A DNA stretch of 64,000 nt from an uncultured Candidatus Binatia bacterium (GTDB lineage: Bacteria > Desulfobacterota > Binatia > UBA9968 > JAJDTQ01): the NCBI GenBank assembly GCA_965213675.1, contig OZ243916.1, positions 992,001 through 1,056,000 of the forward strand, read 5' to 3'. Positions within the stretch are counted from its first letter, which is position 1, and each line of letters opens with the position of its first letter. Of the stretch, positions 1 through 64,000 are shown one piece after another. The notes below the pieces were generated by a model, which saw nothing but the letters and a program-made list of their open reading frames with translations, searched no databases and was not told the DNA's origin. A program made the position numbers and the translations under genes.

Positions 1-1
1 C

Positions 2-346
2 ATGATGGACCTGGCCTACATCGGCGTGGCCGTGACCCTCGTGTTGGGGGAAGCCGACCGGCGCTGCGAGTCCGTGGCCATCGCCCTCGGGGCGGTCTCC
101 CCCACTCCCATGCGCGCCCCCCGCGCCGAGGCCGTGCTCCAGGGGCAGGTGCTGACCGAAGACCTGGCGGAGGAGGCCGGACGCACGGCGTCCGAGGAAT
201 GCCGCCCCATCAGCGACGTACGCTCGTCCGCAGACTACCGCCGGGCCATGGTGCGGGTGAATACCAAACGCGCGCTGCTCAACGCCGCCGCGGGCGGCGG
301 CCCGGCGCCGTGGACCCGCCGGCGCGACCGCCGCTACGCATCGTAG
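2..346 (+). CDS. FAD-binding subunit of a xanthine-dehydrogenase-family Mo-hydroxylase (C-terminal part, 5'-truncated by window edge)
   Basis: IALGAVSPTP and PISDVRSSADYRR motifs of the CoxM/XdhB C-terminal domain; precedes the 2Fe-2S and Mo subunits. Confidence 0.85.
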   Translation: MMDLAYIGVAVTLVLGEADRRCESVAIALGAVSPTPMRAPRAEAVLQGQVLTEDLAEEAGRTASEECRPISDVRSSADYRRAMVRVNTKRALLNAAAGGGPAPWTRRRDRRYAS

Positions 347-411
347 GAGCCGGCGGCGGTCGCCCACCTCGGCAACCACACGTCCGAAGACGAAAAGGAG
401 CATTGGCACCC

Positions 412-909
412 ATGACCCAACCCATTGAATTCACCTTGAACGGCAAGGTCACGCCGGTGGACGCGCCGGCGCACCGGCTGTTGCTGGACCTGTTGCGGGA
501 CGAGATCGGCATGACCGGCACCAAGGAAGGCTGCGGCACCGGGGATTGCGGCGCGTGCACGGTGTATCTCAACGGCAAGCCGGTGAACTCGTGCCTGGTG
601 CTCACGGGCGAACTGGCCGGCGCCCACGTCGTGACCATCGAGGGCCTCAAGGAAGGCGACGCCTACCATCCCATCCAGGCCGCGTTCATCGAGGACGGCG
701 GCGCCCAGTGCGGCTACTGCACGCCGGGCATGCTGATGATGGCCAAGGCCTTCCTGGAAGAGAATCCCGACCCCACGGACGACGAGATCCGTTTCGCCCT
801 CTCGGGCAACCTGTGCCGCTGCACCGGTTACGTGAAGATCGTCGAGGCCGTCCAGGATGCGGCCGCTGAATTGCGGCGTCGCGGCGGCCAGGGAGCGGAC
901 CATGGATGA
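412..909 (+). CDS. (2Fe-2S)-binding subunit, CoxS/XdhC family
   Basis: GTKEGCGTGDCGAC, QCGYCTPG and NLCRCTGY; AAGGAG RBS before ATG 412. Confidence 0.93.
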   Translation: MTQPIEFTLNGKVTPVDAPAHRLLLDLLRDEIGMTGTKEGCGTGDCGACTVYLNGKPVNSCLVLTGELAGAHVVTIEGLKEGDAYHPIQAAFIEDGGAQCGYCTPGMLMMAKAFLEENPDPTDDEIRFALSGNLCRCTGYVKIVEAVQDAAAELRRRGGQGADHG

Positions 910-3193
910 TCTCAAGGTTGTCGGCCATCCCGTCACCCGCGTGGACGTCGACGAAAAAATCACCGGCGCCGCCACCTATGGCTACGACCTGACGCTGCCG
1001 GACATGCTCCACGGCAAGGTGCTGTTCAGTCCCCGGGCGCACGCGCGCATCGTCCGCATCGACCTGGAGAAGGCGCGCCGGCACCCGGGCGTGGTGGCGG
1101 CCATTTCCGGCGCCGACGCGCCCTGGACCCATGGCGAATCCATCAAGGACAAGCCGTTCCTGGCCCAGGGCAAGGTGCGCTACGTGGGCGAGCCTGTGGC
1201 CGCGGTGGCGGCGGTGGACGAGGACACGGCCCAGGCGGCACTGAAGCTCATCGACGTAGAGTATGAGGACCTGCCGGCCTACTTCACGCCGGAGGAGGCT
1301 TGTCAGCCGGGCGCCGTGGCCATTCACGAAGAGTTCGAGAGCTATCGCAAGGCGCCCTTCATCGTGGGGGCGCCCATGCCCAACGTGTGCGAGCATTTCA
1401 AGCTGCGCACGGGCGACACCGCCGAGGGTCTTCGGCAGTCGGACCTGGTGCTGGAAGAAAAGTACTACGTGCCGGTCATCCAGCACGCCGCCATGGAGCC
1501 CCACTCGGCCCATGCCCAAGTGGACCCGGAAAGCGGCCGGGTGACGGTGTGGGTGGCCAACGACGCGCCCTTCCGCGCCATGACCGAGGTGGCGGAGGCG
1601 CTGGGCCTGCCTCAGGAGAAGATCCGGCTCATCAACCCGCTCCAGGGCGGCGGCTTCGGCTCCAAGGGCGGCCTCAAGCTGGAACCCATCGCCATGGGGC
1701 TGGCGTTCCACACCCACGGGCGGCCGGTGCGGGTCAAGTTCAACCGCGAGGAGACCTTCATCTCCACCCTGGTGCGCCACGAGGCCACGGTGCACGTCAA
1801 GAGCGGCGTCAGGAAGGACGGCACGCTCATGGCCCGGCACATGACGCTCTACTGGGGCGGCGGCGCCTACTCGGAGAAGAGCCCCACCGTATGCATCCGC
1901 GGCAGCCTTCCCTCCCCCGGCCCCTACCGCATCCCCCACGTTCACGTGGACGGCTACGCGGTCTATACCAACAAGCCCGTGGCCGGGGCCTTCCGCGGTT
2001 ACGGCATCCCCCAGGGGGCCTGGGCCACCGAGCAGCACATGGACGAACTGGCCCGCAGGTTGGCCATGGATCCGCTGGAGTTCCGCCTGAAGAACGTATT
2101 CGTGGACGGCGACACGGCCTACTGGGGTGAACAACTGCACAGCGTGGGCCTCACCGAGACCCTCACCCGGGCCGCCGCGGCCATTGACTGGGACAAGCCG
2201 CGCCCCGCCGGCGTCGGCCGCGGCCTCGCGTGCATCTCCAAGCCCACCCGCTCCCCCACCACCTCCAAGGCCGGCGTGCTGGTGGACGCGGACAACCGCG
2301 TCACCGTGCTGGCCGGCACGGTGGAGATCGGACAGGGCAGCAGCACCATCCTCTCGCAGGTGGCCGCGGAGGAGCTGCGGGTGCCCATCGAGCATGTGCG
2401 GGTGGCGCCGCTGGACACCGACATCATCCCCTTCGACGCCTCCACCACGTCCAGCCGCAGCACCTACCACATGGGCAACGCCGTGCGCGGCGCCGCCATC
2501 CACGCCCGCGAGCAACTCCTGGAGATGGCTGGGCCCGCCCTCGAAGGCGCACGGGAAGAGTTGGTGGCGGTTGACGGCACGGTGCGCTTCAGGGACAACG
2601 AGGACATTGCGCTGACCTACGGCGAGCTGATCCGGCGGCGCCTGGGCGCCGGCGCGGCGGTGCGCGGGGATGCCGCCTACACCTACGAGATCGGCAAGGA
2701 CCTGGACCTGGAAACAGGCCACAGCGACCACGCCTCCGCCTTCTACATGTATGCCACCCAAGCCGCAGAAGCATCGGTGGACGAGGAGACCGGGCGGGTG
2801 CGGCTGCACCGGGTGTCCGCGGCCCACGACGTGGGCAAGGCCATCAACCCGCTCAACTGCGCGGCGCAGATCGAGGGCGGCGTGGCCATGGGCATCGGCG
2901 CGGCGCTGCACGAGAACCTGGTCATCGACGAGACCGGCAAGGTACGCAACCCGTCGTTCCTGGACTACCACCTGGTGACCTCGCTGGATGTGCCCGAGAT
3001 CATCCCCATCGTCGTCGAGTGCGCCGAGCCCGAGGGGCCCTACGGCGCCAAGGGACTGGGCGAGCCGGGGCTGGCGCCCACCCCCGCGGCCATCGGCAAC
3101 GCCGTGGCGGACGCCATCAAGTCGCGCATCCGGGACCTGCCGCTGACCCCCGAGCGGGTCTATGGGGCACTGGCGGAGCGCGACCGCAAGTAG
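902..3193 (+). CDS. Molybdopterin-binding large subunit, xanthine dehydrogenase family
   Basis: GGGFGSK, GAFRGYG, EIGQG, QIEGG and AKGLGEP motifs; lacks the CODH AYxCSFR loop. Confidence 0.93.
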   Translation: MDDLKVVGHPVTRVDVDEKITGAATYGYDLTLPDMLHGKVLFSPRAHARIVRIDLEKARRHPGVVAAISGADAPWTHGESIKDKPFLAQGKVRYVGEPVAAVAAVDEDTAQAALKLIDVEYEDLPAYFTPEEACQPGAVAIHEEFESYRKAPFIVGAPMPNVCEHFKLRTGDTAEGLRQSDLVLEEKYYVPVIQHAAMEPHSAHAQVDPESGRVTVWVANDAPFRAMTEVAEALGLPQEKIRLINPLQGGGFGSKGGLKLEPIAMGLAFHTHGRPVRVKFNREETFISTLVRHEATVHVKSGVRKDGTLMARHMTLYWGGGAYSEKSPTVCIRGSLPSPGPYRIPHVHVDGYAVYTNKPVAGAFRGYGIPQGAWATEQHMDELARRLAMDPLEFRLKNVFVDGDTAYWGEQLHSVGLTETLTRAAAAIDWDKPRPAGVGRGLACISKPTRSPTTSKAGVLVDADNRVTVLAGTVEIGQGSSTILSQVAAEELRVPIEHVRVAPLDTDIIPFDASTTSSRSTYHMGNAVRGAAIHAREQLLEMAGPALEGAREELVAVDGTVRFRDNEDIALTYGELIRRRLGAGAAVRGDAAYTYEIGKDLDLETGHSDHASAFYMYATQAAEASVDEETGRVRLHRVSAAHDVGKAINPLNCAAQIEGGVAMGIGAALHENLVIDETGKVRNPSFLDYHLVTSLDVPEIIPIVVECAEPEGPYGAKGLGEPGLAPTPAAIGNAVADAIKSRIRDLPLTPERVYGALAERDRK

Positions 3194-3323
3194 ACGTCGC
3201 CGCGAAGACGGAACCCTTCCGAAGGGCGAAGCCGTTCCGCGGCAATCCTTCCACGGCAGTCCCCTGGTGGGCGCCCGTGGACGGTGCTCCGCTGGCGGCG
3301 CGCGGAGCCGCACCGAGGTTGTC

Positions 3324-4562
3324 ATGGCCAGAATACCCGTCGTCATCCTCACGGGCTTTCTCGGAGCCGGCAAGACCACCCTGCTGAACCGCATTCTCAC
3401 CGCGCCCCACGGCTACCGCATCGCCGTGGTCATCAACGAGTTCGGCGAGGTGGGCATCGACCACCACCTCATCATCGCGTCGGACGAAGAAGTCTTCCAG
3501 ATGAACAATGGCTGCATCTGTTGCACCGTGCAGGGGGACCTGCTCCGGGTGCTGTTGCAGCTTCTGGAGCGGCGCGACACCTTCGATTATCTCGTGGTGG
3601 AAACCTCGGGTCTGGCAGACCCCACGGTCATCGTGCAGACCTTGCTGCTGGACGAACGCATCCGCCTGGATTTCGAGCTCCAGGCCGTGGTGACCGTGGT
3701 GGACGGGCTTCATATCGAGCAGCAGCTTGCCGTCCAGCATGAGGCAAGGGACCAGATCGCCTGCGCCGACGCCATCCTGCTCAACAAGACGGACCTCATC
3801 ACGCCGGAGGAAGTGGAGGACCTGACGGCCAGGCTCGGCGCAATGAACCCCACCGCCCGCCTGACCCCCACGCTGAATTCAGAGGCGAATATCGGCGAGT
3901 TGCTGGAGATGCGCGCCTTCGACCTGGAGGCCAAGCGGGAGGGGTTGCGAGAGAGCCATCACCACGAACACCAGCCGTCGGTCCAGACCGTCTCCTTCGT
4001 GCAGGCCGGAGAGCTCCACAAGACCCGCCTGAGCCACTGGTTCCGCTCCGTGCTGGCGGAGAAGGGAGCGGACATCCTGCGCATGAAGGGCATCCTCCAC
4101 ATGTCCGGCGACTCGCACCAGTTCGTGTTCCACGGGGTGCACAGCGTGTTTCAGGGGAAGCTCGGCCGGGAATGGGCGGACGGCGAGGAACGCCTCAACC
4201 GGCTGGTGTTCATCGGCCGGAACCTGGATGGGAACGAGTTGCAGGGCGGCCTCAAGACCTGCCTTCGTTCCAAGGACGAAGCCGCCGCCGACGACGGGCT
4301 CGACATCTACCGGGACGTCTCCTCCTTCACCCTCGACCAGATCCGCGTGTGGGTGCGGCAGGCCCTGGAGTTCCCATCCAGGACACCCATCACCATCAAG
4401 GAGGTCCCCTGCGTCAAGCCGGATTGCCCCCCCATCGAGACCGCCATCATGGTCTTGTTGGAAAACGAGCCGCCACGCTTCTACAAGATTCAGAAGACCA
4501 TCAACGAGGTCACCTTCGACAGCGTCTACGACCTCATCGCAAACCCCATGCCGTGCTGCTAG
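3324..4562 (+). CDS. COG0523/CobW-family P-loop GTPase metallochaperone with C-terminal Cys-rich extension
   Basis: GFLGAGKTT, GCICC, ETSG, NKTD, HHHEH and CobW_C (RMKG...LVFIGRNLD); about 90 extra residues ending PCC. Confidence 0.9.
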   Translation: MARIPVVILTGFLGAGKTTLLNRILTAPHGYRIAVVINEFGEVGIDHHLIIASDEEVFQMNNGCICCTVQGDLLRVLLQLLERRDTFDYLVVETSGLADPTVIVQTLLLDERIRLDFELQAVVTVVDGLHIEQQLAVQHEARDQIACADAILLNKTDLITPEEVEDLTARLGAMNPTARLTPTLNSEANIGELLEMRAFDLEAKREGLRESHHHEHQPSVQTVSFVQAGELHKTRLSHWFRSVLAEKGADILRMKGILHMSGDSHQFVFHGVHSVFQGKLGREWADGEERLNRLVFIGRNLDGNELQGGLKTCLRSKDEAAADDGLDIYRDVSSFTLDQIRVWVRQALEFPSRTPITIKEVPCVKPDCPPIETAIMVLLENEPPRFYKIQKTINEVTFDSVYDLIANPMPCC

Positions 4563-4723
4563 TGTGGTGTCTGGTTAATTCGCGTCATGATCTGCGGAGG
4601 ATTTTTTGTTGTCGGCAAGGCGCGATGACGAGCAGTGGCGGGTACCACGCGAGGAAGAGCCACGCAGCCGACGGCGAAAAAGACCCGCAGATTATGACCC
4701 GTATTAACCAGACACCACACTAG
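4559..4723. mobile_element. MITE copy 1 (165 bp including CTAG flanks), subfamily A
   Basis: CTAG-TGTGGTGTCTGGTTAAT...ATTAACCAGACACCACA-CTAG; near-identical to 13103-13267. Confidence 0.85.
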
Positions 4724-4726
4724 CAA

Positions 4727-5347
4727 CTACAAGTCGCGCCGGCCGTCCAGGGCTTCGCCCAGGGTGCCAGCGTCGGTATACTCGATCTCGCCTCCCATGG
4801 GGAGGCCGCGTGCGATGCGGGTGAAGCGGATGCCCAGGGGTTTGATCAACTTGGCGAGGTAGAGGGCGGTGGCGTCCCCTGCCCGGGTGGCGTTGGTGGC
4901 GGCGATGACTTCGGCGGGGGGGTTGGCGTGGAGCCGCGTCATCAGCTCCTTGATCTTGAGCGCGTCCGGGCCAACCCCGTTCAACGGGAAGATGGCGCCG
5001 TGGAGCACGTGGTAGAGGCCCTTGTATTCGGCGGAGCGTTCCAGCGCCATCAGGTCCGAAGGCTCCTCCACGACGCAGATGGTGGAGGTGTCCCGGGCCG
5101 GATCGCGGCACACGTGGCATGGGACGACATCTTCCCTGCCTGGCGGGATCTCGCTCAGCCCGAAGCACTGGGGGCACAGACCCATCTCGCGCTTGAGCTT
5201 GTCCACGCTGCCGGCCAGCGCCAGCACCGCTTCCTTGCGCTCCTTCAACAGGTGAAAGGCAAGCCTCCCCGCGGTCTTCTCGCCGATGCCGGGCAGCTTG
5301 GACAACTGCTCGATGACCCGGGCCAGCGGTGCCGGATAACCGGTCAC
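4727..5347 (-). CDS. recR: Recombination mediator RecR
   Basis: LPGIGEKTA HhH motif, C4 zinc finger, Toprim ICVVE/YHVLHG; dnaX-ybaB-recR synteny. Confidence 0.96.
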   Translation of the reverse strand: MTGYPAPLARVIEQLSKLPGIGEKTAGRLAFHLLKERKEAVLALAGSVDKLKREMGLCPQCFGLSEIPPGREDVVPCHVCRDPARDTSTICVVEEPSDLMALERSAEYKGLYHVLHGAIFPLNGVGPDALKIKELMTRLHANPPAEVIAATNATRAGDATALYLAKLIKPLGIRFTRIARGLPMGGEIEYTDAGTLGEALDGRRDL

Positions 5348-5670
5348 GACGTGATTCCGGGTATCTTCAATCCTCCCGTGAGCTTGCTCATCTCTTCGGA
5401 GGCCATTTCGCGCGCGCGCCGAAGCCCCTCGTTGATGGCCGCCCGCACCAGGTCCTCCAACATCTCCACTTCCTCCGGGTCGACGACGGCGGGGTCCACC
5501 TTGATGGAGGAGAGCATGAACTGGCCGTTGACCGTGACCCGCACCATGCCGCCGCCCGCGGTGGCCTCCACGGTCTTCCTGGCCAACTCCTCCTGGATTT
5601 TCGCAAGCTTCGCCTGCATCTCCTGGGCCTGTTTCATCAGCCCGCCCATGCCGCCCAAACCCTGACTCAT
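5344..5670 (-). CDS. ybaB: YbaB/EbfC nucleoid-associated protein
   Basis: MKQAQEMQ...AGGGMV...EMLEDLV motif; synteny. Confidence 0.95.
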   Translation of the reverse strand: MSQGLGGMGGLMKQAQEMQAKLAKIQEELARKTVEATAGGGMVRVTVNGQFMLSSIKVDPAVVDPEEVEMLEDLVRAAINEGLRRAREMASEEMSKLTGGLKIPGITS

Positions 5671-5693
5671 GAGACCACTCCCTTCACCGTACG

Positions 5694-7514
5694 CTACTTG
5701 ACCGAACCCCCGAAAATACGCAGCGCCTCGTCGACGATGTCCACGTCACTGTCGTCGCCACCCTGCGGATCCGCGTCGGCGCCGCTCACCTCGTCCGAGT
5801 CCGCCTCCACCGCGACGGTCATGGGGCGCTTGAAGAAGCGCGCGAGGAGCCCCTCGAACAACGTCATCGTCTCCCTGTCTCCAAGATAGCCCAGATGGAA
5901 GCCCTCTTCGAGCCCCAGCCTCACCTGGTCGCCGGAAAGTTCCAGGAGCCTGGCTTGTTTCAGGGAAGAGCCCAGCATGGGCTTCTCGCCGCTGACGAAC
6001 TCCACGAAGCCGTTCCAGCGGGCAGGGGTGGGCTCGGCGACGTCATCCGCAGGCGGCGGCGCGGGTGTGCCGGCTTCTCCGGCGCCCTGGTCCCCTAGCT
6101 CCGCTGGATCGGACGGCGTATCGCGCGACTCCCCGGCGGCGATGGGCGGTGCGTCGGGGCGCGCCGGCGCCGTGTCCGGAGATACGGGCGGCATCGCGGG
6201 CGCCCGGGCCTGTGATGGGGACTCGTCACGGGACGCCGCGCCGTCCAACCGAATGCGCTCCGGCGCCGGCCCTGGATCCGGCTCGACTCGCTCTCCCGGC
6301 TGCAACGGCGCGCGCGATTCCAGTTCCCGTTCCAGCCGCCGCAATTCGTCGATGGCGTCGGCGATGCTCACGGTGCGCGGCAGGGTCGCCACCCGCACCA
6401 GCGAGACTTCCAGATCGAACCGCGGATAGGGTGAACGAGACACGATATCGTCGCCCTGCACCACGAAGCGGTAGAAGTTGATGAGGGTCTCGGTACCGAC
6501 GGCCTGAGCCTGCTCGCGCAGCAGGACCATTTCTTCGGTGGTCAGGTCCATGAGCCGCCGCGACCGCGCCTCCGAATCGGCTTCCGGCGCCGCCGGCGCC
6601 CGCGCGTCCATCAAGCTTACCACCAGAAGGTTGCGGAAATGCTCCACCAACTCCCGCGACAGGGCCGTCAGATCCACCCCGTGAGTCGCCACTTCCGCCA
6701 CCAGGTCCAGGCACGCCGAGGGATTCCCGGCGATGATCGCCGCGGAGACCTCATACAACACGCGCCGCTCGGCTACGCCCAGCATGTCCCGCAGGAGCGC
6801 CTCGTCCACGCTGCCGTCGGTTTCCGGATCCGCGAACGAAAGGACCTGTTCCAGCAACGACTGCGCGTCGCGCATGCTCCCTTGGGCCGCGCGGCTCAGG
6901 AGCGTCAACGCGCCCTGGGTGATGGACAACCCCTCCGCCTCTGCGATTTGCCGCAACCGTTCGTGGATGTCCTGCACGCCGATGCGGCGGAAGTCGAAGC
7001 GCTGGCAGCGTGACAGGATGGTCTCGGGAAGGCGGTGGACCTCGGTGGTGGCGAGGATGAACTTGGCAAAGGGCGGCGGCTCCTCCAGGGTCTTGAGGAG
7101 CGCATTGAAAGCGTCCTTGGTGACCTGGTGCACCTCGTCGATGATGTACACCTTGAAGCGCGCCGCTGCCGGCTGGTAACGCACGTTCTCGATGATCTGC
7201 CGGACTTCGTCGATGCCCCGGTTCGACGCGCCGTCGATCTCAACGACGTCGAGGGAGCGCGCGTCGGCGATCTCCTGACAGCGCGGGCACTGGTTGCACG
7301 GGGTCGGCGTGGGGCCGTCCTCGCAGTTCAATGCCTTGGCCAGGATGCGCGCGGCGCTGGTTTTGCCCACGCCACGGACTCCCGTGAACAGAAAGCAATG
7401 GGCAATGCGGCCGCTGTGGATAGCGTTGGTGAGGACGCGCGCGATGTGCTGCTGCCCGACCATGTCCGCGAGGCTCTGCGGACGCCACTTGCGCGCCAGG
7501 ACAAGGTAGGACAT
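5694..7514 (-). CDS. dnaX: DNA polymerase III subunit gamma/tau
   Basis: MSYLVLARKWRPQ, GVRGVGKT, IIDEVH, SRC; Pro/Ala-rich linker. Confidence 0.97.
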   Translation of the reverse strand: MSYLVLARKWRPQSLADMVGQQHIARVLTNAIHSGRIAHCFLFTGVRGVGKTSAARILAKALNCEDGPTPTPCNQCPRCQEIADARSLDVVEIDGASNRGIDEVRQIIENVRYQPAAARFKVYIIDEVHQVTKDAFNALLKTLEEPPPFAKFILATTEVHRLPETILSRCQRFDFRRIGVQDIHERLRQIAEAEGLSITQGALTLLSRAAQGSMRDAQSLLEQVLSFADPETDGSVDEALLRDMLGVAERRVLYEVSAAIIAGNPSACLDLVAEVATHGVDLTALSRELVEHFRNLLVVSLMDARAPAAPEADSEARSRRLMDLTTEEMVLLREQAQAVGTETLINFYRFVVQGDDIVSRSPYPRFDLEVSLVRVATLPRTVSIADAIDELRRLERELESRAPLQPGERVEPDPGPAPERIRLDGAASRDESPSQARAPAMPPVSPDTAPARPDAPPIAAGESRDTPSDPAELGDQGAGEAGTPAPPPADDVAEPTPARWNGFVEFVSGEKPMLGSSLKQARLLELSGDQVRLGLEEGFHLGYLGDRETMTLFEGLLARFFKRPMTVAVEADSDEVSGADADPQGGDDSDVDIVDEALRIFGGSVK

Positions 7515-7623
7515 GAGACTCTAAAGAACCACTCCGGGTGCCCGCGGGGAGGCTTTCGAGGCCTCGGAAATGACCGATGGGCCGCGCCTTGGCGACGCGA
7601 CCCGCTCGCGCGGCGGGATGCTC

Positions 7624-7736
7624 ATTGCCGACAGCCAGGCTTCCCCGTGGCACAGGGGCGGTCCGCTACCGCTGCTTCCTTCCGGACCTGACGGGGTTTG
7701 CGGGACCCACTTGCACGGGACCCGACTGCCAGCAAT
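7624..7736 (-). ncRNA. ffs: Signal recognition particle RNA (4.5S, small bacterial type)
   Basis: Minus strand carries TCAGGTCCGGAAGGAAGCAGC inside a long hairpin (ATTGCTGGCAGTCGGG...CCTGGCTGTCGGCAAT); usual position upstream of dnaX. Confidence 0.93.
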
Positions 7737-7828
7737 CAACACCCTGCCCTGTCAATGAAACGCGACGGGAAAGACCGTCCACCCGCGTTGGTCGTCACGA
7801 TACCCGCCGCGACTTCGAGCGCACCAGC

Positions 7829-7992
7829 CTGGTGTCGTGTCCCGTAAATTCCTGGGATAACTTGCTGGTCTTTTTCGCCGTCGGCTGCGTGGCTCTTCCT
7901 CGCGTGGTACACGCCCCTGCAGGTCATCGCGCCTTGCCGACAACAAAAATCCTGCGCAACTCATCGCAGGAATTTACGGAACACGACACTGG
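7829..7992. mobile_element. MITE copy 2 (164 bp, inverted orientation, CTGG direct flanks), subfamily B
   Basis: CTGG-TGTCGTGTCCCGTAAATTCCTG...CAGGAATTTACGGAACACGACA-CTGG; internal core is the reverse complement of that in the other copies. Confidence 0.85.
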
Positions 7993-8153
7993 ATGTCCGC
8001 GAGTTACGGTTTCAATATACCCCTGCGCGGATTACCGTCAAGCCCACAGCGAGAGGGCATGGCACTGGCCGGAGAACATGATCCGCCACGAGGCCGGGAG
8101 TCCTCGGAAGGTCTCCCCAACCAGTTGTAAAATAAGGGAATTTATCAAGGGAG

Positions 8154-8243
8154 TGGCGGAGAGGGAGGGATTCGAACCCCCGTTACCCGAAGGTAAACCT
8201 GATTTCGAGTCAGGCGCCTTCAACCGGACTCGGCCACCTCTCC
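8154..8243 (-). tRNA. tRNA-Ser(CGA)
   Basis: GGAGAGGTGGCCGAGTCCGG...CCTGACTCGAAATCAGG (anticodon CGA), long variable arm, GGTTCGAATCC, encoded CCA. Confidence 0.97.
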
Positions 8244-8410
8244 GCAGTTGATTGTAGAGCGTAGCATGCCCTCTGGCGGTTGGGAACTTGTAATCTGAAC
8301 GACTGCGCCCGACCGGAGCGACGCGGCCCGCTCGGTCTCGCCTCCGCATTTGCCACTACCCCTCATGGGTGTTAGGCCGTGGGGACGCCCCGCCGGCGTC
8401 TTCCACTGCC

Positions 8411-9445
8411 ATGAAACACAAGGTCCAGTATCTGCTCGGTCCCGAGCATATCGAAGTGCGTGAAGAGCCCGTGCCGGTGCCCGGTCCGGGAGAGTTGCTG
8501 GTGCGGATTCGGGCGGCTACCACCTGTGGGACGGACGTGAAGGTGTTTCAGCGCGGAGGGCATTCACGGATGCTGCGGGTGCCGACGCCCTTTGGGCATG
8601 AGTTCGCGGGGTCGGTGGAGGCGCTGGGCGCGGGCGCGTCCGGTTTCCGGCCCGGCGACCGGGTGGTGGTGGCCAACTCGGCGCCGTGCGGGCGCTGTTC
8701 GTACTGCGCGGCGGAGCGGGAGAACCTGTGCCGGGACCTCGAATATCTCAACGGCGCGTTCGCGGAGTACATCCGGATACCCCGGCGGTTCGTCGAAATC
8801 AGCACGCACCATCTCGACCCGGACCTTCCCTACGAGGTCGCCGCGCTGGTGGAGCCGGTAGCCTGCGTGATTCATGGGATTGACGCCAGCCGGCTGGCGG
8901 ACGGCGCCGATGTGCTGGTCCATGGAGCGGGACCCATCGGTCTGTTGCTTGCCGCCGTGCTGGCGTTCCGAGGGCACGATGTGGTGGTGGCCGACCCCAA
9001 TCCGCACCGTCTCGACGCGGCGCGGACCCTTGGAGCGCGAGAGACGGTGGAGGTGGCCCGCGGCAGCTCCCAGCGCGATCATCTGCGGCTTCGTTCACGA
9101 GACGGCGACGGCTTCGACTGTGCCATTGACGCCACCGGTGTCCCCGCAGTGTGGCAGGACGCGGTGGCGTGCGTCCGCCCCGGAGGTGTGGTCAATCTGT
9201 TCGGCGGCTGCGCGCCGGGGACGAAGATTTCCCTGGACACGGCGTCGGTCCACTATAACGAACTGACCGTCATGGGCGCGTATCATCACCGGCCGGCCAC
9301 GGTGACGCGGGCGCTGGAAATGTTGAGCCGGAAGACCCTGGACCCGCGTCCCCTCTTGTCCGCCGACGTGCCGCTGGCGGACCTGGAGCAGGCGCTGCGG
9401 TCCATGATGGCGCGCCAGGCGCTGAAGGTCGTCGTGCGACCCTGA
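8411..9445 (+). CDS. Zinc-binding medium-chain dehydrogenase (sorbitol/threonine dehydrogenase-like)
   Basis: CGTD, GHE, structural Zn CxxCxxC-x7-C, GAGPIG Rossmann motif. Confidence 0.9.
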   Translation: MKHKVQYLLGPEHIEVREEPVPVPGPGELLVRIRAATTCGTDVKVFQRGGHSRMLRVPTPFGHEFAGSVEALGAGASGFRPGDRVVVANSAPCGRCSYCAAERENLCRDLEYLNGAFAEYIRIPRRFVEISTHHLDPDLPYEVAALVEPVACVIHGIDASRLADGADVLVHGAGPIGLLLAAVLAFRGHDVVVADPNPHRLDAARTLGARETVEVARGSSQRDHLRLRSRDGDGFDCAIDATGVPAVWQDAVACVRPGGVVNLFGGCAPGTKISLDTASVHYNELTVMGAYHHRPATVTRALEMLSRKTLDPRPLLSADVPLADLEQALRSMMARQALKVVVRP

Positions 9446-9451
9446 CCCGCG

Positions 9452-10336
9452 TCACACCACCCGCCGTCGCAAGAACGCGCTCAGATAATCCACTCCCGTC
9501 ACCAGCACGTACAGGGCGATGAGCAGCGTCAGGAGCTGTTGCTCGAAGAACAGGCTCATGGCGATGTGGATGCGCTGGCCAAGGCCGCCGGCGCCGACGA
9601 AGCCCAACACCGCGGCGACGCGGATGTTCACTTCCCAGCGATACAGCGTGTACGAAGTGAACTGGGGCAGAACCTGCGGCAGGATGCCGTAGAACAGGAT
9701 CTGAATCTTGCCGGCGCCGGTGGACTGGAGGGACTCGACGGGCTGCAGGTCCACATCCTCCAGCACCTCGGCGAAGAGCTTGCCCAACACGCCGCCGGTA
9801 TGGACGCCGAGGGCCAACACCCCGGGGAACGGTCCCAGCCCCACGAGAAAGACGAACACCAGCGCCCAGAGCATCTCCGGGATGGTGCGCAGGAAGTTCA
9901 GGATCGCTTTGGCCGCGAGGTATGGAACGCGCCGCAACGCGTGAAAACCGCCCCGGGACTCCATTTCGTAGAGCAGGCCCGCGTACGCGAGATTGCGCGC
10001 GCCAAAGAAAGCCAGCGACAGCGCGATGATCGCCGACAGCACGGTGCCCGTGAGGGAGATGGCCAGGGTCTCCCAGGCGCCGTCCACGGCATCGGCCACC
10101 ACCTTGGGCGAGAAGTCCGGCGGAAAGAGGCGTGTCACGTATTCGGCGATGGCGCCGCCGCCGTCCGCGCTGAAAAGCATACCGAGGTCGATCTCCGACC
10201 CCTGGTAACTCCATGCGAAGAGAGCCGCCAGGAGGCCGAGCATCACGCAGGTGAAAGCGCGCGAGCGATCACGCCCGGCGGCCCGGAGCGCCCGCACCTC
10301 GTCCATCGTAGCCGCGGTCCGGTTCACCGGAGTCAC
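9452..10336 (-). CDS. phnE: PhnE/PtxC-family ABC transporter permease
   Basis: RTIPE, GLGPFPG, LYRWEVNIR, GFVGAGGLG. Confidence 0.88.
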   Translation of the reverse strand: MTPVNRTAATMDEVRALRAAGRDRSRAFTCVMLGLLAALFAWSYQGSEIDLGMLFSADGGGAIAEYVTRLFPPDFSPKVVADAVDGAWETLAISLTGTVLSAIIALSLAFFGARNLAYAGLLYEMESRGGFHALRRVPYLAAKAILNFLRTIPEMLWALVFVFLVGLGPFPGVLALGVHTGGVLGKLFAEVLEDVDLQPVESLQSTGAGKIQILFYGILPQVLPQFTSYTLYRWEVNIRVAAVLGFVGAGGLGQRIHIAMSLFFEQQLLTLLIALYVLVTGVDYLSAFLRRRVV

Positions 10337-11184
10337 AGCAGCGACCTCACCTTCGCACTCACGTAGTCCGCTCCCGCCACCAGCGCGAATAGAATCAGCA
10401 GCAGGGTCGTGACCTCATGAAAATTGAACATGCGGATGGAGATCTGGATCTGCTGGCCGATGCCGCCGGCGCCGACAAGTCCGAGGATGGCCGACGTGCG
10501 CACGGCGCACTCCCAACGATACAGGGTGTACGAGGTGATGTTGGGCAGCACTTGCGGGAACCAGCCGTAGAAGAACACCTGCAACCGACCGGCGCCGGTG
10601 GCCTGGATGGCCTCCAAGGGACGCTCGTTCACCGACTCGAATATCTCGGAGTACACCTTGCCGAGCATGCCGCCGTAGGCCACGCCGATGGCGAGCACGC
10701 CGGGAAACGGCCCCAGGCCCACGGCGCGCACGAACATGAAGGCCCAGACGAACTCCGGGATACAGCGGAACAGGCTCAGCAGCGCCCGCGCCAGGCCATA
10801 CAGCGCGACCTTGAGGCCGTGCCGCAGCCCGGCGTCGCGGAATCCGGTCTCGTGGAGGATGCCCTGGAAACTGAAAGTGCTGGTGGCCAGCAGCCCCAAG
10901 GGAAACCCGATGACCACGGCGATCACCGTTCCCATGACCGAGATCTGAACCGTCTCGATGGTCGGCCGGACCATCAACGCCAGAAATTCCCAGGAAAGCT
11001 CCGGCGGATACATGCCTGTGACGAACTGCCACAGGTGCTCTCGTCCCTCGGGCTCGAAGAAGATCCCCGGGTTGACCTCGGCCCGGCGCCAGCTATCGGC
11101 GAGAAGGACCAGGAACAACCCGCCGAAAACGTACGGGAAGAGGGATCGGGAACCCGGTGATCGGGACGTGAAGCTCGGGGGCAC
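10333..11184 (-). CDS. phnE: PhnE/PtxC-family ABC transporter permease
   Basis: RCIPE, GLGPFPG, LYRWECAVR, GLVGAGGIG. Confidence 0.88.
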   Translation of the reverse strand: MPPSFTSRSPGSRSLFPYVFGGLFLVLLADSWRRAEVNPGIFFEPEGREHLWQFVTGMYPPELSWEFLALMVRPTIETVQISVMGTVIAVVIGFPLGLLATSTFSFQGILHETGFRDAGLRHGLKVALYGLARALLSLFRCIPEFVWAFMFVRAVGLGPFPGVLAIGVAYGGMLGKVYSEIFESVNERPLEAIQATGAGRLQVFFYGWFPQVLPNITSYTLYRWECAVRTSAILGLVGAGGIGQQIQISIRMFNFHEVTTLLLILFALVAGADYVSAKVRSLL

Positions 11185-11185
11185 C

Positions 11186-11250
11186 AGGAGCCTGTCGGGT
11201 TGATCGACTCGTAGCGAGAGTCAGAGAAGGGCCGGTTTCAACAGGCTCCT
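11186..11250. repeat. 65-bp mini element with 10-bp terminal inverted repeats
   Basis: AGGAGCCTGT...ACAGGCTCCT, ending in the CTAG that forms the phnC stop; fills the whole phnC-phnE gap. Confidence 0.5.
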
Positions 11251-12064
11251 AGACCGCGACCCGGCCTTGCGGCTCCAGCTGGGGCGTCCGGGCGGCGCCT
11301 ATCCTGGCGGGAGCGTGGCCGGAATAAAGTTCCTGCAACAGCTCCGGTGTCACTTGGGCGGCGGCTGTGTCGAAAAGCTTCACACCCTGTTTCATGCCCA
11401 CAACCCTGGGGAAGAAGGACAGCGCCAGATCGGTGCTGTGCAGGTTGACCATCAGAGTCTTGCGGGTGTCATCGCTGATGGTGATGAGCAGCTTGATGAT
11501 GGTCTCGGCCAGGGACGGGTCCACCGACGAAACAGGTTCGTCCGCCAGGATCACTTCCGGATCCTGCATCAGCACCCGGGCGATTGCCACGCGCTGCTGC
11601 TGCCCGCCGGACAACTCGTCGGTGCGGCTGAAGAGCTTCTCCGCGATGCCCACGGCGGCGAGCGCCCGGTGCGCGGCCTCCAGGTGAGCGGGCCGCGCCA
11701 GGGACGCCAGGGAACCTGGCAACGACCAGCGCCCCAGCCGCCCGGAGAGCACGTTGTGGACCACGCGCAGGCGCGGCACCAGATTGTGCTGCTGGTAGAT
11801 GGTACCGATGCGGCAGCGCATTTGCCGCAGACGCCGGCCGTACAGGTCGCACACTTCTTCACCGTCGATGCGCAAGCGGCCCGAGGTGGGACGAATGGTG
11901 CAGTTGAGCATGCGGAAGAGCGTGGTCTTCCCGGCTCCGCTGGGCCCGATGAGCGCAACGCGCTCGCCCCGGGCGACCTCGAGGTCGAATCCTTCCAGCG
12001 CCACCTGTTGGCGTCCGAACACCTTGCGGACGCCCTCCAGGTGGTATTGTGGCGGCGCGATCAA
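11249..12064 (-). CDS. phnC: PhnC-family ABC transporter ATP-binding protein
   Basis: GPSGAGKTT, LSGGQQQRVAIAR, ILADEP, NLH; TTG start overlapping the phnD stop is assumed. Confidence 0.88.
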   Translation of the reverse strand: MIAPPQYHLEGVRKVFGRQQVALEGFDLEVARGERVALIGPSGAGKTTLFRMLNCTIRPTSGRLRIDGEEVCDLYGRRLRQMRCRIGTIYQQHNLVPRLRVVHNVLSGRLGRWSLPGSLASLARPAHLEAAHRALAAVGIAEKLFSRTDELSGGQQQRVAIARVLMQDPEVILADEPVSSVDPSLAETIIKLLITISDDTRKTLMVNLHSTDLALSFFPRVVGMKQGVKLFDTAAAQVTPELLQELYSGHAPARIGAARTPQLEPQGRVAV

Positions 12065-12924
12065 TTGATCTTGAGCATGCCGGCCGCGATGGCCGCCTTC
12101 CTGATGCCGTCCCAATCCGAGTCCTTGGCGGGAATGAACTTGCGCGTGCGCTGCAGGTCCATGATTTCCTTGTGTGCGGGCTTGGCGTAGTCGAGCTTCA
12201 GGAGCGCCTGCTTGAACTTCTCACGCGTCTCCTCGGAAACGCCTCCACGGGCAACCCACACATAGTCCACGTAGGGCGGCGTGGTCCAGAAGACATGAAC
12301 CTTGCCGGTGTCGATCTTCTTGTTGTCCACCAGCTTCTTCCAAACCAGGAAGTTGAGAGCGCCAGCGTCCACCCGGCCCGCCGCTACCCACGCCGCGGTG
12401 GCGTCGTGGGCCCCGCTGAAGCCGAACTTCTGGAAGTCCCGATCGGGCTCCACGCCAGCGGCCTTGAGAAAGTGACGCGGCATCAGGTGTCCGGAGGTGG
12501 AACTGACGCTGCCGAAGGCAAAGGTCTTGCCCTTGAGGTCGCCCAGGTTCCGGATGCCTGAATCCGTGCGCGTGACGAAAACGCTCTTGAAGCTCGCGTC
12601 CTCCTCGCGCATGGCCAGCCGCGTGGCGCCCTTGGCGCGCTCCACCGCCTGAACCGATGTGAAGCCTCCGTACCAGACCATGTCGAGGCGGTTCGCGGCC
12701 AGCCCTTCCACGGTGGCCGCGTAATCCACCACGGGCACGAACTTGACCGGGCGCCCCACTTCCTTTGCGATGTAGTCGGTGAAGGGCTTGTACTTGCGCA
12801 ACAATTCCTGCGGGTCCTCGTCCGGGATCGCGGAAAGGCGCAACGTGTCCGCCGCCGCGACGCCCGTCACAAGGGACGAAGCGAACAGAATCAGGAACAG
12901 CCACCGGGCCGGTTGTCGTTTCAT
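12061..12924 (-). CDS. phnD: PhnD-like substrate-binding protein (resembles the 'putative selenate ABC transporter' subfamily)
   Basis: Signal peptide; SAIPDE, DYAATVE, WYGGFT, SSTSGHLMP, SGAHD, TPPYVDY. Confidence 0.82.
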   Translation of the reverse strand: MKRQPARWLFLILFASSLVTGVAAADTLRLSAIPDEDPQELLRKYKPFTDYIAKEVGRPVKFVPVVDYAATVEGLAANRLDMVWYGGFTSVQAVERAKGATRLAMREEDASFKSVFVTRTDSGIRNLGDLKGKTFAFGSVSSTSGHLMPRHFLKAAGVEPDRDFQKFGFSGAHDATAAWVAAGRVDAGALNFLVWKKLVDNKKIDTGKVHVFWTTPPYVDYVWVARGGVSEETREKFKQALLKLDYAKPAHKEIMDLQRTRKFIPAKDSDWDGIRKAAIAAGMLKIN

Positions 12925-13102
12925 CGATGCCTCCGGATAATGGAATTCCACCAAATGGATAACATCGGAAGCTATATGTCAAATGGACCTTGCCATCCGG
13001 CAGGTCCTGCCATGGATGCGCGCGCGGCGCCCGGCCCGGAAACCGGGAGAACGCGCGCGATGAACGGCTGTTTGGATCCGTTGCCATGAGCCGCCAACCC
13101 GG

Positions 13103-13267
13103 CTAGTGTGGTGTCTGGTTAATTCGGGTCATAATCTGCGGAGGATTTTTTGTTGTCGGCAAGGCGCGATGACGAGCAGTGGCGGGTACCACGCGAGGAA
13201 GAGCAACGCAGCCGACGGCGAATAAGACCCGCAGATTATGTCGCGTATTATCCAGACACCACACTAG
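13103..13267. mobile_element. MITE copy 3 (165 bp, CTAG flanks), subfamily A
   Basis: CTAG-TGTGGTGTCTGG...CCAGACACCACA-CTAG; lies between the divergent phnD and ygfZ genes. Confidence 0.85.
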
Positions 13268-13366
13268 TGTGGAGTTTGGGAACTGCGTGGACCCGGTTGC
13301 GCAGGACTTTTCGTCGCGAGCCAGGCGCGCTGACGCGCATGCATGGGAACGCGGGTTGTCGCAAGC

Positions 13367-14449
13367 ATGAAGCACTCCGCCCTTCACGACTTTCACCACG
13401 CCAACGGCGCCGCCTTCATTGAGCGCGCCGGGTGGTCGCTGGCGGATCACTTCGGCGACACCGCCGCGGAGTACGACGCCGTGCGCGCCCGCGCGGGCTG
13501 GCTCGACACGGCGGATCGCGCCGTCCTGGAGGTGAATGGACCCGACAGCGCGACGTGGCTCCAGGGGATGCTGTCCAACGACGTTCAGGGCCTGGACGCC
13601 GGCGGGGGCGTGCTCGCGGCGGTGTTGAATATCCAGGGCAGGATCCTGGCGGACGTTTGCGTACTGCGCACGGAGGACGCATTCCTGGTGTTGCTGGACG
13701 AACCCTTGGCGGCGGGGGTGGTCGAGCACCTGAACCGCTACCTGATTGCCGACGAAGTCGAAATCGCCGACCTGTCCGCGGAAATCTCCGTGGTGTCCCT
13801 TCAGGGGCCGGAGGCCGCCGCCGCCCTGGCGAGCGTTTCGGACCTCGACGCCCCGCCGGCGGAGCGGCTGTCCCACGCGGAGGCGCAGTGCGCGGGCGAA
13901 AATCTTCGTGTCATTCGCGCTTCGCATGGCGAGTGCGGGTTCGATCTCGTCTTGCCCGGGAGGCATCTCCGGCGCCTGGCCGAGTTGCCCGCGTCCCGCG
14001 CGATTCCGTGGATCGGCATTCGCGCCCAGGAGACCCTGCGCGTCGAGGCCGGCGTTCCCCGTTACGGCATCGACATGGACGCGGAGACGCTGCTGCTGGA
14101 GACCTCTCTGGACGACTCCGTGAGCTTCACCAAGGGTTGCTATCTCGGGCAGGAGACCGTGGAGCGCATCCACTCCCGCGGCCACGTGAACCGCAGACTC
14201 ACGGGCTTCAAGCTGGAAGGCGCCGAGGCCCCCGACGCCGGCGCCCCGGTCCTCGACGGCGACCGCGCCGTCGGCCGGATCACCAGCGCCGTCGTTTCCC
14301 CCCGCTTCGGCCGCCCCATTGCCCTGGGCTACGTACATCGGGACTACCTGGAGCCGGGAACCCCGGTGGTCATCGCGCACGGCGGACAGACCATCCAGGC
14401 CGCGGTGCAGGCCCTGCCCTTCCAAACCGCCGTCCCGCGCTCCGCGTGA
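13367..14449 (+). CDS. ygfZ: YgfZ/GcvT-family folate-binding protein
   Basis: KGCYLGQE signature; LRVEAG; GcvT C-terminal barrel. Confidence 0.88.
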   Translation: MKHSALHDFHHANGAAFIERAGWSLADHFGDTAAEYDAVRARAGWLDTADRAVLEVNGPDSATWLQGMLSNDVQGLDAGGGVLAAVLNIQGRILADVCVLRTEDAFLVLLDEPLAAGVVEHLNRYLIADEVEIADLSAEISVVSLQGPEAAAALASVSDLDAPPAERLSHAEAQCAGENLRVIRASHGECGFDLVLPGRHLRRLAELPASRAIPWIGIRAQETLRVEAGVPRYGIDMDAETLLLETSLDDSVSFTKGCYLGQETVERIHSRGHVNRRLTGFKLEGAEAPDAGAPVLDGDRAVGRITSAVVSPRFGRPIALGYVHRDYLEPGTPVVIAHGGQTIQAAVQALPFQTAVPRSA

Positions 14450-14569
14450 GGCGTGGGTCGGCGGAGAAGAGGTCCACGTCCCCCAAGGCACACCGGCGGC
14501 GGGGCACTGTCCCGGCTGGCCCCGAACTGGAGTTCATCCGCCTCTTGGAGCCCCGCGTGCGGCACAAGA

Positions 14570-14597
14570 AAAGGGCGACGCCCATGCGCCGCCCTTT
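14570..14597 (-). terminator. Probable intrinsic terminator of the peroxiredoxin gene
   Basis: Hairpin AAAGGGCGACGC-CCAT-GCGCCGCCCTTT with a U-tract on the minus strand; lies between convergent genes. Confidence 0.6.
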
Positions 14598-14630
14598 CGT
14601 CGTGCCAAGTCCTGCCGCGAAGGCCGCCGG

Positions 14631-15089
14631 CTACAGCTTGTCGAGCTCGGCCAACAGGTCCTTGTTCTCGGGAATGCCGCTTTCGTAGAGCTTGGCGTAA
14701 CGCACCGCTCCCGCTTTGTCGATGATGAAAACCGCCCGCTTGGGAAAACCCTGGGGGCGCAGGCAGTCGTACTGTTCGCACACCGCCCCATGGGGCCAGA
14801 AATCGGAGAGCATCGGGAAGCTGATGCCGCCCATCTTCTCCGCAAACGCCTTGTGGGCGAAAACCGAATCCACGCTTACGCTCAGCACCTGAGCGTCTTT
14901 GGCCTCGAAGCTGCCCTTGTCAGCCTCGAAGTTGCTCAACTCCTGCTGTCAACCGCCGGTAAAATCCAGCGGATAGAACGCCAGCACGACGTTCTTCTTG
15001 CCCGCGTAGTCGCTCAGGGACACCTTTTCGTCCCGGGACATCGGCAGGCTGAAGGCGGGCGCCTTCTCTCCCACGCTTGGCATTGCCAT
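14631..15089 (-). CDS. Selenocysteine-containing peroxiredoxin (AhpE/BCP-like), 152 aa, U at codon 47
   Basis: AAGGAG RBS; [15 protein letters not shown]...[23 protein letters not shown]...LSDFWP...[11 protein letters not shown] (14949-14951) sits exactly at the PxxxTxxC peroxidatic position. Confidence 0.88.
14905..14929 (-). promoter_or_regulatory. Candidate bacterial SECIS element
   Basis: mRNA hairpin UCGAGGCUG-ACAAGGG-CAGCUUCGA starting 19 nt after the in-frame UGA. Confidence 0.6.
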
Positions 15090-15127
15090 CTAACGGTCTC
15101 CTTTCCGAGTATGTGTTGACACGCGGC

Positions 15128-15688
15128 TTAACACATTTGCCCCGGCCAATAAAGGCGGCCGAAATCCTTGAGGGCTTCGGCGGTGCTGTGGAAGGCGAGA
15201 TCGTCCCAGGGAATGCGCGAGGCCGGGAAGACGCCGGCTTCGGTGCTCTCGTCCCCGGCGGTCAGGGCGCCGCCAACGACGTCCGCCACGTACACGATGA
15301 TGACGTTGGGATTTCCGGGATAGGAGTAGACGCCCAGGAGCGAACGGGTCACCACCTCGAGGCAGCTTTCCTCCAGGGTTTCGCGCACCGCGGCGTCCGC
15401 GGTGCTTTCGCCGCGGTCGACATACCCCCCGGGGAACACCCACTTGCCTATGGCCGGCTCGATGCCGCGGCGCAACAGCACGACACCGCCGTCGAGTACG
15501 CACACGGTCCCCGCCACGACCTTGGGATCCTGATAGAAGATAAAGGAGCACTTGTCGCACACCAGCCGCTGAGGCTCGTTCTCCTTGAGCGCGCGCGCCG
15601 ACAAGGTTCCGGCGCAACGCGGGCAAAAGCGGTAGCCGCGGCCTCCGTGGTGATGATGGTGGGGGTCATGATGGTGATGCGTCGCCAT
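15128..15688 (-). CDS. NUDIX hydrolase with zinc ribbon and His-rich N-terminus
   Basis: CPRC...CDKC ribbon; Nudix box PGGYVDRGESTADAAVRETLEE. Confidence 0.88.
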   Translation of the reverse strand: MATHHHHDPHHHHHGGRGYRFCPRCAGTLSARALKENEPQRLVCDKCSFIFYQDPKVVAGTVCVLDGGVVLLRRGIEPAIGKWVFPGGYVDRGESTADAAVRETLEESCLEVVTRSLLGVYSYPGNPNVIIVYVADVVGGALTAGDESTEAGVFPASRIPWDDLAFHSTAEALKDFGRLYWPGQMC

Positions 15689-15798
15689 GATCTTCAATCC
15701 CGGGTGACGTTGGCTGGAAGGTCCCGCGAATTCCTGCGGCGCAAGCTCCTGGGGATCGACGGAAACCGTCCCATACATTCCTCCACAAGCTCTTCCCT

Positions 15799-15840
15799 CG
15801 TCCTGAGCCCTTCCACAGGGCGTCGCGAAGTCGCAGGACG
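15799..15840. repeat. Degenerate REP-like palindrome
   Basis: CGTCCTG...CAGGACG ends; shares GCGAAGTCG with 43109-43164. Confidence 0.4.
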
Positions 15841-15844
15841 CGCC

Positions 15845-16612
<768 letters not shown>

Positions 16613-16616
16613 GCGC

Positions 16617-17309
16617 TCACTCCGGCTTGGGTTCGTCGTCGCCGCCGAACCCGGCGCGGCCAACGGGCGCCTCGGAGGGAGCGAGGGCCGGCGCCAATGT
16701 GGCCGTGGCGGCTTCAGCGCTCAAGCCGGCCGCCGCCGTATCCCCCTCCGGGCGATCTTCGGGGGACTCGTCGCCGTTCAGCGCCTGGGTCATGTCCTCC
16801 ATCTCCCGCAGCGTGGGAAGGCTCGCCAGATCCTTCAGATTGAAGGCTTCCAGGAACTCCCGGGTGGTGCCGTACAGAAACGGCTTGCCCGCCACGTCCT
16901 TGCGCGCCACGATGCGGATCATGCGGCGATCCAGCAGCGTGGCCACGACGCCGCCGGCGTTGACGCCGCGGATATCTTCGATCTCCGCGCGGGTCACCGG
17001 CTGCTTGTAGGCAATGATGGCCAGGGTCTCGAGGTTGGCCCGGCTCATGCGCGCCGGCCGGACCGCGGTGAGCCGGCGGACAAACTCGGCGTGCTCTTTG
17101 GCCGTACGCAACTGGTAGCCGTTGGCGACCTCCGTCAGGCGCAGACCCCGGCCCGCGCACTCGTACTCGTGGCGCAACGCCTCCAGCGCGCCGGCGATGT
17201 CCTTGCGCGAAACCTCGCCCACCGCATCCCGCAGCCGCTCCGCCGAAACCGGCCCGTCGGCGGCGAACAGCAGGCTCTCGAGAACCGCCCGAAGTTCCTC
17301 ACCCTCCAT
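16617..17309 (-). CDS. scpB: SMC-Scp complex subunit ScpB
   Basis: LETLAIIAYKQPVTRAEIEDIRGV; YGTTREFL. Confidence 0.96.
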   Translation of the reverse strand: MEGEELRAVLESLLFAADGPVSAERLRDAVGEVSRKDIAGALEALRHEYECAGRGLRLTEVANGYQLRTAKEHAEFVRRLTAVRPARMSRANLETLAIIAYKQPVTRAEIEDIRGVNAGGVVATLLDRRMIRIVARKDVAGKPFLYGTTREFLEAFNLKDLASLPTLREMEDMTQALNGDESPEDRPEGDTAAAGLSAEAATATLAPALAPSEAPVGRAGFGGDDEPKPE

Positions 17310-17326
17310 GCGCGTGTCCTGTCCGG

Positions 17327-18085
17327 TTAGTCCCCATAAACCACCTCCGTCTCCAGGGCGGCGCTGGCCTCGGCCAGCGACAGCATGGGCTCCATCAGGA
17401 TGGGACCCAGGCGCTCCTTCTGCACCGCGTGCACGGCGCGGATGCGGATGAGTTCCAGCAGCGCCAGAAAGGTGGCCACCACATCCAGGCGCGAGCGCGC
17501 CGCGTCGAACAACTCGCGGAATTCCACCGACGACCTGCGCTGCAGGGTATCGAGGATGTGGGTCATGCGTTCACGCACGGACGCGGTTTCCTGCACCACC
17601 CGGTGCACCGACGGTCCCGGAAACCGTTCCAGCACCTGTTGCAGCGCCGACACCAGATCGAACACCGAAAGCTGCTCGAAGCTGACCTCGGTGACCGGTG
17701 CGGACCGTGCCTGGCGGACGAAGACGTCGCGGTTGAGAACGTCACGCTCTGCGAGCTCCCGTGCCGCGTCCTTGAAGCGCTCGTACTCCAGCAGGCGGCG
17801 GACCAGCGCCTCGCGACTGTCAAGGGGCTCGTCGCCGTCCTCACCCTCCTCCTCTTCCGGCGGCAGCAGGGTCCTGGACTTGATGTGGAGGAGCGTCGCC
17901 GCCATCACCAGGTACTCGCCGGAGAGATCCAGGTTGAGCCCCTGCATCAACTCCAGGGCGGCGAGGTACTGCTCGGTAATGGACGCGATGGGAATATCGA
18001 CGATGCTGAGCTCGTTCTTGCGGATGAGATGGAGCAGCAGGTCCAACGGGCCCTCGTAAATCTTGAGTTGGACGTTTACCGCCAT
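17327..18085 (-). CDS. scpA: Segregation/condensation protein ScpA
   Basis: YEGPLDLLLHLI, IKSRTLLP, FLALLEL. Confidence 0.95.
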   Translation of the reverse strand: MAVNVQLKIYEGPLDLLLHLIRKNELSIVDIPIASITEQYLAALELMQGLNLDLSGEYLVMAATLLHIKSRTLLPPEEEEGEDGDEPLDSREALVRRLLEYERFKDAARELAERDVLNRDVFVRQARSAPVTEVSFEQLSVFDLVSALQQVLERFPGPSVHRVVQETASVRERMTHILDTLQRRSSVEFRELFDAARSRLDVVATFLALLELIRIRAVHAVQKERLGPILMEPMLSLAEASAALETEVVYGD

Positions 18086-18151
18086 GGGACCCTCTCCCTG
18101 TCCGCCGCGCGCGTGCCGCGATGGGTCTGCAAGCCGCACCCGCGCGCACGA

Positions 18152-19129
18152 TCAGAGCGTCAATGCCGAGCGCACTTCGTTCATGGTCGCCACGGCCTGC
18201 TCGCCGGCCACGCAGTTGCCTTCCTCGATCACGTCGCGGATGTCGTCCGGATGTTTCTCGTACTCGGCCTTCTTCTCCCGGAAAGGTGCGAGGTCGTCGA
18301 CCACGTGCCGGATCATCACCTTCTTGCAGTCCAGACAGCCGATGCCGGCCGTGCGGCAACCCTCGGAGACCTCCTGGATCTCGTCCGGCGTGCAGTAGAT
18401 CTTGTGCAGATTGAAGGCCGGGCACTTCTCGGGCTCACCCGGGTCGGTGCGGCGGGCGCGCGCCGTGTCGGTCACCATGCGGCTGAGCTTGCGGTCGATG
18501 GTCTCCGGCGGGTCCGAAAGCAGCACCGAGTTGCCGTAGCTCTTGCTCATCTTGCGCCCGTCGAGGCCCGGCAACCGCTGGGTTTCGGTGAGCAGCACCT
18601 CGGGCTCGGGAAACACGGGACCGTAGAAGCTGTTGAAGCGGCGCACGATTTCCCGCGTCAACTCCACGTGGGGCGCCTGATCCACGCCCACGGGCACCCG
18701 GTGGGCCTTGTACATGATGATGTCCGCGGCCTGAAGCACGGGATAGCCGAGGAAGCCGTAGGTGGAGAGGTCGCGGTCGCTCAGCTCGCGCACCTGTTCC
18801 TTGTAGGTCGGGTTGCGCTCGAGCCACGACACCGGCGTCAGCATGGACAGGAGCAGGTGCAGTTCGGCGTGCTCCTTGATGTCCGACTGGCGGAAAATGG
18901 TGCACCGGGCAGGATCGAGGCCGACGCTCAACCACTCCGCAACCATCGCCCGAGTGCCTTCCCGGAGACCCTCCGGTGACTGGTAGTCGGTGGTCAGCGC
19001 GTGCCAGTCGGCCACGAAGAAGAAACAGCGAAAGCCGTCCTGCAGTCCGACCCAGTTGCGCAGGGCGCCGTGGAGATGACCCAGATGAAGCAATCCGGTG
19101 GGGCGCGCCCCGCTTACGATGGTTTGCAT
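18152..19129 (-). CDS. trpS: Tryptophan--tRNA ligase
   Basis: PTGLLHLGH, YPVLQAADI, VPVGVDQ, KMSKS. Confidence 0.97.
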   Translation of the reverse strand: MQTIVSGARPTGLLHLGHLHGALRNWVGLQDGFRCFFFVADWHALTTDYQSPEGLREGTRAMVAEWLSVGLDPARCTIFRQSDIKEHAELHLLLSMLTPVSWLERNPTYKEQVRELSDRDLSTYGFLGYPVLQAADIIMYKAHRVPVGVDQAPHVELTREIVRRFNSFYGPVFPEPEVLLTETQRLPGLDGRKMSKSYGNSVLLSDPPETIDRKLSRMVTDTARARRTDPGEPEKCPAFNLHKIYCTPDEIQEVSEGCRTAGIGCLDCKKVMIRHVVDDLAPFREKKAEYEKHPDDIRDVIEEGNCVAGEQAVATMNEVRSALTL

Positions 19130-19139
19130 GCGCTCCAGC

Positions 19140-19796
19140 TTACACCACTCCGACGATGACGGCCAGAAACCAGACCACGAAGTCCATGATGGGCACCAGC
19201 GTGTAGGTCAGCGCACCGGTCATCAACAGCGCCACCACGATAATGAATCCGTAGGGCTCGATGCGGGACACTTGAGAGGCCTGGGGTTCCGGCAGCAGAC
19301 CCACCAGTACCCGGCCCCCGTCCAGCGGCGGCACGGGCATGACGTTGAACACCGCCAGCATGACGTTGATGCGCACGCTGGTGAGGCCCATGTACCAGAG
19401 ATACGACGACACCGTGCCGTCGACGGTGCTGCCGCTCATGATGATGATCTTGACCAGTATGAGGCTCAGCAGCGCCAGGATAATGTTCGCCCCCGGCCCG
19501 GCCAGGGCCACGCGAATCATGTCCCGGCGCGGATCCCGGAGGTTGTCGAAGTTCACCGGCACGGGCTTGGCGTAGCCGAACACTGGCCCGCCCGCCCAGA
19601 TGAGCAACGCGGGCAGCAGCACCGTGCCGACGATGTCGACATGCGACAGGGGGTTGAGCGTCAGCCGTCCCATGATGGCCGCCGTGGGGTCTCCCAGGCG
19701 GTAGGCCACCCAACCGTGGGCCACCTCGTGGAAGACGATGGCCACGAGGACGGGAAATGCCCACACGGTGAGCTGCCACAGGAAGTCTTGGGACAT
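19140..19796 (-). CDS. Site-2 protease family (M50) membrane metalloprotease
   Basis: HEVAH, GRLTLNP, FNVMPVPPLDG. Confidence 0.92.
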   Translation of the reverse strand: MSQDFLWQLTVWAFPVLVAIVFHEVAHGWVAYRLGDPTAAIMGRLTLNPLSHVDIVGTVLLPALLIWAGGPVFGYAKPVPVNFDNLRDPRRDMIRVALAGPGANIILALLSLILVKIIIMSGSTVDGTVSSYLWYMGLTSVRINVMLAVFNVMPVPPLDGGRVLVGLLPEPQASQVSRIEPYGFIIVVALLMTGALTYTLVPIMDFVVWFLAVIVGVV

Positions 19797-19841
19797 CGGG
19801 CTTTTTTAAGGGACGGACCGGGAAAACACAACGTACCCTGC

Positions 19842-20759
19842 TCAAGGGTCGGTGTCCGGGTTCTCGCGCGGGTGAAAACGCCGGTGCACCTGCTTGATGC
19901 GGCCACGGCTGACGTGGGTGTAGATCTGGGTGGTGGCGATATCCGAATGGCCCAGCATGGATTGCACGGCGCGCAGGTCGGCGCCGCCCTCCAGGAGGTG
20001 CGTGGCGAAGGAGTGGCGCAGGGTATGGGGGGTCACCCGGTACTGGAGGCCCGCGCGCACGGCATGGCCGCGCAGCAGCTTCCAGAACCCTTGGCGCGTG
20101 AGCGGCCTGGCCGAACGCGAGAGGAACACATGGTCGCTGTAGCGGCCGCGCAGAAAATGCGGGCGCACGTCGCGCAGGTAACGCTGGAGGCACTCGCGCG
20201 CATGGCGGCCGAAGGGGACCAGCCGCACCTTGGCGCCTTTCCCCTTGACGGTGACGTAGCCGCCATCGAGGTTGACTTGCGGCAAGGTCAGGGAAACCAG
20301 CTCCGAAACCCGCAGCCCGCTGCCGTAGAGCAGTTCGAGCATGGCGCGGTCCCGCGCCCCCAGCGGCTTCGCCTCGTCCGGCTGGTCCAGAAGCGCGCGC
20401 ATGTCCTCCGTGCCCAAGGTCCCGGGCAGGCGCCCGGCGGCGCCGCGGGACGAGAAGTCGGGCACCGGATCGGCCTCGATCACCTCTTCCTTCAGCAGGA
20501 AACGGAAGAAGCGCCGCATGCTCCCCAGCAGCCGCGTCACGGACAGCTCGCTCAAACCGGAGCCGCGCATCTCGGCGATGTAGGCGCGCAGGTCCCACCG
20601 GGTCGCGCCGCCCCATGCGGCCACGCCGCGCCGGGCGAGGAAGTCCACCAGGCGGTTGAGATCGCGGCTGTAGGCCTCCAGGGTGTTGGCCGACAGCCCG
20701 CGCTCCACCGCGGCCATCTCCAGGTACTGGTCCACGTGCGCCGTCAGCTCATCCATCAT
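19842..20759 (-). CDS. xerD: Tyrosine recombinase XerD
   Basis: LLYGSGLRVSE, HTLRHSFATHLL, LGH, TQIYT, HPR end. Confidence 0.93.
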   Translation of the reverse strand: MMDELTAHVDQYLEMAAVERGLSANTLEAYSRDLNRLVDFLARRGVAAWGGATRWDLRAYIAEMRGSGLSELSVTRLLGSMRRFFRFLLKEEVIEADPVPDFSSRGAAGRLPGTLGTEDMRALLDQPDEAKPLGARDRAMLELLYGSGLRVSELVSLTLPQVNLDGGYVTVKGKGAKVRLVPFGRHARECLQRYLRDVRPHFLRGRYSDHVFLSRSARPLTRQGFWKLLRGHAVRAGLQYRVTPHTLRHSFATHLLEGGADLRAVQSMLGHSDIATTQIYTHVSRGRIKQVHRRFHPRENPDTDP

Positions 20760-23502
20760 CCCGCGGCTCCAACTCCCTGTGCAGGGCCTCGCCCAGGCCG
20801 CGCAGGCGTTCGCCGTCCCGGACCTTCCGGCCGCGCGCGTCCGTCACATAGAAGACGTCGGCGACCCGGTCGACATCGGTGGAGATCTTGGCCAGATGGA
20901 TGGCGAAGTCCAGCTTCGCGAGCCAATGGGTAATGGTGAAGAGCACCCCCGCGCGGTCCCCGGTGTAGACCTCGATGATGGTGAAGTCGTCGGAAGCCTC
21001 GTTGTCCCATTGCACCTGCGTCGATGCCTTGACCACCGGCCGCAGCGACAGCCGTCGGCGCGACCGGGCCACGAGTTCGGCGACGTCCACTTCGCCTCGC
21101 AGCACCCGTCTCAAGATCGACTCCATGCGCGTCCACTTGTCCGGATCCATGACCACCTGGGCCTGCCCGTGGTGCGAGATGCGGAACACGTCGAGGATGA
21201 GGCCGTCGCGGCGGGTGTTGATGCGCGCGCTGAGCACGTTCAGCTCCATGGCGGCGAACACGCCGGCGATGGAAGCGAAGAGTCCGGACTGGTCATGCGC
21301 CGCCATGGCCACCTCGCTGTGCCCGTGTTCGGGATGATGCCGCACGTCGGCCAGGAAGGGTTCATGGGCAAGGCGCCGGAGGAGCCGGTAGTGGGACGGC
21401 ATGGTTTCCTCGGGGGTCGTGAGGAAGTAGCGCCCGGGCATGGCGTCGATGAACTCCCGCCGAACCTCGTCCCGCGGGTGCTCCTGCGCGAGTCGCGCCC
21501 ACAGCCGCTCCTGTACGCGCCGCACCTTGAGGTCGCGATCGGGGGCGGCCGACTCGCCCTTCTCGCGCTCTTCCAGCACCTGCAGGGTGCGGTTGAAGAG
21601 CTGTTCGAGCAAGGACCCCTTCCAGTTGTTCCACACCTCCGGGCCGACCGCCTTCATGTCGGAATACGTGAGCAGGTACAGTGCCTTGAGGCAGTCCGCC
21701 GTGCCCATGGCATCGGCCAAGTTCGCCACGGTCTTCTCGTCCTCGATGTCGCGGCGGAATGCCGTGCCGGTGAGCAGCAGGTGGTGGAGCACCAGGAACG
21801 ACAGCAGCTCCTGCTCGTCCTCGTTGAGGCCCATGCGCGCAGCCGCGTCCATGGCCATGGCCCGGCCCCGCTCCGAGTGGTTGCCGCCGTGGCCCTTGCC
21901 GATGTCGTGGAACAGAATCCCCAGGATCAGCACCTCCGGCCGCTGCACCTCCCGGGCAAGCTGGGACAGGCGCGGCAGCGATTCCACGAACTCCCCCGCA
22001 CGCAGCCGCTCGAACTCCTTCACCGCGCGCATGAGGTGCTGGTCCACCGTATAGATGTGATAGAGGTCGTGCAGCGCCATGCAGCGCACGCGCGCGAACT
22101 CCGGGACCAGGGCGTCGAGTACGCCGGCGCGATGCATCTCCAGCAGCGTCTCGTAGATCCAGTCGTTGCCCCGCAGGATGTCGAGAAAGCGCTGGTTGGC
22201 CGCCGCGGACGACGCCAGCGACGTGCTCAAAGTCTCGGAGCGGACGCGAACCGCGGCGCGCGAATCCTGCCCGAGGTTGAGGCGATGACGCTGCAGATCC
22301 GCGAACAGCTCCAGCAATTCCTCCGGCGTGCCCCTGATCGCGCCCGCGGTCAGCGCCAGTGTGTCCCCGGCGATGCGCACTCCCGGACGCAGCTCGCGGC
22401 CGGGATGCCCGGGGCGCCGTGGCGTGGAACCGTGCTCCACCGCCCGATGGAGGATCAGCGCCGACAGCCGGCTCACCTCCTCGGCGTGCCGGTAATAGCT
22501 GCGCATGAAGGTCTCCACCTCGCTCAGACGGGCCTCTGCGGTAAAGCCCAGTGCCGCGGCGGCCTGTTCCTGGGACTCGAAGGTGAGCCGGTCCTGGTGT
22601 CGCCCGGCGAGAAAATGCAGCTCGTTGCGCGTACGCCAGAGGAAGTCCCGCGCGCGCGCCAGCGTTTCCAGGTCCCGCTGGTCCAGCAGGCCGGCTTGGG
22701 TCAGATCCTCCAGGCGCGCCACGCCGCGCCTGGCTTGGGCGACCCACATGGCGCCGTGGATGTCGCGCAGACCGCCCTGGCCTTCCTTGACGTCCGGCTC
22801 CAGCAGGAACACGGACTCGCCGTACGCCTCGTGACGGCGGTGGCATTCGGCCAGCTTCCGCTGCACGAAGATCTCGCCCGCCCCGCCGGCGAGACGCCTG
22901 GACACCATGCGTTCCAGCGCGTGCGCCAGGCCCGCATCGCCGCACACGCGCCGCGCATCCAACAGCGCCGTCATGATGACGTCGTCGGCGCGGGCGCGGC
23001 GCAGGCATTCGTTCACCGTGCGCGTGGCATGACCCACGGTGAGACCCGCGTCCCACAAGGGATAGAGGATGCGTTCCGTGACGAACTCGACGTAGCCGGC
23101 GGCGCGCCAGCCGTACAGGAAGAGGATGTCGATGTCGGAGCCGGGGTTCAACTCCTCCCTGCCGTAACCCCCTTGCGCCACCACCGCGCAACGCCCGCGC
23201 AGCGCCGGGAGACGCGCGCCGTAGTCCCTTTCCGCGTTCTCGAACAGCCGCCGCAGGATTCCGTCCATCATCGCCGCCCGCGCCCGCACCACTTCCGTTC
23301 CCGAGGCGCCGGCCCGATGGGCGGCCAGCAGGAGACGTTGCCCCTCGGCGACGCAGGCGCGCACCGCCGGCGCGCTGGCGGCGCTGCCCAGATGTTCCTC
23401 CACGAGCGCGCGCCAGGGGAATGCGCCGCCCGCCCGCGCCATCGGGACGGCATCATCGACGCTCACGGCCTCACTCTCCGGCACCGGCGGCAACAGGGTC
23501 AT
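20749..23502 (-). CDS. glnD: [Protein-PII] uridylyltransferase
   Basis: GGYGR..L.P.SDID nucleotidyltransferase motif, KEGQGGLRD, HD domain, two ACT domains. Confidence 0.95.
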   Translation of the reverse strand: MTLLPPVPESEAVSVDDAVPMARAGGAFPWRALVEEHLGSAASAPAVRACVAEGQRLLLAAHRAGASGTEVVRARAAMMDGILRRLFENAERDYGARLPALRGRCAVVAQGGYGREELNPGSDIDILFLYGWRAAGYVEFVTERILYPLWDAGLTVGHATRTVNECLRRARADDVIMTALLDARRVCGDAGLAHALERMVSRRLAGGAGEIFVQRKLAECHRRHEAYGESVFLLEPDVKEGQGGLRDIHGAMWVAQARRGVARLEDLTQAGLLDQRDLETLARARDFLWRTRNELHFLAGRHQDRLTFESQEQAAAALGFTAEARLSEVETFMRSYYRHAEEVSRLSALILHRAVEHGSTPRRPGHPGRELRPGVRIAGDTLALTAGAIRGTPEELLELFADLQRHRLNLGQDSRAAVRVRSETLSTSLASSAAANQRFLDILRGNDWIYETLLEMHRAGVLDALVPEFARVRCMALHDLYHIYTVDQHLMRAVKEFERLRAGEFVESLPRLSQLAREVQRPEVLILGILFHDIGKGHGGNHSERGRAMAMDAAARMGLNEDEQELLSFLVLHHLLLTGTAFRRDIEDEKTVANLADAMGTADCLKALYLLTYSDMKAVGPEVWNNWKGSLLEQLFNRTLQVLEEREKGESAAPDRDLKVRRVQERLWARLAQEHPRDEVRREFIDAMPGRYFLTTPEETMPSHYRLLRRLAHEPFLADVRHHPEHGHSEVAMAAHDQSGLFASIAGVFAAMELNVLSARINTRRDGLILDVFRISHHGQAQVVMDPDKWTRMESILRRVLRGEVDVAELVARSRRRLSLRPVVKASTQVQWDNEASDDFTIIEVYTGDRAGVLFTITHWLAKLDFAIHLAKISTDVDRVADVFYVTDARGRKVRDGERLRGLGEALHRELEPRDDG

Positions 23503-24611
23503 GGGCCCCTCCTCGCGGGCGGCGTGTCGGCATAGTTCCGGATACCGCGAGACAAGCCTTCGACGATGGCCGTGCGCATTTTGGGACGTTGCAATTCCCG
23601 CGCCTCGCGGCGATTGCTCACGAAGAACAGTTCCGCCAGCGCCGCGGGCATGCGCGCTCCCACCAGCACGTAGAAGAGGCCCTTCTTGACGCCCAGATCA
23701 CGGGCTTGAGGGTAACGCGGCCGGACGTTCTCCACGACGGAGGACTGCAGGCGTTTCGCGAGCGTGATGGAATCCGGCACGTACGCGCTCAACTTGAGGT
23801 CGCTCAGTATGATCTGGAGATCCGTGAGGTTGCGGCGCGCGGTGCCGTTCTCCCGCGCCGCCAGCTTCATGGTGGCTTCGTCCGTGGTCTTGTCCAGGTA
23901 ATAGGTCTCGAGCCCGGCGGCGCGCCGGTTGGCGCTCGCATTGGAATGAATCGACACGAACAGGTCGGCCTTCTCCCGGTTCGCCATGGCCGTGCGCTCC
24001 TCGAGGGGCACGAAGACGTCCCGGTTCCGGGTCAGCACCACGTCCACGCCCATCTGCTTCCGGAGCCGGGGCGCCAGGTTCCGGGCCACGCGCAGCACCA
24101 CGTCCTTCTCCCGCAGCCCGCCGACTCCCACGGCGCCGGGATCCTTGCCGCCATGCCCCGGATCGAGCACGATCTTCCGTACCCTGCGATACCCGCGTCC
24201 CGCTCCCTTCCCGTCGCGCTCGACGTCGATGACGATTCGGTGCGGGTTGGCCATGAGCGCGATGTCGGGCTTGCCGCGGTGCTTGAGGTCGAGGACCACG
24301 CGCACGACGCGGGTCTTGAACTGACTGAGCCGGATGCGGCGCACCAAGCGATCATTGACATCGATCCGCCGGCCGCGCATGGTCAGGCGCGTGCCGGGAA
24401 TATCCAGGTAGATGCGCGACAGCTTCGAGCCGGAGGCCGGCGGCAAGCGGTGCGCGGAGTACCGCACCGGGCGGTTGAGGTCGATGATCACGCGCGTGTA
24501 ATGCACCCCGGACAGGTGGCGCACGCCCGTGAGCCGCGCCGTCTGGGCCGCCGCGTCGGCCGCGGGGACGACGACGCACAACACCGCCAGCAAGGACAGC
24601 AAACGCGCCAC
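23499..24611 (-). CDS. amiC: N-acetylmuramoyl-L-alanine amidase (AMIN + Amidase_3)
   Basis: Signal peptide, AMIN RVVLDL, LDPGHGG, SIHSN, LAE. Confidence 0.88.
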   Translation of the reverse strand: MARLLSLLAVLCVVVPAADAAAQTARLTGVRHLSGVHYTRVIIDLNRPVRYSAHRLPPASGSKLSRIYLDIPGTRLTMRGRRIDVNDRLVRRIRLSQFKTRVVRVVLDLKHRGKPDIALMANPHRIVIDVERDGKGAGRGYRRVRKIVLDPGHGGKDPGAVGVGGLREKDVVLRVARNLAPRLRKQMGVDVVLTRNRDVFVPLEERTAMANREKADLFVSIHSNASANRRAAGLETYYLDKTTDEATMKLAARENGTARRNLTDLQIILSDLKLSAYVPDSITLAKRLQSSVVENVRPRYPQARDLGVKKGLFYVLVGARMPAALAELFFVSNRREARELQRPKMRTAIVEGLSRGIRNYADTPPARRGP

Positions 24612-27212
24612 TCAGCCCTCCCTTTTGACCTCCGCCACGAGGCCGTCCAACACGCTCAGCGCCTCCAGCGGCGTGAGCGCGTTCACGTCGATGTGCCGGA
24701 GTTTCTCCCGCAGCCGTCCTTCACTCTTGCGCGGCTCGTACAACGATAGCTGGGCACCCTTCGGCGTCGCATCGTCCCCGGCCAGCCGCGGCTGTCCCCA
24801 GGCGTTCAGCTCCTCGCCCTCGAGGTTCTTCAGAATCTCCTTGGCGCGCGCGATGAGAGAACCCGGCAGCCCCGCCAGACCGGCCACCTGGATGCCGTAA
24901 CTGCGGCTTGCGGGTCCCTCCTTCAAGGTGCGGAGAAAGATCACGTCCCCCTGCCATTCCTTGACCGCGAAGTTGAAGTTCTTCACGCGCTCGCGGGTGC
25001 GCGCCAGACCGGTCAACTCATGGTAGTGGGTGGCGAACAGCGTGCGCGGCCGCTGCGGCGATTCGTGCAGGAACTCGGCCAGCGACCAAGCGATGGAAAT
25101 GCCGTCGAAGGTGCTGGTGCCGCGTCCCACCTCGTCCAGCAGGATCAGGCTCCGGGGTGTGGCCAGGCGCAGGATGCGCGCGGTCTCCTTCATCTCCACC
25201 ATGAACGTGGACTCGCCCGACGACAGCGCGTCGGTGGCGCCGAAACGGGTGAACAGACGGTCCACGAGGCCCACGTGGGCCGCGTCCGCGGGCACGAAGC
25301 TGCCCATCTGCGCCAGGATCACCACCAGCGCCACCTGCCGCATGTAGGTGGACTTGCCCGCCATGTTGGGACCGGTGAGGAGCTTGATCTGTGTGCTCTC
25401 GGCGTCCATGTCGCAGTCGTTGGGGACGAAGCCGCCGCGCCCCAGCACCGCCTCCACCACGGGATGGCGCGCGGCGCGCAGCGACAGCCGCATGCTGGAA
25501 TCCACCCGCGGCCGCACGAAGTGTTCCCGCACGGCGGTCTCGGCCAGCGCTGCCAGGGTATCCAGGCGCGCCAGCGCCAGACTGGTCTGCCTGAGGACCG
25601 TGTAGTGCGCCGCGACGCGCTCCACAAGTTCCTGGAGAATCCGCCCCTCGATCTTGAGGATCTCTTCTTCGGAACCGAGCACCCGGGCCTCGCAGTCCTT
25701 GAGTTCCGGCGTGATGAAGCGCTCGCCGTTGGCCAGGGTCTGCTTGCGGATGTAGTTGTCCGGCACATGCGCCAGGTTGGCCTTGGTGACCTCGATGTAG
25801 TAGCCGAAGACCTTGTTGTAGCGCACCTTGAGGGACTGGACGCCGGTACGCCGGCGTTCCTGGTGTTGCAGTTCGGCAATCCATCCCTTGGCATTGCCGC
25901 GAATGGCCGTGAGGGAGTCCAGTTCGGAGTCGAATCCCGGACGCACGTAACCACCGCCGCGCGCCATGGCCGGCGGCTCGTCCACCAGCGCCCGTTGCAA
26001 CAGGTCCATCACCTCCGGCATGGGGTGAAGTTGACCCCGGAGTTCGGCCAACAATTCGCTGGCGCACCCGTGGAGCGAGTCGCGCACGCTGTCCAGGGCG
26101 CCCAGCGTGTCCTTGACCGCGGCGAGATCCCTCGGCCCGGCCGTGCGCGCGGCGACGCGGCCGGAAAGCCGCTCCAGATCCTGAACGCCGCGCAGCGCAT
26201 CGCGCAGGCGGGCGCGCCGGTCCGCACCCTCCCACAACTCCTCCACAGCGTCCTGGCGGCGCCGGATGCCGCGCTCGTCGAGCAACGGATAGAGGATCCA
26301 CTTGCGCAACTCGCGCGCGCCCATGGCCGTGCGCGTGGGCTCCAGCACACCCAGCAGCGAACCCCGGCGGCTTCCGTCAAAGCTCCGCAGCAGCTCGAGG
26401 TTGGCCTGTGCGTACTCGTCGAGCATGAGGAATTGCGCGGCGCGGTACGGCTCCAGCACGGTGAGCACCGGCACCGAGCCGGGCGAGCGATCTTCCAGAT
26501 AGGCACGCAGGGCCGCCGCGGCGCTTACGCCCAGGGGCCATTCGGCGGGCGGCCCGCCGTACAGGCCGGCGCCTTCCAGCCTGCGGACCGCGGCGCTGCC
26601 GAACCACTCGTCCGGGCCCGGCGTGCAGTGCACCCCGGCGTAGTCCTCGGTCAAGCGCCGGTGCGCATCGGCGCCGGTCTCCGGGATCAGCAGCTCGCGT
26701 GGCTGGATGCGTCCGAGCTCGTTGGCGAGGGCCGCATAACCCGTGATCTGCGTGAAGCGGAACTCGCCGGTGGTGATGTCGGTCAGGGCCAGGCCGTATT
26801 CGCCGCGGGAGGCCGTCACCGCCACGAGGTAGTTATTGACCCCGGCGTCGAGGCCCTCGCCTTCCGTGAGCGTACCGGGGCTGACGACCTTGATCACCTC
26901 CCGGCGCACCACCCCCTTGGCGAGCTTCGGGTCCTCGGTCTGTTCGCACACCGCCACCTTGAAGCCCGCGGACAGGAGCTTGCCGATGTAGGGCGTGGCG
27001 GCATGGTGCGGCACGCCGCACAACGGCACCGGCGCGCCGTCGCTGCGGTTGCGGCTGGTGAGCGCGATGTCCAGGACCTTGGACGCCTTCTCCGCATCCT
27101 CGAAGAACATCTCGTAGAAGTCCCCGAGCCGGAAGAACAGGATGGCGTCCTGGTGACGCTCCTTGATCTCCAGGTACTGATGCATCATGGGCGTGAGCCG
27201 TGTCCGGTCCAT
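24612..27212 (-). CDS. mutS: DNA mismatch repair protein MutS
   Basis: TPMMHQY, GDFYEMF, TGPNMAGKST, STFMVEM, DEVGRGT, ATHYHEL. Confidence 0.98.
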   Translation of the reverse strand: MDRTRLTPMMHQYLEIKERHQDAILFFRLGDFYEMFFEDAEKASKVLDIALTSRNRSDGAPVPLCGVPHHAATPYIGKLLSAGFKVAVCEQTEDPKLAKGVVRREVIKVVSPGTLTEGEGLDAGVNNYLVAVTASRGEYGLALTDITTGEFRFTQITGYAALANELGRIQPRELLIPETGADAHRRLTEDYAGVHCTPGPDEWFGSAAVRRLEGAGLYGGPPAEWPLGVSAAAALRAYLEDRSPGSVPVLTVLEPYRAAQFLMLDEYAQANLELLRSFDGSRRGSLLGVLEPTRTAMGARELRKWILYPLLDERGIRRRQDAVEELWEGADRRARLRDALRGVQDLERLSGRVAARTAGPRDLAAVKDTLGALDSVRDSLHGCASELLAELRGQLHPMPEVMDLLQRALVDEPPAMARGGGYVRPGFDSELDSLTAIRGNAKGWIAELQHQERRRTGVQSLKVRYNKVFGYYIEVTKANLAHVPDNYIRKQTLANGERFITPELKDCEARVLGSEEEILKIEGRILQELVERVAAHYTVLRQTSLALARLDTLAALAETAVREHFVRPRVDSSMRLSLRAARHPVVEAVLGRGGFVPNDCDMDAESTQIKLLTGPNMAGKSTYMRQVALVVILAQMGSFVPADAAHVGLVDRLFTRFGATDALSSGESTFMVEMKETARILRLATPRSLILLDEVGRGTSTFDGISIAWSLAEFLHESPQRPRTLFATHYHELTGLARTRERVKNFNFAVKEWQGDVIFLRTLKEGPASRSYGIQVAGLAGLPGSLIARAKEILKNLEGEELNAWGQPRLAGDDATPKGAQLSLYEPRKSEGRLREKLRHIDVNALTPLEALSVLDGLVAEVKREG

Positions 27213-27317
27213 CAGCGTATCCCAAGCGGCCGGGCCCGAACCCAACGGCAGCCGCCAGAGCCCGCTCCCGCAAGGGGCGGCAGGCCCGCGGACCGCCGTC
27301 TTGGACGCACGATGAAA

Positions 27318-28913
27318 CTACACCTTGCGCCGCTGGCCCAGCAGGTAGTCTACCAGAAGGTATTGTCCCAGACGATCAGGACGGGTAAAGAAAGCCCGGC
27401 CCTTGTTGAGGCGGGTCATTTCGTCCACGAAGCCCTTGAGCACCGGGCTGTCGTCGAGCATGAAGGTGTTGATGGTGATGCCCCGCTGGGTGACTCGCCT
27501 GGCCTCCTTGAGGGTCTCCTCGGCGGCGCGCTGGCTGATGCCGCCGAAGCTGAGAGGCCACTCGCAATAGAGCCGTCCCTGGCGGCAGTAGGCGGTGGGC
27601 TGGCCGTCGGTGATGACGATGATCTGTTGATTCCGGGTGGAGCTGCGCTTCTTGAGCAGATCAATGGCGAGATGGAGCCCGTCCTGGAGATTGGTGAACG
27701 GATCGCCCATGTTCCACGTGGCTTCCGGCAAGTCCTTGGCCTTGAGTTCCACCGCGCGCGTGAAAAAGCCGACGATGCCGAAGTAGTCCTGGGGATATTT
27801 GGAGCGGCACAGGGATTCCATGGCCAAGGCCACCTTCTTGGCGGCGGCGAAGCGGCCGTCCCAACTCATGGACCAGCTCATGTCCAGCAGCAGCACGGTG
27901 GCCGCGCGGGTGGAGTACTCCGATTCGAGCACCCGGAAGTCCGCCGGGTCGAGGCGGAGCGGCAGCGTCGCGTCCCGGCGCAGGGTGCTCTTCAGGGTCT
28001 CCAACAGGTTCAGGTTGAGCGGGTCGCCGGACACGTACGGTTTGCTCGATTCCGGCACGGGCTCCTGCGAGCCGTGCCGGGCGATCTGGTGCCGTCCGGC
28101 GGCGTCTCGCGCGAGCTGCTGGTAGATGTCGCGCAGCGCGATCTGACCGATGCGCCGAACGCCGCGCGGCGTCAGGTCAAAGTGGTCGCCCTTGTCGACC
28201 ACATAGCCGCCGTCTTCAAGCGCCGACTCCAGACGCATGACCCCTTCGTAATCCTCCTGAGCCTGCGGGCCGAGGAGGCTGTTCAGCAAGTCCAGGTCCA
28301 CGTCCTTGGGGCGACTGCTGGAAAGCTGGCCCTCCAGCTTCTGCAACCCCTCCATCCGCTCCTGCAACTCCGAGGCCTCCTCGAAATTCAACGATTCCTG
28401 CCCCCTGAACAGGTTTCCTTCACGCCGAATATAGTTTTCCAGCCGGCGGATCTTGTCCAGTTGGGAGAGTATCTCCTCGAAGTCCTTGCGCGCCTCCGCG
28501 TTCTCGAAACTGTAGCCCGCGAGCCGCTCGATGGCGTCGCTCAGCTTGGGCGGCAAATGCTGCAGGAAATCGTCCTTCTGCTTCGCCTCGGCCCGGTCCT
28601 CCTGCTCCTTCAGGGTCTGGCGTTCCCGGTTGACAATGTCCTGAAGCATCTCCTGGACTTCGTCCAGAGCCGAACGAATCTGATACTGCTCGTACATGCG
28701 GCGCTTTTCGCGCGCCACTTGCGACAACAGGTCGTCGAGCCCCGTGGTGCGCTCCTCGTCTTCGCCCATGCCGCGCTGCATCAGCCGGCGCATGGACTGC
28801 TGCAGGTCGCCGGTCTCGTCGAGATGTTCGTTGAGCTGGTCGAAGACGTCGTCCGGCCGCACCGACCGGTCCTGGGAACCGTGCCAGCGGCTGTAGCGGG
28901 CGTGGTGGATCAT
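27318..28913 (-). CDS. VWA-domain protein (partner of the adjacent AAA+ ATPase)
   Basis: MIDAS DMSWSM, TN, VITDGQPTA. Confidence 0.85.
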   Translation of the reverse strand: MIHHARYSRWHGSQDRSVRPDDVFDQLNEHLDETGDLQQSMRRLMQRGMGEDEERTTGLDDLLSQVAREKRRMYEQYQIRSALDEVQEMLQDIVNRERQTLKEQEDRAEAKQKDDFLQHLPPKLSDAIERLAGYSFENAEARKDFEEILSQLDKIRRLENYIRREGNLFRGQESLNFEEASELQERMEGLQKLEGQLSSSRPKDVDLDLLNSLLGPQAQEDYEGVMRLESALEDGGYVVDKGDHFDLTPRGVRRIGQIALRDIYQQLARDAAGRHQIARHGSQEPVPESSKPYVSGDPLNLNLLETLKSTLRRDATLPLRLDPADFRVLESEYSTRAATVLLLDMSWSMSWDGRFAAAKKVALAMESLCRSKYPQDYFGIVGFFTRAVELKAKDLPEATWNMGDPFTNLQDGLHLAIDLLKKRSSTRNQQIIVITDGQPTAYCRQGRLYCEWPLSFGGISQRAAEETLKEARRVTQRGITINTFMLDDSPVLKGFVDEMTRLNKGRAFFTRPDRLGQYLLVDYLLGQRRKV

Positions 28914-28935
28914 CGTACGTGAACCGCGGCCGTCA

Positions 28936-30333
28936 TCACTTGCCGTACTTGATGCGGCCTCCCGCGGCTTCCTTGTTGAGCTTCTGGTGCAGGTGCAGGC
29001 CCTCCAGCACCAGCTCCGTGGCCGAGGCCAGCAGCCCGGGCGAATCGAACTCGCCCAGCGAGCGGATGGCCTCCTCCAGTCCGGGAATCGCCTGGATGCC
29101 CTCAAGGTAGTCCTCGGAGCGCATCTCGTCCGAGACCTCGACGCCCCAGCCCGAGTTGAAGTATTCGATGACCTCCTGGAGCGCGCTGGCGTCGAAGCGG
29201 CTGTCGAAGGTCTTGAGAATGGCCCGGTTGAGCAACCGCTCAATCAGTTCCTCCTCGTTCTTCTCCTCACCCACGTACTCCACCTCGATCTTGCCGCAGG
29301 TGGAGGGAAGCACCGCGTGGAGGTCGCTGACCCGCGGCACGATGGTGCTCTCGCCCACCCGCAGGGCGCGCTTCTCGGCGTTGCTCACCATGCTCTCGTA
29401 GTTGTTGATGCTGACGCGCACGCTCACGCCCGAGGACTGGTTGATCTCGCTGGAGTTGCGCGCTTCGAAGGTGAGGTGGGCCAGGACCTCCTTCATGAAA
29501 TCCGGAATGATCGCCTGATGGCTGCGGCCGTCCAGGGAGGCCGACTCCTGCTCCATGATGTCGATCTCGTGCTCCACCTGGCGTGGATAGTGGGTGCGGA
29601 TCTGGACGTCGAAGCGATCCTTGAGGGGCGTGATGATGCGCCCCCGGCTGGTGTAGTCCTCGGGGTTGGCGCTGGCGACGATGACCACGTCCAGGGGCAA
29701 GCGGATCTTGTAGCCCTTGATCTGGACGTCCTTCTCCTCCATGAGGTTGAAAAGGCCCACCTGGACCTTCTCGGTCAGGTCGGGCAACTCGTTCACGGCG
29801 AAGACGCCCCGGTTCGTACGCGGCACCAGACCGTAGTGGATGGTCTCCTCGTCGGCCAGGTAACGTCCTTCCGCCACCTTGATGGGATCGATCTCGCCGA
29901 TGAGATCGGCGATGGACACGTCCGGCGTGGCCAGTTTCTCGCCGTAACGGTGCTCCCGGCCAACCCACTCCACCTCCAGGTCGTCGCCATGCTCCTCCAG
30001 GCGTCGCCGGCACTGCGCGCAGATCACCCGAAACGGGTCGCAGTTGATCTGACAGTCCTTGACCCGGGGAATCCTCTCGTCCAGCAACTGCGTCAGGCCA
30101 CGGATGATGCGAGACTTGGCCTGGCCCCGTTCCCCGAGAAACACCATGTGGTGACCTGACAGGATCGCGTTTTCGATCTCCGGAATGACCGTCTCTTCAT
30201 AACCCACGATACCCGGAAGGAGCCGCTGCCCCGACTGGAGAAGCTCCATGAGATTGTGGCGCATCTCGTCGCGCACCGTGCGCACGGGAATGCCGCTGCG
30301 CTTCAATTCGCCGAGGGTCTTGATGGAATCCAC
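28936..30333 (-). CDS. AAA+ ATPase, Mg-chelatase/MoxR-like (Rv0958-like)
   Basis: GERGQAKS, NELPDL, SANPEDYT, TPLKDRF; GTG start with AGGAGG RBS. Confidence 0.85.
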   Translation of the reverse strand: MDSIKTLGELKRSGIPVRTVRDEMRHNLMELLQSGQRLLPGIVGYEETVIPEIENAILSGHHMVFLGERGQAKSRIIRGLTQLLDERIPRVKDCQINCDPFRVICAQCRRRLEEHGDDLEVEWVGREHRYGEKLATPDVSIADLIGEIDPIKVAEGRYLADEETIHYGLVPRTNRGVFAVNELPDLTEKVQVGLFNLMEEKDVQIKGYKIRLPLDVVIVASANPEDYTSRGRIITPLKDRFDVQIRTHYPRQVEHEIDIMEQESASLDGRSHQAIIPDFMKEVLAHLTFEARNSSEINQSSGVSVRVSINNYESMVSNAEKRALRVGESTIVPRVSDLHAVLPSTCGKIEVEYVGEEKNEEELIERLLNRAILKTFDSRFDASALQEVIEYFNSGWGVEVSDEMRSEDYLEGIQAIPGLEEAIRSLGEFDSPGLLASATELVLEGLHLHQKLNKEAAGGRIKYGK

Positions 30334-30397
30334 TCCGTTACCTCCTGCCATTCCGTAGGTCCTGTTGTTCGTTTCCCGTGCGCGGGCCGAACTCCCG

Positions 30398-30562
30398 CTA
30401 GTGTCGTGTTCCGTAAATTCCTGCGACAAGTTGCGCTGAAATTCTTGTTGCCGGCAAGGCGCGATGACGAGCAGTGGCGGGCACCACGCGAGGAAGAGCC
30501 ACGGAGCCGATGGCGAAACAGGCCCGCAAATTATCGCAGTAATTTTCGGGACACGACACTAG
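30398..30562. mobile_element. MITE copy 4 (165 bp, CTAG flanks), subfamily B
   Basis: CTAG-TGTCGTGTTCCG...CGGGACACGACA-CTAG; the right CTAG is the ihfB stop codon. Confidence 0.85.
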
Positions 30563-30861
30563 TCCGCGCTCTCGACGTCGACGCCCTGGTTGACCCGCAG
30601 GCGCAACTCCTTGCCGACCTTGAAGAAGGGCACCCTCTTGGACGACACGGAGACGAGGTCCCCGGTCTTCGGGTTGCGGCCGTCCCGGGCCCGGCGGTGT
30701 TTTACGACGAAGCTGCCGAAACCGCGGATTTCGATCCTCTCCTCGCGTTGCAGGGCAGTGATGAGAGAGTCGAAGACGGTGTTGACGATCACTTCCGCAT
30801 CGAAACGGGACAGGTGAGGAAACCTCTCATTGATTTCCTCGATGAGGTCGCGCTTGGTCAT
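30559..30861 (-). CDS. ihfB: Integration host factor subunit beta
   Basis: MTKRDLI, IEIRGFGSF, GRNPKTG, FKVGKELR; follows rpsA. Confidence 0.93.
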   Translation of the reverse strand: MTKRDLIEEINERFPHLSRFDAEVIVNTVFDSLITALQREERIEIRGFGSFVVKHRRARDGRNPKTGDLVSVSSKRVPFFKVGKELRLRVNQGVDVESAD

Positions 30862-30890
30862 GCAGTGCCCCGACGCCCGTTCCGCGAAGC

Positions 30891-32693
30891 CTACCGCTTG
30901 TTCCGCTCCCGCCCGCGCCCGCCGCGGCCTTCGCGATCCAGCTTCAACTCCTCGTTCAGGATGGTCTCGAACGAGAACCGGCCGGCCTCCTTCTCGCGTT
31001 GCAGGTAACTTTCGAGTTCTTCCCGCTCTTCGGAGCGCTTGAGGGCACGGATGCTGAGACCGATCTTGTGCTCCTGCACGTCGATGTTGACCACCTCGGC
31101 CTCCACCGAGTCCCCCACCTGACAGAGGCTGGAAGGCTTCTCCACATGCTCGGTGCTGAGTTGCGAGACGTGGATCAACCCCTCCACCCCCTCGGCGATG
31201 CGCACGAAGACGCCGAAGTCGAGCACCCGGACGATTTCGCCATTAACCCGCGATCCCACGGGGTGTTCCTGGACCACACGCTCCCACGGATCCAGGGTCA
31301 ACTGCTTCACGCCCAGCGAGAACCGTTCGACCTGTGGATCGACGCCAAGCACCTTGGCTTCCACGATGTCGCCCTTCTTGTAGAGCTCCGAGGGATGCTT
31401 GATCTTCTTGGTCCAGTCGAGGTCGGAGATATGGATCAATCCGTCGATGCCCTCTTCCACACCCACGAACACGCCGAAGTCGGTGATGTTCCGCACCGGC
31501 CCCTGTATCACGCTGCCCTCGGGATACTTCTCCTTGGCCAGGAACCACGGGTTGGGCAACACCTGGCGCAGGCCCAGCGAGATGCGCCGCCGTCCCGGGT
31601 CCACGTTAAGCACCATGGCCTCCACGGTCTCACCCGCCTGAACCACCTTGGAGGGGTGCGACAGTTTCTTGGCCCAGGACATCTCCGATACGTGGATGAG
31701 ACCCTCGACCCCTTTCTCCAACTCGACGAAGGCGCCGTAGTCCGTCAGGCCCACCACCTTGCCGGTGACCTTCGAGTCCACGGGGTACTTGTCCGTCACC
31801 GCTTCCCACGGGTCGGGAGTGATCTGCTTCATCCCCAGGGAGATCCGCTCACGCTCCTTGTCGAACTTGAGCACCACGACCCGTAGGGTTTCCCCGATGC
31901 TGAGCAGGTCGCTGGGGTGGTTGACGCGGCCCCAGGACATGTCCGTGATGTGCAGGATCCCGTCGATGCCGCCCACGTCCACGAACGCGCCGTAGTCCGT
32001 GATGTTCTTGACGACGCCTTCCAGGATCACGCCTTCGTCGAGGACCGCCAGGGTCTCCTTCTTGAGCACCTCGCGTTCCTGCTCCAGCAGCATTTTGCGT
32101 GACACCACCACGTTGTCGCGCATGCGGTTGTACTTGAGAATCGTGAAGCGGTCCCGCTTGCCCACGAACTGGTCGAGGTTGCGCGTCGGGCGAATGTCCA
32201 CATGCGAGCCCGGGAGGAAGCCGTCCACCCCCAGATCCACCTTGAAACCGCCCTTGACGCGCGCCACGATGGTGCCCTCGATGGGGACGGCCTGCTCGTA
32301 GGCCTTCTCGATCCGATCCCAGACCTTGATGCTCTCGGCCTTCTGACGCGAGAGCACGATCTCGCCCCGGTCCCCTTCCGGGGACTCGAAAAACACGTCC
32401 ACATCGTCCCCGACCGCCACCTGCAGGGCGCCCTCGCGATCCTGGAACTCCTGCACGGAGATCCGGCCCTCGGTCTTGTAGCCCACATCCACCACCACGT
32501 GAGTGGGGTTGATGTCGACGATCTTGCCGCTCACCACCCCGCCCGGCTGCACCGCCTGGATGCTCTCCTCGAACAGCGACCGAAAGTCATCCTCCGCGGG
32601 CATGGTCTCCTCGCCGTGCGACGACTCTTCGCTCGCAACAGCGTCCTGGTCCCGCGGAGTCTCCTCGTTCTTGTGCGCCTCGCCTTCCGTCAT
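30891..32693 (-). CDS. rpsA: 30S ribosomal protein S1
   Basis: Six S1 repeats (YGAFV/FGVFV...GLIHVS). Confidence 0.97.
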   Translation of the reverse strand: MTEGEAHKNEETPRDQDAVASEESSHGEETMPAEDDFRSLFEESIQAVQPGGVVSGKIVDINPTHVVVDVGYKTEGRISVQEFQDREGALQVAVGDDVDVFFESPEGDRGEIVLSRQKAESIKVWDRIEKAYEQAVPIEGTIVARVKGGFKVDLGVDGFLPGSHVDIRPTRNLDQFVGKRDRFTILKYNRMRDNVVVSRKMLLEQEREVLKKETLAVLDEGVILEGVVKNITDYGAFVDVGGIDGILHITDMSWGRVNHPSDLLSIGETLRVVVLKFDKERERISLGMKQITPDPWEAVTDKYPVDSKVTGKVVGLTDYGAFVELEKGVEGLIHVSEMSWAKKLSHPSKVVQAGETVEAMVLNVDPGRRRISLGLRQVLPNPWFLAKEKYPEGSVIQGPVRNITDFGVFVGVEEGIDGLIHISDLDWTKKIKHPSELYKKGDIVEAKVLGVDPQVERFSLGVKQLTLDPWERVVQEHPVGSRVNGEIVRVLDFGVFVRIAEGVEGLIHVSQLSTEHVEKPSSLCQVGDSVEAEVVNIDVQEHKIGLSIRALKRSEEREELESYLQREKEAGRFSFETILNEELKLDREGRGGRGRERNKR

Positions 32694-33373
32694 GAAACAG
32701 TTCTCCCATTCTCATTGGATTTCTTCCTGACTTCTTCCAGCACCCGCTGCACCACCGCCTCCACCGGCAACGATGTCGAATCGATAAGCACGGCGTCGTC
32801 CGCCTGACGCAACGGCGCCACGGCGCGCTCCGTGTCGCGACGGTCACGGCGCATCACGTCCGCAAGCGTGTCTTCCAGCGTCAGTCCCGGACTCTCCCCG
32901 ACCAGCTCCTTGTGGCGCCGGCGCGCTCGTGTTTCCGGGGACGCATCCAGGTAGACCTTGACCTCGGCCTCCGGAAAGACCACCGTGCCCATGTCGCGCC
33001 CCTCGGCGACCACGGAACCGCCCCGCCCCATGGCGCGCTGCAACTCGGCCATGCGCTTGCGCACCGCGGCCAGGCCGGAAACTCTGGATGCCGTCTGTCC
33101 GACCTCCGCGGTGCGGATGGCGCCGCTCACGTCCACGCCGTCGAGCGTCACTGACGGCGCGTCCGCATCCGCGCCCAGGTCCACCGTGGTGTTCTGAAGG
33201 ATCCTGCCCAGCGCCGTCTCGTCGCCGCAATCGACCCCGTGACCCATGACCTTCCAGGCCAGCGCCCGATACATCGCGCCCGTGTCCATATAGCGGTAAC
33301 CCAGACTCCTCGCCACGGCCTTCGCGACGGTGCTCTTGCCCGCGCCGGCCGGGCCGTCAATGGCGACGATCAA
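32690..33373 (-). CDS. cmk: Cytidylate kinase
   Basis: IDGPAGAGKST, DTGAMYR, EGRDMGT. Confidence 0.97.
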   Translation of the reverse strand: MIVAIDGPAGAGKSTVAKAVARSLGYRYMDTGAMYRALAWKVMGHGVDCGDETALGRILQNTTVDLGADADAPSVTLDGVDVSGAIRTAEVGQTASRVSGLAAVRKRMAELQRAMGRGGSVVAEGRDMGTVVFPEAEVKVYLDASPETRARRRHKELVGESPGLTLEDTLADVMRRDRRDTERAVAPLRQADDAVLIDSTSLPVEAVVQRVLEEVRKKSNENGRTVS

Positions 33374-33437
33374 CTATCCTAGCCTCCCTCGGCAGCAGGC
33401 ACAAACGATGCGCCGCCGCCCGAATCCCCATCCCCCG

Positions 33438-34715
33438 TCAACCACGAAGCTTGTCCAGACATTCGAAGAAGCCGGGAAAAGAGACCCTCACACAATCCTC
33501 TCCGGACAGAAGTATTCCGTCCGCGGCGGAAAGGCCCGCCACCGCCAGAGCCATGGCCACCCGATGGTCGCCGTGGCTCTCCACCGAAGCCCCTTCGAGG
33601 GAATCCCTCCCCTCCACGGCCACGTCATCGCCGCGCACCTCCATGCGCGCGCCCATCCTGGAAAGTTCGCGGGTCATGGTGGCGATGCGATCGGACTCCT
33701 TGAAACGCAGTTCGCCCACGTCGCGGAAGAGCGTCGATCCGTGGGCCAGGGCCGCGGCCACGAACAATACCGGGTACTCGTCAATGGTCCGGGGCGCAAG
33801 CTCGGGCGCCACCTCGGTACCCGTGAGACTCCCGCCGCGCACACGGATATCGGCTACCGGTTCACCGGCTTCCTCCCGCCGCGCCGTGAGCTCGATGTCC
33901 GCGCCCATGGCGCGCAGCACCTCGATGACGCCGCTGCGGGTAGCGTTGCAACCCACGCCGCGCACAGTCACGTCGGAATCCGGGATCGTAGCCGCGGCCA
34001 CCGCCAGGAACGCGGCCGACGAGATATCTCCAGGCACGGCGAGGCGCGTTCCCCGAAGCTCCTGCCCGCCCGGCGCCACCACCGCACCGCCGGCGCTCTC
34101 CACCCTGGCGCCGAACCCCCGCAGCATGATCTCCGTGTGATCGCGTGAGCGGTACGGCTCCTCCACGCGCGTCTGGCCACGGGCCTGCAGGCCCGCCAGC
34201 AGCACCGCCGACTTCACCTGGGCGCTGGCCACGGGCGACGCGTAGTCGATGCCCTGGAGCGCGCCGCCTTCGATCTCCAGCGGCGCGCGCCCCTCGCGGT
34301 GCGTGATCCGCGCTCCCATGCGTGCAAGGGGCTCGATCACCCGCTTCATCGGGCGGGTGCGCAACGAGTCGTCCCCGTCCAGGGCGGCCCGGAAAGGCCG
34401 GCCCGCCAGCACCCCCGACAACAGGCGCATGGTGGTGCCGGAATTGCCGCAATCGACGGTTTCCCGCGGCGCCCGCAGCCCGTCCCAACCCCGGCCCTCG
34501 ATGCACAGCGCATCGTCCTCGCGCCGGAACGCCAGGCCCATGCGACGGAACGCCGCCACAGTGCTGGAATTGTCGGCGCCGGCGGACAGGTTGTAGATAC
34601 GTGTCTCACCCCGCGCCAACGCGCCCAGGATCACCGCGCGGTGTCCGATGGACTTGTCACCCGGCACTTCCAGTTCGCCCCGCAAGGGCCGCGAAGCCTG
34701 TTCCACCCGAACCAT
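33438..34715 (-). CDS. aroA: 3-phosphoshikimate 1-carboxyvinyltransferase
   Basis: PGDKSIGHR, GNSGTT, SAQVKS, KESDR, DHRVAM. Confidence 0.97.
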   Translation of the reverse strand: MVRVEQASRPLRGELEVPGDKSIGHRAVILGALARGETRIYNLSAGADNSSTVAAFRRMGLAFRREDDALCIEGRGWDGLRAPRETVDCGNSGTTMRLLSGVLAGRPFRAALDGDDSLRTRPMKRVIEPLARMGARITHREGRAPLEIEGGALQGIDYASPVASAQVKSAVLLAGLQARGQTRVEEPYRSRDHTEIMLRGFGARVESAGGAVVAPGGQELRGTRLAVPGDISSAAFLAVAAATIPDSDVTVRGVGCNATRSGVIEVLRAMGADIELTARREEAGEPVADIRVRGGSLTGTEVAPELAPRTIDEYPVLFVAAALAHGSTLFRDVGELRFKESDRIATMTRELSRMGARMEVRGDDVAVEGRDSLEGASVESHGDHRVAMALAVAGLSAADGILLSGEDCVRVSFPGFFECLDKLRG

Positions 34716-34717
34716 GC

Positions 34718-35572
34718 CTATGCCATCCTCTTGCGCGTCTCCAGCGCCCGTTCGAGTTCCCGTTCGAGCCGCGGCCCGTCGTTGCGTTCGATGTTGTCGG
34801 CGAAGCGTTCGATGGCGCGCGCGTATTCCCGAAGTCCCTTCAGAACCGCCTCCCGGTTGAGCAGGCAGATGTCGCGCCACAATTCCGGACGCCCCGCGGC
34901 GATGCGCGTAGTGTCCTTGAACCCGGTGCCGCAATATTCCGCGAGGTCCAGCGACCCGATCCGCGTGCGATCCAGGACGTTCACCAAGGCCGAAGCGGCG
35001 ACATGGGGCAGATGGCTCACCACGCCCAGGATCCGGTCGTGACGCGCAGCGTCCATGGACTCCACCTTCGAGCCGACCGCGCGCCAGAACGCCCGCAGTT
35101 TCCTGACCGCGGCAGCGTCGCTCTTCGGAGTCGGCGTGATGATGCAACGGCGCCGGACGAAAAGATCGGCCCTGGCCGCGTCCGGACCCCACTGATCGCT
35201 GCCCGCGATGGGATGCGCGCCCACGAAAGGCGGCCCGCCCTTCAGCAAGCGTTCCATGTCCGCCACCACCCGGCGCTTGACGCTGCCGACATCGCTGATG
35301 AGACAGCCGGGGTCGAGCCGGGGTAGGAACGACCGGGTCAAAGGCGCGATGGCGCTCACCGGCGTGGCCAACATCAGAAAGTCGGCGTCCTCCGGGAACT
35401 CCCCGGCCTCGAGAAACCAGGAGTCGAGAATGCCTATTTTTCTGGCGCGGCGCAGGGTCTTCTCGTTGCGGCCGTAGCCCACGACGCGCTGCACCAGCCC
35501 GCGCTCCCGCGCGGCCAGCGCCAGCGAGCCGCCGATCAGCCCCACTCCCGCGATCACCAGGGTGCGGAACAT
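34718..35572 (-). CDS. tyrA: Prephenate/arogenate dehydrogenase
   Basis: GVGLIGGS, DVGSVK, HPIAG, SHLPH, DTTRIA. Confidence 0.94.
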   Translation of the reverse strand: MFRTLVIAGVGLIGGSLALAARERGLVQRVVGYGRNEKTLRRARKIGILDSWFLEAGEFPEDADFLMLATPVSAIAPLTRSFLPRLDPGCLISDVGSVKRRVVADMERLLKGGPPFVGAHPIAGSDQWGPDAARADLFVRRRCIITPTPKSDAAAVRKLRAFWRAVGSKVESMDAARHDRILGVVSHLPHVAASALVNVLDRTRIGSLDLAEYCGTGFKDTTRIAAGRPELWRDICLLNREAVLKGLREYARAIERFADNIERNDGPRLERELERALETRKRMA

Positions 35573-36678
35573 CAGGCGGCGTCTCCATTCTCCGCCCGAA
35601 CCTGCGACAGGGCGCCGAGGAATCGCCGGTTCTCGTCCGCGGTCCCCACCGTCACGCGCACATGCTCCGGAAACTCGGGACCCACGGGGCGCACGATCAC
35701 GCCGCGCCGCAGAAGCCCCTCGTACACCCGCGCCGGGTCGCCGGTGCGCACCAGGATGAAGTTGGCCTGACTCGGCACCCACTCCACCCCGCGGGAGGTC
35801 AGCTCGTCGGTCAGATACGCCAGCCCCTGGCGGTTGACCTCCAGGCTGCGGCGCAGGTGCGCGGCGTCGTCCAGCGCCGCGGTGGCCGCCCACTGCGCCG
35901 CGGCATTGACGTTGAAGGGTTCCCGCACCTGGTTCATGACGGCAACGATATCCGGGCGGGCGATGCCGTAGCCAACCCGCAAACCCGCCAGCCCGTAGGC
36001 CTTGGAGAAAGTCCGCAGGCTCAGAAGCGAGCGATCCTCCCGGTGATACCGCAACGAGTCCGGATAATCCGGGTCGTCCACGTACTCGAAATAGGCCTCG
36101 TCCGCCACCACCAGCACGTCGGGTCCCACATGTTCGAGAAAGTCTTCCCACTCGGGACGCCGGTAGATGGTGCCCGTGGGGTTGTTGGGGTTGGCCAAAA
36201 AGACGCAGCGCGTATCGGGCGTCAGCGCCTGGGCCATGCTCTCCAGGTCGTAGCCGTAGTCCTTGAGCGGCACCGTGCGCACGTCCGCGCCCATGGCGGC
36301 AAGCGCGAGGCCGTAAGCCACGAAGCTGCCGCGGGACATCAGCGCCTGGTCGCCCGGTCGCAGGAACGTCCGCACCGCGAGATCGATCAGTTCGTTGGAG
36401 CCGTTGCCGAAGACCAACCGCTCCGGGGCCACGTCCAGCCTGGCCGCCAACGCTTGACGCAGGTGGTAACAGTCACCGTCGGGATAGAGATGCAGTTCGT
36501 CCAGGTGTGCCCGCAAGGCGGCCAAAGCCTTGGGCGACGGACCCAGGGGGTTCTCGTTGGAGGCGAGCTTGGCCGAGCCCTGGATGCCGTATTCCCGCTC
36601 CACCTCGTCGATGGGCTTGCCGGGCACGTAGGGCACGATACGCCGGATGTATTCCGGAACCTTGTCGGTGATGCTCAT
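35572..36678 (-). CDS. hisC: Histidinol-phosphate/aromatic aminotransferase
   Basis: KLASNENP, NPNNPTG, DEAY, RTFSKAYGLAGLR. Confidence 0.94.
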   Translation of the reverse strand: MSITDKVPEYIRRIVPYVPGKPIDEVEREYGIQGSAKLASNENPLGPSPKALAALRAHLDELHLYPDGDCYHLRQALAARLDVAPERLVFGNGSNELIDLAVRTFLRPGDQALMSRGSFVAYGLALAAMGADVRTVPLKDYGYDLESMAQALTPDTRCVFLANPNNPTGTIYRRPEWEDFLEHVGPDVLVVADEAYFEYVDDPDYPDSLRYHREDRSLLSLRTFSKAYGLAGLRVGYGIARPDIVAVMNQVREPFNVNAAAQWAATAALDDAAHLRRSLEVNRQGLAYLTDELTSRGVEWVPSQANFILVRTGDPARVYEGLLRRGVIVRPVGPEFPEHVRVTVGTADENRRFLGALSQVRAENGDAA

Positions 36679-37751
36679 AGGCTCTGTGGATACGATCCGA
36701 GGACCTTCAGAAACACACAATTCTGTCCGAGCTGCTCCAGCGCCTTCTCGATGTGCGGCTCCTGCCGGTGACCCTTGAAGTCGATGAAGAAGACGTATTC
36801 CCAAGCCTTCTGGCGCGACGGCCGGGACTCGATCTTGGTGAGGTTGATGCCGTGACCGGCGAACGGCGCCAGCATGTCGTGCAGCACGCCCACGCGGTCC
36901 TTGGCCGCGAAGACGACGCTGGTCTTGTCCTCCCCCGTGGGCAGGGGCGGGTTGTCTCCGATGACATAGAAGCGGGTGACGTTGTCGCGGTTGTCGGCGA
37001 TGTTGGCCTGGACGATCTTGAGCCCGTAGACGTCGCCCGCCAGACGGCTGGCCACCGCCGCCACCTGCCGGTCCGCCCGCGCCTCCCGGGCCGCCTGGGC
37101 CGTGCTCGCCACTGCCTCCACCGAGGCGTCCGCGTGGTGCGCTCCCAACCAGCGGCGGCACTGCCCCAAGGCGTGGGAGTGGGACAGCACCCGGCGTACG
37201 TCGGCGGCCCGTCCCGAGCGGGACAGGAGGCACAACTCGATGTCGACGCTCACCTCGCCGCAGATCTGCACGTCGGATTCCTGAAGCAGATCCAGGGTGT
37301 GGGTCACCACTCCTTCGGTGGAGTTTTCGACGGGCACCACGCCGTAGTCGGCGTTGCCGGCGCTCACCTCGCGGAAGACGTCGGCGATGGCCGGTTCGGG
37401 CACGTATCGCACGGTGCTGCCAAAGTGGCGTTGCGCCGCCATGTGGGTGAAGGTCGCTTCGGGACCGAAGAACGCCACCTTCATGCGCGCTTCGATGCCG
37501 CGGCAGGCGGACAGCACCTCGCGGAACACGGCGCGCACGGACGCGGCGGGCAATGGCCCGGCGTTGGCTTCATTGACCCGCCGGTACACCTCGCGCTCGC
37601 GGCTGGCCACGTACACGGGTCTTCCAGTGAGACTCTTTTGCTGCCCGACCTTCAGGGCAAGCGATGCTCTCTCGTTGAGAAGCGCTAGGATCCTGGAATC
37701 AAGTCGGTCGATCTTTTTCCGGAGGGCATCCAACGATTCTCGGCGACTCAA
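36675..37751 (-). CDS. pheA: Chorismate mutase/prephenate dehydratase (P-protein)
   Basis: CM domain, PVENSTEG, TRF, NLTKIESRP. Confidence 0.96.
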   Translation of the reverse strand: MSRRESLDALRKKIDRLDSRILALLNERASLALKVGQQKSLTGRPVYVASREREVYRRVNEANAGPLPAASVRAVFREVLSACRGIEARMKVAFFGPEATFTHMAAQRHFGSTVRYVPEPAIADVFREVSAGNADYGVVPVENSTEGVVTHTLDLLQESDVQICGEVSVDIELCLLSRSGRAADVRRVLSHSHALGQCRRWLGAHHADASVEAVASTAQAAREARADRQVAAVASRLAGDVYGLKIVQANIADNRDNVTRFYVIGDNPPLPTGEDKTSVVFAAKDRVGVLHDMLAPFAGHGINLTKIESRPSRQKAWEYVFFIDFKGHRQEPHIEKALEQLGQNCVFLKVLGSYPQSL

Positions 37752-37962
37752 TGAAAACCTCGGGGGGAAGGATTCGGGACGGAAACCGCTACGTTAGCCC
37801 AACAGCCGGGCAATTGCAAATCCGCGGTGAGTTCGGGCTTCGCGTTGAGTTTGCCCGATCACCGTGCCAAACGCCTCCACCGACTTCAGGGTCGCGTCCC
37901 GCCGGAAAACCCCTGTTCGTCGATGCCAAGCGGCGCTCATGCTACCGTTGTGGCAAGCGTCC

Positions 37963-38838
37963 ATGCAACGACAGACCCAAGCCTACGTCTACGCCGGCGC
38001 CACGGTACTTTGCTGGTCCACCGTGGCGACCGCGTTCAAACTCTCCCTGCGCCACGTCGGCGCCGACGCGCTGGTGTTCTACGCATCCCTGGTCTCCACC
38101 GCGGTGCTGCTGTGCATCACCCTCGCCACCGGGCGGCTCAAACAACTCCGGGAGTGGCGCTCACGCGATCTGCGCACTTCCCTGGTTCTGGGTTTTCTGA
38201 ATCCCTTCCTCTACTACGTCGTGCTGCTTCGCGCGTACGACGTTCTGCCGGCCCAAGAGGCGCTAACGCTGAATTTCACCTGGCCCATGGTGCTGGCGCT
38301 GTTTTCCATCCTTCTGCTGGATCAGCCCATCAGCCTTCGCGCGATACTGGCCATGGGCATCAGCTTCTCCGGCGTGGCCGTCATCGCCACCCGCGGCGAC
38401 CTGCTCAGCCTCGACCCCGCCAACCCGCGGGGCGTGGCGCTGGCCCTCGGCAGCACGTTGATCTGGACGCTTTACTGGATCTACGGGGTCAAGGACCGGC
38501 GCGATCCGGTCACGCGCCTGCTGGTGAACTTCGTGTTCGGATGCGGTTTCTCGGGGGGGTTCCTTTGGCTTTCGGGAGGCATGGAGATACCCGCGCCCCT
38601 GGGCCTCGCCGGCGCGGCCTACGTCGGCACGTTCGAGATGGGCATCGCCTTCGTCACCTGGCTTCAGGCCCTGAAGCTCTCACGCACCACGGCTCAGGTG
38701 GGCCAATGGATCTACCTGACCCCGTTCCTCTCGCTGCTGGTGATCGCGCTCATCGTGGGAGAACCCATCTACCCGAGCACGCTGGCAGGCCTGGCCCTGA
38801 TTATCGGTGGGATGGTATTGCAGCGCCGGAGCGGTTGA
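37963..38838 (+). CDS. DMT/EamA-family transporter
   Basis: About 10 hydrophobic segments in two EamA repeats. Confidence 0.85.
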   Translation: MQRQTQAYVYAGATVLCWSTVATAFKLSLRHVGADALVFYASLVSTAVLLCITLATGRLKQLREWRSRDLRTSLVLGFLNPFLYYVVLLRAYDVLPAQEALTLNFTWPMVLALFSILLLDQPISLRAILAMGISFSGVAVIATRGDLLSLDPANPRGVALALGSTLIWTLYWIYGVKDRRDPVTRLLVNFVFGCGFSGGFLWLSGGMEIPAPLGLAGAAYVGTFEMGIAFVTWLQALKLSRTTAQVGQWIYLTPFLSLLVIALIVGEPIYPSTLAGLALIIGGMVLQRRSG

Positions 38839-38981
38839 ACAGCCAGGCACAGCGGGCGGACGGCCGGTGGTGAGTTCCCGGAACGCACCGAAGCGCCCGC
38901 GGGCCACCCGGCACCCCCGGAACCAACCGCCGCGGGTCCACGTCCGCATATTCCGGCTCCAGAGAGCCTGTCCGATCAGGT

Positions 38982-39980
38982 TCAGTGCCCGTGTCCCACT
39001 TCTCCGAAGGGCAGTTCGGTTCCCAAACCCTTCTCCCGCGCCAACCCGTGGATCCAGCTCGCCACACCGACGTCCAGGATGCCCATGCCCGGAGACTCGT
39101 AAAGGATGATCTCCTCGTCGCTCCGGCGCCCCGGCTCCGAGCCGGCCACCACATCGCAAAACTCCGCGGCCACGTCGTCCCTGGAGAACTTCCCGCTGGC
39201 CAGCAGCGACGGAAATGGCTTGCGCGGGGGGCTGTCGCCCAGCACCTGTTCCGTGCCGGAGAGGAACACCCGCGACCCTTCCACCGTGGCCTCGTCGAAC
39301 TCGCCGGGCGCCAGCGACATGACCAGGGCGCCGGGTTCGAGCCAGCTTCCCTCGAACACGATGGTGTTGCCCGAGGTGGCCAGTAACATGATGTCGGTGT
39401 GGCGCACGGCCTCTCGCCCCGAATCCACCGCCACCACCTCGATGCCCAGGGCCGCCGTCATCTCCTCACAAAAGCGGCGCCGGTTGTCGGCGCTCCGGCT
39501 ATAGGCCTTGATGCGGCGGATGTCGCGTACCGAACAACACGCCTGCACGAAGCCCTTGGCGTACCGACCCGTGCCAATGACCCCGATGGTCTGCGCATCC
39601 GCCCGCGCCAGATACTTTGCCGCCACGCCATAGGGAGACGCGGTGCGGATGGCGTGCAGGTGGTAGTCGGAGATGATCGCCACCATCTCCATGTCCTTCC
39701 AGTCGAACAGGCAGATGACCTCGGAGCGGTTCGTACCCTGGTATCCAGAGTAGACCCGCACGGCCGCGTAGCCCAGCTCCGGCGCCATCCCCGGCAGGAT
39801 GCGGATGTTGTGCCACAGGTGTCCCGGGTGGTCCGGGTGCTCCATGGTCAGCCGTTTGAGATGGAACGTGCTGCCCGCGGACTGCTGGCGCAGCACCTCC
39901 TCGATGACCGCCACCGCCTCGCCAAAGGCGTTGCGTCCCTCAATGGCCTTGAGTACGTCTTGTTCGGTGATGAACAGCAT
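38982..39980 (-). CDS. Ornithine cyclodeaminase/mu-crystallin family protein
   Basis: RTA, GTG Rossmann motif, ESPGMGILDV C-terminal motif. Confidence 0.85.
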   Translation of the reverse strand: MLFITEQDVLKAIEGRNAFGEAVAVIEEVLRQQSAGSTFHLKRLTMEHPDHPGHLWHNIRILPGMAPELGYAAVRVYSGYQGTNRSEVICLFDWKDMEMVAIISDYHLHAIRTASPYGVAAKYLARADAQTIGVIGTGRYAKGFVQACCSVRDIRRIKAYSRSADNRRRFCEEMTAALGIEVVAVDSGREAVRHTDIMLLATSGNTIVFEGSWLEPGALVMSLAPGEFDEATVEGSRVFLSGTEQVLGDSPPRKPFPSLLASGKFSRDDVAAEFCDVVAGSEPGRRSDEEIILYESPGMGILDVGVASWIHGLAREKGLGTELPFGEVGHGH

Positions 39981-40212
39981 GGTTGCGCGGTTTCCTTGCC
40001 TGCTACCTCTTCTTGCGCATCGCCTCGCGCACCAGTCGGGAATACTCTGCAACTACCAGAGGCAGTTGCCGGTGTACCGCAAGCTCACGCATTGGCTCAA
40101 GGATGGTCGGTTTTCGGCCAGGGAACGTCGCCCGCGGGGCTCGCGCACGGCCTCCCTGAGCTCGGCATCGCTTGAGTTCCGTCGCGTCAAGGGTTTGGAA
40201 CGTCACTGTCCG

Positions 40213-41580
40213 TCAAGCCATCAACCGGCCCATGAGTCGTCGCGCCCGCTCCACGGCGCCCGGTTCGATGGAAAGCGTCGAGGCGAACCCGCCCAAGGGC
40301 TTGGTGGCGTCGATGCCCATCTTGGCGGTGATGGCGTCGGTGGCGGAAGGGTCCAGCAAGGTGCCCATGGCTTCGTCGACGATGAACACGTCCCGGTTGG
40401 CCTGCATGCGGGTGGCGATGGCCCAGAGCACCTGCTGTTCGTCGAAGACATCCACGTCGTCGTCCACGACCACCACCAGTTTGACGTAGTGGTCGGCGCC
40501 CATCACGCTGAAAATGGCCTGTTTGCCCTGTCCTTCCGCGGTCTTGCGGAGGGACACGTAGCAATGGAAGCTGCCGATGCCCGAGCGCACCGGCACATGC
40601 ACGGCCTTGAGGTTGGGAATGGTCTTTCCCAGCACGTTGGTGAACTCCACCTCCCGCGGCATGGACAGGCAGCGGCAGTGCTCCATGCTGTCGCCACCAT
40701 TGATGTCCTGGTAGACCGCGCCGTTGCGGTAGTGCAGCGCCGTGGCCTCGAACACGTTCTCGGTGCTGCGGTTCGAGGCGTATCCGGTGAATTCGCCGAA
40801 CGGCCCCTCCTTCTCGCGCACGCCGGCCAGAATCCGCCCCTCGATGACGATCTCCGACCAGCGGGGCACGTTCACGTCCACGGTCTCGCAGGGGCCCAGT
40901 TCCAGCGGTTCCCTCAGCAGTCCGCCTTGCAGCGCAAATTTCTCCACGCCCGCCGGCGGCAGCGTCAACGCCCCCAGGGAGACCAGCGGATGCACGCCGA
41001 TGCACACCGCCGCTTCCAGTGACTCGCCCCTTTCCTCGGCGCGGCGGAAGTACTCGAACATGCGCCGCCGGGAATGAAGGCTGACGCCCAGCCGGCGCGG
41101 CCCCTTGAGCTGCATGCGGTGAAACCCGACGGTGCTCATGCCCGACTCGGGGTCCCGCGCCACCACCAGCCCGGCGGTAACGTAGGGGCCGCCGTCCTGT
41201 TCGAAATGGGTCAGGATGGGGAGTTGGCGCAGATCCACGGCGTCGTTCAGCACGCTGTTGTCCTGGTACGGCGCGTCCGTCAGGACCGTGGGCGCCACGG
41301 GGCGCTGGATGCGCTCCTTGAACTCATGCACCAGCCCTTCCTCGGAGGCGCCGAAGGCCCATGCCAGGCGCGGCCGGTGCGCCAGCACGTTGGCCGCCAT
41401 GGGGAAGGCACTGCCGGCGATATTGCGGAACATCACCGCCGGGCAGGACGGCAGGCGCTCCGCTTCCATGACCAGCGCGGTGGCTTCGAACTCCCGCGAT
41501 ACCGGCTCGCTGACATCCAGGAACTGCTCGGGACACTCGTCCCGCAACCGCTTCAGAAAACTCTGCAAGTCCTGTGACAC
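40213..41580 (-). CDS. UbiD-family prFMN-dependent (de)carboxylase
   Basis: HRMQ, EGPFGEFTGY, VVVDDDVD, VLWAIATR, KMGIDAT. Confidence 0.93.
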   Translation of the reverse strand: MSQDLQSFLKRLRDECPEQFLDVSEPVSREFEATALVMEAERLPSCPAVMFRNIAGSAFPMAANVLAHRPRLAWAFGASEEGLVHEFKERIQRPVAPTVLTDAPYQDNSVLNDAVDLRQLPILTHFEQDGGPYVTAGLVVARDPESGMSTVGFHRMQLKGPRRLGVSLHSRRRMFEYFRRAEERGESLEAAVCIGVHPLVSLGALTLPPAGVEKFALQGGLLREPLELGPCETVDVNVPRWSEIVIEGRILAGVREKEGPFGEFTGYASNRSTENVFEATALHYRNGAVYQDINGGDSMEHCRCLSMPREVEFTNVLGKTIPNLKAVHVPVRSGIGSFHCYVSLRKTAEGQGKQAIFSVMGADHYVKLVVVVDDDVDVFDEQQVLWAIATRMQANRDVFIVDEAMGTLLDPSATDAITAKMGIDATKPLGGFASTLSIEPGAVERARRLMGRLMA

Positions 41581-41675
41581 TGACCTCTCCTTGCCGTCAG
41601 TACGGCTTCGTCTTCTCCGCCAAAATAGTCACGTCAAGACTCACGTCCACACGAAACAGCACCGACACCGAAGAC

Positions 41676-41727
41676 CGTCATTCCCGCGAAAGCTTGCCCT
41701 CGACCCCGATCGGGGGCGGGAATCCAG
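41676..41727. repeat. REP-like palindrome CGTCATTCCCGC...GCGGGAATCCAG with a nested second hairpin
   Basis: ATTCCCGC/GCGGGAAT stem interrupted by TTGCCCTCGACCCCGATCGGGG; degenerate inverted relative near 45229-45253. Confidence 0.55.
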
Positions 41728-41771
41728 GGGGCGGGAAGAGGCGAATTCTCGTCCCACACGTCCAGCGGGAG

Positions 41772-43007
41772 TCATGAACCGTGTATCCGTTTGTTCACGG
41801 CATCGATGGAACAGTCGAGGGGCTCCGGTGGATCCACCGCCCGCAGCGCGGCATCCACGTCCTTGAGGCCGTGGCCGGTGGAAAGCACGACGATGCGTTC
41901 CGTGGGGGAGACGTCACCGCGGTCCACGAGCTTCACCAGCGCGGCCACCGCGGCCGCGGCCGCGGGTTCCGCAAACAGTCCGGCCGTCCTTCCCAGAAGC
42001 GGCATGGCTTCGAGAATCTCGCCGTCGGAGACGCTCACCGCGGCGCCGCCGGAGGCGCGCAGGTCCTGGAGCGCCATGACTCCGTTCCGCGGCAGCGCCA
42101 CGCTGATGCTGTCGGCGAGGGTGTTCTCCGTCACCGGCCGGATGGCGCCGTCGCCGTCGAAGGCACGCTTGATCGACTGCGAGCCTTCGGCCTGTGCGGC
42201 AACCAGGCGCGGCAGCCGGGAAATCCATCCCAGCCGATGAAGGTCCGTGAACCCCTTCCAGACACCGCTGAGGATGCAGCCGTCGCCCACGGCGACGAGG
42301 ACCGTATCGGGCGGCTCCCATTGGAGTTGCTCGGCGATCTCCAGCGCCGCGGTCTTCTTTCCCTCCACCGTGTAGGGGTTGTAGCCGGTGTTCCGGTTGT
42401 ACCATCCAAAGCGCTCGCAGGCTTCGACGCACAGGCTGAAAGCCTCGGAATAGCTGCCGCGGACGGCGAGTACGTCCGCGCCGAAGATCAGGAGCTGCGC
42501 CACCTTGGCCCGTGGCGCGGTCTCGGGAACGAGGATGTGGCAGCGCTGTCCCAGCGACGCCGACAGGCACGCCAGCGACGCCCCCGCGTTGCCGGTGGAC
42601 GCGGTGGCGCACTCGCGCCGGCCCAGCTCCGCACCCTTGAGCAGCACCAGTGAGCTTGCGCGGTCCTTGAGGGAGGCCGAAGGATTGGCAGTGTCGTCCT
42701 TGACCCACAGCCGCTCCAGGCCCAGGGCTTTCCTGAGACCCGGCGCCGGATAGAGCGGCGTTCCGCCCACCGCCAGCGGAAAATCGACCCGGCCGGCCGC
42801 CAGGGGAAGCATCGGCAGATAGCGCCAGTGGTCGCGAAAGGGAATTCCCGCAAGGCTGTCGCGGCTCGCCGCCGCGCGCATTCGATCGTAATCGTAGGAG
42901 ACCCGCAGCGTCCCCAGTTCGCCACACGTCGGGCAACTGTATCGGTTGGGATCCTCCGGGTACGCGGCGCCGCACAGAACGCAGGTCAGGCATTCGGGAA
43001 GGGGCAT
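41772..43007 (-). CDS. thrC: Threonine synthase-like PLP enzyme with N-terminal Zn ribbon
   Basis: CxxC...CxxC, NPSASLKDR (PLP Lys), ASTGNA, EGKKT, TGHGLK. Confidence 0.78.
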   Translation of the reverse strand: MPLPECLTCVLCGAAYPEDPNRYSCPTCGELGTLRVSYDYDRMRAAASRDSLAGIPFRDHWRYLPMLPLAAGRVDFPLAVGGTPLYPAPGLRKALGLERLWVKDDTANPSASLKDRASSLVLLKGAELGRRECATASTGNAGASLACLSASLGQRCHILVPETAPRAKVAQLLIFGADVLAVRGSYSEAFSLCVEACERFGWYNRNTGYNPYTVEGKKTAALEIAEQLQWEPPDTVLVAVGDGCILSGVWKGFTDLHRLGWISRLPRLVAAQAEGSQSIKRAFDGDGAIRPVTENTLADSISVALPRNGVMALQDLRASGGAAVSVSDGEILEAMPLLGRTAGLFAEPAAAAAVAALVKLVDRGDVSPTERIVVLSTGHGLKDVDAALRAVDPPEPLDCSIDAVNKRIHGS

Positions 43008-43108
43008 CGTCAGTGTCCAGTCCGAACGGAGTCCTTCCACGTAGCCTCGCAGCGCCAGTCCCGGACGCTGTCCAACGCCACGGGTGGAACCCACGTGGAT
43101 GCGGTGTT

Positions 43109-43164
43109 CCGTTCGTGCCGAGTCCGTCGACGAGGCTCGGGGCAGGCGCTGCGAAGTCGAATGC
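43109..43164. repeat. Degenerate REP-like element
   Basis: CCGTTCGTGCCGAGTCCGTCGACGAGGCTCGG...GCGAAGTCGAA; resembles 15799-15840. Confidence 0.35.
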
Positions 43165-43176
43165 CGTGGTTCACGA

Positions 43177-44211
43177 CTACCGCACGATGTGCAGGTTCCG
43201 CCGCGCCAGGTTGGCCCGGTCCTCCTCGCGGATGGGGTGGTCGCGATCCGGGATCTCGGCGGTCGGCTCGTTGCCGAAGAGCGGGGTGGAGAAGTAGCGC
43301 ATGCCGGTGTCGTTGATCATGGTGACGATCATCCTCGTGGACGGCAGCGCCGCCGCGAGCTTGTTGGCCGCGGCCACGTTGCATCCGGACGAGATGCCGC
43401 ACAACACCCCCTCTTCCCGCGCCAGGCGCCGCGCCATGGCGATGGAGTCCTCGGACGAGACCGTCACCACGCCGTCCACATAGTCGAGGTCCAGGTTCTC
43501 CGGGATGAAACCGTCGCCGATGCCCTCGATGGCATGGGGGCCCCAGGCGCCGCCGGACAGGATCGGACATTCCTCGGGCTCCACGGCGTAGATCCTGGCG
43601 TCCGGATTCTGCTCCTTCAGGTACTTGCCGACCCCGGACACGGTACCGCCGCTGCCCTGGGAGGCCACGAACACGTCCACCTGGCCGTCGGTCTGGCACC
43701 AGATCTCGGGACCGGTGGTTTCGTAATGGGCCGCGATGTTGTCCCGGTTGGAGAACTGGCCGGGTTCCCAGTAACGGTCCGGTTCGGCGCGCTTGAGCTC
43801 CTCCACCTTTTCCAGGCACAGGTCCACGTCGCTCTCCGCCCCGGGGGTCAGCACCAGCTCGGCGCCGTAGGCGCGCATGGAGGCCTTGCGCTCCTCGCTC
43901 ATGCCCTCGGGCATCACCACTACCACCGGGTAACCGCACACCGCGCCGATCATGGAGGTGGCGATGCCGGTGCTGCCGGTGGAGGCTTCCAGAATGGTCA
44001 TGCCGGGCCGGAGCTCGCCACGCGCCTCCGCGCTTCGCACCATGCGTCGCAGGATGCGGTCCTTGAGACTCGACGACGGGTTCATGAATTCCAGCTTGCC
44101 ACACAGCGTCTGCGGCCCTGCCGCCACCTTGCGCAACCGCAGGAGCGGCGTGAGACCCGCGGCCTCCGTGATGTCCTCCGCGATCCGTCCGCGGGATGTC
44201 CAATCCGTCAT
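43177..44211 (-). CDS. PLP-dependent cysteine synthase family protein (divergent motifs)
   Basis: KLEFMNPSSSLKDR, HAIEGIG, REEG..GISSG. Confidence 0.85.
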   Translation of the reverse strand: MTDWTSRGRIAEDITEAAGLTPLLRLRKVAAGPQTLCGKLEFMNPSSSLKDRILRRMVRSAEARGELRPGMTILEASTGSTGIATSMIGAVCGYPVVVVMPEGMSEERKASMRAYGAELVLTPGAESDVDLCLEKVEELKRAEPDRYWEPGQFSNRDNIAAHYETTGPEIWCQTDGQVDVFVASQGSGGTVSGVGKYLKEQNPDARIYAVEPEECPILSGGAWGPHAIEGIGDGFIPENLDLDYVDGVVTVSSEDSIAMARRLAREEGVLCGISSGCNVAAANKLAAALPSTRMIVTMINDTGMRYFSTPLFGNEPTAEIPDRDHPIREEDRANLARRNLHIVR

Positions 44212-44249
44212 GGTGGTCCTTTTCAAGACAATCTCAAACGACCCGTGTC

Positions 44250-45122
44250 TCAGATCCCCAGCATCGCCCGCGGGTTGTCCACGATGAGCTTCTCCACGTT
44301 GCGCGGCGACACGCCCTTCTCGTACAACCCCTGAGCGTAGAGCCACAGCGCCTCAGGCGGAAGCGGGTTGTGGGACTGGCCCGTGTCGCTCATGACCACG
44401 CAGTTGTCAAAGCCCATGGCGTCCATGACGTCCTTGGTGAATTCCAGGTTCACGTACGCCCACATGGGCGAGATGGTGCAGTAGCCGAACTCGCCCAAGG
44501 CGCCGTAGCGCATCATCTGCTTCAGGAACTCCAGGTTCATGCCCGCGGGCACACGGAAGTAGGGATGGGTGATGAGGATCTTCTTGACCCCGCGCTCGTG
44601 GGCCGCCTTCACCAGGAGCTCGATTTCGCCAAGGGAGAGGTGCGCCGTGCCCAGAATGGCGTCGTACTTGGCGATGAGTTCCAGCACCACCAGGGCCTCG
44701 TCCACCACCTTGCCGTCCTTGACCGCGGAGATGGGCTCGCCCCACACGAAGTCGGAGCCGCTGGTCTGGGTGTCGTAGCTGCCGCGGGCGCCGTGGACGT
44801 CCACATGGTGCGCCGCGTCGATGGTGGGCATCCAGATTTCCTTGGCGCCTAGCCGCAGCCCCACTTCGGCCGCGGCCGGATTGATGCCGCCGACAAACTG
44901 GTTCATGACCACGCCGCCGAACACCTTGATGTCCGGGAACTCCTTCTGGATGAGATAGGCGCGGCTCACCGTGCTCTCGTGGTGGCACTTCAGCACGATG
45001 GCCGACATGCCCGCGTCCGCGGCGGCCTTGACCGCTTCCCGGTCATCCACCCGGCGCTGGAATACGCACGGATAGGAGTGCACATGCAGATCCACCGCGC
45101 CCTCGAGCTTCATGAATTCCAT
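44250..45122 (-). CDS. Amidohydrolase-like metal-binding TIM-barrel protein (DUF6282-like)
   Basis: DLHVH, LKCHH, WMPT, TAH, THP, SDTGQ metal-ligand pattern. Confidence 0.7.
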   Translation of the reverse strand: MEFMKLEGAVDLHVHSYPCVFQRRVDDREAVKAAADAGMSAIVLKCHHESTVSRAYLIQKEFPDIKVFGGVVMNQFVGGINPAAAEVGLRLGAKEIWMPTIDAAHHVDVHGARGSYDTQTSGSDFVWGEPISAVKDGKVVDEALVVLELIAKYDAILGTAHLSLGEIELLVKAAHERGVKKILITHPYFRVPAGMNLEFLKQMMRYGALGEFGYCTISPMWAYVNLEFTKDVMDAMGFDNCVVMSDTGQSHNPLPPEALWLYAQGLYEKGVSPRNVEKLIVDNPRAMLGI

Positions 45123-45284
45123 GGGGTTCCTCCCTCCGCTATGCCCGGCCACCGTCATGAGTGTGAAAAACACCAACTCGGTCATTCATGGCGTCAAGAA
45201 CCTGTATCCCCCAGAAACCTGCGCCGCAGGGATTCGCGAAAGCGGGAACGACGATTCGCGACGTCGGTGTCATTTCCTCTTCCG

Positions 45285-45974
45285 TCATCCCATTCCCAGC
45301 AATTCCAGGCCCAGTTCCCGGGCCACGGCGCCGAGGGCGGCCTGATTGCTGGTGACAATGGGCAGATCATACGCCGCCTGGAGTTGCGGCAACGTGGCCA
45401 CCGCCTGGAAGTTGGTGCACGAGATGAACAACGCGTCGACGTCCGGCGCCGCCCCCAGCCTTTCCTGGGCGAAGGCCAGGATCTCCGGCGGCTCCACCAG
45501 CGCCAGGTTGAAGTTGACGCTGATTCCCATGCCATGGATGGACGCTACTTCAATGCCGTCGTCCTCCACGCTGGCCTTGATGCGCGCGTTGAGATCTTCG
45601 ATGTACGGGGTGAGCACGGCCACGCGCCGCACCTTCAGATCCATGAGCTTGCGCCGCACCGACTCGATGACGCTTACCGTGGGCTTGCCGGTGACATCCG
45701 AGATGCGCCGGCACAGTTCCGCGTCGTAGGCGTTGCCCCGAAGCGCCCCGGCGCTGGTGCAGCCAAACACCACCACGTGCGGCTTCGCGGTGGCCACGTC
45801 GCCGGCGGCGGGCAGGCAGTGCTCGTCGAGCATCGCTTCCTCGCCCTTCACCGTGGTCGCCTCCATGTACATCCGTCCCGGATGGACCGTGGCCGGCGCC
45901 GGCAGATGGCGGTAGAAGTCCACCTCCATGACGGTGTTGGACGAGGGAATGAGCAGGCCGACTCGATGTGTCAT
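45285..45974 (-). CDS. Asp/Glu racemase family protein, maleate cis-trans isomerase/arylmalonate decarboxylase-like
   Basis: PSSNTVME, GCTS, TPY, SCTN (two catalytic Cys), TSNQA. Confidence 0.88.
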   Translation of the reverse strand: MTHRVGLLIPSSNTVMEVDFYRHLPAPATVHPGRMYMEATTVKGEEAMLDEHCLPAAGDVATAKPHVVVFGCTSAGALRGNAYDAELCRRISDVTGKPTVSVIESVRRKLMDLKVRRVAVLTPYIEDLNARIKASVEDDGIEVASIHGMGISVNFNLALVEPPEILAFAQERLGAAPDVDALFISCTNFQAVATLPQLQAAYDLPIVTSNQAALGAVARELGLELLGMG

Positions 45975-45998
45975 TGCGTTGCCTTCCGCGCCCCCGCC

Positions 45999-47012
45999 TC
46001 AGTCGTCGCTGAACTCGCCCCGGGTACGGGCCTCCTGGATGGCGAAGAACACCCGTTCAGGGGTGATGGGGGTTTCGGTAATGCGAATGCCGATGGCGTC
46101 GTAAATGGCGTTCAGGATCGCCGGCGTGGTGGGGATGGTGGCGGGCTCGGCCACGCCCTTGGCGCCGAACGGGCCACGGGGGTCGGGCACCTCCACGATC
46201 TCGCACTCGATGTCGGGAACGTCCATGGCGGTGGGCACCAGGTAGAACGCCAGCGAATGGGTGCGCGGGATGCCGCCTTCCAGGATATGCTGTTCGTAGA
46301 GGCCGTAGCCCAGCCCCATGGCGGCGCCGCCCTCGATCTGTCCTTCCACCGCCACCGGATTGATGGCCTTGCCGGCGTCCGTGGCCGACACCAGTTTGGT
46401 GAGGCGCACGCGACCGGTGTCGGTATCCACTTCCACTTCCGCCAGTTGCGTGGCCCAGCCGTAGGTGGCGTAGGCGTCCCCCTGGGAAGTCTCCGGGTCC
46501 ACGTCCGCGGTGGTGTTGTCGTGCCAGCCCCAGGCGGCGGCGCGCCGTCCGTGAAAGTGAAGCTGATGCGCCACCTTGCCCACGGACACCAGCTCGCGCC
46601 CCGACTCCATCTCGCACACCTGTCCGCGCCGCACCGCGAGGTTTTCCTTCGGGCACTCCAGCATGCGCGAGGCCATGTCCAGAATCTGTGCCCGCAACTC
46701 CGCGGCGGCGTTCTGCACCGCCACCCCCTGGACAAAGGTGGCGCGGCTGCCCGAGGTGGGACCGGCGTCCGGGGTGCTGCCGGTGTCCGCCGCCACCACG
46801 CGAATCTGGTCGGGCTCGATGCCCAGTTCTTCGGCGGCGACCTGGGTGACCACGGTCATGACGCCCTGCCCCATGTCGCAGGCGCCCGAGTAGATCGTGG
46901 TGGTGCCGTCCTCGGCCATCTCGATCTCGGCCGAGCCGATGTCGGCCCGGCTGAAGCCGTAGCCGATGCCGTAGTACATGGAGCCGATCCCCAACCCTTT
47001 TCGTATCGCCAT
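45999..47012 (-). CDS. Mo-hydroxylase medium molybdopterin subunit (NdhM-like)
   Basis: GLGIGSMYYGIG start, DMGQG, TSGSR, GQIEGG, AKGVAEP; corresponds to the C-terminal half of a CoxL fold. Confidence 0.88.
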   Translation of the reverse strand: MAIRKGLGIGSMYYGIGYGFSRADIGSAEIEMAEDGTTTIYSGACDMGQGVMTVVTQVAAEELGIEPDQIRVVAADTGSTPDAGPTSGSRATFVQGVAVQNAAAELRAQILDMASRMLECPKENLAVRRGQVCEMESGRELVSVGKVAHQLHFHGRRAAAWGWHDNTTADVDPETSQGDAYATYGWATQLAEVEVDTDTGRVRLTKLVSATDAGKAINPVAVEGQIEGGAAMGLGYGLYEQHILEGGIPRTHSLAFYLVPTAMDVPDIECEIVEVPDPRGPFGAKGVAEPATIPTTPAILNAIYDAIGIRITETPITPERVFFAIQEARTRGEFSDD

Positions 47013-47029
47013 GGCCGTCCACTCCGCCG

Positions 47030-48361
47030 TCAAGACTGTGCCGTCGCGCCCCCGCGGTTGAAGCGCATGTCGTGCGCGCTCATGTAGTCCTTGATGCGTT
47101 GCAGCGTCGCCTCGATGCCGCAGCCCTCGTTCATCAACTGTCCCGTGGAAGAGGCCAGCCCCGGCTTGAGGCAGTTCTTCAGGCGAAACTCCAGCGGCGA
47201 CAGGCCCAGCTTGTGCGCCAACTGATCCATCTGGGATTCGTGGGCCACCGCCGCCTGCATTACGCCGAAGCCGCGCATGGCCCCGGAGATGAGATTGTTG
47301 GTGTAGAGCGTATAGGTGTCCACCCGGATGTGAGGCACGTCGTAGGGGCCGGTGGCGTGGATGCCGGCCTTCTTGACGACGTACGCGCCCAGGGAAACTC
47401 CCGAACCGGTGTCGCCGTAGATGTCGCCGTCCAGGAAGGTGAGCCGCCCGTCGGCGCTGGCGCCGGTGCGGAAGCGCATGGCCATGGGGTGGCGCTTGGT
47501 GTTGGCGATCAGCGATTCCTCACGGGTGTAGACCAGGCGCACCGGGCGGCGCGTCTTGAGCGCCAGCAGCCCCACGTGGATCTCGGCGGTAATGTCATCC
47601 TTGCGTCCGAAGCCGCCGCCGATGGGCGCCTGAATCACCCGCACCTTGTTCATGGGGAGGTCCAGGGCCGGCGCGATCTGCCGGCGGTCACGGTAGGGAT
47701 ACTGGGTGCCCACCAGGATATGGAGCACCCCGGACGGATCGACATAGGCCAGTCCCGCTTCGGGCTCCATGGGGACGTGGTCCATGCGGTGGGTGTGGTA
47801 GGAGTTCTCCACGATCACGGCTGACTCCTGAACCCCCTTGTCCAGGTCGCCCTTGCGCACCGTGGTGTGCTGGAAGACGTTGCCGCCCTCGTGAATCTGC
47901 GGCGCGTCCGGGTCCAGCGCGTCGGCGTAGGTGAGGATCGGCCGCAGGTGCTCGACGTGCACCTTGATCTTCGAGACCGCCTCTTCCGCCGCCTCCTCGT
48001 CGTCCGCCGCCACCAGCGCCACGGCGTCGCCCACGGAGCGCACCTTGTCTTCCGCCAAGGCGCACTGATCGGGCACCGCCAGGCCGAAGCGGTTGGTGCC
48101 GGGCACGTCCGCGGCGGTGAGCACGGCGTGGACACCGGGCACCCGCTCGGCCTCGCTGGTATCGATGCGCTTGATCACCCCGTGGGGCGTGTCCGCCCAC
48201 AGGATCTTGCCGTGGAGCATACCCGGCACCACCATGTCGCCCACGTACTCGGTGGCGCCCAGGGTCTTCTCGAGGGCGTCCGGCTTGGTGACGTTCCTGC
48301 CGATCCAGTGATACGGACCCTGGCTCTGTCCGGCGGACGCGGTGGAGGGATCTTCGCTCAT
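47030..48361 (-). CDS. Mo-hydroxylase large molybdopterin subunit (NdhL-like)
   Basis: PGTNRFG, GGGFGRK, KRHPM, GAMRGFG; N-terminal half of a CoxL fold. Confidence 0.88.
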   Translation of the reverse strand: MSEDPSTASAGQSQGPYHWIGRNVTKPDALEKTLGATEYVGDMVVPGMLHGKILWADTPHGVIKRIDTSEAERVPGVHAVLTAADVPGTNRFGLAVPDQCALAEDKVRSVGDAVALVAADDEEAAEEAVSKIKVHVEHLRPILTYADALDPDAPQIHEGGNVFQHTTVRKGDLDKGVQESAVIVENSYHTHRMDHVPMEPEAGLAYVDPSGVLHILVGTQYPYRDRRQIAPALDLPMNKVRVIQAPIGGGFGRKDDITAEIHVGLLALKTRRPVRLVYTREESLIANTKRHPMAMRFRTGASADGRLTFLDGDIYGDTGSGVSLGAYVVKKAGIHATGPYDVPHIRVDTYTLYTNNLISGAMRGFGVMQAAVAHESQMDQLAHKLGLSPLEFRLKNCLKPGLASSTGQLMNEGCGIEATLQRIKDYMSAHDMRFNRGGATAQS

Positions 48362-48855
48362 GACGCCACGCCTCCGTTCCCTGCCTGTTCCTTCATGGCC
48401 ACGGCCGCCGCCCGCACCGCCTTGACGATCTTGCCGTAACCCGTGCAGCGGCAGATATTGCCGGCGATGGCGAACCGGATCTCCTCATCGGTGGGGTCGG
48501 CGTTGTCCTGCAGCAGCGCATAGGCGCTCATGATCATGCCCGGCGTGCAATAGCCGCACTGGACGCCGCCCTGCTCCACCATCTGGCGCTGGATGGGGTG
48601 TGGAACGCCTTCCTCGGCCAGCGCTTCGATGGTGACGATGTCCCGGTCCGCCGCGTCCGCCAGCAACACCAGGCAGGCAACCACCGGGCGCCCGTCCAGC
48701 AACACCGTGCACGAACCGCACTCGGCCTCGTTGCAGCCCTTCTTGCTGCCGGTGAGCCGGAGGGTCTCCCGCAGCACGTCCAGCAGAGACTCGCAGGCCT
48801 CGGCTTCCGCCTCCATGTCCCGGCCGTTCACCCGGAGCACATATCGCTGTTTCAT
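48358..48855 (-). CDS. (2Fe-2S)-binding subunit (NdhS/CoxS-like)
   Basis: GCNEAECGSC, QCGYCTPG, NICRCTGY. Confidence 0.93.
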   Translation of the reverse strand: MKQRYVLRVNGRDMEAEAEACESLLDVLRETLRLTGSKKGCNEAECGSCTVLLDGRPVVACLVLLADAADRDIVTIEALAEEGVPHPIQRQMVEQGGVQCGYCTPGMIMSAYALLQDNADPTDEEIRFAIAGNICRCTGYGKIVKAVRAAAVAMKEQAGNGGVAS

Positions 48856-49742
48856 GACGACTCCGTCCCGCCGCTGCTCCGCGCCCGTTCCACGGCCCGG
48901 CGCAGCACCCGCTGCACGAGGACGCGCACCATCTCCTTGCGATACGCCGCGGTGCCGCGAATATCGTCGATGGGGCGGCTTGCCTCCATGGCGGCGTCAC
49001 CGGCTCGCTGGAGCGACTCGGTCGTGGGCTCCCTGTCCCGCACCGCATCCTCCGCCGAGGGCGCCCGGATGGGTGTGGGCGCCACGGCGCCCAGGGCGAT
49101 GCGCACCGCCGCGATCCGCTGGCGCTCCGGATCCAGGGTAACCCAGGCCGCGGCGCTGGCGATGGCGATGTCCATGGCCGAACGCGGGGTGAAGCGTTCG
49201 AAGGCGTCGCCGCTGTGGGGCGCCGGCTCGGGCACGTCCACCGACAGCAGCAGTCCCGCGCTGCCCAGCACCGAGGCCCCCGGGCCCGCGAAGAAGTCCT
49301 CCACCGGCACGCTCTCCTGCCCGTGGTCGTTGCGAAGGCTCACCCTCGCCCCCAGCGCCATGAGAGGCGGTGCCGTGTCCGCCGACGGCGAGGCGTTGCA
49401 CAGGTTGCCGCCCACGCTGGCGATGTTCCGCAACTGCAACGATCCCACCACCCGGATCGCCTCGCACAGCGAGGGATAGCCGCGGGCCACCGCCGCCGCG
49501 GTTTCCAGGTCGCGCATGGGCGTACACGCGCCGATTCTGAGCCCGCCGCCACGCTCGCAACTCCAGTCGGCAAGTCCGGGGATGCGCTTGAGATTCACCA
49601 ATCCCTGGCACCGCGCCGCGCGCCGGCGCAACTGTATGACGATGTCGGTGCCGCCGGCAAGGGGCCTGCGCGTGCCGCCGCCTTCGCGCAGCAGTTCGCT
49701 CGCTTCGTCGAGGGAGGTCGGCTCGAAATAATCGAAGCGCAT
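48852..49742 (-). CDS. FAD-binding subunit (NdhF/CoxM-like)
   Basis: AGGTD, QLRNIASVGGN, ASPSAD, PIDDIRG; no 4Fe-4S insert. Confidence 0.92.
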   Translation of the reverse strand: MRFDYFEPTSLDEASELLREGGGTRRPLAGGTDIVIQLRRRAARCQGLVNLKRIPGLADWSCERGGGLRIGACTPMRDLETAAAVARGYPSLCEAIRVVGSLQLRNIASVGGNLCNASPSADTAPPLMALGARVSLRNDHGQESVPVEDFFAGPGASVLGSAGLLLSVDVPEPAPHSGDAFERFTPRSAMDIAIASAAAWVTLDPERQRIAAVRIALGAVAPTPIRAPSAEDAVRDREPTTESLQRAGDAAMEASRPIDDIRGTAAYRKEMVRVLVQRVLRRAVERARSSGGTESS

Positions 49743-49745
49743 GGA

Positions 49746-50702
49746 TCACGCCCCCGCCGGCGCGCTCAGCTTGGGGATCACCTCCGAGGCGATGATCTCC
49801 AACTGCTCCGGCTGGTAGCGGTACGGGATCAGAATGATCCGATGGACGCCCGCGTCCACGTGGGCCTGGAGCTGCTCCACACATTGGTCCACGGTGCCAC
49901 GGATGGCGTGCTCGATGGTGGAATCGCTCCACTTGGCGATGTCCCACTCGGTGGAGAGCCAATGCCGCATGGGCGCGTCGGCTTCCTCGCGCGGAGGTCC
50001 CACGTAGATGGCCAACTGGTTGGTGGCCGTGAGCGACGAGGGGTCGCGTCCGGCCTGCTCCGCCGCCGCCAGCACCTTGGCCCAGCTCTTGGCGAAACCT
50101 TCCGGGGTATAGAAATAGGTCAGCCAACCGTCGCCCTTGCGCCCGGCCCGGCGCAGCACGCGGTCGATGTAGCCGCCGATGAGAACGGGCGGATGGGGTT
50201 TCTGCACCGGTTTGGGCAGGAGCACGGCCGAGCGCAGGTTCAACTCGTCCACCTGCTCGGTGACGAAGTCCTCGGTCCACAGCCGCAGCAGCAAGTCGAG
50301 GTTGCGCTCGAAGATGCGGCCGCGATCCTTGAAGGAGATGCCCACGGCGTCGAACTCACGGGCGTACCAGCCGGAAGCGGCCCCGAGGACGAGGCGGCCG
50401 TTGGAGATCTGGTCCAGGGTGCCCAGGACCTTGGCCGCCACCACGGGGTTGCGCAGCGGCAGCACCATCACCCCGGTGCCCAGGCGGACCCGTCGGGTGC
50501 GCACCGCGATGGCCGTGAGGATGGTGAGGGAATCCAGCACCGGGAAGCTCGGGTCCACGCCGAGGAGGATGTGGTCCCAGGCCCACAGCGACTCGAAGCC
50601 CAGTTCCTCCGCGTGTTCCGCGTAGCGGATCAATCCCTCCACGTCCGGGGTCTCACCCGGACCGACAAAGTTGCGAATGGCGACGCCAAACTGTACCGGC
50701 AT
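49746..50702 (-). CDS. LLM-class flavin/F420-dependent oxidoreductase
   Basis: AEELGFESLWAWDH, LPLRNP, LDQISNGR, PKPVQKPHPP. Confidence 0.9.
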   Translation of the reverse strand: MPVQFGVAIRNFVGPGETPDVEGLIRYAEHAEELGFESLWAWDHILLGVDPSFPVLDSLTILTAIAVRTRRVRLGTGVMVLPLRNPVVAAKVLGTLDQISNGRLVLGAASGWYAREFDAVGISFKDRGRIFERNLDLLLRLWTEDFVTEQVDELNLRSAVLLPKPVQKPHPPVLIGGYIDRVLRRAGRKGDGWLTYFYTPEGFAKSWAKVLAAAEQAGRDPSSLTATNQLAIYVGPPREEADAPMRHWLSTEWDIAKWSDSTIEHAIRGTVDQCVEQLQAHVDAGVHRIILIPYRYQPEQLEIIASEVIPKLSAPAGA

Positions 50703-50714
50703 GCGTTTTGACTC

Positions 50715-51476
50715 CTACCCCAGAAAGTTCCTTTCCGGGTCGATGCTGCGAAGGGTCTCCAACTCCTCGGCGCTGGGCGGGTCGGTGACCGGGAGGTCGT
50801 CGGGAACCGGCAGGTCAAAGCCGGTGTTGTCCCGCACCTGCTCGACGGTGACGCCGGGATGCAGGCTCTCCAAGCGCAGGCGCCGGCTCTGCGGATCGAA
50901 CGCCAGGGTGCCCAGGTGGGTGACGATGCGGCTCACCGTGCCAAAGACGAGACCGGCCTTGCGGCGCGAATCGCCGCCGGAAAGAAAACCCGGACTGGTC
51001 ACGAAGTCCACATTGGGCACGAAACGGCGCCGCTCGTGCATGGTCACCACCATCACCCGGCGGCACAGCGAGATGATGTCGTTGGCGCCGCCGCTGCCCG
51101 GCAGGCGCACCTTGGGGCGTTCGTAGCTGCCGATGACGCTGGAGTTCAAGTTGCCGTAGGGGTCTATCTGCGCGCCGCCCACAAAGCCCACGTCCAGGAA
51201 CCCCCGCTGCGCGAACAGGAACGTATCGGTGATGCCCGGCAGCATCTGCGCCTGCGGCGCGGTACGCATCTCGTTGGTGGAGTACGGCAGCCGCCCGGGC
51301 ACCATGCGCGGCCCCATGCTGCCGCCCTCCACCACGATGACGAGCTGCGGCGCGCGCGTCTTCTGCGCCAGCACCGCGGACACCAGGGGCACGCCCACGC
51401 CCGCGAACACGGACGTGACCCCCGCGAGCTGGCGCGCCGCGACCACGGCCAGAAGTTCGGTGTCCGAGTAGCTCAT
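50715..51476 (-). CDS. CoA-transferase beta subunit (glutaconate CoA-transferase GctB-like)
   Basis: FAGVG, catalytic Glu in VEGG, GGAQIDPYGNLN, LPGSGGA. Confidence 0.88.
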   Translation of the reverse strand: MSYSDTELLAVVAARQLAGVTSVFAGVGVPLVSAVLAQKTRAPQLVIVVEGGSMGPRMVPGRLPYSTNEMRTAPQAQMLPGITDTFLFAQRGFLDVGFVGGAQIDPYGNLNSSVIGSYERPKVRLPGSGGANDIISLCRRVMVVTMHERRRFVPNVDFVTSPGFLSGGDSRRKAGLVFGTVSRIVTHLGTLAFDPQSRRLRLESLHPGVTVEQVRDNTGFDLPVPDDLPVTDPPSAEELETLRSIDPERNFLG

Positions 51477-52429
51477 CGCGGCCCCAGCAGCTCCTCGGCG
51501 CAGCGCCGCTGGCGCGCGAGCGCCTCTTCGCCGAAGAGCGCGAGATACTGCTCGTGGCTGGAAACGCCGTGGACGTAGCGTTCCAGGTAGTCGTTGAGGG
51601 CGCCGGTGCCGCGCTGCTTGACGGCGTCGGTATAGGCCTCGAAGTGGGCGAAGTCGGCCTCGTAAAGGCCGTAGCATTCATGCGGAAAGGAACCGTAGGG
51701 CGCCTCCACCACCGCGTCCACCACGAGTCCCGGGATCACCGTGCGGTCGGGCTGGCGGCGGATCTCCTCCTCGTCGATGATCTCCTCGGCGGTGACGATG
51801 ACGGTGGCGGCCGCCTTGGCGATGTCCGTGTCCATGTGCGGATAGCCGTCAATCTGGCAGTTGCCGAAGCGGTCGGCGCGGTGCACATGGAGCAACGCCA
51901 CCTCGGGGAACAGGGCCGGCACGAGGCACAGGGTCTCGCCGGTGAACGGACATTCCATGACCCTGGTGTCGGTCACGCCCATGAGGTCCGAGCCCAGCAT
52001 CGTGAGGGTGGGCAGAAACGGCACCCCCATGGCGCCCGCGCGGTAGCGCAGTCCGAGCCCGAGATGGCTCCACTCCTCGAAACGGATGCGCCCCCCTTCC
52101 ACCTCCTCGCGCAGCTTGAGAGACAGTCCCCAAGGCAGGGCGATGTCGAACCAACTGGTCATGAGCCCGTCCACGGCCCTGGACGCCATGAACAGTTCGC
52201 CCTCGTAGCACATGAGGTTGCGCGACAGGGTGAGGCCGCTCCGGCGTTGGCGCAACACCTCCATGAGCGCCGCCAGCGGGGTGCGCGAGAAGAGACAGCC
52301 GCCGATGGCGATGTGATCGCCGTCGCGCACCTTCCGCACGGCTTCCGTCAGGGTGGTGAGCTTGTCGCCCGTGGACTGGGGCTTGGCTTCAAGCCGCCTG
52401 CGGGCTTCCACGAAATCGGCCGACTTCAT
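51473..52429 (-). CDS. CoA-transferase alpha subunit (GctA-like)
   Basis: AGAMGVPFLP, GSDL, CPFTGE, HVHRADRFGN. Confidence 0.88.
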   Translation of the reverse strand: MKSADFVEARRRLEAKPQSTGDKLTTLTEAVRKVRDGDHIAIGGCLFSRTPLAALMEVLRQRRSGLTLSRNLMCYEGELFMASRAVDGLMTSWFDIALPWGLSLKLREEVEGGRIRFEEWSHLGLGLRYRAGAMGVPFLPTLTMLGSDLMGVTDTRVMECPFTGETLCLVPALFPEVALLHVHRADRFGNCQIDGYPHMDTDIAKAAATVIVTAEEIIDEEEIRRQPDRTVIPGLVVDAVVEAPYGSFPHECYGLYEADFAHFEAYTDAVKQRGTGALNDYLERYVHGVSSHEQYLALFGEEALARQRRCAEELLGPR

Positions 52430-52690
52430 CGGGAGCGCGCGCCTCCTCGCAACCCCGCGGCGAGACCCTCGGGGGTGTGATGATCCGTAGTCTGCGTGGT
52501 GCGCGCTGCCATGCTCACGGCTGCTAACACCTTGCCCGGATTCAGTCAACTCCGCGGGGACTCGAAGGACGCCATCTCGCCCAACGCCCCTTGGTCCGCC
52601 GGTCCTTCCAAGCCGATGTGGCAACAAGAGTCTGTGAAGGGCGATCTACCTCCCGAGCCTCTCCATGCCTCTAACTTTGCAACACCAACT

Positions 52691-53620
52691 CTAACGGCCG
52701 TCCAAAAAGCGGGCGCAAAGCCCTGTGATGGCGTCGACCCGGTCCGGGTGCAGCCGCTGGAGGTCCCGGTCGGCGCGGAACCATGTGAGCTGGCGCTTGG
52801 CCAGACGACGGGTCGCCTGCCGCATGGCCGCGAGCGTATCGTCCTCGCCGATCCGGCCCATGAGACGTTGCACCGCCTGACGGTAGCCGACGCTCTGCAT
52901 GCTGTGAAGGCCCGCGTGATAGCCTTGCTCCAGGAGCGCACGTGTCTCGTCCAAGAGCCCGGCCGCCAGCATCTCCCCGCAGCGCCGGTCGATGCGCCGG
53001 TAGAGTTCCGCCCTCGGCCGCTCCAGGGCCACCCCGAGCACGTCGAAAGGACGGTCGCCGAAACCGTGCGTCCGTTGCCATTCGCTCAATGGCCGTCCCG
53101 TGCTTGCATGGACCTCCAGCGCGCGCACGATGCGTACCCGGTCCCGCGGGTCGATGCGCCGCGCCGCTGCCGGGTCCACGCGTTCGAGCCGTTCGAAGAG
53201 AGGACCGACGCCGTGCTCCGCCGCGGCCCGTTCCAGGCCGGCGCGCAGCACCGCATCCCGGCCCGGCCCCTTGAAGAGCCCTTGCGTCAGCGCCTTCACG
53301 TACAGGCCCGTGCCCCCCGCCACCAGCACGTGGCGCCCGCGCGCGCGTATGTCCGCGATGGCCGCGAGCGCGTGCTCCCGGAACCGCGCCGCGTTGAAGC
53401 CCTCGTCGGGGTCGATCACGTCCACCAGGTGGTGCCGCGCCCGCCGTCGCTGATCCGGCGTGGGCTTGGCCGTGCCGATATCCATGTAGCGGTACACCTG
53501 CATGGAGTCGGCGTTGACGATCTCCGCGTTCAGACGCTCCGCGACCTCCAGGGCCACGTCGGTCTTGCCCACCCCGGTGGGACCGACGATGCACAAGATC
53601 CTGGGTTTGGCGGCGGTCAT
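52691..53620 (-). CDS. miaA: tRNA dimethylallyltransferase
   Basis: GPTGVGKT, DSMQVY, IGTAKP, GGTGLY, KRQLTWF. Confidence 0.97.
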   Translation of the reverse strand: MTAAKPRILCIVGPTGVGKTDVALEVAERLNAEIVNADSMQVYRYMDIGTAKPTPDQRRRARHHLVDVIDPDEGFNAARFREHALAAIADIRARGRHVLVAGGTGLYVKALTQGLFKGPGRDAVLRAGLERAAAEHGVGPLFERLERVDPAAARRIDPRDRVRIVRALEVHASTGRPLSEWQRTHGFGDRPFDVLGVALERPRAELYRRIDRRCGEMLAAGLLDETRALLEQGYHAGLHSMQSVGYRQAVQRLMGRIGEDDTLAAMRQATRRLAKRQLTWFRADRDLQRLHPDRVDAITGLCARFLDGR

Positions 53621-53753
53621 GGGAGCGTTCGAGGGACGATGCGCGATGATTCCTGAACCAGTCCTTGCCCTGTCCCACGATTCATGTTGGAGGGGTCTGG
53701 ACAAGTCCCTTCCGCGCGGACGAGCCCCGGCGGGTCCGGCGGCGCGGCGGGGA

Positions 53754-55682
53754 TCAGGCTCGGCGGAACAGGCGCTCCAACTGACCGCGGCTGAACTGGA
53801 CCATGACCGGGCGGCCGTGGGGACACTGGGTGGCGAACTCGGTCCGGTCGAGCTCGCGCAGCAGCGCCTCCATCTCCTCCTTTTCGAGCGCCCGGTTGGC
53901 GCGGATGACGCTGTGGCACGCGAGGGTCATCAGTCGCTCCTGAAAGCCGCGGTGCAGTTCCGCGGAGTAGCCGGTCTCGGCGAGTTCGCTGACGATGGCG
54001 CGCACCGCGTCGCGGTAGTCGCCTTCGGACAGGAGCGCCGGCACCGCCCTGAGCGAAAACGTGTTGCGGCCGAACGGCTCCAGCGTGAATCCCGCCCGCT
54101 CCAACGTGCCCAGGTGCTCCTCCAGCACCATGGCCTCGGTGACCGGCAACTCCAGGATCTGCGGCATCAGCAGTTCCTGGCGTTCGATGCGGCCCTTTTC
54201 CAGATCCTGGCGCATGCGCTGATAGGCGATGCGTTCATGCGCGGCGTGCTGGTCGATGAGCACCATTCCGGGATCGCCCTGGCACAGGATGTAGCAACCC
54301 AGCACCTGCCCCACCACCGCCAGCGACGCGAAGGCGACTCGTCCCTGCTCAGCCGGTGACGCAGACGCCGGCGCTCCAGACCCAGTCAGCGGAAGCCCGC
54401 GGCGCGGCCCCAGCGGCAGTATCGGTTGGCCCTTGCCCGCGTCGTAGAACGAAGCGGGCTCGTGTATCCCCGCCGACCCCCGCGGGCCGGAACCGGGGGT
54501 GGCGCCAAAGCCGGGGAGTTTTTCGGAACCGGGCGAGAACCCGGGGGCGCAGGCTCCCGCACCGCCGGGGAGAATTCCGGAGCCGCCCGAGTGGTCAGGA
54601 CCCGGCGCGTTCTCCGAGTGGCCGAAATTCCCGGAACCGAACGGCGGGCGCCCGGCATCCGCGAGGTCCGGCGACGGATTGGCCGTCGACGCGCCTTCGG
54701 CCGCGACCCTCAAGCCACCGCGCACGGCTCGCAGAACCGTCTCGTAAAGCTCGGACTGACGCCGGAAGCGCACCTCGGTCTTGGCCGGATGCACGTTCAC
54801 GTCCACGTAGGCGTGGGGTATCTCCAGGTAGAGGATCGTCGCCGGGTAGCGCCCCTTCATGAGAAGCGTGTCATAGGCCTTGAGCATGGCGTGGTTCAAC
54901 AGCCGGTCACGCACGAAACGGCGGTTGACGAAGCTCACCATGTAACGGGAACTGCCGAAAGACTTCGGCGCCTGGCTGGCAAAACCGGTGCATCGCAGAT
55001 GCTCGCCATTGAGCGAGAACGGCGCCAGGTCGCTGCCGGCGTCGCCGAACACCTGCCGCACGCGCTCCTGGAGCCGTTGGGTGGCAACGTAGTCCGCCAA
55101 CCGCTTGCCGCCATGATGCAGGCGGAAGTGCACCGACGGATGCGCCAGCGCCGTGCGGTTGACCATGTCGGTCACGTACTTGATCTCGGTGCGCGGCGAC
55201 TTCATGAACTTGAGTCGCGCCGGCACGTGGAAGAAAAGGTCGCGCACTTCCACGGTGGTGCCCACGGGACAGCCCGCGGCCGCGGGAGCGCCCTTGCGGC
55301 CGTTCTCCACCCGGTAGCGGCAACCGGTCTCCTCGAACGCGGGGCGCGACACCATCTCCACCGCCGCCACCGAGGCGATGCTGGGCAGCGCCTCGCCGCG
55401 AAACCCCATGGTGGCGATGGCCCCGAGATCCGCCTCGCTCTTGATCTTGCTCGTGGAGTGGCGCTCGAAGGCCAGGGGAAGATCCTCGGCGGCCATCCCT
55501 TCGCCGTCGTCGCTGACCCGGATGAGAGAAGTGCCGTTGCCTTCCACGAGCACGGAGATCTCCGTGGCGCCGGCGTCGAGGGCGTTGTCCAGCAGTTCCT
55601 TGACCACGGACGCCGGCCGCTCCACCACCTCGCCGGCGGCAATGCGGTCGATCAGGTTGTCGGGCAACACCGCGATCTTCAT
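53754..55682 (-). CDS. mutL: DNA mismatch repair endonuclease MutL
   Basis: IAAGEVVERP, GFRGEAL, DQHAAHER, CPHGRP. Confidence 0.97.
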   Translation of the reverse strand: MKIAVLPDNLIDRIAAGEVVERPASVVKELLDNALDAGATEISVLVEGNGTSLIRVSDDGEGMAAEDLPLAFERHSTSKIKSEADLGAIATMGFRGEALPSIASVAAVEMVSRPAFEETGCRYRVENGRKGAPAAAGCPVGTTVEVRDLFFHVPARLKFMKSPRTEIKYVTDMVNRTALAHPSVHFRLHHGGKRLADYVATQRLQERVRQVFGDAGSDLAPFSLNGEHLRCTGFASQAPKSFGSSRYMVSFVNRRFVRDRLLNHAMLKAYDTLLMKGRYPATILYLEIPHAYVDVNVHPAKTEVRFRRQSELYETVLRAVRGGLRVAAEGASTANPSPDLADAGRPPFGSGNFGHSENAPGPDHSGGSGILPGGAGACAPGFSPGSEKLPGFGATPGSGPRGSAGIHEPASFYDAGKGQPILPLGPRRGLPLTGSGAPASASPAEQGRVAFASLAVVGQVLGCYILCQGDPGMVLIDQHAAHERIAYQRMRQDLEKGRIERQELLMPQILELPVTEAMVLEEHLGTLERAGFTLEPFGRNTFSLRAVPALLSEGDYRDAVRAIVSELAETGYSAELHRGFQERLMTLACHSVIRANRALEKEEMEALLRELDRTEFATQCPHGRPVMVQFSRGQLERLFRRA

Positions 55683-55725
55683 GAGAGGATTGTGTGACCA
55701 AGTCCGGACCAAGTCAATGCTTCCA

Positions 55726-56613
55726 TCAGCCGCCGTGGCTGAGCACCCACACGCCGCCGACAATGAGCGCGGCGGCCACGCCGTCCCGCGCGGTCACGGC
55801 CTCCAGGGCGCGCAGCGTGAAGCGGGACAGCACGAACGTGATGAGCGGCGAGATGCGCCAGATGGGCGCCACCAGGACCGCGGGGGCCAGCAGCAGCGCC
55901 TGGTAGGTAAAGAGCGAAGCGAGGGCCTCGGTGACCCCTGCGATGGCGAAAAGAACCGCGCTCGCCAGGGGCACCCGCTCCTGCCGCCAAGCCTGGATTC
56001 CCAGCCAGGGACCGGCCGTGAACAGGAGCACCGTGGAGGTCGTGTGATTGATCAGGGTCGCCAGGGCGGGCACGCCCGCGGCCAGCAAACCCCACCTCTT
56101 GAAGATCGGATTGATCCCGAAGGCCAGGGAGGACAGTAGCGGGTACATGAAATACACCAGCCGGTTGGGCGCGCCCTCCCCTTCCAGCGGACTCGCCGAC
56201 AGCAGCAGCACACCGGCCACGATCACCACCACCCCGACGAAGATCTCCCAACCCACCTGCTCGCTCAGGAGCGCCCACCCGAGAAACACCGTGATGAGCG
56301 GCGAGGAGTTCTTCACCGTCACGGCCTTGGACGCGCCGACGCTGTCGATGCCCAAATTCAAGAAGACCTTCCCCAGACAGGCCGCCACGCCCGTCAGCAC
56401 GAAGGACAGCATCGGAGCCTCGTCCAGCCACGCGAACTCCCCGCGCCAGGCCGTCGCCGCCACCAACGTCGCAAGGGACCAGTACTGGGTCACCAGCGTC
56501 GCCATGGTCACGTTCGACCGCGCCATGCCCTTCTTGAGAAGAGCCGGCCCCACGCCCCAGATGATGCCCGCAGCCAGGGCGTAGAGGACGGCTTGGGTGG
56601 GGTTGTCGATCAT
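55726..56613 (-). CDS. DMT/EamA-family transporter
   Basis: About 10 TM segments, two EamA repeats. Confidence 0.8.
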   Translation of the reverse strand: MIDNPTQAVLYALAAGIIWGVGPALLKKGMARSNVTMATLVTQYWSLATLVAATAWRGEFAWLDEAPMLSFVLTGVAACLGKVFLNLGIDSVGASKAVTVKNSSPLITVFLGWALLSEQVGWEIFVGVVVIVAGVLLLSASPLEGEGAPNRLVYFMYPLLSSLAFGINPIFKRWGLLAAGVPALATLINHTTSTVLLFTAGPWLGIQAWRQERVPLASAVLFAIAGVTEALASLFTYQALLLAPAVLVAPIWRISPLITFVLSRFTLRALEAVTARDGVAAALIVGGVWVLSHGG

Positions 56614-56716
56614 GAATCGGGAGGGGTTGCTCGTGTGGCGTGCAGACGGGTCGGATTCGAGGTGTGTCCCGGGCGTGTGGTGGCTTTCAACAGGGGTGTC
56701 TCAGGCGAAGAAGTTC

Positions 56717-56741
56717 GTCCAGGGGGCTCCGCCCCCTGGAC
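56717..56741 (-). other. Perfect 11-bp hairpin with GGA triloop just downstream of the FGE-domain gene (candidate DGR target-recognition stem-loop)
   Basis: Minus strand GTCCAGGGGGC-GGA-GCCCCCTGGAC, starting about 30 nt after the stop codon; preceded by a (CTTTACCT)x2 repeat. Confidence 0.6.
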
Positions 56742-56770
56742 CCCCACAAATGAGGTAAAGAGGTAAAGAT

Positions 56771-58954
56771 TCACGGGGTGAGCGTTCTGGCGATACGGAA
56801 CCCGACGTCGATGAACCGGTACGTGGAGGAGTACCTGAAGCGGTTGGCGGACCGGAGGTTCCTCGGTACGTCGAACCAGGAACCGCCGCGCAACACGCGC
56901 TGGCTGCAATCCCCCCCACTCACCCAAGCACTCCCGTCAGTCGGCGCTCCTTCGTAGCTGCCGTGCCAACAGTCCTCCACCCACTCCCGTACATTCCCAT
57001 GTACATCGTCCAATCCAAATCCATTCGCCAGATAACTCCCCACTGGTATCGTCCGCTTACGATAGTGCCCCTTCCAACCCAACCCGTACGTGTAGTTCCC
57101 GTTGTAGTTCGCCTGGTCCGTCCCAATCGTCGTTCCCGTATGAAACGGCCCTGCCGTCCCCGCTCGCGCCACATACTCCCACTCCGCCTCACTCAGTAGA
57201 CGATACCCCTTCCCTGTCCGCCTCGATAACCACGCCACGTACCCCTTCGCGTCCTCCCAACTCACGTTCACCACCGGTCGCCCCCCGCGTCCCCATCCCC
57301 TATCATCCGGCCGATACCCCCGACATCCTCCCCCTGCTACACACGCATCCCACTCCCCAAAAGTTACCTCGTACTTCCCCACCGCAAACGCCTTGCCTAT
57401 CCGCACCCGGTGACGCGGCCCCTCGCCCGAGTCCCTGCCTTCTTCTCCATCCGGCGATCCCATCGTGTACTCCCCAGACGGTACCACCACCATCTCCGGA
57501 CACTCCCCGCAGTCCCGAAACTCCCGCCCAGGTCGCTCCGCCTCCTCCCGGGCCTTCCGAGCCGCCGCCGCCTTCGCTCTTGCCCTTCTCTCCCGTTCCG
57601 CGGCCTCCTGAGCCAAACGCTCCCGCTCCGCCTCCTCCTGTTTTCGCCGCGCCGCTTCCGCTCGCGCTACATCCTCCCCGATCGCCTTCAATGCGCCAGC
57701 CTGTTCCCGCGTCAGGTATCCCGTCGCCGCCAACCCTTTCTCTTTCTGCCATGCCTCAATCGCACTCCGCGTCTTCTTCCCGAACAAGCCGTCCGCATAT
57801 CCGACCCCGAGTCGCAACTTCGCCAACCCCTGCTGGATCAGTACCCGCGCGGGCCGGTGCAAACCCAATGCATCTTCCATCGCCTTATGATCCGGCGCCT
57901 TCAATGCCGGTTCTCCTGGCAATGCGTCTTCCCGCGCCGGCGCCCTCGACATCGCAGCCCCTCCGGTCTCCGCTGTGCTGTCTCTCTTGTCGTCTCCCTC
58001 CTCCTTTCCTCCCAGGGCTCCTGCCTTTGCTGCGTCCATCCCCGGCCGCGCTGGAAAACCCTTTCCTTCCGCCGCCACCGCCGCCAGCACCACTTTCCCC
58101 GATCCCATCAGGTTCGCCTTCTGCACCCGACGGTGCACCCGACGCGCCGCCCGCGTCATCCAACGGTCCAGGTAACCCTTCGCCTCCTCCGCCGTCACTC
58201 TCCCGTCCTTGTCCGCGTCCCCTTTGCCGTACAGCGCGTTCAGCAGATGATGCGTGAACAGCCCGTGCCTTGCCTTGTCGTCCCACGACGCAATCTGCTC
58301 CCCGCTCGCCGCAGTCAACGCCGTCACCTTCCGCGATGCCGCTTGCGGCAGCGTCGCCTTCACAAACACCGGGCTCGCCGAACCTATCAGTCCGCCCTCG
58401 TTCGTCCCGCCCGAAAAACACGCGTCCAGAAACACCGCCACGCTCCGGGCCTCCGCCAACTTCCCCAGGTTCTCGTACAACAAATCGATGGGATACCCGT
58501 CGTCCTCCGCCGCCTTCGGGTCAACGTCCACCGGCAGCAAATATCCCCTCTTGTCGCGTTGCCCCGGCACCCCGTGCCCTGAGTAGAACACCACCACGTC
58601 CGAGCCCCCCTCCGGGTCCAGGTAGCTCCACAAAAGGCTCCCCGATGGGTCGCTCCGGGTTCCCAAGGCATCGTACAGTTGCCGCCGCCGCGCGTCCCGC
58701 AAATCGATCACGTTCTCCGCATCGAATCCCAGCACATCCAGCACGTACCTCTTGAACGCCTCCGCGTCCCGGTGCGCATACGTTACGTCCGGAACGTCCC
58801 GGTGCTCGTAGTCCCCGTTGCCGATGATCACCGCCACCCCACGCGCATTGCGCACCTCCGCCCACGCCAATGGACTCTCATGAGTCATCCACAGGCCCGC
58901 GCCCATGGCAACTACCCAGACAACAGCCACCCGCCGCCAGCAACGTCTTCTCAT
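56771..58954 (-). CDS. Secreted caspase-like (C14) peptidase + peptidoglycan-binding + coiled coil + FGE-sulfatase (SUMF1, C-lectin fold) protein; putative DGR target
   Basis: Signal peptide; YSGHG and LDACFSG dyad; ADGLFGKKTRSAI PG-binding motif; FRDCGECPEMV, EAEWEY, GNVREW, RGGSW...GFRIAR. Confidence 0.88.
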   Translation of the reverse strand: MRRRCWRRVAVVWVVAMGAGLWMTHESPLAWAEVRNARGVAVIIGNGDYEHRDVPDVTYAHRDAEAFKRYVLDVLGFDAENVIDLRDARRRQLYDALGTRSDPSGSLLWSYLDPEGGSDVVVFYSGHGVPGQRDKRGYLLPVDVDPKAAEDDGYPIDLLYENLGKLAEARSVAVFLDACFSGGTNEGGLIGSASPVFVKATLPQAASRKVTALTAASGEQIASWDDKARHGLFTHHLLNALYGKGDADKDGRVTAEEAKGYLDRWMTRAARRVHRRVQKANLMGSGKVVLAAVAAEGKGFPARPGMDAAKAGALGGKEEGDDKRDSTAETGGAAMSRAPAREDALPGEPALKAPDHKAMEDALGLHRPARVLIQQGLAKLRLGVGYADGLFGKKTRSAIEAWQKEKGLAATGYLTREQAGALKAIGEDVARAEAARRKQEEAERERLAQEAAERERRARAKAAAARKAREEAERPGREFRDCGECPEMVVVPSGEYTMGSPDGEEGRDSGEGPRHRVRIGKAFAVGKYEVTFGEWDACVAGGGCRGYRPDDRGWGRGGRPVVNVSWEDAKGYVAWLSRRTGKGYRLLSEAEWEYVARAGTAGPFHTGTTIGTDQANYNGNYTYGLGWKGHYRKRTIPVGSYLANGFGLDDVHGNVREWVEDCWHGSYEGAPTDGSAWVSGGDCSQRVLRGGSWFDVPRNLRSANRFRYSSTYRFIDVGFRIARTLTP

Positions 58955-58982
58955 CGAAACCCTCCCGAACCTCGACTTGTCC

Positions 58983-59621
58983 CTACCGCGTCAGGCTCCG
59001 CGCCACGCGGAAACCAATCTCGTCCCCCCGAAACGAAAACCCCATGGTCAGATTGTCGTAGTTGCGGAATCCCGCGCGGAGTACCGACTTCCAGTCATTC
59101 CAGGAACCGCCGCGGATCACGTGCGCGGAACAAATCTCGTAGGAGGGCGGTTGCCACGAAGCATCGGGCGTCGCATCCGCCGCCGGACCGAAGCGGACGT
59201 TCCTGCCGGAGAAACGCGGCGCGGCGCTCAGCTTCTCCACCGTGATCTCGGCGCCCTCGATGACCATATGCACGTCGGTATCCGGGTTTAGGTTCATTCT
59301 ACCTAGGAGAATGGTGAGCCATTCCTCCACCTTGTGCGCCGGCGCGGAGGTGACGTAAGCGTATCTGCGCATCGCTGCATCGGAGCTCATCAGGGTGTGA
59401 CTCCGGTAACCCGGAAACTCCCCCGCCATGACGTCGATGATGTTCCGCGCCTCGCCCGGAGCAAAGTAGCGCAGCGTCACCGTGTAGGGCGTCACCAGCC
59501 CGTGCCTGCCATCTGGAAACGACTCACCGCGCTGCGCCGGCCCACCCGGCTGCACCGCGCAACCCGACAACACCCACGCAAGCACTACCGCGCCAACGAC
59601 TGTCTTCAAGAGATGTGACAC
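58983..59621 (-). CDS. Lipoprotein with an unrecognised domain fused to a C-terminal fragment of an FGE/C-lectin domain
   Basis: AAGGAGG RBS + GTG; lipobox LSGC; TPYTVT...EFPGYRSH domain; tail HVIRGGSW...IGFRVARSL. Confidence 0.7.
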   Translation of the reverse strand: MSHLLKTVVGAVVLAWVLSGCAVQPGGPAQRGESFPDGRHGLVTPYTVTLRYFAPGEARNIIDVMAGEFPGYRSHTLMSSDAAMRRYAYVTSAPAHKVEEWLTILLGRMNLNPDTDVHMVIEGAEITVEKLSAAPRFSGRNVRFGPAADATPDASWQPPSYEICSAHVIRGGSWNDWKSVLRAGFRNYDNLTMGFSFRGDEIGFRVARSLTR

Positions 59622-59674
59622 GTGGTGGCCTCCTTCCGTCGATGCGGTCCGCTTATCATACATTTCGGGGGGGC

Positions 59675-60631
59675 CTATTCGGAAATCGCCCTATCGTCGC
59701 CGGATCGTGTGCGGTTGGAGGTGGGGACGATCCTCTCCACGGTGATGTCCGTGCCCTCGATGGCGATGCGGACATCCCTGTCGGGATCGAAATTCATGTC
59801 CGCGAGCAGGATCGCCAGCCATTCCTCCATCCTGGCGGTCGTGGCCGTGGTGACATAGGCGTACCGCCGCACGCCCTGATCGGTACGCATCAGCTGGTGG
59901 CTACGGTAGCCCGGAAACTCCTCCGCCATGACCGCGATCATGGTCAACGCTTCTCGTCTGTCAAAGAGCCTGAAAGTGACGGTGTAGGGGGTCTCGATGC
60001 CACCACCCGGAACATCGCGGAAGCGGGCGAGCCTCGCGACCAGCCCGTTTCCGAGGGTCGTGGCGAGTTCCCTGGCGTGGCCCCCCACCACCCGGGCGAT
60101 GCAGCCCGGTTCGTCGAGGCAACCCGGGGGACCGAGGTACGACTGCTCCACTTCGACGCTGTCCTCGAACCGGTTGGAAGCCAGGTCGTAGATGTCGCTC
60201 TTCATGCGGATCCCGATGCGGGTGACGCTGTACAAGGATCTGACTTCCGCACGGACGCTGATCAACGCCAAGGCGCGCACCGCATGCGTGGCATCGGCGC
60301 TCTGGTTCATCAACTTGGCCATGTCGATGAGGTCCATCCGGGGGCGACGGTCGCGTATCTGCCAATCGAGGTCCACGGCCACCGCGGCCTCCTCGACGAC
60401 TCGGAAACCCGCGCGGCTCATTACGCCTTTAAGCTCGGCGATGACGCGCTGGAAGATCTCGTGACTGCGTGGGATGGTGGATGGGTCCTCGTCCTCGCCC
60501 GCCACGAGCACCGGCACGGCAGCGGCGCGAGCCGGCGCCTGCGCAAAGGATACGGCCGGCGTCATCAAAATGATGAGCGCCGCGAGGATCGCTCCCAGCA
60601 GAAAACCAGAGTATTGCGCATGGATCCGCAT
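59675..60631 (-). CDS. Exported hypothetical protein; C-terminal domain paralogous to that of 58983-59621
   Basis: Signal peptide (SFA-Q); shared TPYTVT...EFPGYRSH...RRYAYVT...EEWL...ITVE domain. Confidence 0.75.
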   Translation of the reverse strand: MRIHAQYSGFLLGAILAALIILMTPAVSFAQAPARAAAVPVLVAGEDEDPSTIPRSHEIFQRVIAELKGVMSRAGFRVVEEAAVAVDLDWQIRDRRPRMDLIDMAKLMNQSADATHAVRALALISVRAEVRSLYSVTRIGIRMKSDIYDLASNRFEDSVEVEQSYLGPPGCLDEPGCIARVVGGHARELATTLGNGLVARLARFRDVPGGGIETPYTVTFRLFDRREALTMIAVMAEEFPGYRSHQLMRTDQGVRRYAYVTTATTARMEEWLAILLADMNFDPDRDVRIAIEGTDITVERIVPTSNRTRSGDDRAISE

Positions 60632-60683
60632 ATTCGATTCCCTATGTTGGTTCTACCCCGTGGGTCGCGAACTCTCCGACCCC

Positions 60684-61109
60684 CTACCCGCCGCCCGGGA
60701 CGGACGGTGCTCCGTACGTCTCCACTCCGCTTGGCGCATCGATGACATTCACGGGATGGTCCCGCTGGATGGACACCACCTCGGGCATACCGAGAAGGCG
60801 CATCACCGTGGCAGCGTCGGCTTCCAACGCCATCATCGGCAGGTTCTCGAAGACCCTGGCCGATTCCTGGGCCGGGGCGTCGAGCCGCGCGAGGATGGCC
60901 TCCGCCACGATCCCGATGGCATTCGCCGACGGCGCGGCTGCGCCTGGCGGACCCGCGGCGCCTTCCGGCAACGCGAACTCGACGACGATTTTCTGACGCT
61001 CCGAGGCCTTCTGCATTCCCGGGCCGGCCGGTGCGCATGCCAGCCCCGCCGCCATGAGCAGCCATGCCGCGGTCATCCTGCCTGCGTTCCTCATGGTCGT
61101 CATCGTCAT
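60684..61109 (-). CDS. Small lipoprotein resembling a subtilisin propeptide (inhibitor I9-like)
   Basis: GGAGG RBS; lipobox GLAC; IVVEF...RVFENLPMMALEAD...L..PEVVSIQRD pattern. Confidence 0.65.
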   Translation of the reverse strand: MTMTTMRNAGRMTAAWLLMAAGLACAPAGPGMQKASERQKIVVEFALPEGAAGPPGAAAPSANAIGIVAEAILARLDAPAQESARVFENLPMMALEADAATVMRLLGMPEVVSIQRDHPVNVIDAPSGVETYGAPSVPGGG

Positions 61110-61113
61110 GTCT

Positions 61114-63192
61114 TCAGCCTCCAATGGGCTGCCAAGCGCCTTCCGTGCCTGACGGTGCGCCCGTGCTCGGCGGTGCGTCCTTGTTCGCCGGCTCGTCTTT
61201 GGCTGGCGGTTGGCCGCCTTTGTCGCCGCCACCCGCGGCCCCGGAATCGCGATCGCTTCCATGGACCCCCAACGCCCGCAGCGCACCCGCCACGTTCAAC
61301 GTGGGCTTGCGGATGCCATTGCGTTCATCCGTGATCTGCCGCCCGGCGTTCAGCAACGCACGGTAGAGATCGCGCACCGGGCTACGCGGCGACGCCTGTC
61401 GCAACACGGCAAATGCCCCGGCCACGTGCGGCGCGGCCATGGAAGTTCCGGGAAGCTCCTTGAACGGCGCTTCGTTCGTCGGCGACCGCGGCACAGACGA
61501 CAGAATATCCACACCCGGAGCCAGAATGTCGAGCGTTGGCGCGCTGTTGGAGAAGTCCGCCACTTTCGTCTGCTTGTCCACGGCGCCGACGCTCACGATG
61601 CCACGTACGCACGCGGGATGCGCAATGCCCCGGGTCTGACCTTCGTTGCCCGCCGCGGCCACGATCACCACCCCCTCCGCGGCCAGCAGGCGCACGGCGA
61701 GGTCGTAGATGCTGTCCTGGCATGGCGTGGCGGCGTGCCGCGGCGAACCGAGGCTCATGTTGATGGACGCGATGTGGACACGCCCGCTCCGGGCCACGCC
61801 GATGAGCCAGTCCAGGGCGCCCAGCACCGTGGAATTGCTCGCGCCGAGTTTCCCGTCCACGCGACTGAAGACATTGATGGCGATCAGGCCTGCTTCCGGG
61901 GCCACGCCCGCCATATCCACGCCCCGGCCCACGGCGATGCCAGCCACGTGGGTGCCGTGGTTAGCCACCGGCCGGGCTGCTCCGGGCCCCGCCATCCGGC
62001 GTTTCCCGTTGGGGCAGCGGCTTGAGAAACAGGCCTCGGCCACGGGACGTCCGGCGATGAAAGGATGGTTCACGTCCACACCCGTGTCCACCACGGCCAC
62101 GAACGTACCTTTGCCCGTATAACCGCCTCGGTGCGGCCCGTGCGCCCCCACCATGGGTCCGCTGTCGTCCAGGTAAGGTACCACCGGGAGGTCTCGCCAG
62201 ATGCGCACCCCGGCATCGTAGCCCTTGGCCGCGGCGAGTCCCTTGGCGTCCACCTTCATGGCAATGACCGGCAGGTGCTCGTAGCGGCGCACCTCGGTCA
62301 TCCGGCCCCGTCCGCCCACGGCCTTCACGAACGCGTCACCGGTCACCGCCACCAGCCCGGCCTTCCAACCGGTGCTCCCGCTCGTCTCATCGCCGGTGAC
62401 CGGGTGCCAACCCGTCACCAGCACGGCCGCCGTCTCCTGCCCGTCGGCCGCGGCCGACAACATTTCGTACTCGTCCACCGCGGCCCGCTCGCCGCTCGAT
62501 TCCGTCGATCCTGGGGATAACGGGCCGCCTGGGACTGGCGCCGTACCCGGCGCCGCCGGGTCGGCGGCGGTCATGGACACGACGCGCTCCGACCGATCTC
62601 GGGTCTCTGGAGCGCGCCGCACCGAAGCGTTGGGCGATGCGGGAGTGTCCGACTCCTCCATGGCGCTTGGAGCAGCTTGGGCGAAGACCACAATCTCCAC
62701 CCGCCGATGTCGCGACGAGTTTGCCGGCATACCCGCCAACAGCCGATCCTCACCGTAGCCCGCGTGGCGAAACCGCGCAGGTTCCAGTCCGAGCCCCTGC
62801 ACCAGGTACCGCACCACCGCACCCGCGCGCCTTTCGGAGAGTTGCTGGTTGTACGCCGCCCTCCCGGAGGCGTCGGTGTGGCCGTAGACACCCACGTCGT
62901 AGGATCTGAGCCGATCTCCGCCCAACGCCGCGCCCAGTTCGTCCAGTTGCTGCCGCGCCCTGGCGGTCAACTCGGCCGAGTTGACCGCGAACGGCACCCT
63001 CAGGTCCACAGAACGCTGTTCCTCCCCCGTCACCGGCACCAGCCGGTCCGTCAGTTCCTGGCGGTCGACGGGTTGCGACCGCGCCGCCGCCGGCACGAAC
63101 ACCGGCGCGATCACGACAAGGAGCGCGAGCGTGAGCCCCGCCAGCCGCGACCCCGGACGTGCCCACCCTGGCATACGCGAGAACCGCTTCAT
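61114..63192 (-). CDS. Exported OmpA-like PG-binding domain fused to an S8 subtilase
   Basis: GHTD...YNQQLSERRA...RRVEI (OmpA_C); catalytic triad VDTG, HGTHVAG, GTSMAAP. Confidence 0.9.
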   Translation of the reverse strand: MKRFSRMPGWARPGSRLAGLTLALLVVIAPVFVPAAARSQPVDRQELTDRLVPVTGEEQRSVDLRVPFAVNSAELTARARQQLDELGAALGGDRLRSYDVGVYGHTDASGRAAYNQQLSERRAGAVVRYLVQGLGLEPARFRHAGYGEDRLLAGMPANSSRHRRVEIVVFAQAAPSAMEESDTPASPNASVRRAPETRDRSERVVSMTAADPAAPGTAPVPGGPLSPGSTESSGERAAVDEYEMLSAAADGQETAAVLVTGWHPVTGDETSGSTGWKAGLVAVTGDAFVKAVGGRGRMTEVRRYEHLPVIAMKVDAKGLAAAKGYDAGVRIWRDLPVVPYLDDSGPMVGAHGPHRGGYTGKGTFVAVVDTGVDVNHPFIAGRPVAEACFSSRCPNGKRRMAGPGAARPVANHGTHVAGIAVGRGVDMAGVAPEAGLIAINVFSRVDGKLGASNSTVLGALDWLIGVARSGRVHIASINMSLGSPRHAATPCQDSIYDLAVRLLAAEGVVIVAAAGNEGQTRGIAHPACVRGIVSVGAVDKQTKVADFSNSAPTLDILAPGVDILSSVPRSPTNEAPFKELPGTSMAAPHVAGAFAVLRQASPRSPVRDLYRALLNAGRQITDERNGIRKPTLNVAGALRALGVHGSDRDSGAAGGGDKGGQPPAKDEPANKDAPPSTGAPSGTEGAWQPIGG

Positions 63193-63222
63193 CCCCGACT
63201 CCTTTCTCTTCGTTCGGCCCTA

Positions 63223-63972
63223 TCAGAAGAACCGCCGGGAACGGACCGTTGCACACGCCGACCCATCGTCCGAGCGGACCTGTCGCTGGCCGAGCGGCGC
63301 GGCGCTGCATCCCTCTTCACGGCCGGAATGCCACCGATCCTGGTGAAGGGGACGACCGTGGTTCCGGCCATCGCCAGCCCGTGCGTCGTCGCCCTGTCGG
63401 AAGCCGACTCCGTCATCAAGGAAACGGGCGCCGCGCGCCTCATCCAGCAGCGATGTGAAGGCCGCGTCCTTCTGATAGCGCACCCACCAGTCCATGACCG
63501 CGGCCACATACTTCAGAGTGCCGTCGTGCATCACCGGCCCCTCGTTGCAGCGCAACAGCGGCCCACGCCGGTAGTGCGACAACGTCAGGTCCCATCGTCC
63601 ATCGTAGCGCCGGTTGAGCCGCTCCAGCAAGGTCACACCCACGCCCGCGTTGGCGCGCGGGTGCTCAAGCCCGTAGGCGCGAAGGCCCAATTCCTCCCAT
63701 GCGACGGACGGCAGCACCTGCATGACGCCCACGGCCTTCGGTGCGCTGCTTTCGCGGAAGCGCTCCTTCCGCCCGACCCGCGCCACCGCCAGCGCCAGTT
63801 CCGGCGGCACCGAGCTCTTGAGGGCCGCCGCCGCCACCGCCCGCTGCCCCACGGTCCAACGCGTCTCACCCCACACCGATCCGTGTCCGAACAGTCCCAG
63901 AAACACCGCCGCCAGCGCGAGCCGGCCCACGCTTGGAAACCGGCGCACTTGTCGTTGCCGCTGGCTGCTCAT
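63223..63972 (-). CDS. SLT-family lytic transglycosylase-like protein, catalytic Glu apparently lost
   Basis: PELALAVARVG (canonical VES), GVMQVLP, LSHYRRG (canonical YNxG), YVAAV; AAGGAG RBS. Confidence 0.7.
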   Translation of the reverse strand: MSSQRQRQVRRFPSVGRLALAAVFLGLFGHGSVWGETRWTVGQRAVAAAALKSSVPPELALAVARVGRKERFRESSAPKAVGVMQVLPSVAWEELGLRAYGLEHPRANAGVGVTLLERLNRRYDGRWDLTLSHYRRGPLLRCNEGPVMHDGTLKYVAAVMDWWVRYQKDAAFTSLLDEARGARFLDDGVGFRQGDDARAGDGRNHGRPLHQDRWHSGREEGCSAAPLGQRQVRSDDGSACATVRSRRFF

Positions 63973-64000
63973 GTTCTCCTTGTCACGTGTCACGCGCACT

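Follow-up and report, generated by a model that had tools for sequence, protein, structure and literature searches.

An exported caspase-like protein with a DGR-written lectin tip in a Candidatus Binatia bacterium: a probable orphaned DGR target

DGR targets in which a CLec fold is joined to a caspase-like partner, targets remote from their machinery, and remnant variable regions (VRs) are already in print (PMC7517822, PMC10907252, PMC5758913). In cyanobacterial DGR proteins a CLec module sits at the C-terminus of varied N-terminal parts, orthocaspase-like ones among them, and the proteins occur as dispersed paralogs; for a Nostoc paralog with remnant homology between template repeat (TR) and VR and no RT nearby, removal of the machinery after selection of an optimal variant was suggested (PMC7517822). 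The DGR 'antigen sensors' of Thiohalocapsa PB-PSB1 and clade 5 tie CLec targets to caspase-like effectors, with degenerate loci, activity in trans and some secreted targets (PMC10907252). The TvpA DGR of Treponema denticola has an exported target with an FGE-type CLec fold, and several of its targets are remote, a class described in the same paper (PMC5758913). In Bordetella BPP-1 a GC-rich stem lies 3' of the VR, at a reported distance of 4–34 bp (PMC3240598). Among bacterial metacaspases, fusions of caspase and FGE-sulfatase domains account for 33 of 671 sequences and fusions to peptidoglycan-binding domains for 11 (PMC3501461), and FGE-like proteins have also been reported as type VI immunity proteins (10.1101/2021.05.21.445229).

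Here we describe gene A, which lies in a window of 64,000 nucleotides (the whole stretch of DNA analysed) from the genome of an uncultured Candidatus Binatia bacterium. This genome is called G000 and its chromosome contig C1; other G-numbers denote relatives, those of the same genus being its congeners. Gene A has points in common with each of these DGR and metacaspase systems, its stem starting 29 nt past the stop codon and so within the BPP-1 range if that is counted from the stop, and also departs from each of them. In the cyanobacterial case DGRs are still present in the genome, and most targets are predicted to be cytosolic (PMC7517822), whereas in G000 no RT was found and the protein is exported with a peptidoglycan-binding domain. 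The antigen sensors stand in a STAND NTPase or MoxR/vWA context in multicellular bacteria (PMC10907252), families that were not seen at the gene A locus, and searches for 'Binat' and 'ankyrin' in nine supplementary files of that paper gave no matches. The BPP-1 hairpin has a 7–10-bp stem and a 4-nt GRNA loop, as described for phage DGRs (PMC3240598), whereas that of gene A has an 11-bp stem and a 3-nt GGA loop. The metacaspase survey took FGE as an enzyme partner (PMC3501461), whereas the FGE end of gene A is a DGR-mutated binding tip whose VR has no cysteine. In T. denticola, unlike in G000, template and RT lie within the same genome.

Gene A, its parts and its upstream neighbours are as follows.

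56771..58954, minus strand: gene A, 727 amino acids (aa), an exported caspase-like protease with a peptidoglycan-binding domain and an FGE-type C-lectin end, DGR target (ORF and Pfam)
58859..58954, minus strand: probable Sec signal peptide, aa 1–32 (basic N-end, hydrophobic helix 4–22)
58220..58843, minus strand: Peptidase_C14 (caspase) domain, aa 38–245 (Pfam E 8.6e-14)
57689..57856, minus strand: putative peptidoglycan-binding domain PG_binding_1, aa 367–422 (Pfam E 2.5e-10)
57539..57709, minus strand: long helical spacer of 57 residues, aa 416–472 (predicted structure)
56764..57546, minus strand: FGE/C-lectin module common to paralog B (93.5% DNA identity with G000:C1:1069297-1070079)
58983..63999, minus strand: upstream cluster of exported proteins (ORF list and Pfam)

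Three Pfam families (PF00656, PF01471 and PF03781) each scored over cut-off, the FGE-sulfatase domain spanning aa 484–723. The structural model (mean pLDDT 82) presents a caspase domain, a disordered linker, the peptidoglycan-binding domain, the helix and the lectin domain in that order, with PvdO, FGE and TvpA as well as the MALT1 caspase domain among its structural matches. By sequence the caspase domain matched PDB entries weakly (best E 0.076), and the assignment was settled by the fold search, in which it resembled the human MALT1 caspase domain (3v4o; E 1.9e-10, TM 0.68). His127 and Cys179 are invariant across 59 aligned homologs; with a caspase fold and this His-Cys dyad, gene A is, on sequence and model, a predicted protease of peptidase family C14. 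A hydrophobic stretch precedes the caspase domain in 115 of the 120 listed homologs by a crude test. Anchoring to the cell wall, as proposed in the initial annotation, agrees with the peptidoglycan-binding domain, but the location indicated would be the periplasm rather than the outer surface.

In both sequence and fold searches the lectin module matched TvpA (2y3c), a DGR variable protein of Treponema (fold match E 1.7e-13, TM 0.70). The VR is carried by a CLec fold (PF03781), as in other DGR targets. TvpA is not known to have a caspase domain. Catalytic formylglycine-generating enzymes have two active-site cysteines that follow an RGGS motif. From this motif through the C-terminus there is no cysteine in gene A or in paralog B, and we therefore read the module as a binding fold and not as an FGE enzyme. 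The upstream cluster consists of a 226-aa lipoprotein-like ORF with an FGE tail, a 318-aa ORF, a 200-aa ORF, an OmpA-subtilase fusion and an SLT transglycosylase; homologs of its genes adjoin caspase-FGE targets in G011, G026 and G027.

At the end of the ORF (58954..56771), the codon string, repeats and hairpin noted in the initial annotation are all present, on the minus strand, which it had left unstated.

56780..56898, minus strand: variable region, its extent given by homology to congener template repeats
56753..56768, minus strand: two 8-base pyrimidine-rich repeats directly after the stop codon, part of a 3' tail kept behind targets of the DGR clade
56717..56741, minus strand: target hairpin/cruciform with a perfect 11-bp stem and a GGA loop, identical to the hairpin of the G007 cis target

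The variable codons run from 56875 to about 56804. Nine of the 11 stem pairs are G/C, and in folding of the 91-nt gene end z was -2.4, with 3 of 200 shuffles folding equally well. The 3.97-Mb chromosome holds 22 perfect 11-bp stems with a 3-nt loop, among which this hairpin alone has a GGA loop, and its 25-mer occurs once in the G000 genome; the possibility that it is a generic REP, which had been left standing, was rejected on these grounds. Other genes with the same 3' tail and hairpin, for which the initial annotation had suggested a search, were found, and the match to the G007 cis target is letter for letter. The expectation of a GRA loop holds for the GGA loop behind gene A; congener loops are looser (GGA, GAA, GCA, GTA and GGAA). 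A hairpin 3' of the VR, as in DGR targets, is present behind gene A; paralog B has none. Sequencing-run contigs also include a template-shaped piece whose two ends match those of the VR (56898..56780).

Templates from six congeners (G006, G007, G011, G015, G026 and G027; that of G005 was missed by the anchor and left out) were used as proxies for the cognate template. Against these, gene A differs at 16–17 of 28–30 adenine sites and at 5–15 of 78–80 other sites. With the closest, from G015, 16 of the 29 template adenines and 5 of the 79 remaining sites are changed (Fisher p 1.3e-7), and the template predicted in the initial annotation agrees with these real templates. Comparison of the two VRs within G000 gave a similar picture. 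Of 108 sites, 15 distinguish A from B; 14 of these belong to the 35 sites with an adenine in one or more congener templates, and 12 to the 29 sites where most templates have adenine (p 4.9e-6). In the congeners, targets and templates diverge at the last codons (IMH versus IMH*).

Homologs bear the same mark at the protein level. A protein search with the caspase and peptidoglycan-binding part gave 1223 matches among 8000 candidates scored; among the 120 listed, 82 have an FGE-like tail. The fixed VR scaffold is matched by 66, no two of which have the same VR. At the 11 AAC-derived positions of these 66, the residues that NNC codons cannot encode (K, E, Q, M and W) make up 9 of 726, versus 17.6% elsewhere in the same domains, while at the AAA-derived position they occur in 12 of 66, as expected. 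The NNC pattern, which the initial annotation traced to mutagenised AAC codons, thus exceeds chance on both counts. A template agreeing with A or B at every non-adenine site was not recovered; the closest of 47 template-like sequences had 7 mismatches in 117 bp, and the cognate template is therefore a presumed one. The best of 16 further loci retrieved from JGI metagenome contigs with a looser clade pattern had 9–10 non-adenine mismatches, and an exact search of JGI metagenome contigs with the inferred cognate template returned nothing. These data establish that the last ~120 bp of A and of B are products of adenine-specific mutagenic retrohoming from a clade template, and the assignment of a DGR variable region and target hairpin to an exported caspase/peptidoglycan-binding/FGE protein is borne out.

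Paralog B (G000:C1:1071454..1069304) lies 20.5 kb upstream of A, outside the window, and has the same three domains. DNA identity between the two genes is 61% in the caspase part and 56% in the linker part, rises to 94.7% over codons 471–690, falls to 85.6% in the last 37 codons, and stops 7 bases past the stop codon. Since high identity is confined to the lectin part and ends so close to the stop, the lectin module was evidently copied as a unit. Upstream of the VR, 19 non-synonymous and 9 synonymous codon changes were counted in 220 codons; the final 37 contain 12 changed codons, every one of them non-synonymous, and of their 16 base changes 15 are at codon positions 1–2. In a tree of 25 lectin modules (3 of 28 were skipped for want of an anchor) A and B are sisters, 94.4% identical to each other and at most 79.4% identical to any other module; same-genome pairs also group in G002, G006, G015 and G023.

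The initial annotation attributed the VR to a trans-acting DGR and held that the window has no RT, avd or template repeat. The latter statement stands, and the same absence extends to the rest of G000, a metagenome bin of 21 contigs with 97.7% completeness and 8% contamination. The RVT_1 profile gave no RT candidate and a congener RT had no match at E<=10. For Avd, the family profile had no match at E<=1 (NF033474, the positive control, was itself detected below cut-off only) and tblastn with a congener Avd gave nothing at E<=1. No TR was found by an ungapped scan, by blastn with six congener cassettes or by a scan for AAC runs, which led to five unrelated places. Apart from chance matches of 20–50 bp, blastn with the cassettes reached only three VRs, those of A, of B and of a third FGE gene. 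The ungapped scan, made over the whole genome with the VR, might have turned up the expected template copy beside an RT but matched A and B alone. The strain-variant contig C17 bridges the two ends of C1 over 669 bp, and C1 covers at least 74% of 11 of the 20 small contigs, mostly at 97–99% identity; the chromosome is therefore practically closed, and the trans-acting DGR was not recovered from G000.

Complete machinery is present in relatives. The gene end was matched in 19 of 60 relatives, 17 of them among the 27 congeners, and six congeners (G005, G007, G011, G015, G026 and G027) have a full-length DGR RT, the G015 locus having frame breaks near the avd and RT starts. The cassette order is target, VR, pyrimidine repeats, hairpin, avd (PF22296, under cut-off), RT (PF00078) and TR, with the TR overlapping the RT 3' end in G007 and G011. 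The cis target is a caspase/peptidoglycan-binding/FGE protein like A in G011 and G026, and a Sel1/ankyrin/FGE protein in G005, G007, G015 and G027. Cis pairs of target and template in G006, G007, G011 and G026 differ at 14–19 of 28–30 adenine sites and 0–3 of 78–80 others (14 of 30 and 0 of 78 in G026). Mismatches at other sites number 9 in the G015 cis pair and 14 in that of G027, the latter inflated by an insertion in the ungapped comparison. Remote targets occur as well: at G015 L006, 16 of 29 adenines and 1 of 79 other sites are changed relative to the template, and the remote target of G027 has 10 non-adenine mismatches in 79 to the resident template.

Decay of the machinery is also seen. 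RT is broken in G006, G015 and G027 contain avd with a truncated RT, and RT scraps remain in G002 and G010, in G010 behind its target. The VR/TR pattern was found in 12 of the 28 genomes of the genus, with no control matches, and six of these 12 have no full RT (G000, G002, G006, G010, G023 and G024; three are single-contig). A perfect stem of 7 bp or more stands behind all six cis targets of full cassettes, three of eight remote targets in RT-bearing genomes, and three of 12 targets in genomes without a full RT (G020 included), gene A being one of the three; for 6/6 versus 3/12, p is 0.0045, with kin among the genomes counted not independent.

The site itself is marked by a core gene.

55726..56613, minus strand: EamA transporter, conserved core gene marking the insertion site

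EamA starts 103 bp past the hairpin, where avd begins in full cassettes, within a conserved block of carboxylase, EamA, alcohol dehydrogenase and mutL. Of 19 congener EamA loci, 17 lack an FGE gene inside 1.5 kb, and the carboxylase is present at 13. The carboxylase-EamA site is occupied by a large caspase-FGE cluster in G026; in G015 it contains a target with its hairpin, a lone VR and the 5' piece of an interrupted avd. The fragment that breaks this avd piece reads like what we take to be an IS3 transposase; the arrangement is a cassette wreck at the homologous site. GC3 is 0.75 for A and 0.77 for B, compared with 0.86–0.91 in four flanking core genes.

Four sequencing runs, from at most two samples of one study and possibly the source of the assembly, were available as assembled contigs, which drop rare variants; no RNA data set was among those listed. 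Among the contig pieces listed, run X2 has the VR-A allele as a single exact contig of 142 bp (depth 14.7, flanks at 21); 'hypervariable', the initial description, is thus borne out for the past of this VR but not for its present. Run X4 holds a contig with 16 differences across the VR, equal to the number for B. Runs X3 and X4 share a record in which a target end is followed by 1493 letters and a second piece covering 56898..56780, a spacing close to that of the G007 cassette (1670 versus 1671 bp). Its depth is 3.4 versus 40.6 in X3 and 8.0 versus 26.8 in X4, and its target in X3 differs from A at 37 of 267 bases (86% identity; the best congener target fetched has 81%). Because low depth and 37 differences in 267 bp fit another organism, we read the record as a co-occurring relative with a full cassette.

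We consider gene A to be probably an orphaned and frozen DGR target. An ancestor would have held a cassette of ~1.7 kb behind an A-type gene; the lectin module would then have been copied onto a second caspase gene, the VRs of A and B would both have been rewritten after copying, and loss of the cassette would have frozen the two alleles. The perfect hairpin of A would reflect recent loss or continued selection, the hairpin of B being absent. Counting against this reading are the pristine hairpin of A, which fits a live target, the same-sample cassette record with a target closer to A than any congener target fetched, and the nature of G000, a partly contaminated bin for which no cognate template was found anywhere. 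A live remote target, with VR A rewritten in trans by a cassette on unassembled DNA, on a plasmid or in a subpopulation, would account for the hairpin and tail behind A and for the cassette-shaped contig in the same samples; remote targets are real in the clade, as at G015 L006, and elsewhere (PMC5758913), and an unbinned plasmid or other replicon, or a minority strain, could carry the cassette. We nevertheless regard a live target as quite improbable: there is no machinery in 21 contigs with a bridged chromosome, the depth and divergence of the cassette contig fit another organism, and the X3 contigs with the template-type base at 56875 (three contigs) have a total depth of 23.8.

It is also conceivable that the lineage never had a cassette here and gained pre-diversified lectin modules by recombination, perhaps repeatedly. 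The foreign GC3 of A and B, the many congener EamA loci with no FGE gene, an RT clade that crosses phyla and a strain-variant contig with a different version of the island would all suit such an import. However, A and B are each other's closest modules, and within the VR most of their differences fall on template adenines, a pattern most simply explained by retrohoming that followed the copying, inside this lineage; G015 also has an avd remnant at the same site; import is therefore unlikely. A reading without any DGR, in which the paralogs diverged in the ordinary way because their binding surface was selected and the hairpin is an unrelated one of terminator type, could explain the excess of non-synonymous changes upstream of the VR, which points to selection on the domain too. 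The codon bias of the last 37 codons, the 14 of 15 VR differences on template adenines, the same gene end beside avd, RT and TR in congeners and the residue bias in 66 homologs together refute it and leave it virtually no probability.

As for the orphaned target itself, the product would be exported and tethered to peptidoglycan, with the lectin tip held out on the long helix, and a ligand at the tip might cluster or direct the His/Cys caspase domain, as in proximity-activated paracaspases. From the model and by analogy, we tentatively suggest, at somewhat less than even confidence, a periplasmic sensor-protease aimed at molecules that arrive from phage, competitors or a host. A ligand-directed periplasmic protease, which seems the likeliest reading, would accord with the sensor-effector proposal made for the antigen sensors (PMC10907252).

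The RTs of the cassettes appear to belong to a wider clade. A quick tree was made from 70 RTs, 11 of the 81 loci being too short to include, and in it 20 grouped with SH-aLRT 99: 6 from Binatia, in two weakly supported places, 7 from Acidobacteriota, 5 from Gammaproteobacteria and 2 from Alphaproteobacteria; cyanobacterial RTs fall outside this group. A matching tail and hairpin stand behind targets in other phyla of the clade, and of 35 FGE ORFs scanned (59 were listed) 14 have ankyrin or Sel1 repeats and 6 a caspase domain. A search of viral contigs with the looser clade template pattern gave no matches and the closest viral RT is 41% identical; carriage of the clade RT by phage is unsupported, which is no proof of its absence. 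We take the acidobacterial and gammaproteobacterial taxa in the clade to be sponge symbionts, and the hosts of the clade are probably sponge symbionts. A Binatota lineage has been found in at least 46 sponge species (PMC9999580); the genus of G000 is not equated with it. The sponge literature sampled had no mention of 'diversity-generating'. The main text of Roux 2021 does not contain the word 'sponge'. In the files searched, its supplement lists sponge metagenomes, one of three rows shown having 1 DGR. In the literature covered, which takes in few subscription journals, we found no prior description of the cross-phylum RT clade. The same literature gave none for its exported targets with caspase domains or ankyrin/Sel1 repeats, and none for DGR targets in genomes without any RT.

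These data would allow a more speculative scheme, which we hold to be possible though doubtful, of hit-and-run diversification: the ~1.7-kb avd-RT-TR cassette may move among co-resident phyla, dock at hairpin-bearing lectin genes, rewrite the tips of exported proteins, both caspases and the eukaryote-like ankyrin/Sel1 kind, and be shed. Genes such as A, in which the hairpin is perfect but the machinery is missing, would then serve as landing pads. The four-lineage clade of 20 RTs, the 10 in 79 mismatches of the G027 remote target, the cassette wrecks and the cassette in a co-occurring organism fit this scheme.

Because DGR surveys begin from the RT, G000 would be scored as DGR-free despite encoding two exported proteins with DGR-written tips, and half of the VR-bearing genomes in the genus (6 of 12, G000 included) are of this sort. 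Gene A, as an orphaned target, supports the idea that machinery is dropped once a useful variant is fixed, which is testable by hairpin decay and paired VRs. The RT clade ties programmed hypermutation to exported caspase and ankyrin/Sel1 proteins, and eukaryote-like proteins have been reported to aid bacterial escape from sponge phagocytosis (PMC13747020). The system could be a generator of recognition diversity at the interface between host and symbiont or between symbiont and phage.

Paralog B, the second caspase / PG-binding / FGE gene of the genome that holds the window (G000), carries its own VR allele and lacks the hairpin. It is flanked by carboxylase and alcohol dehydrogenase genes. 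The features of G000 considered here, within the window and on the chromosome contig (C1) beyond it (locus L001), are as follows.

G000:C1:1071454..1069304 (L001 15454..13304), minus strand: paralog B
G000:C1:1063511..1061658 (L001 7511..5658), minus strand: the cluster's third gene for an exported FGE protein
Window 59663..58983, minus strand: 226-aa lipoprotein-like ORF
Window 63192..61114, minus strand: gene fusing an OmpA-like domain to a subtilase
G000:C1:1056352-1056514 (L001 352-514): ~165-bp repeat

The third exported FGE gene has neither the VR pattern nor the hairpin, and its nearest match is a member of the cluster in the congener G026. The 226-aa ORF, also without a hairpin, ends in only the final ~50 aa of an FGE domain; the C-terminal tail of a 1153-aa caspase-FGE protein of G026 resembles this FGE tail. 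The OmpA-subtilase gene adjoins an SLT transglycosylase gene, and homologs lie beside DGR targets in the congeners G011 and G027.

Cassettes and their remnants were also observed in other genomes, with the following features in congeners.

L031 179..1687, plus strand: RT reading frame of G007
L032 3092..1434, minus strand: RT reading frame of G011
L067 11108-11730: G015 remnant, in the order avd 5' piece, IS-like fragment, lone VR

Both RT frames contain the template repeat within their 3' ends. In G015, the start of the lone VR coincides almost exactly with the 5' boundary of the template, and this VR retains the final codons of the target. At an acidobacterial locus of the same RT clade (L086), five FGE genes surround a single cassette; one of the five is a trypsin fusion, and one appears to continue into template-like sequence. 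The related genome G020 yielded 29 group II intron-like RT matches with 27-32% identity to the DGR RT, many of the copies being identical.

In G000, a 4.2-kb strain-variant contig (C11) carries a shorter, divergent version of the island, with 83% identity to it across the OmpA-subtilase gene followed by a jump of ~9 kb. The ~165-bp repeat, present in dozens of chromosomal copies with 92-98% identity, is MITE- or REP-like.
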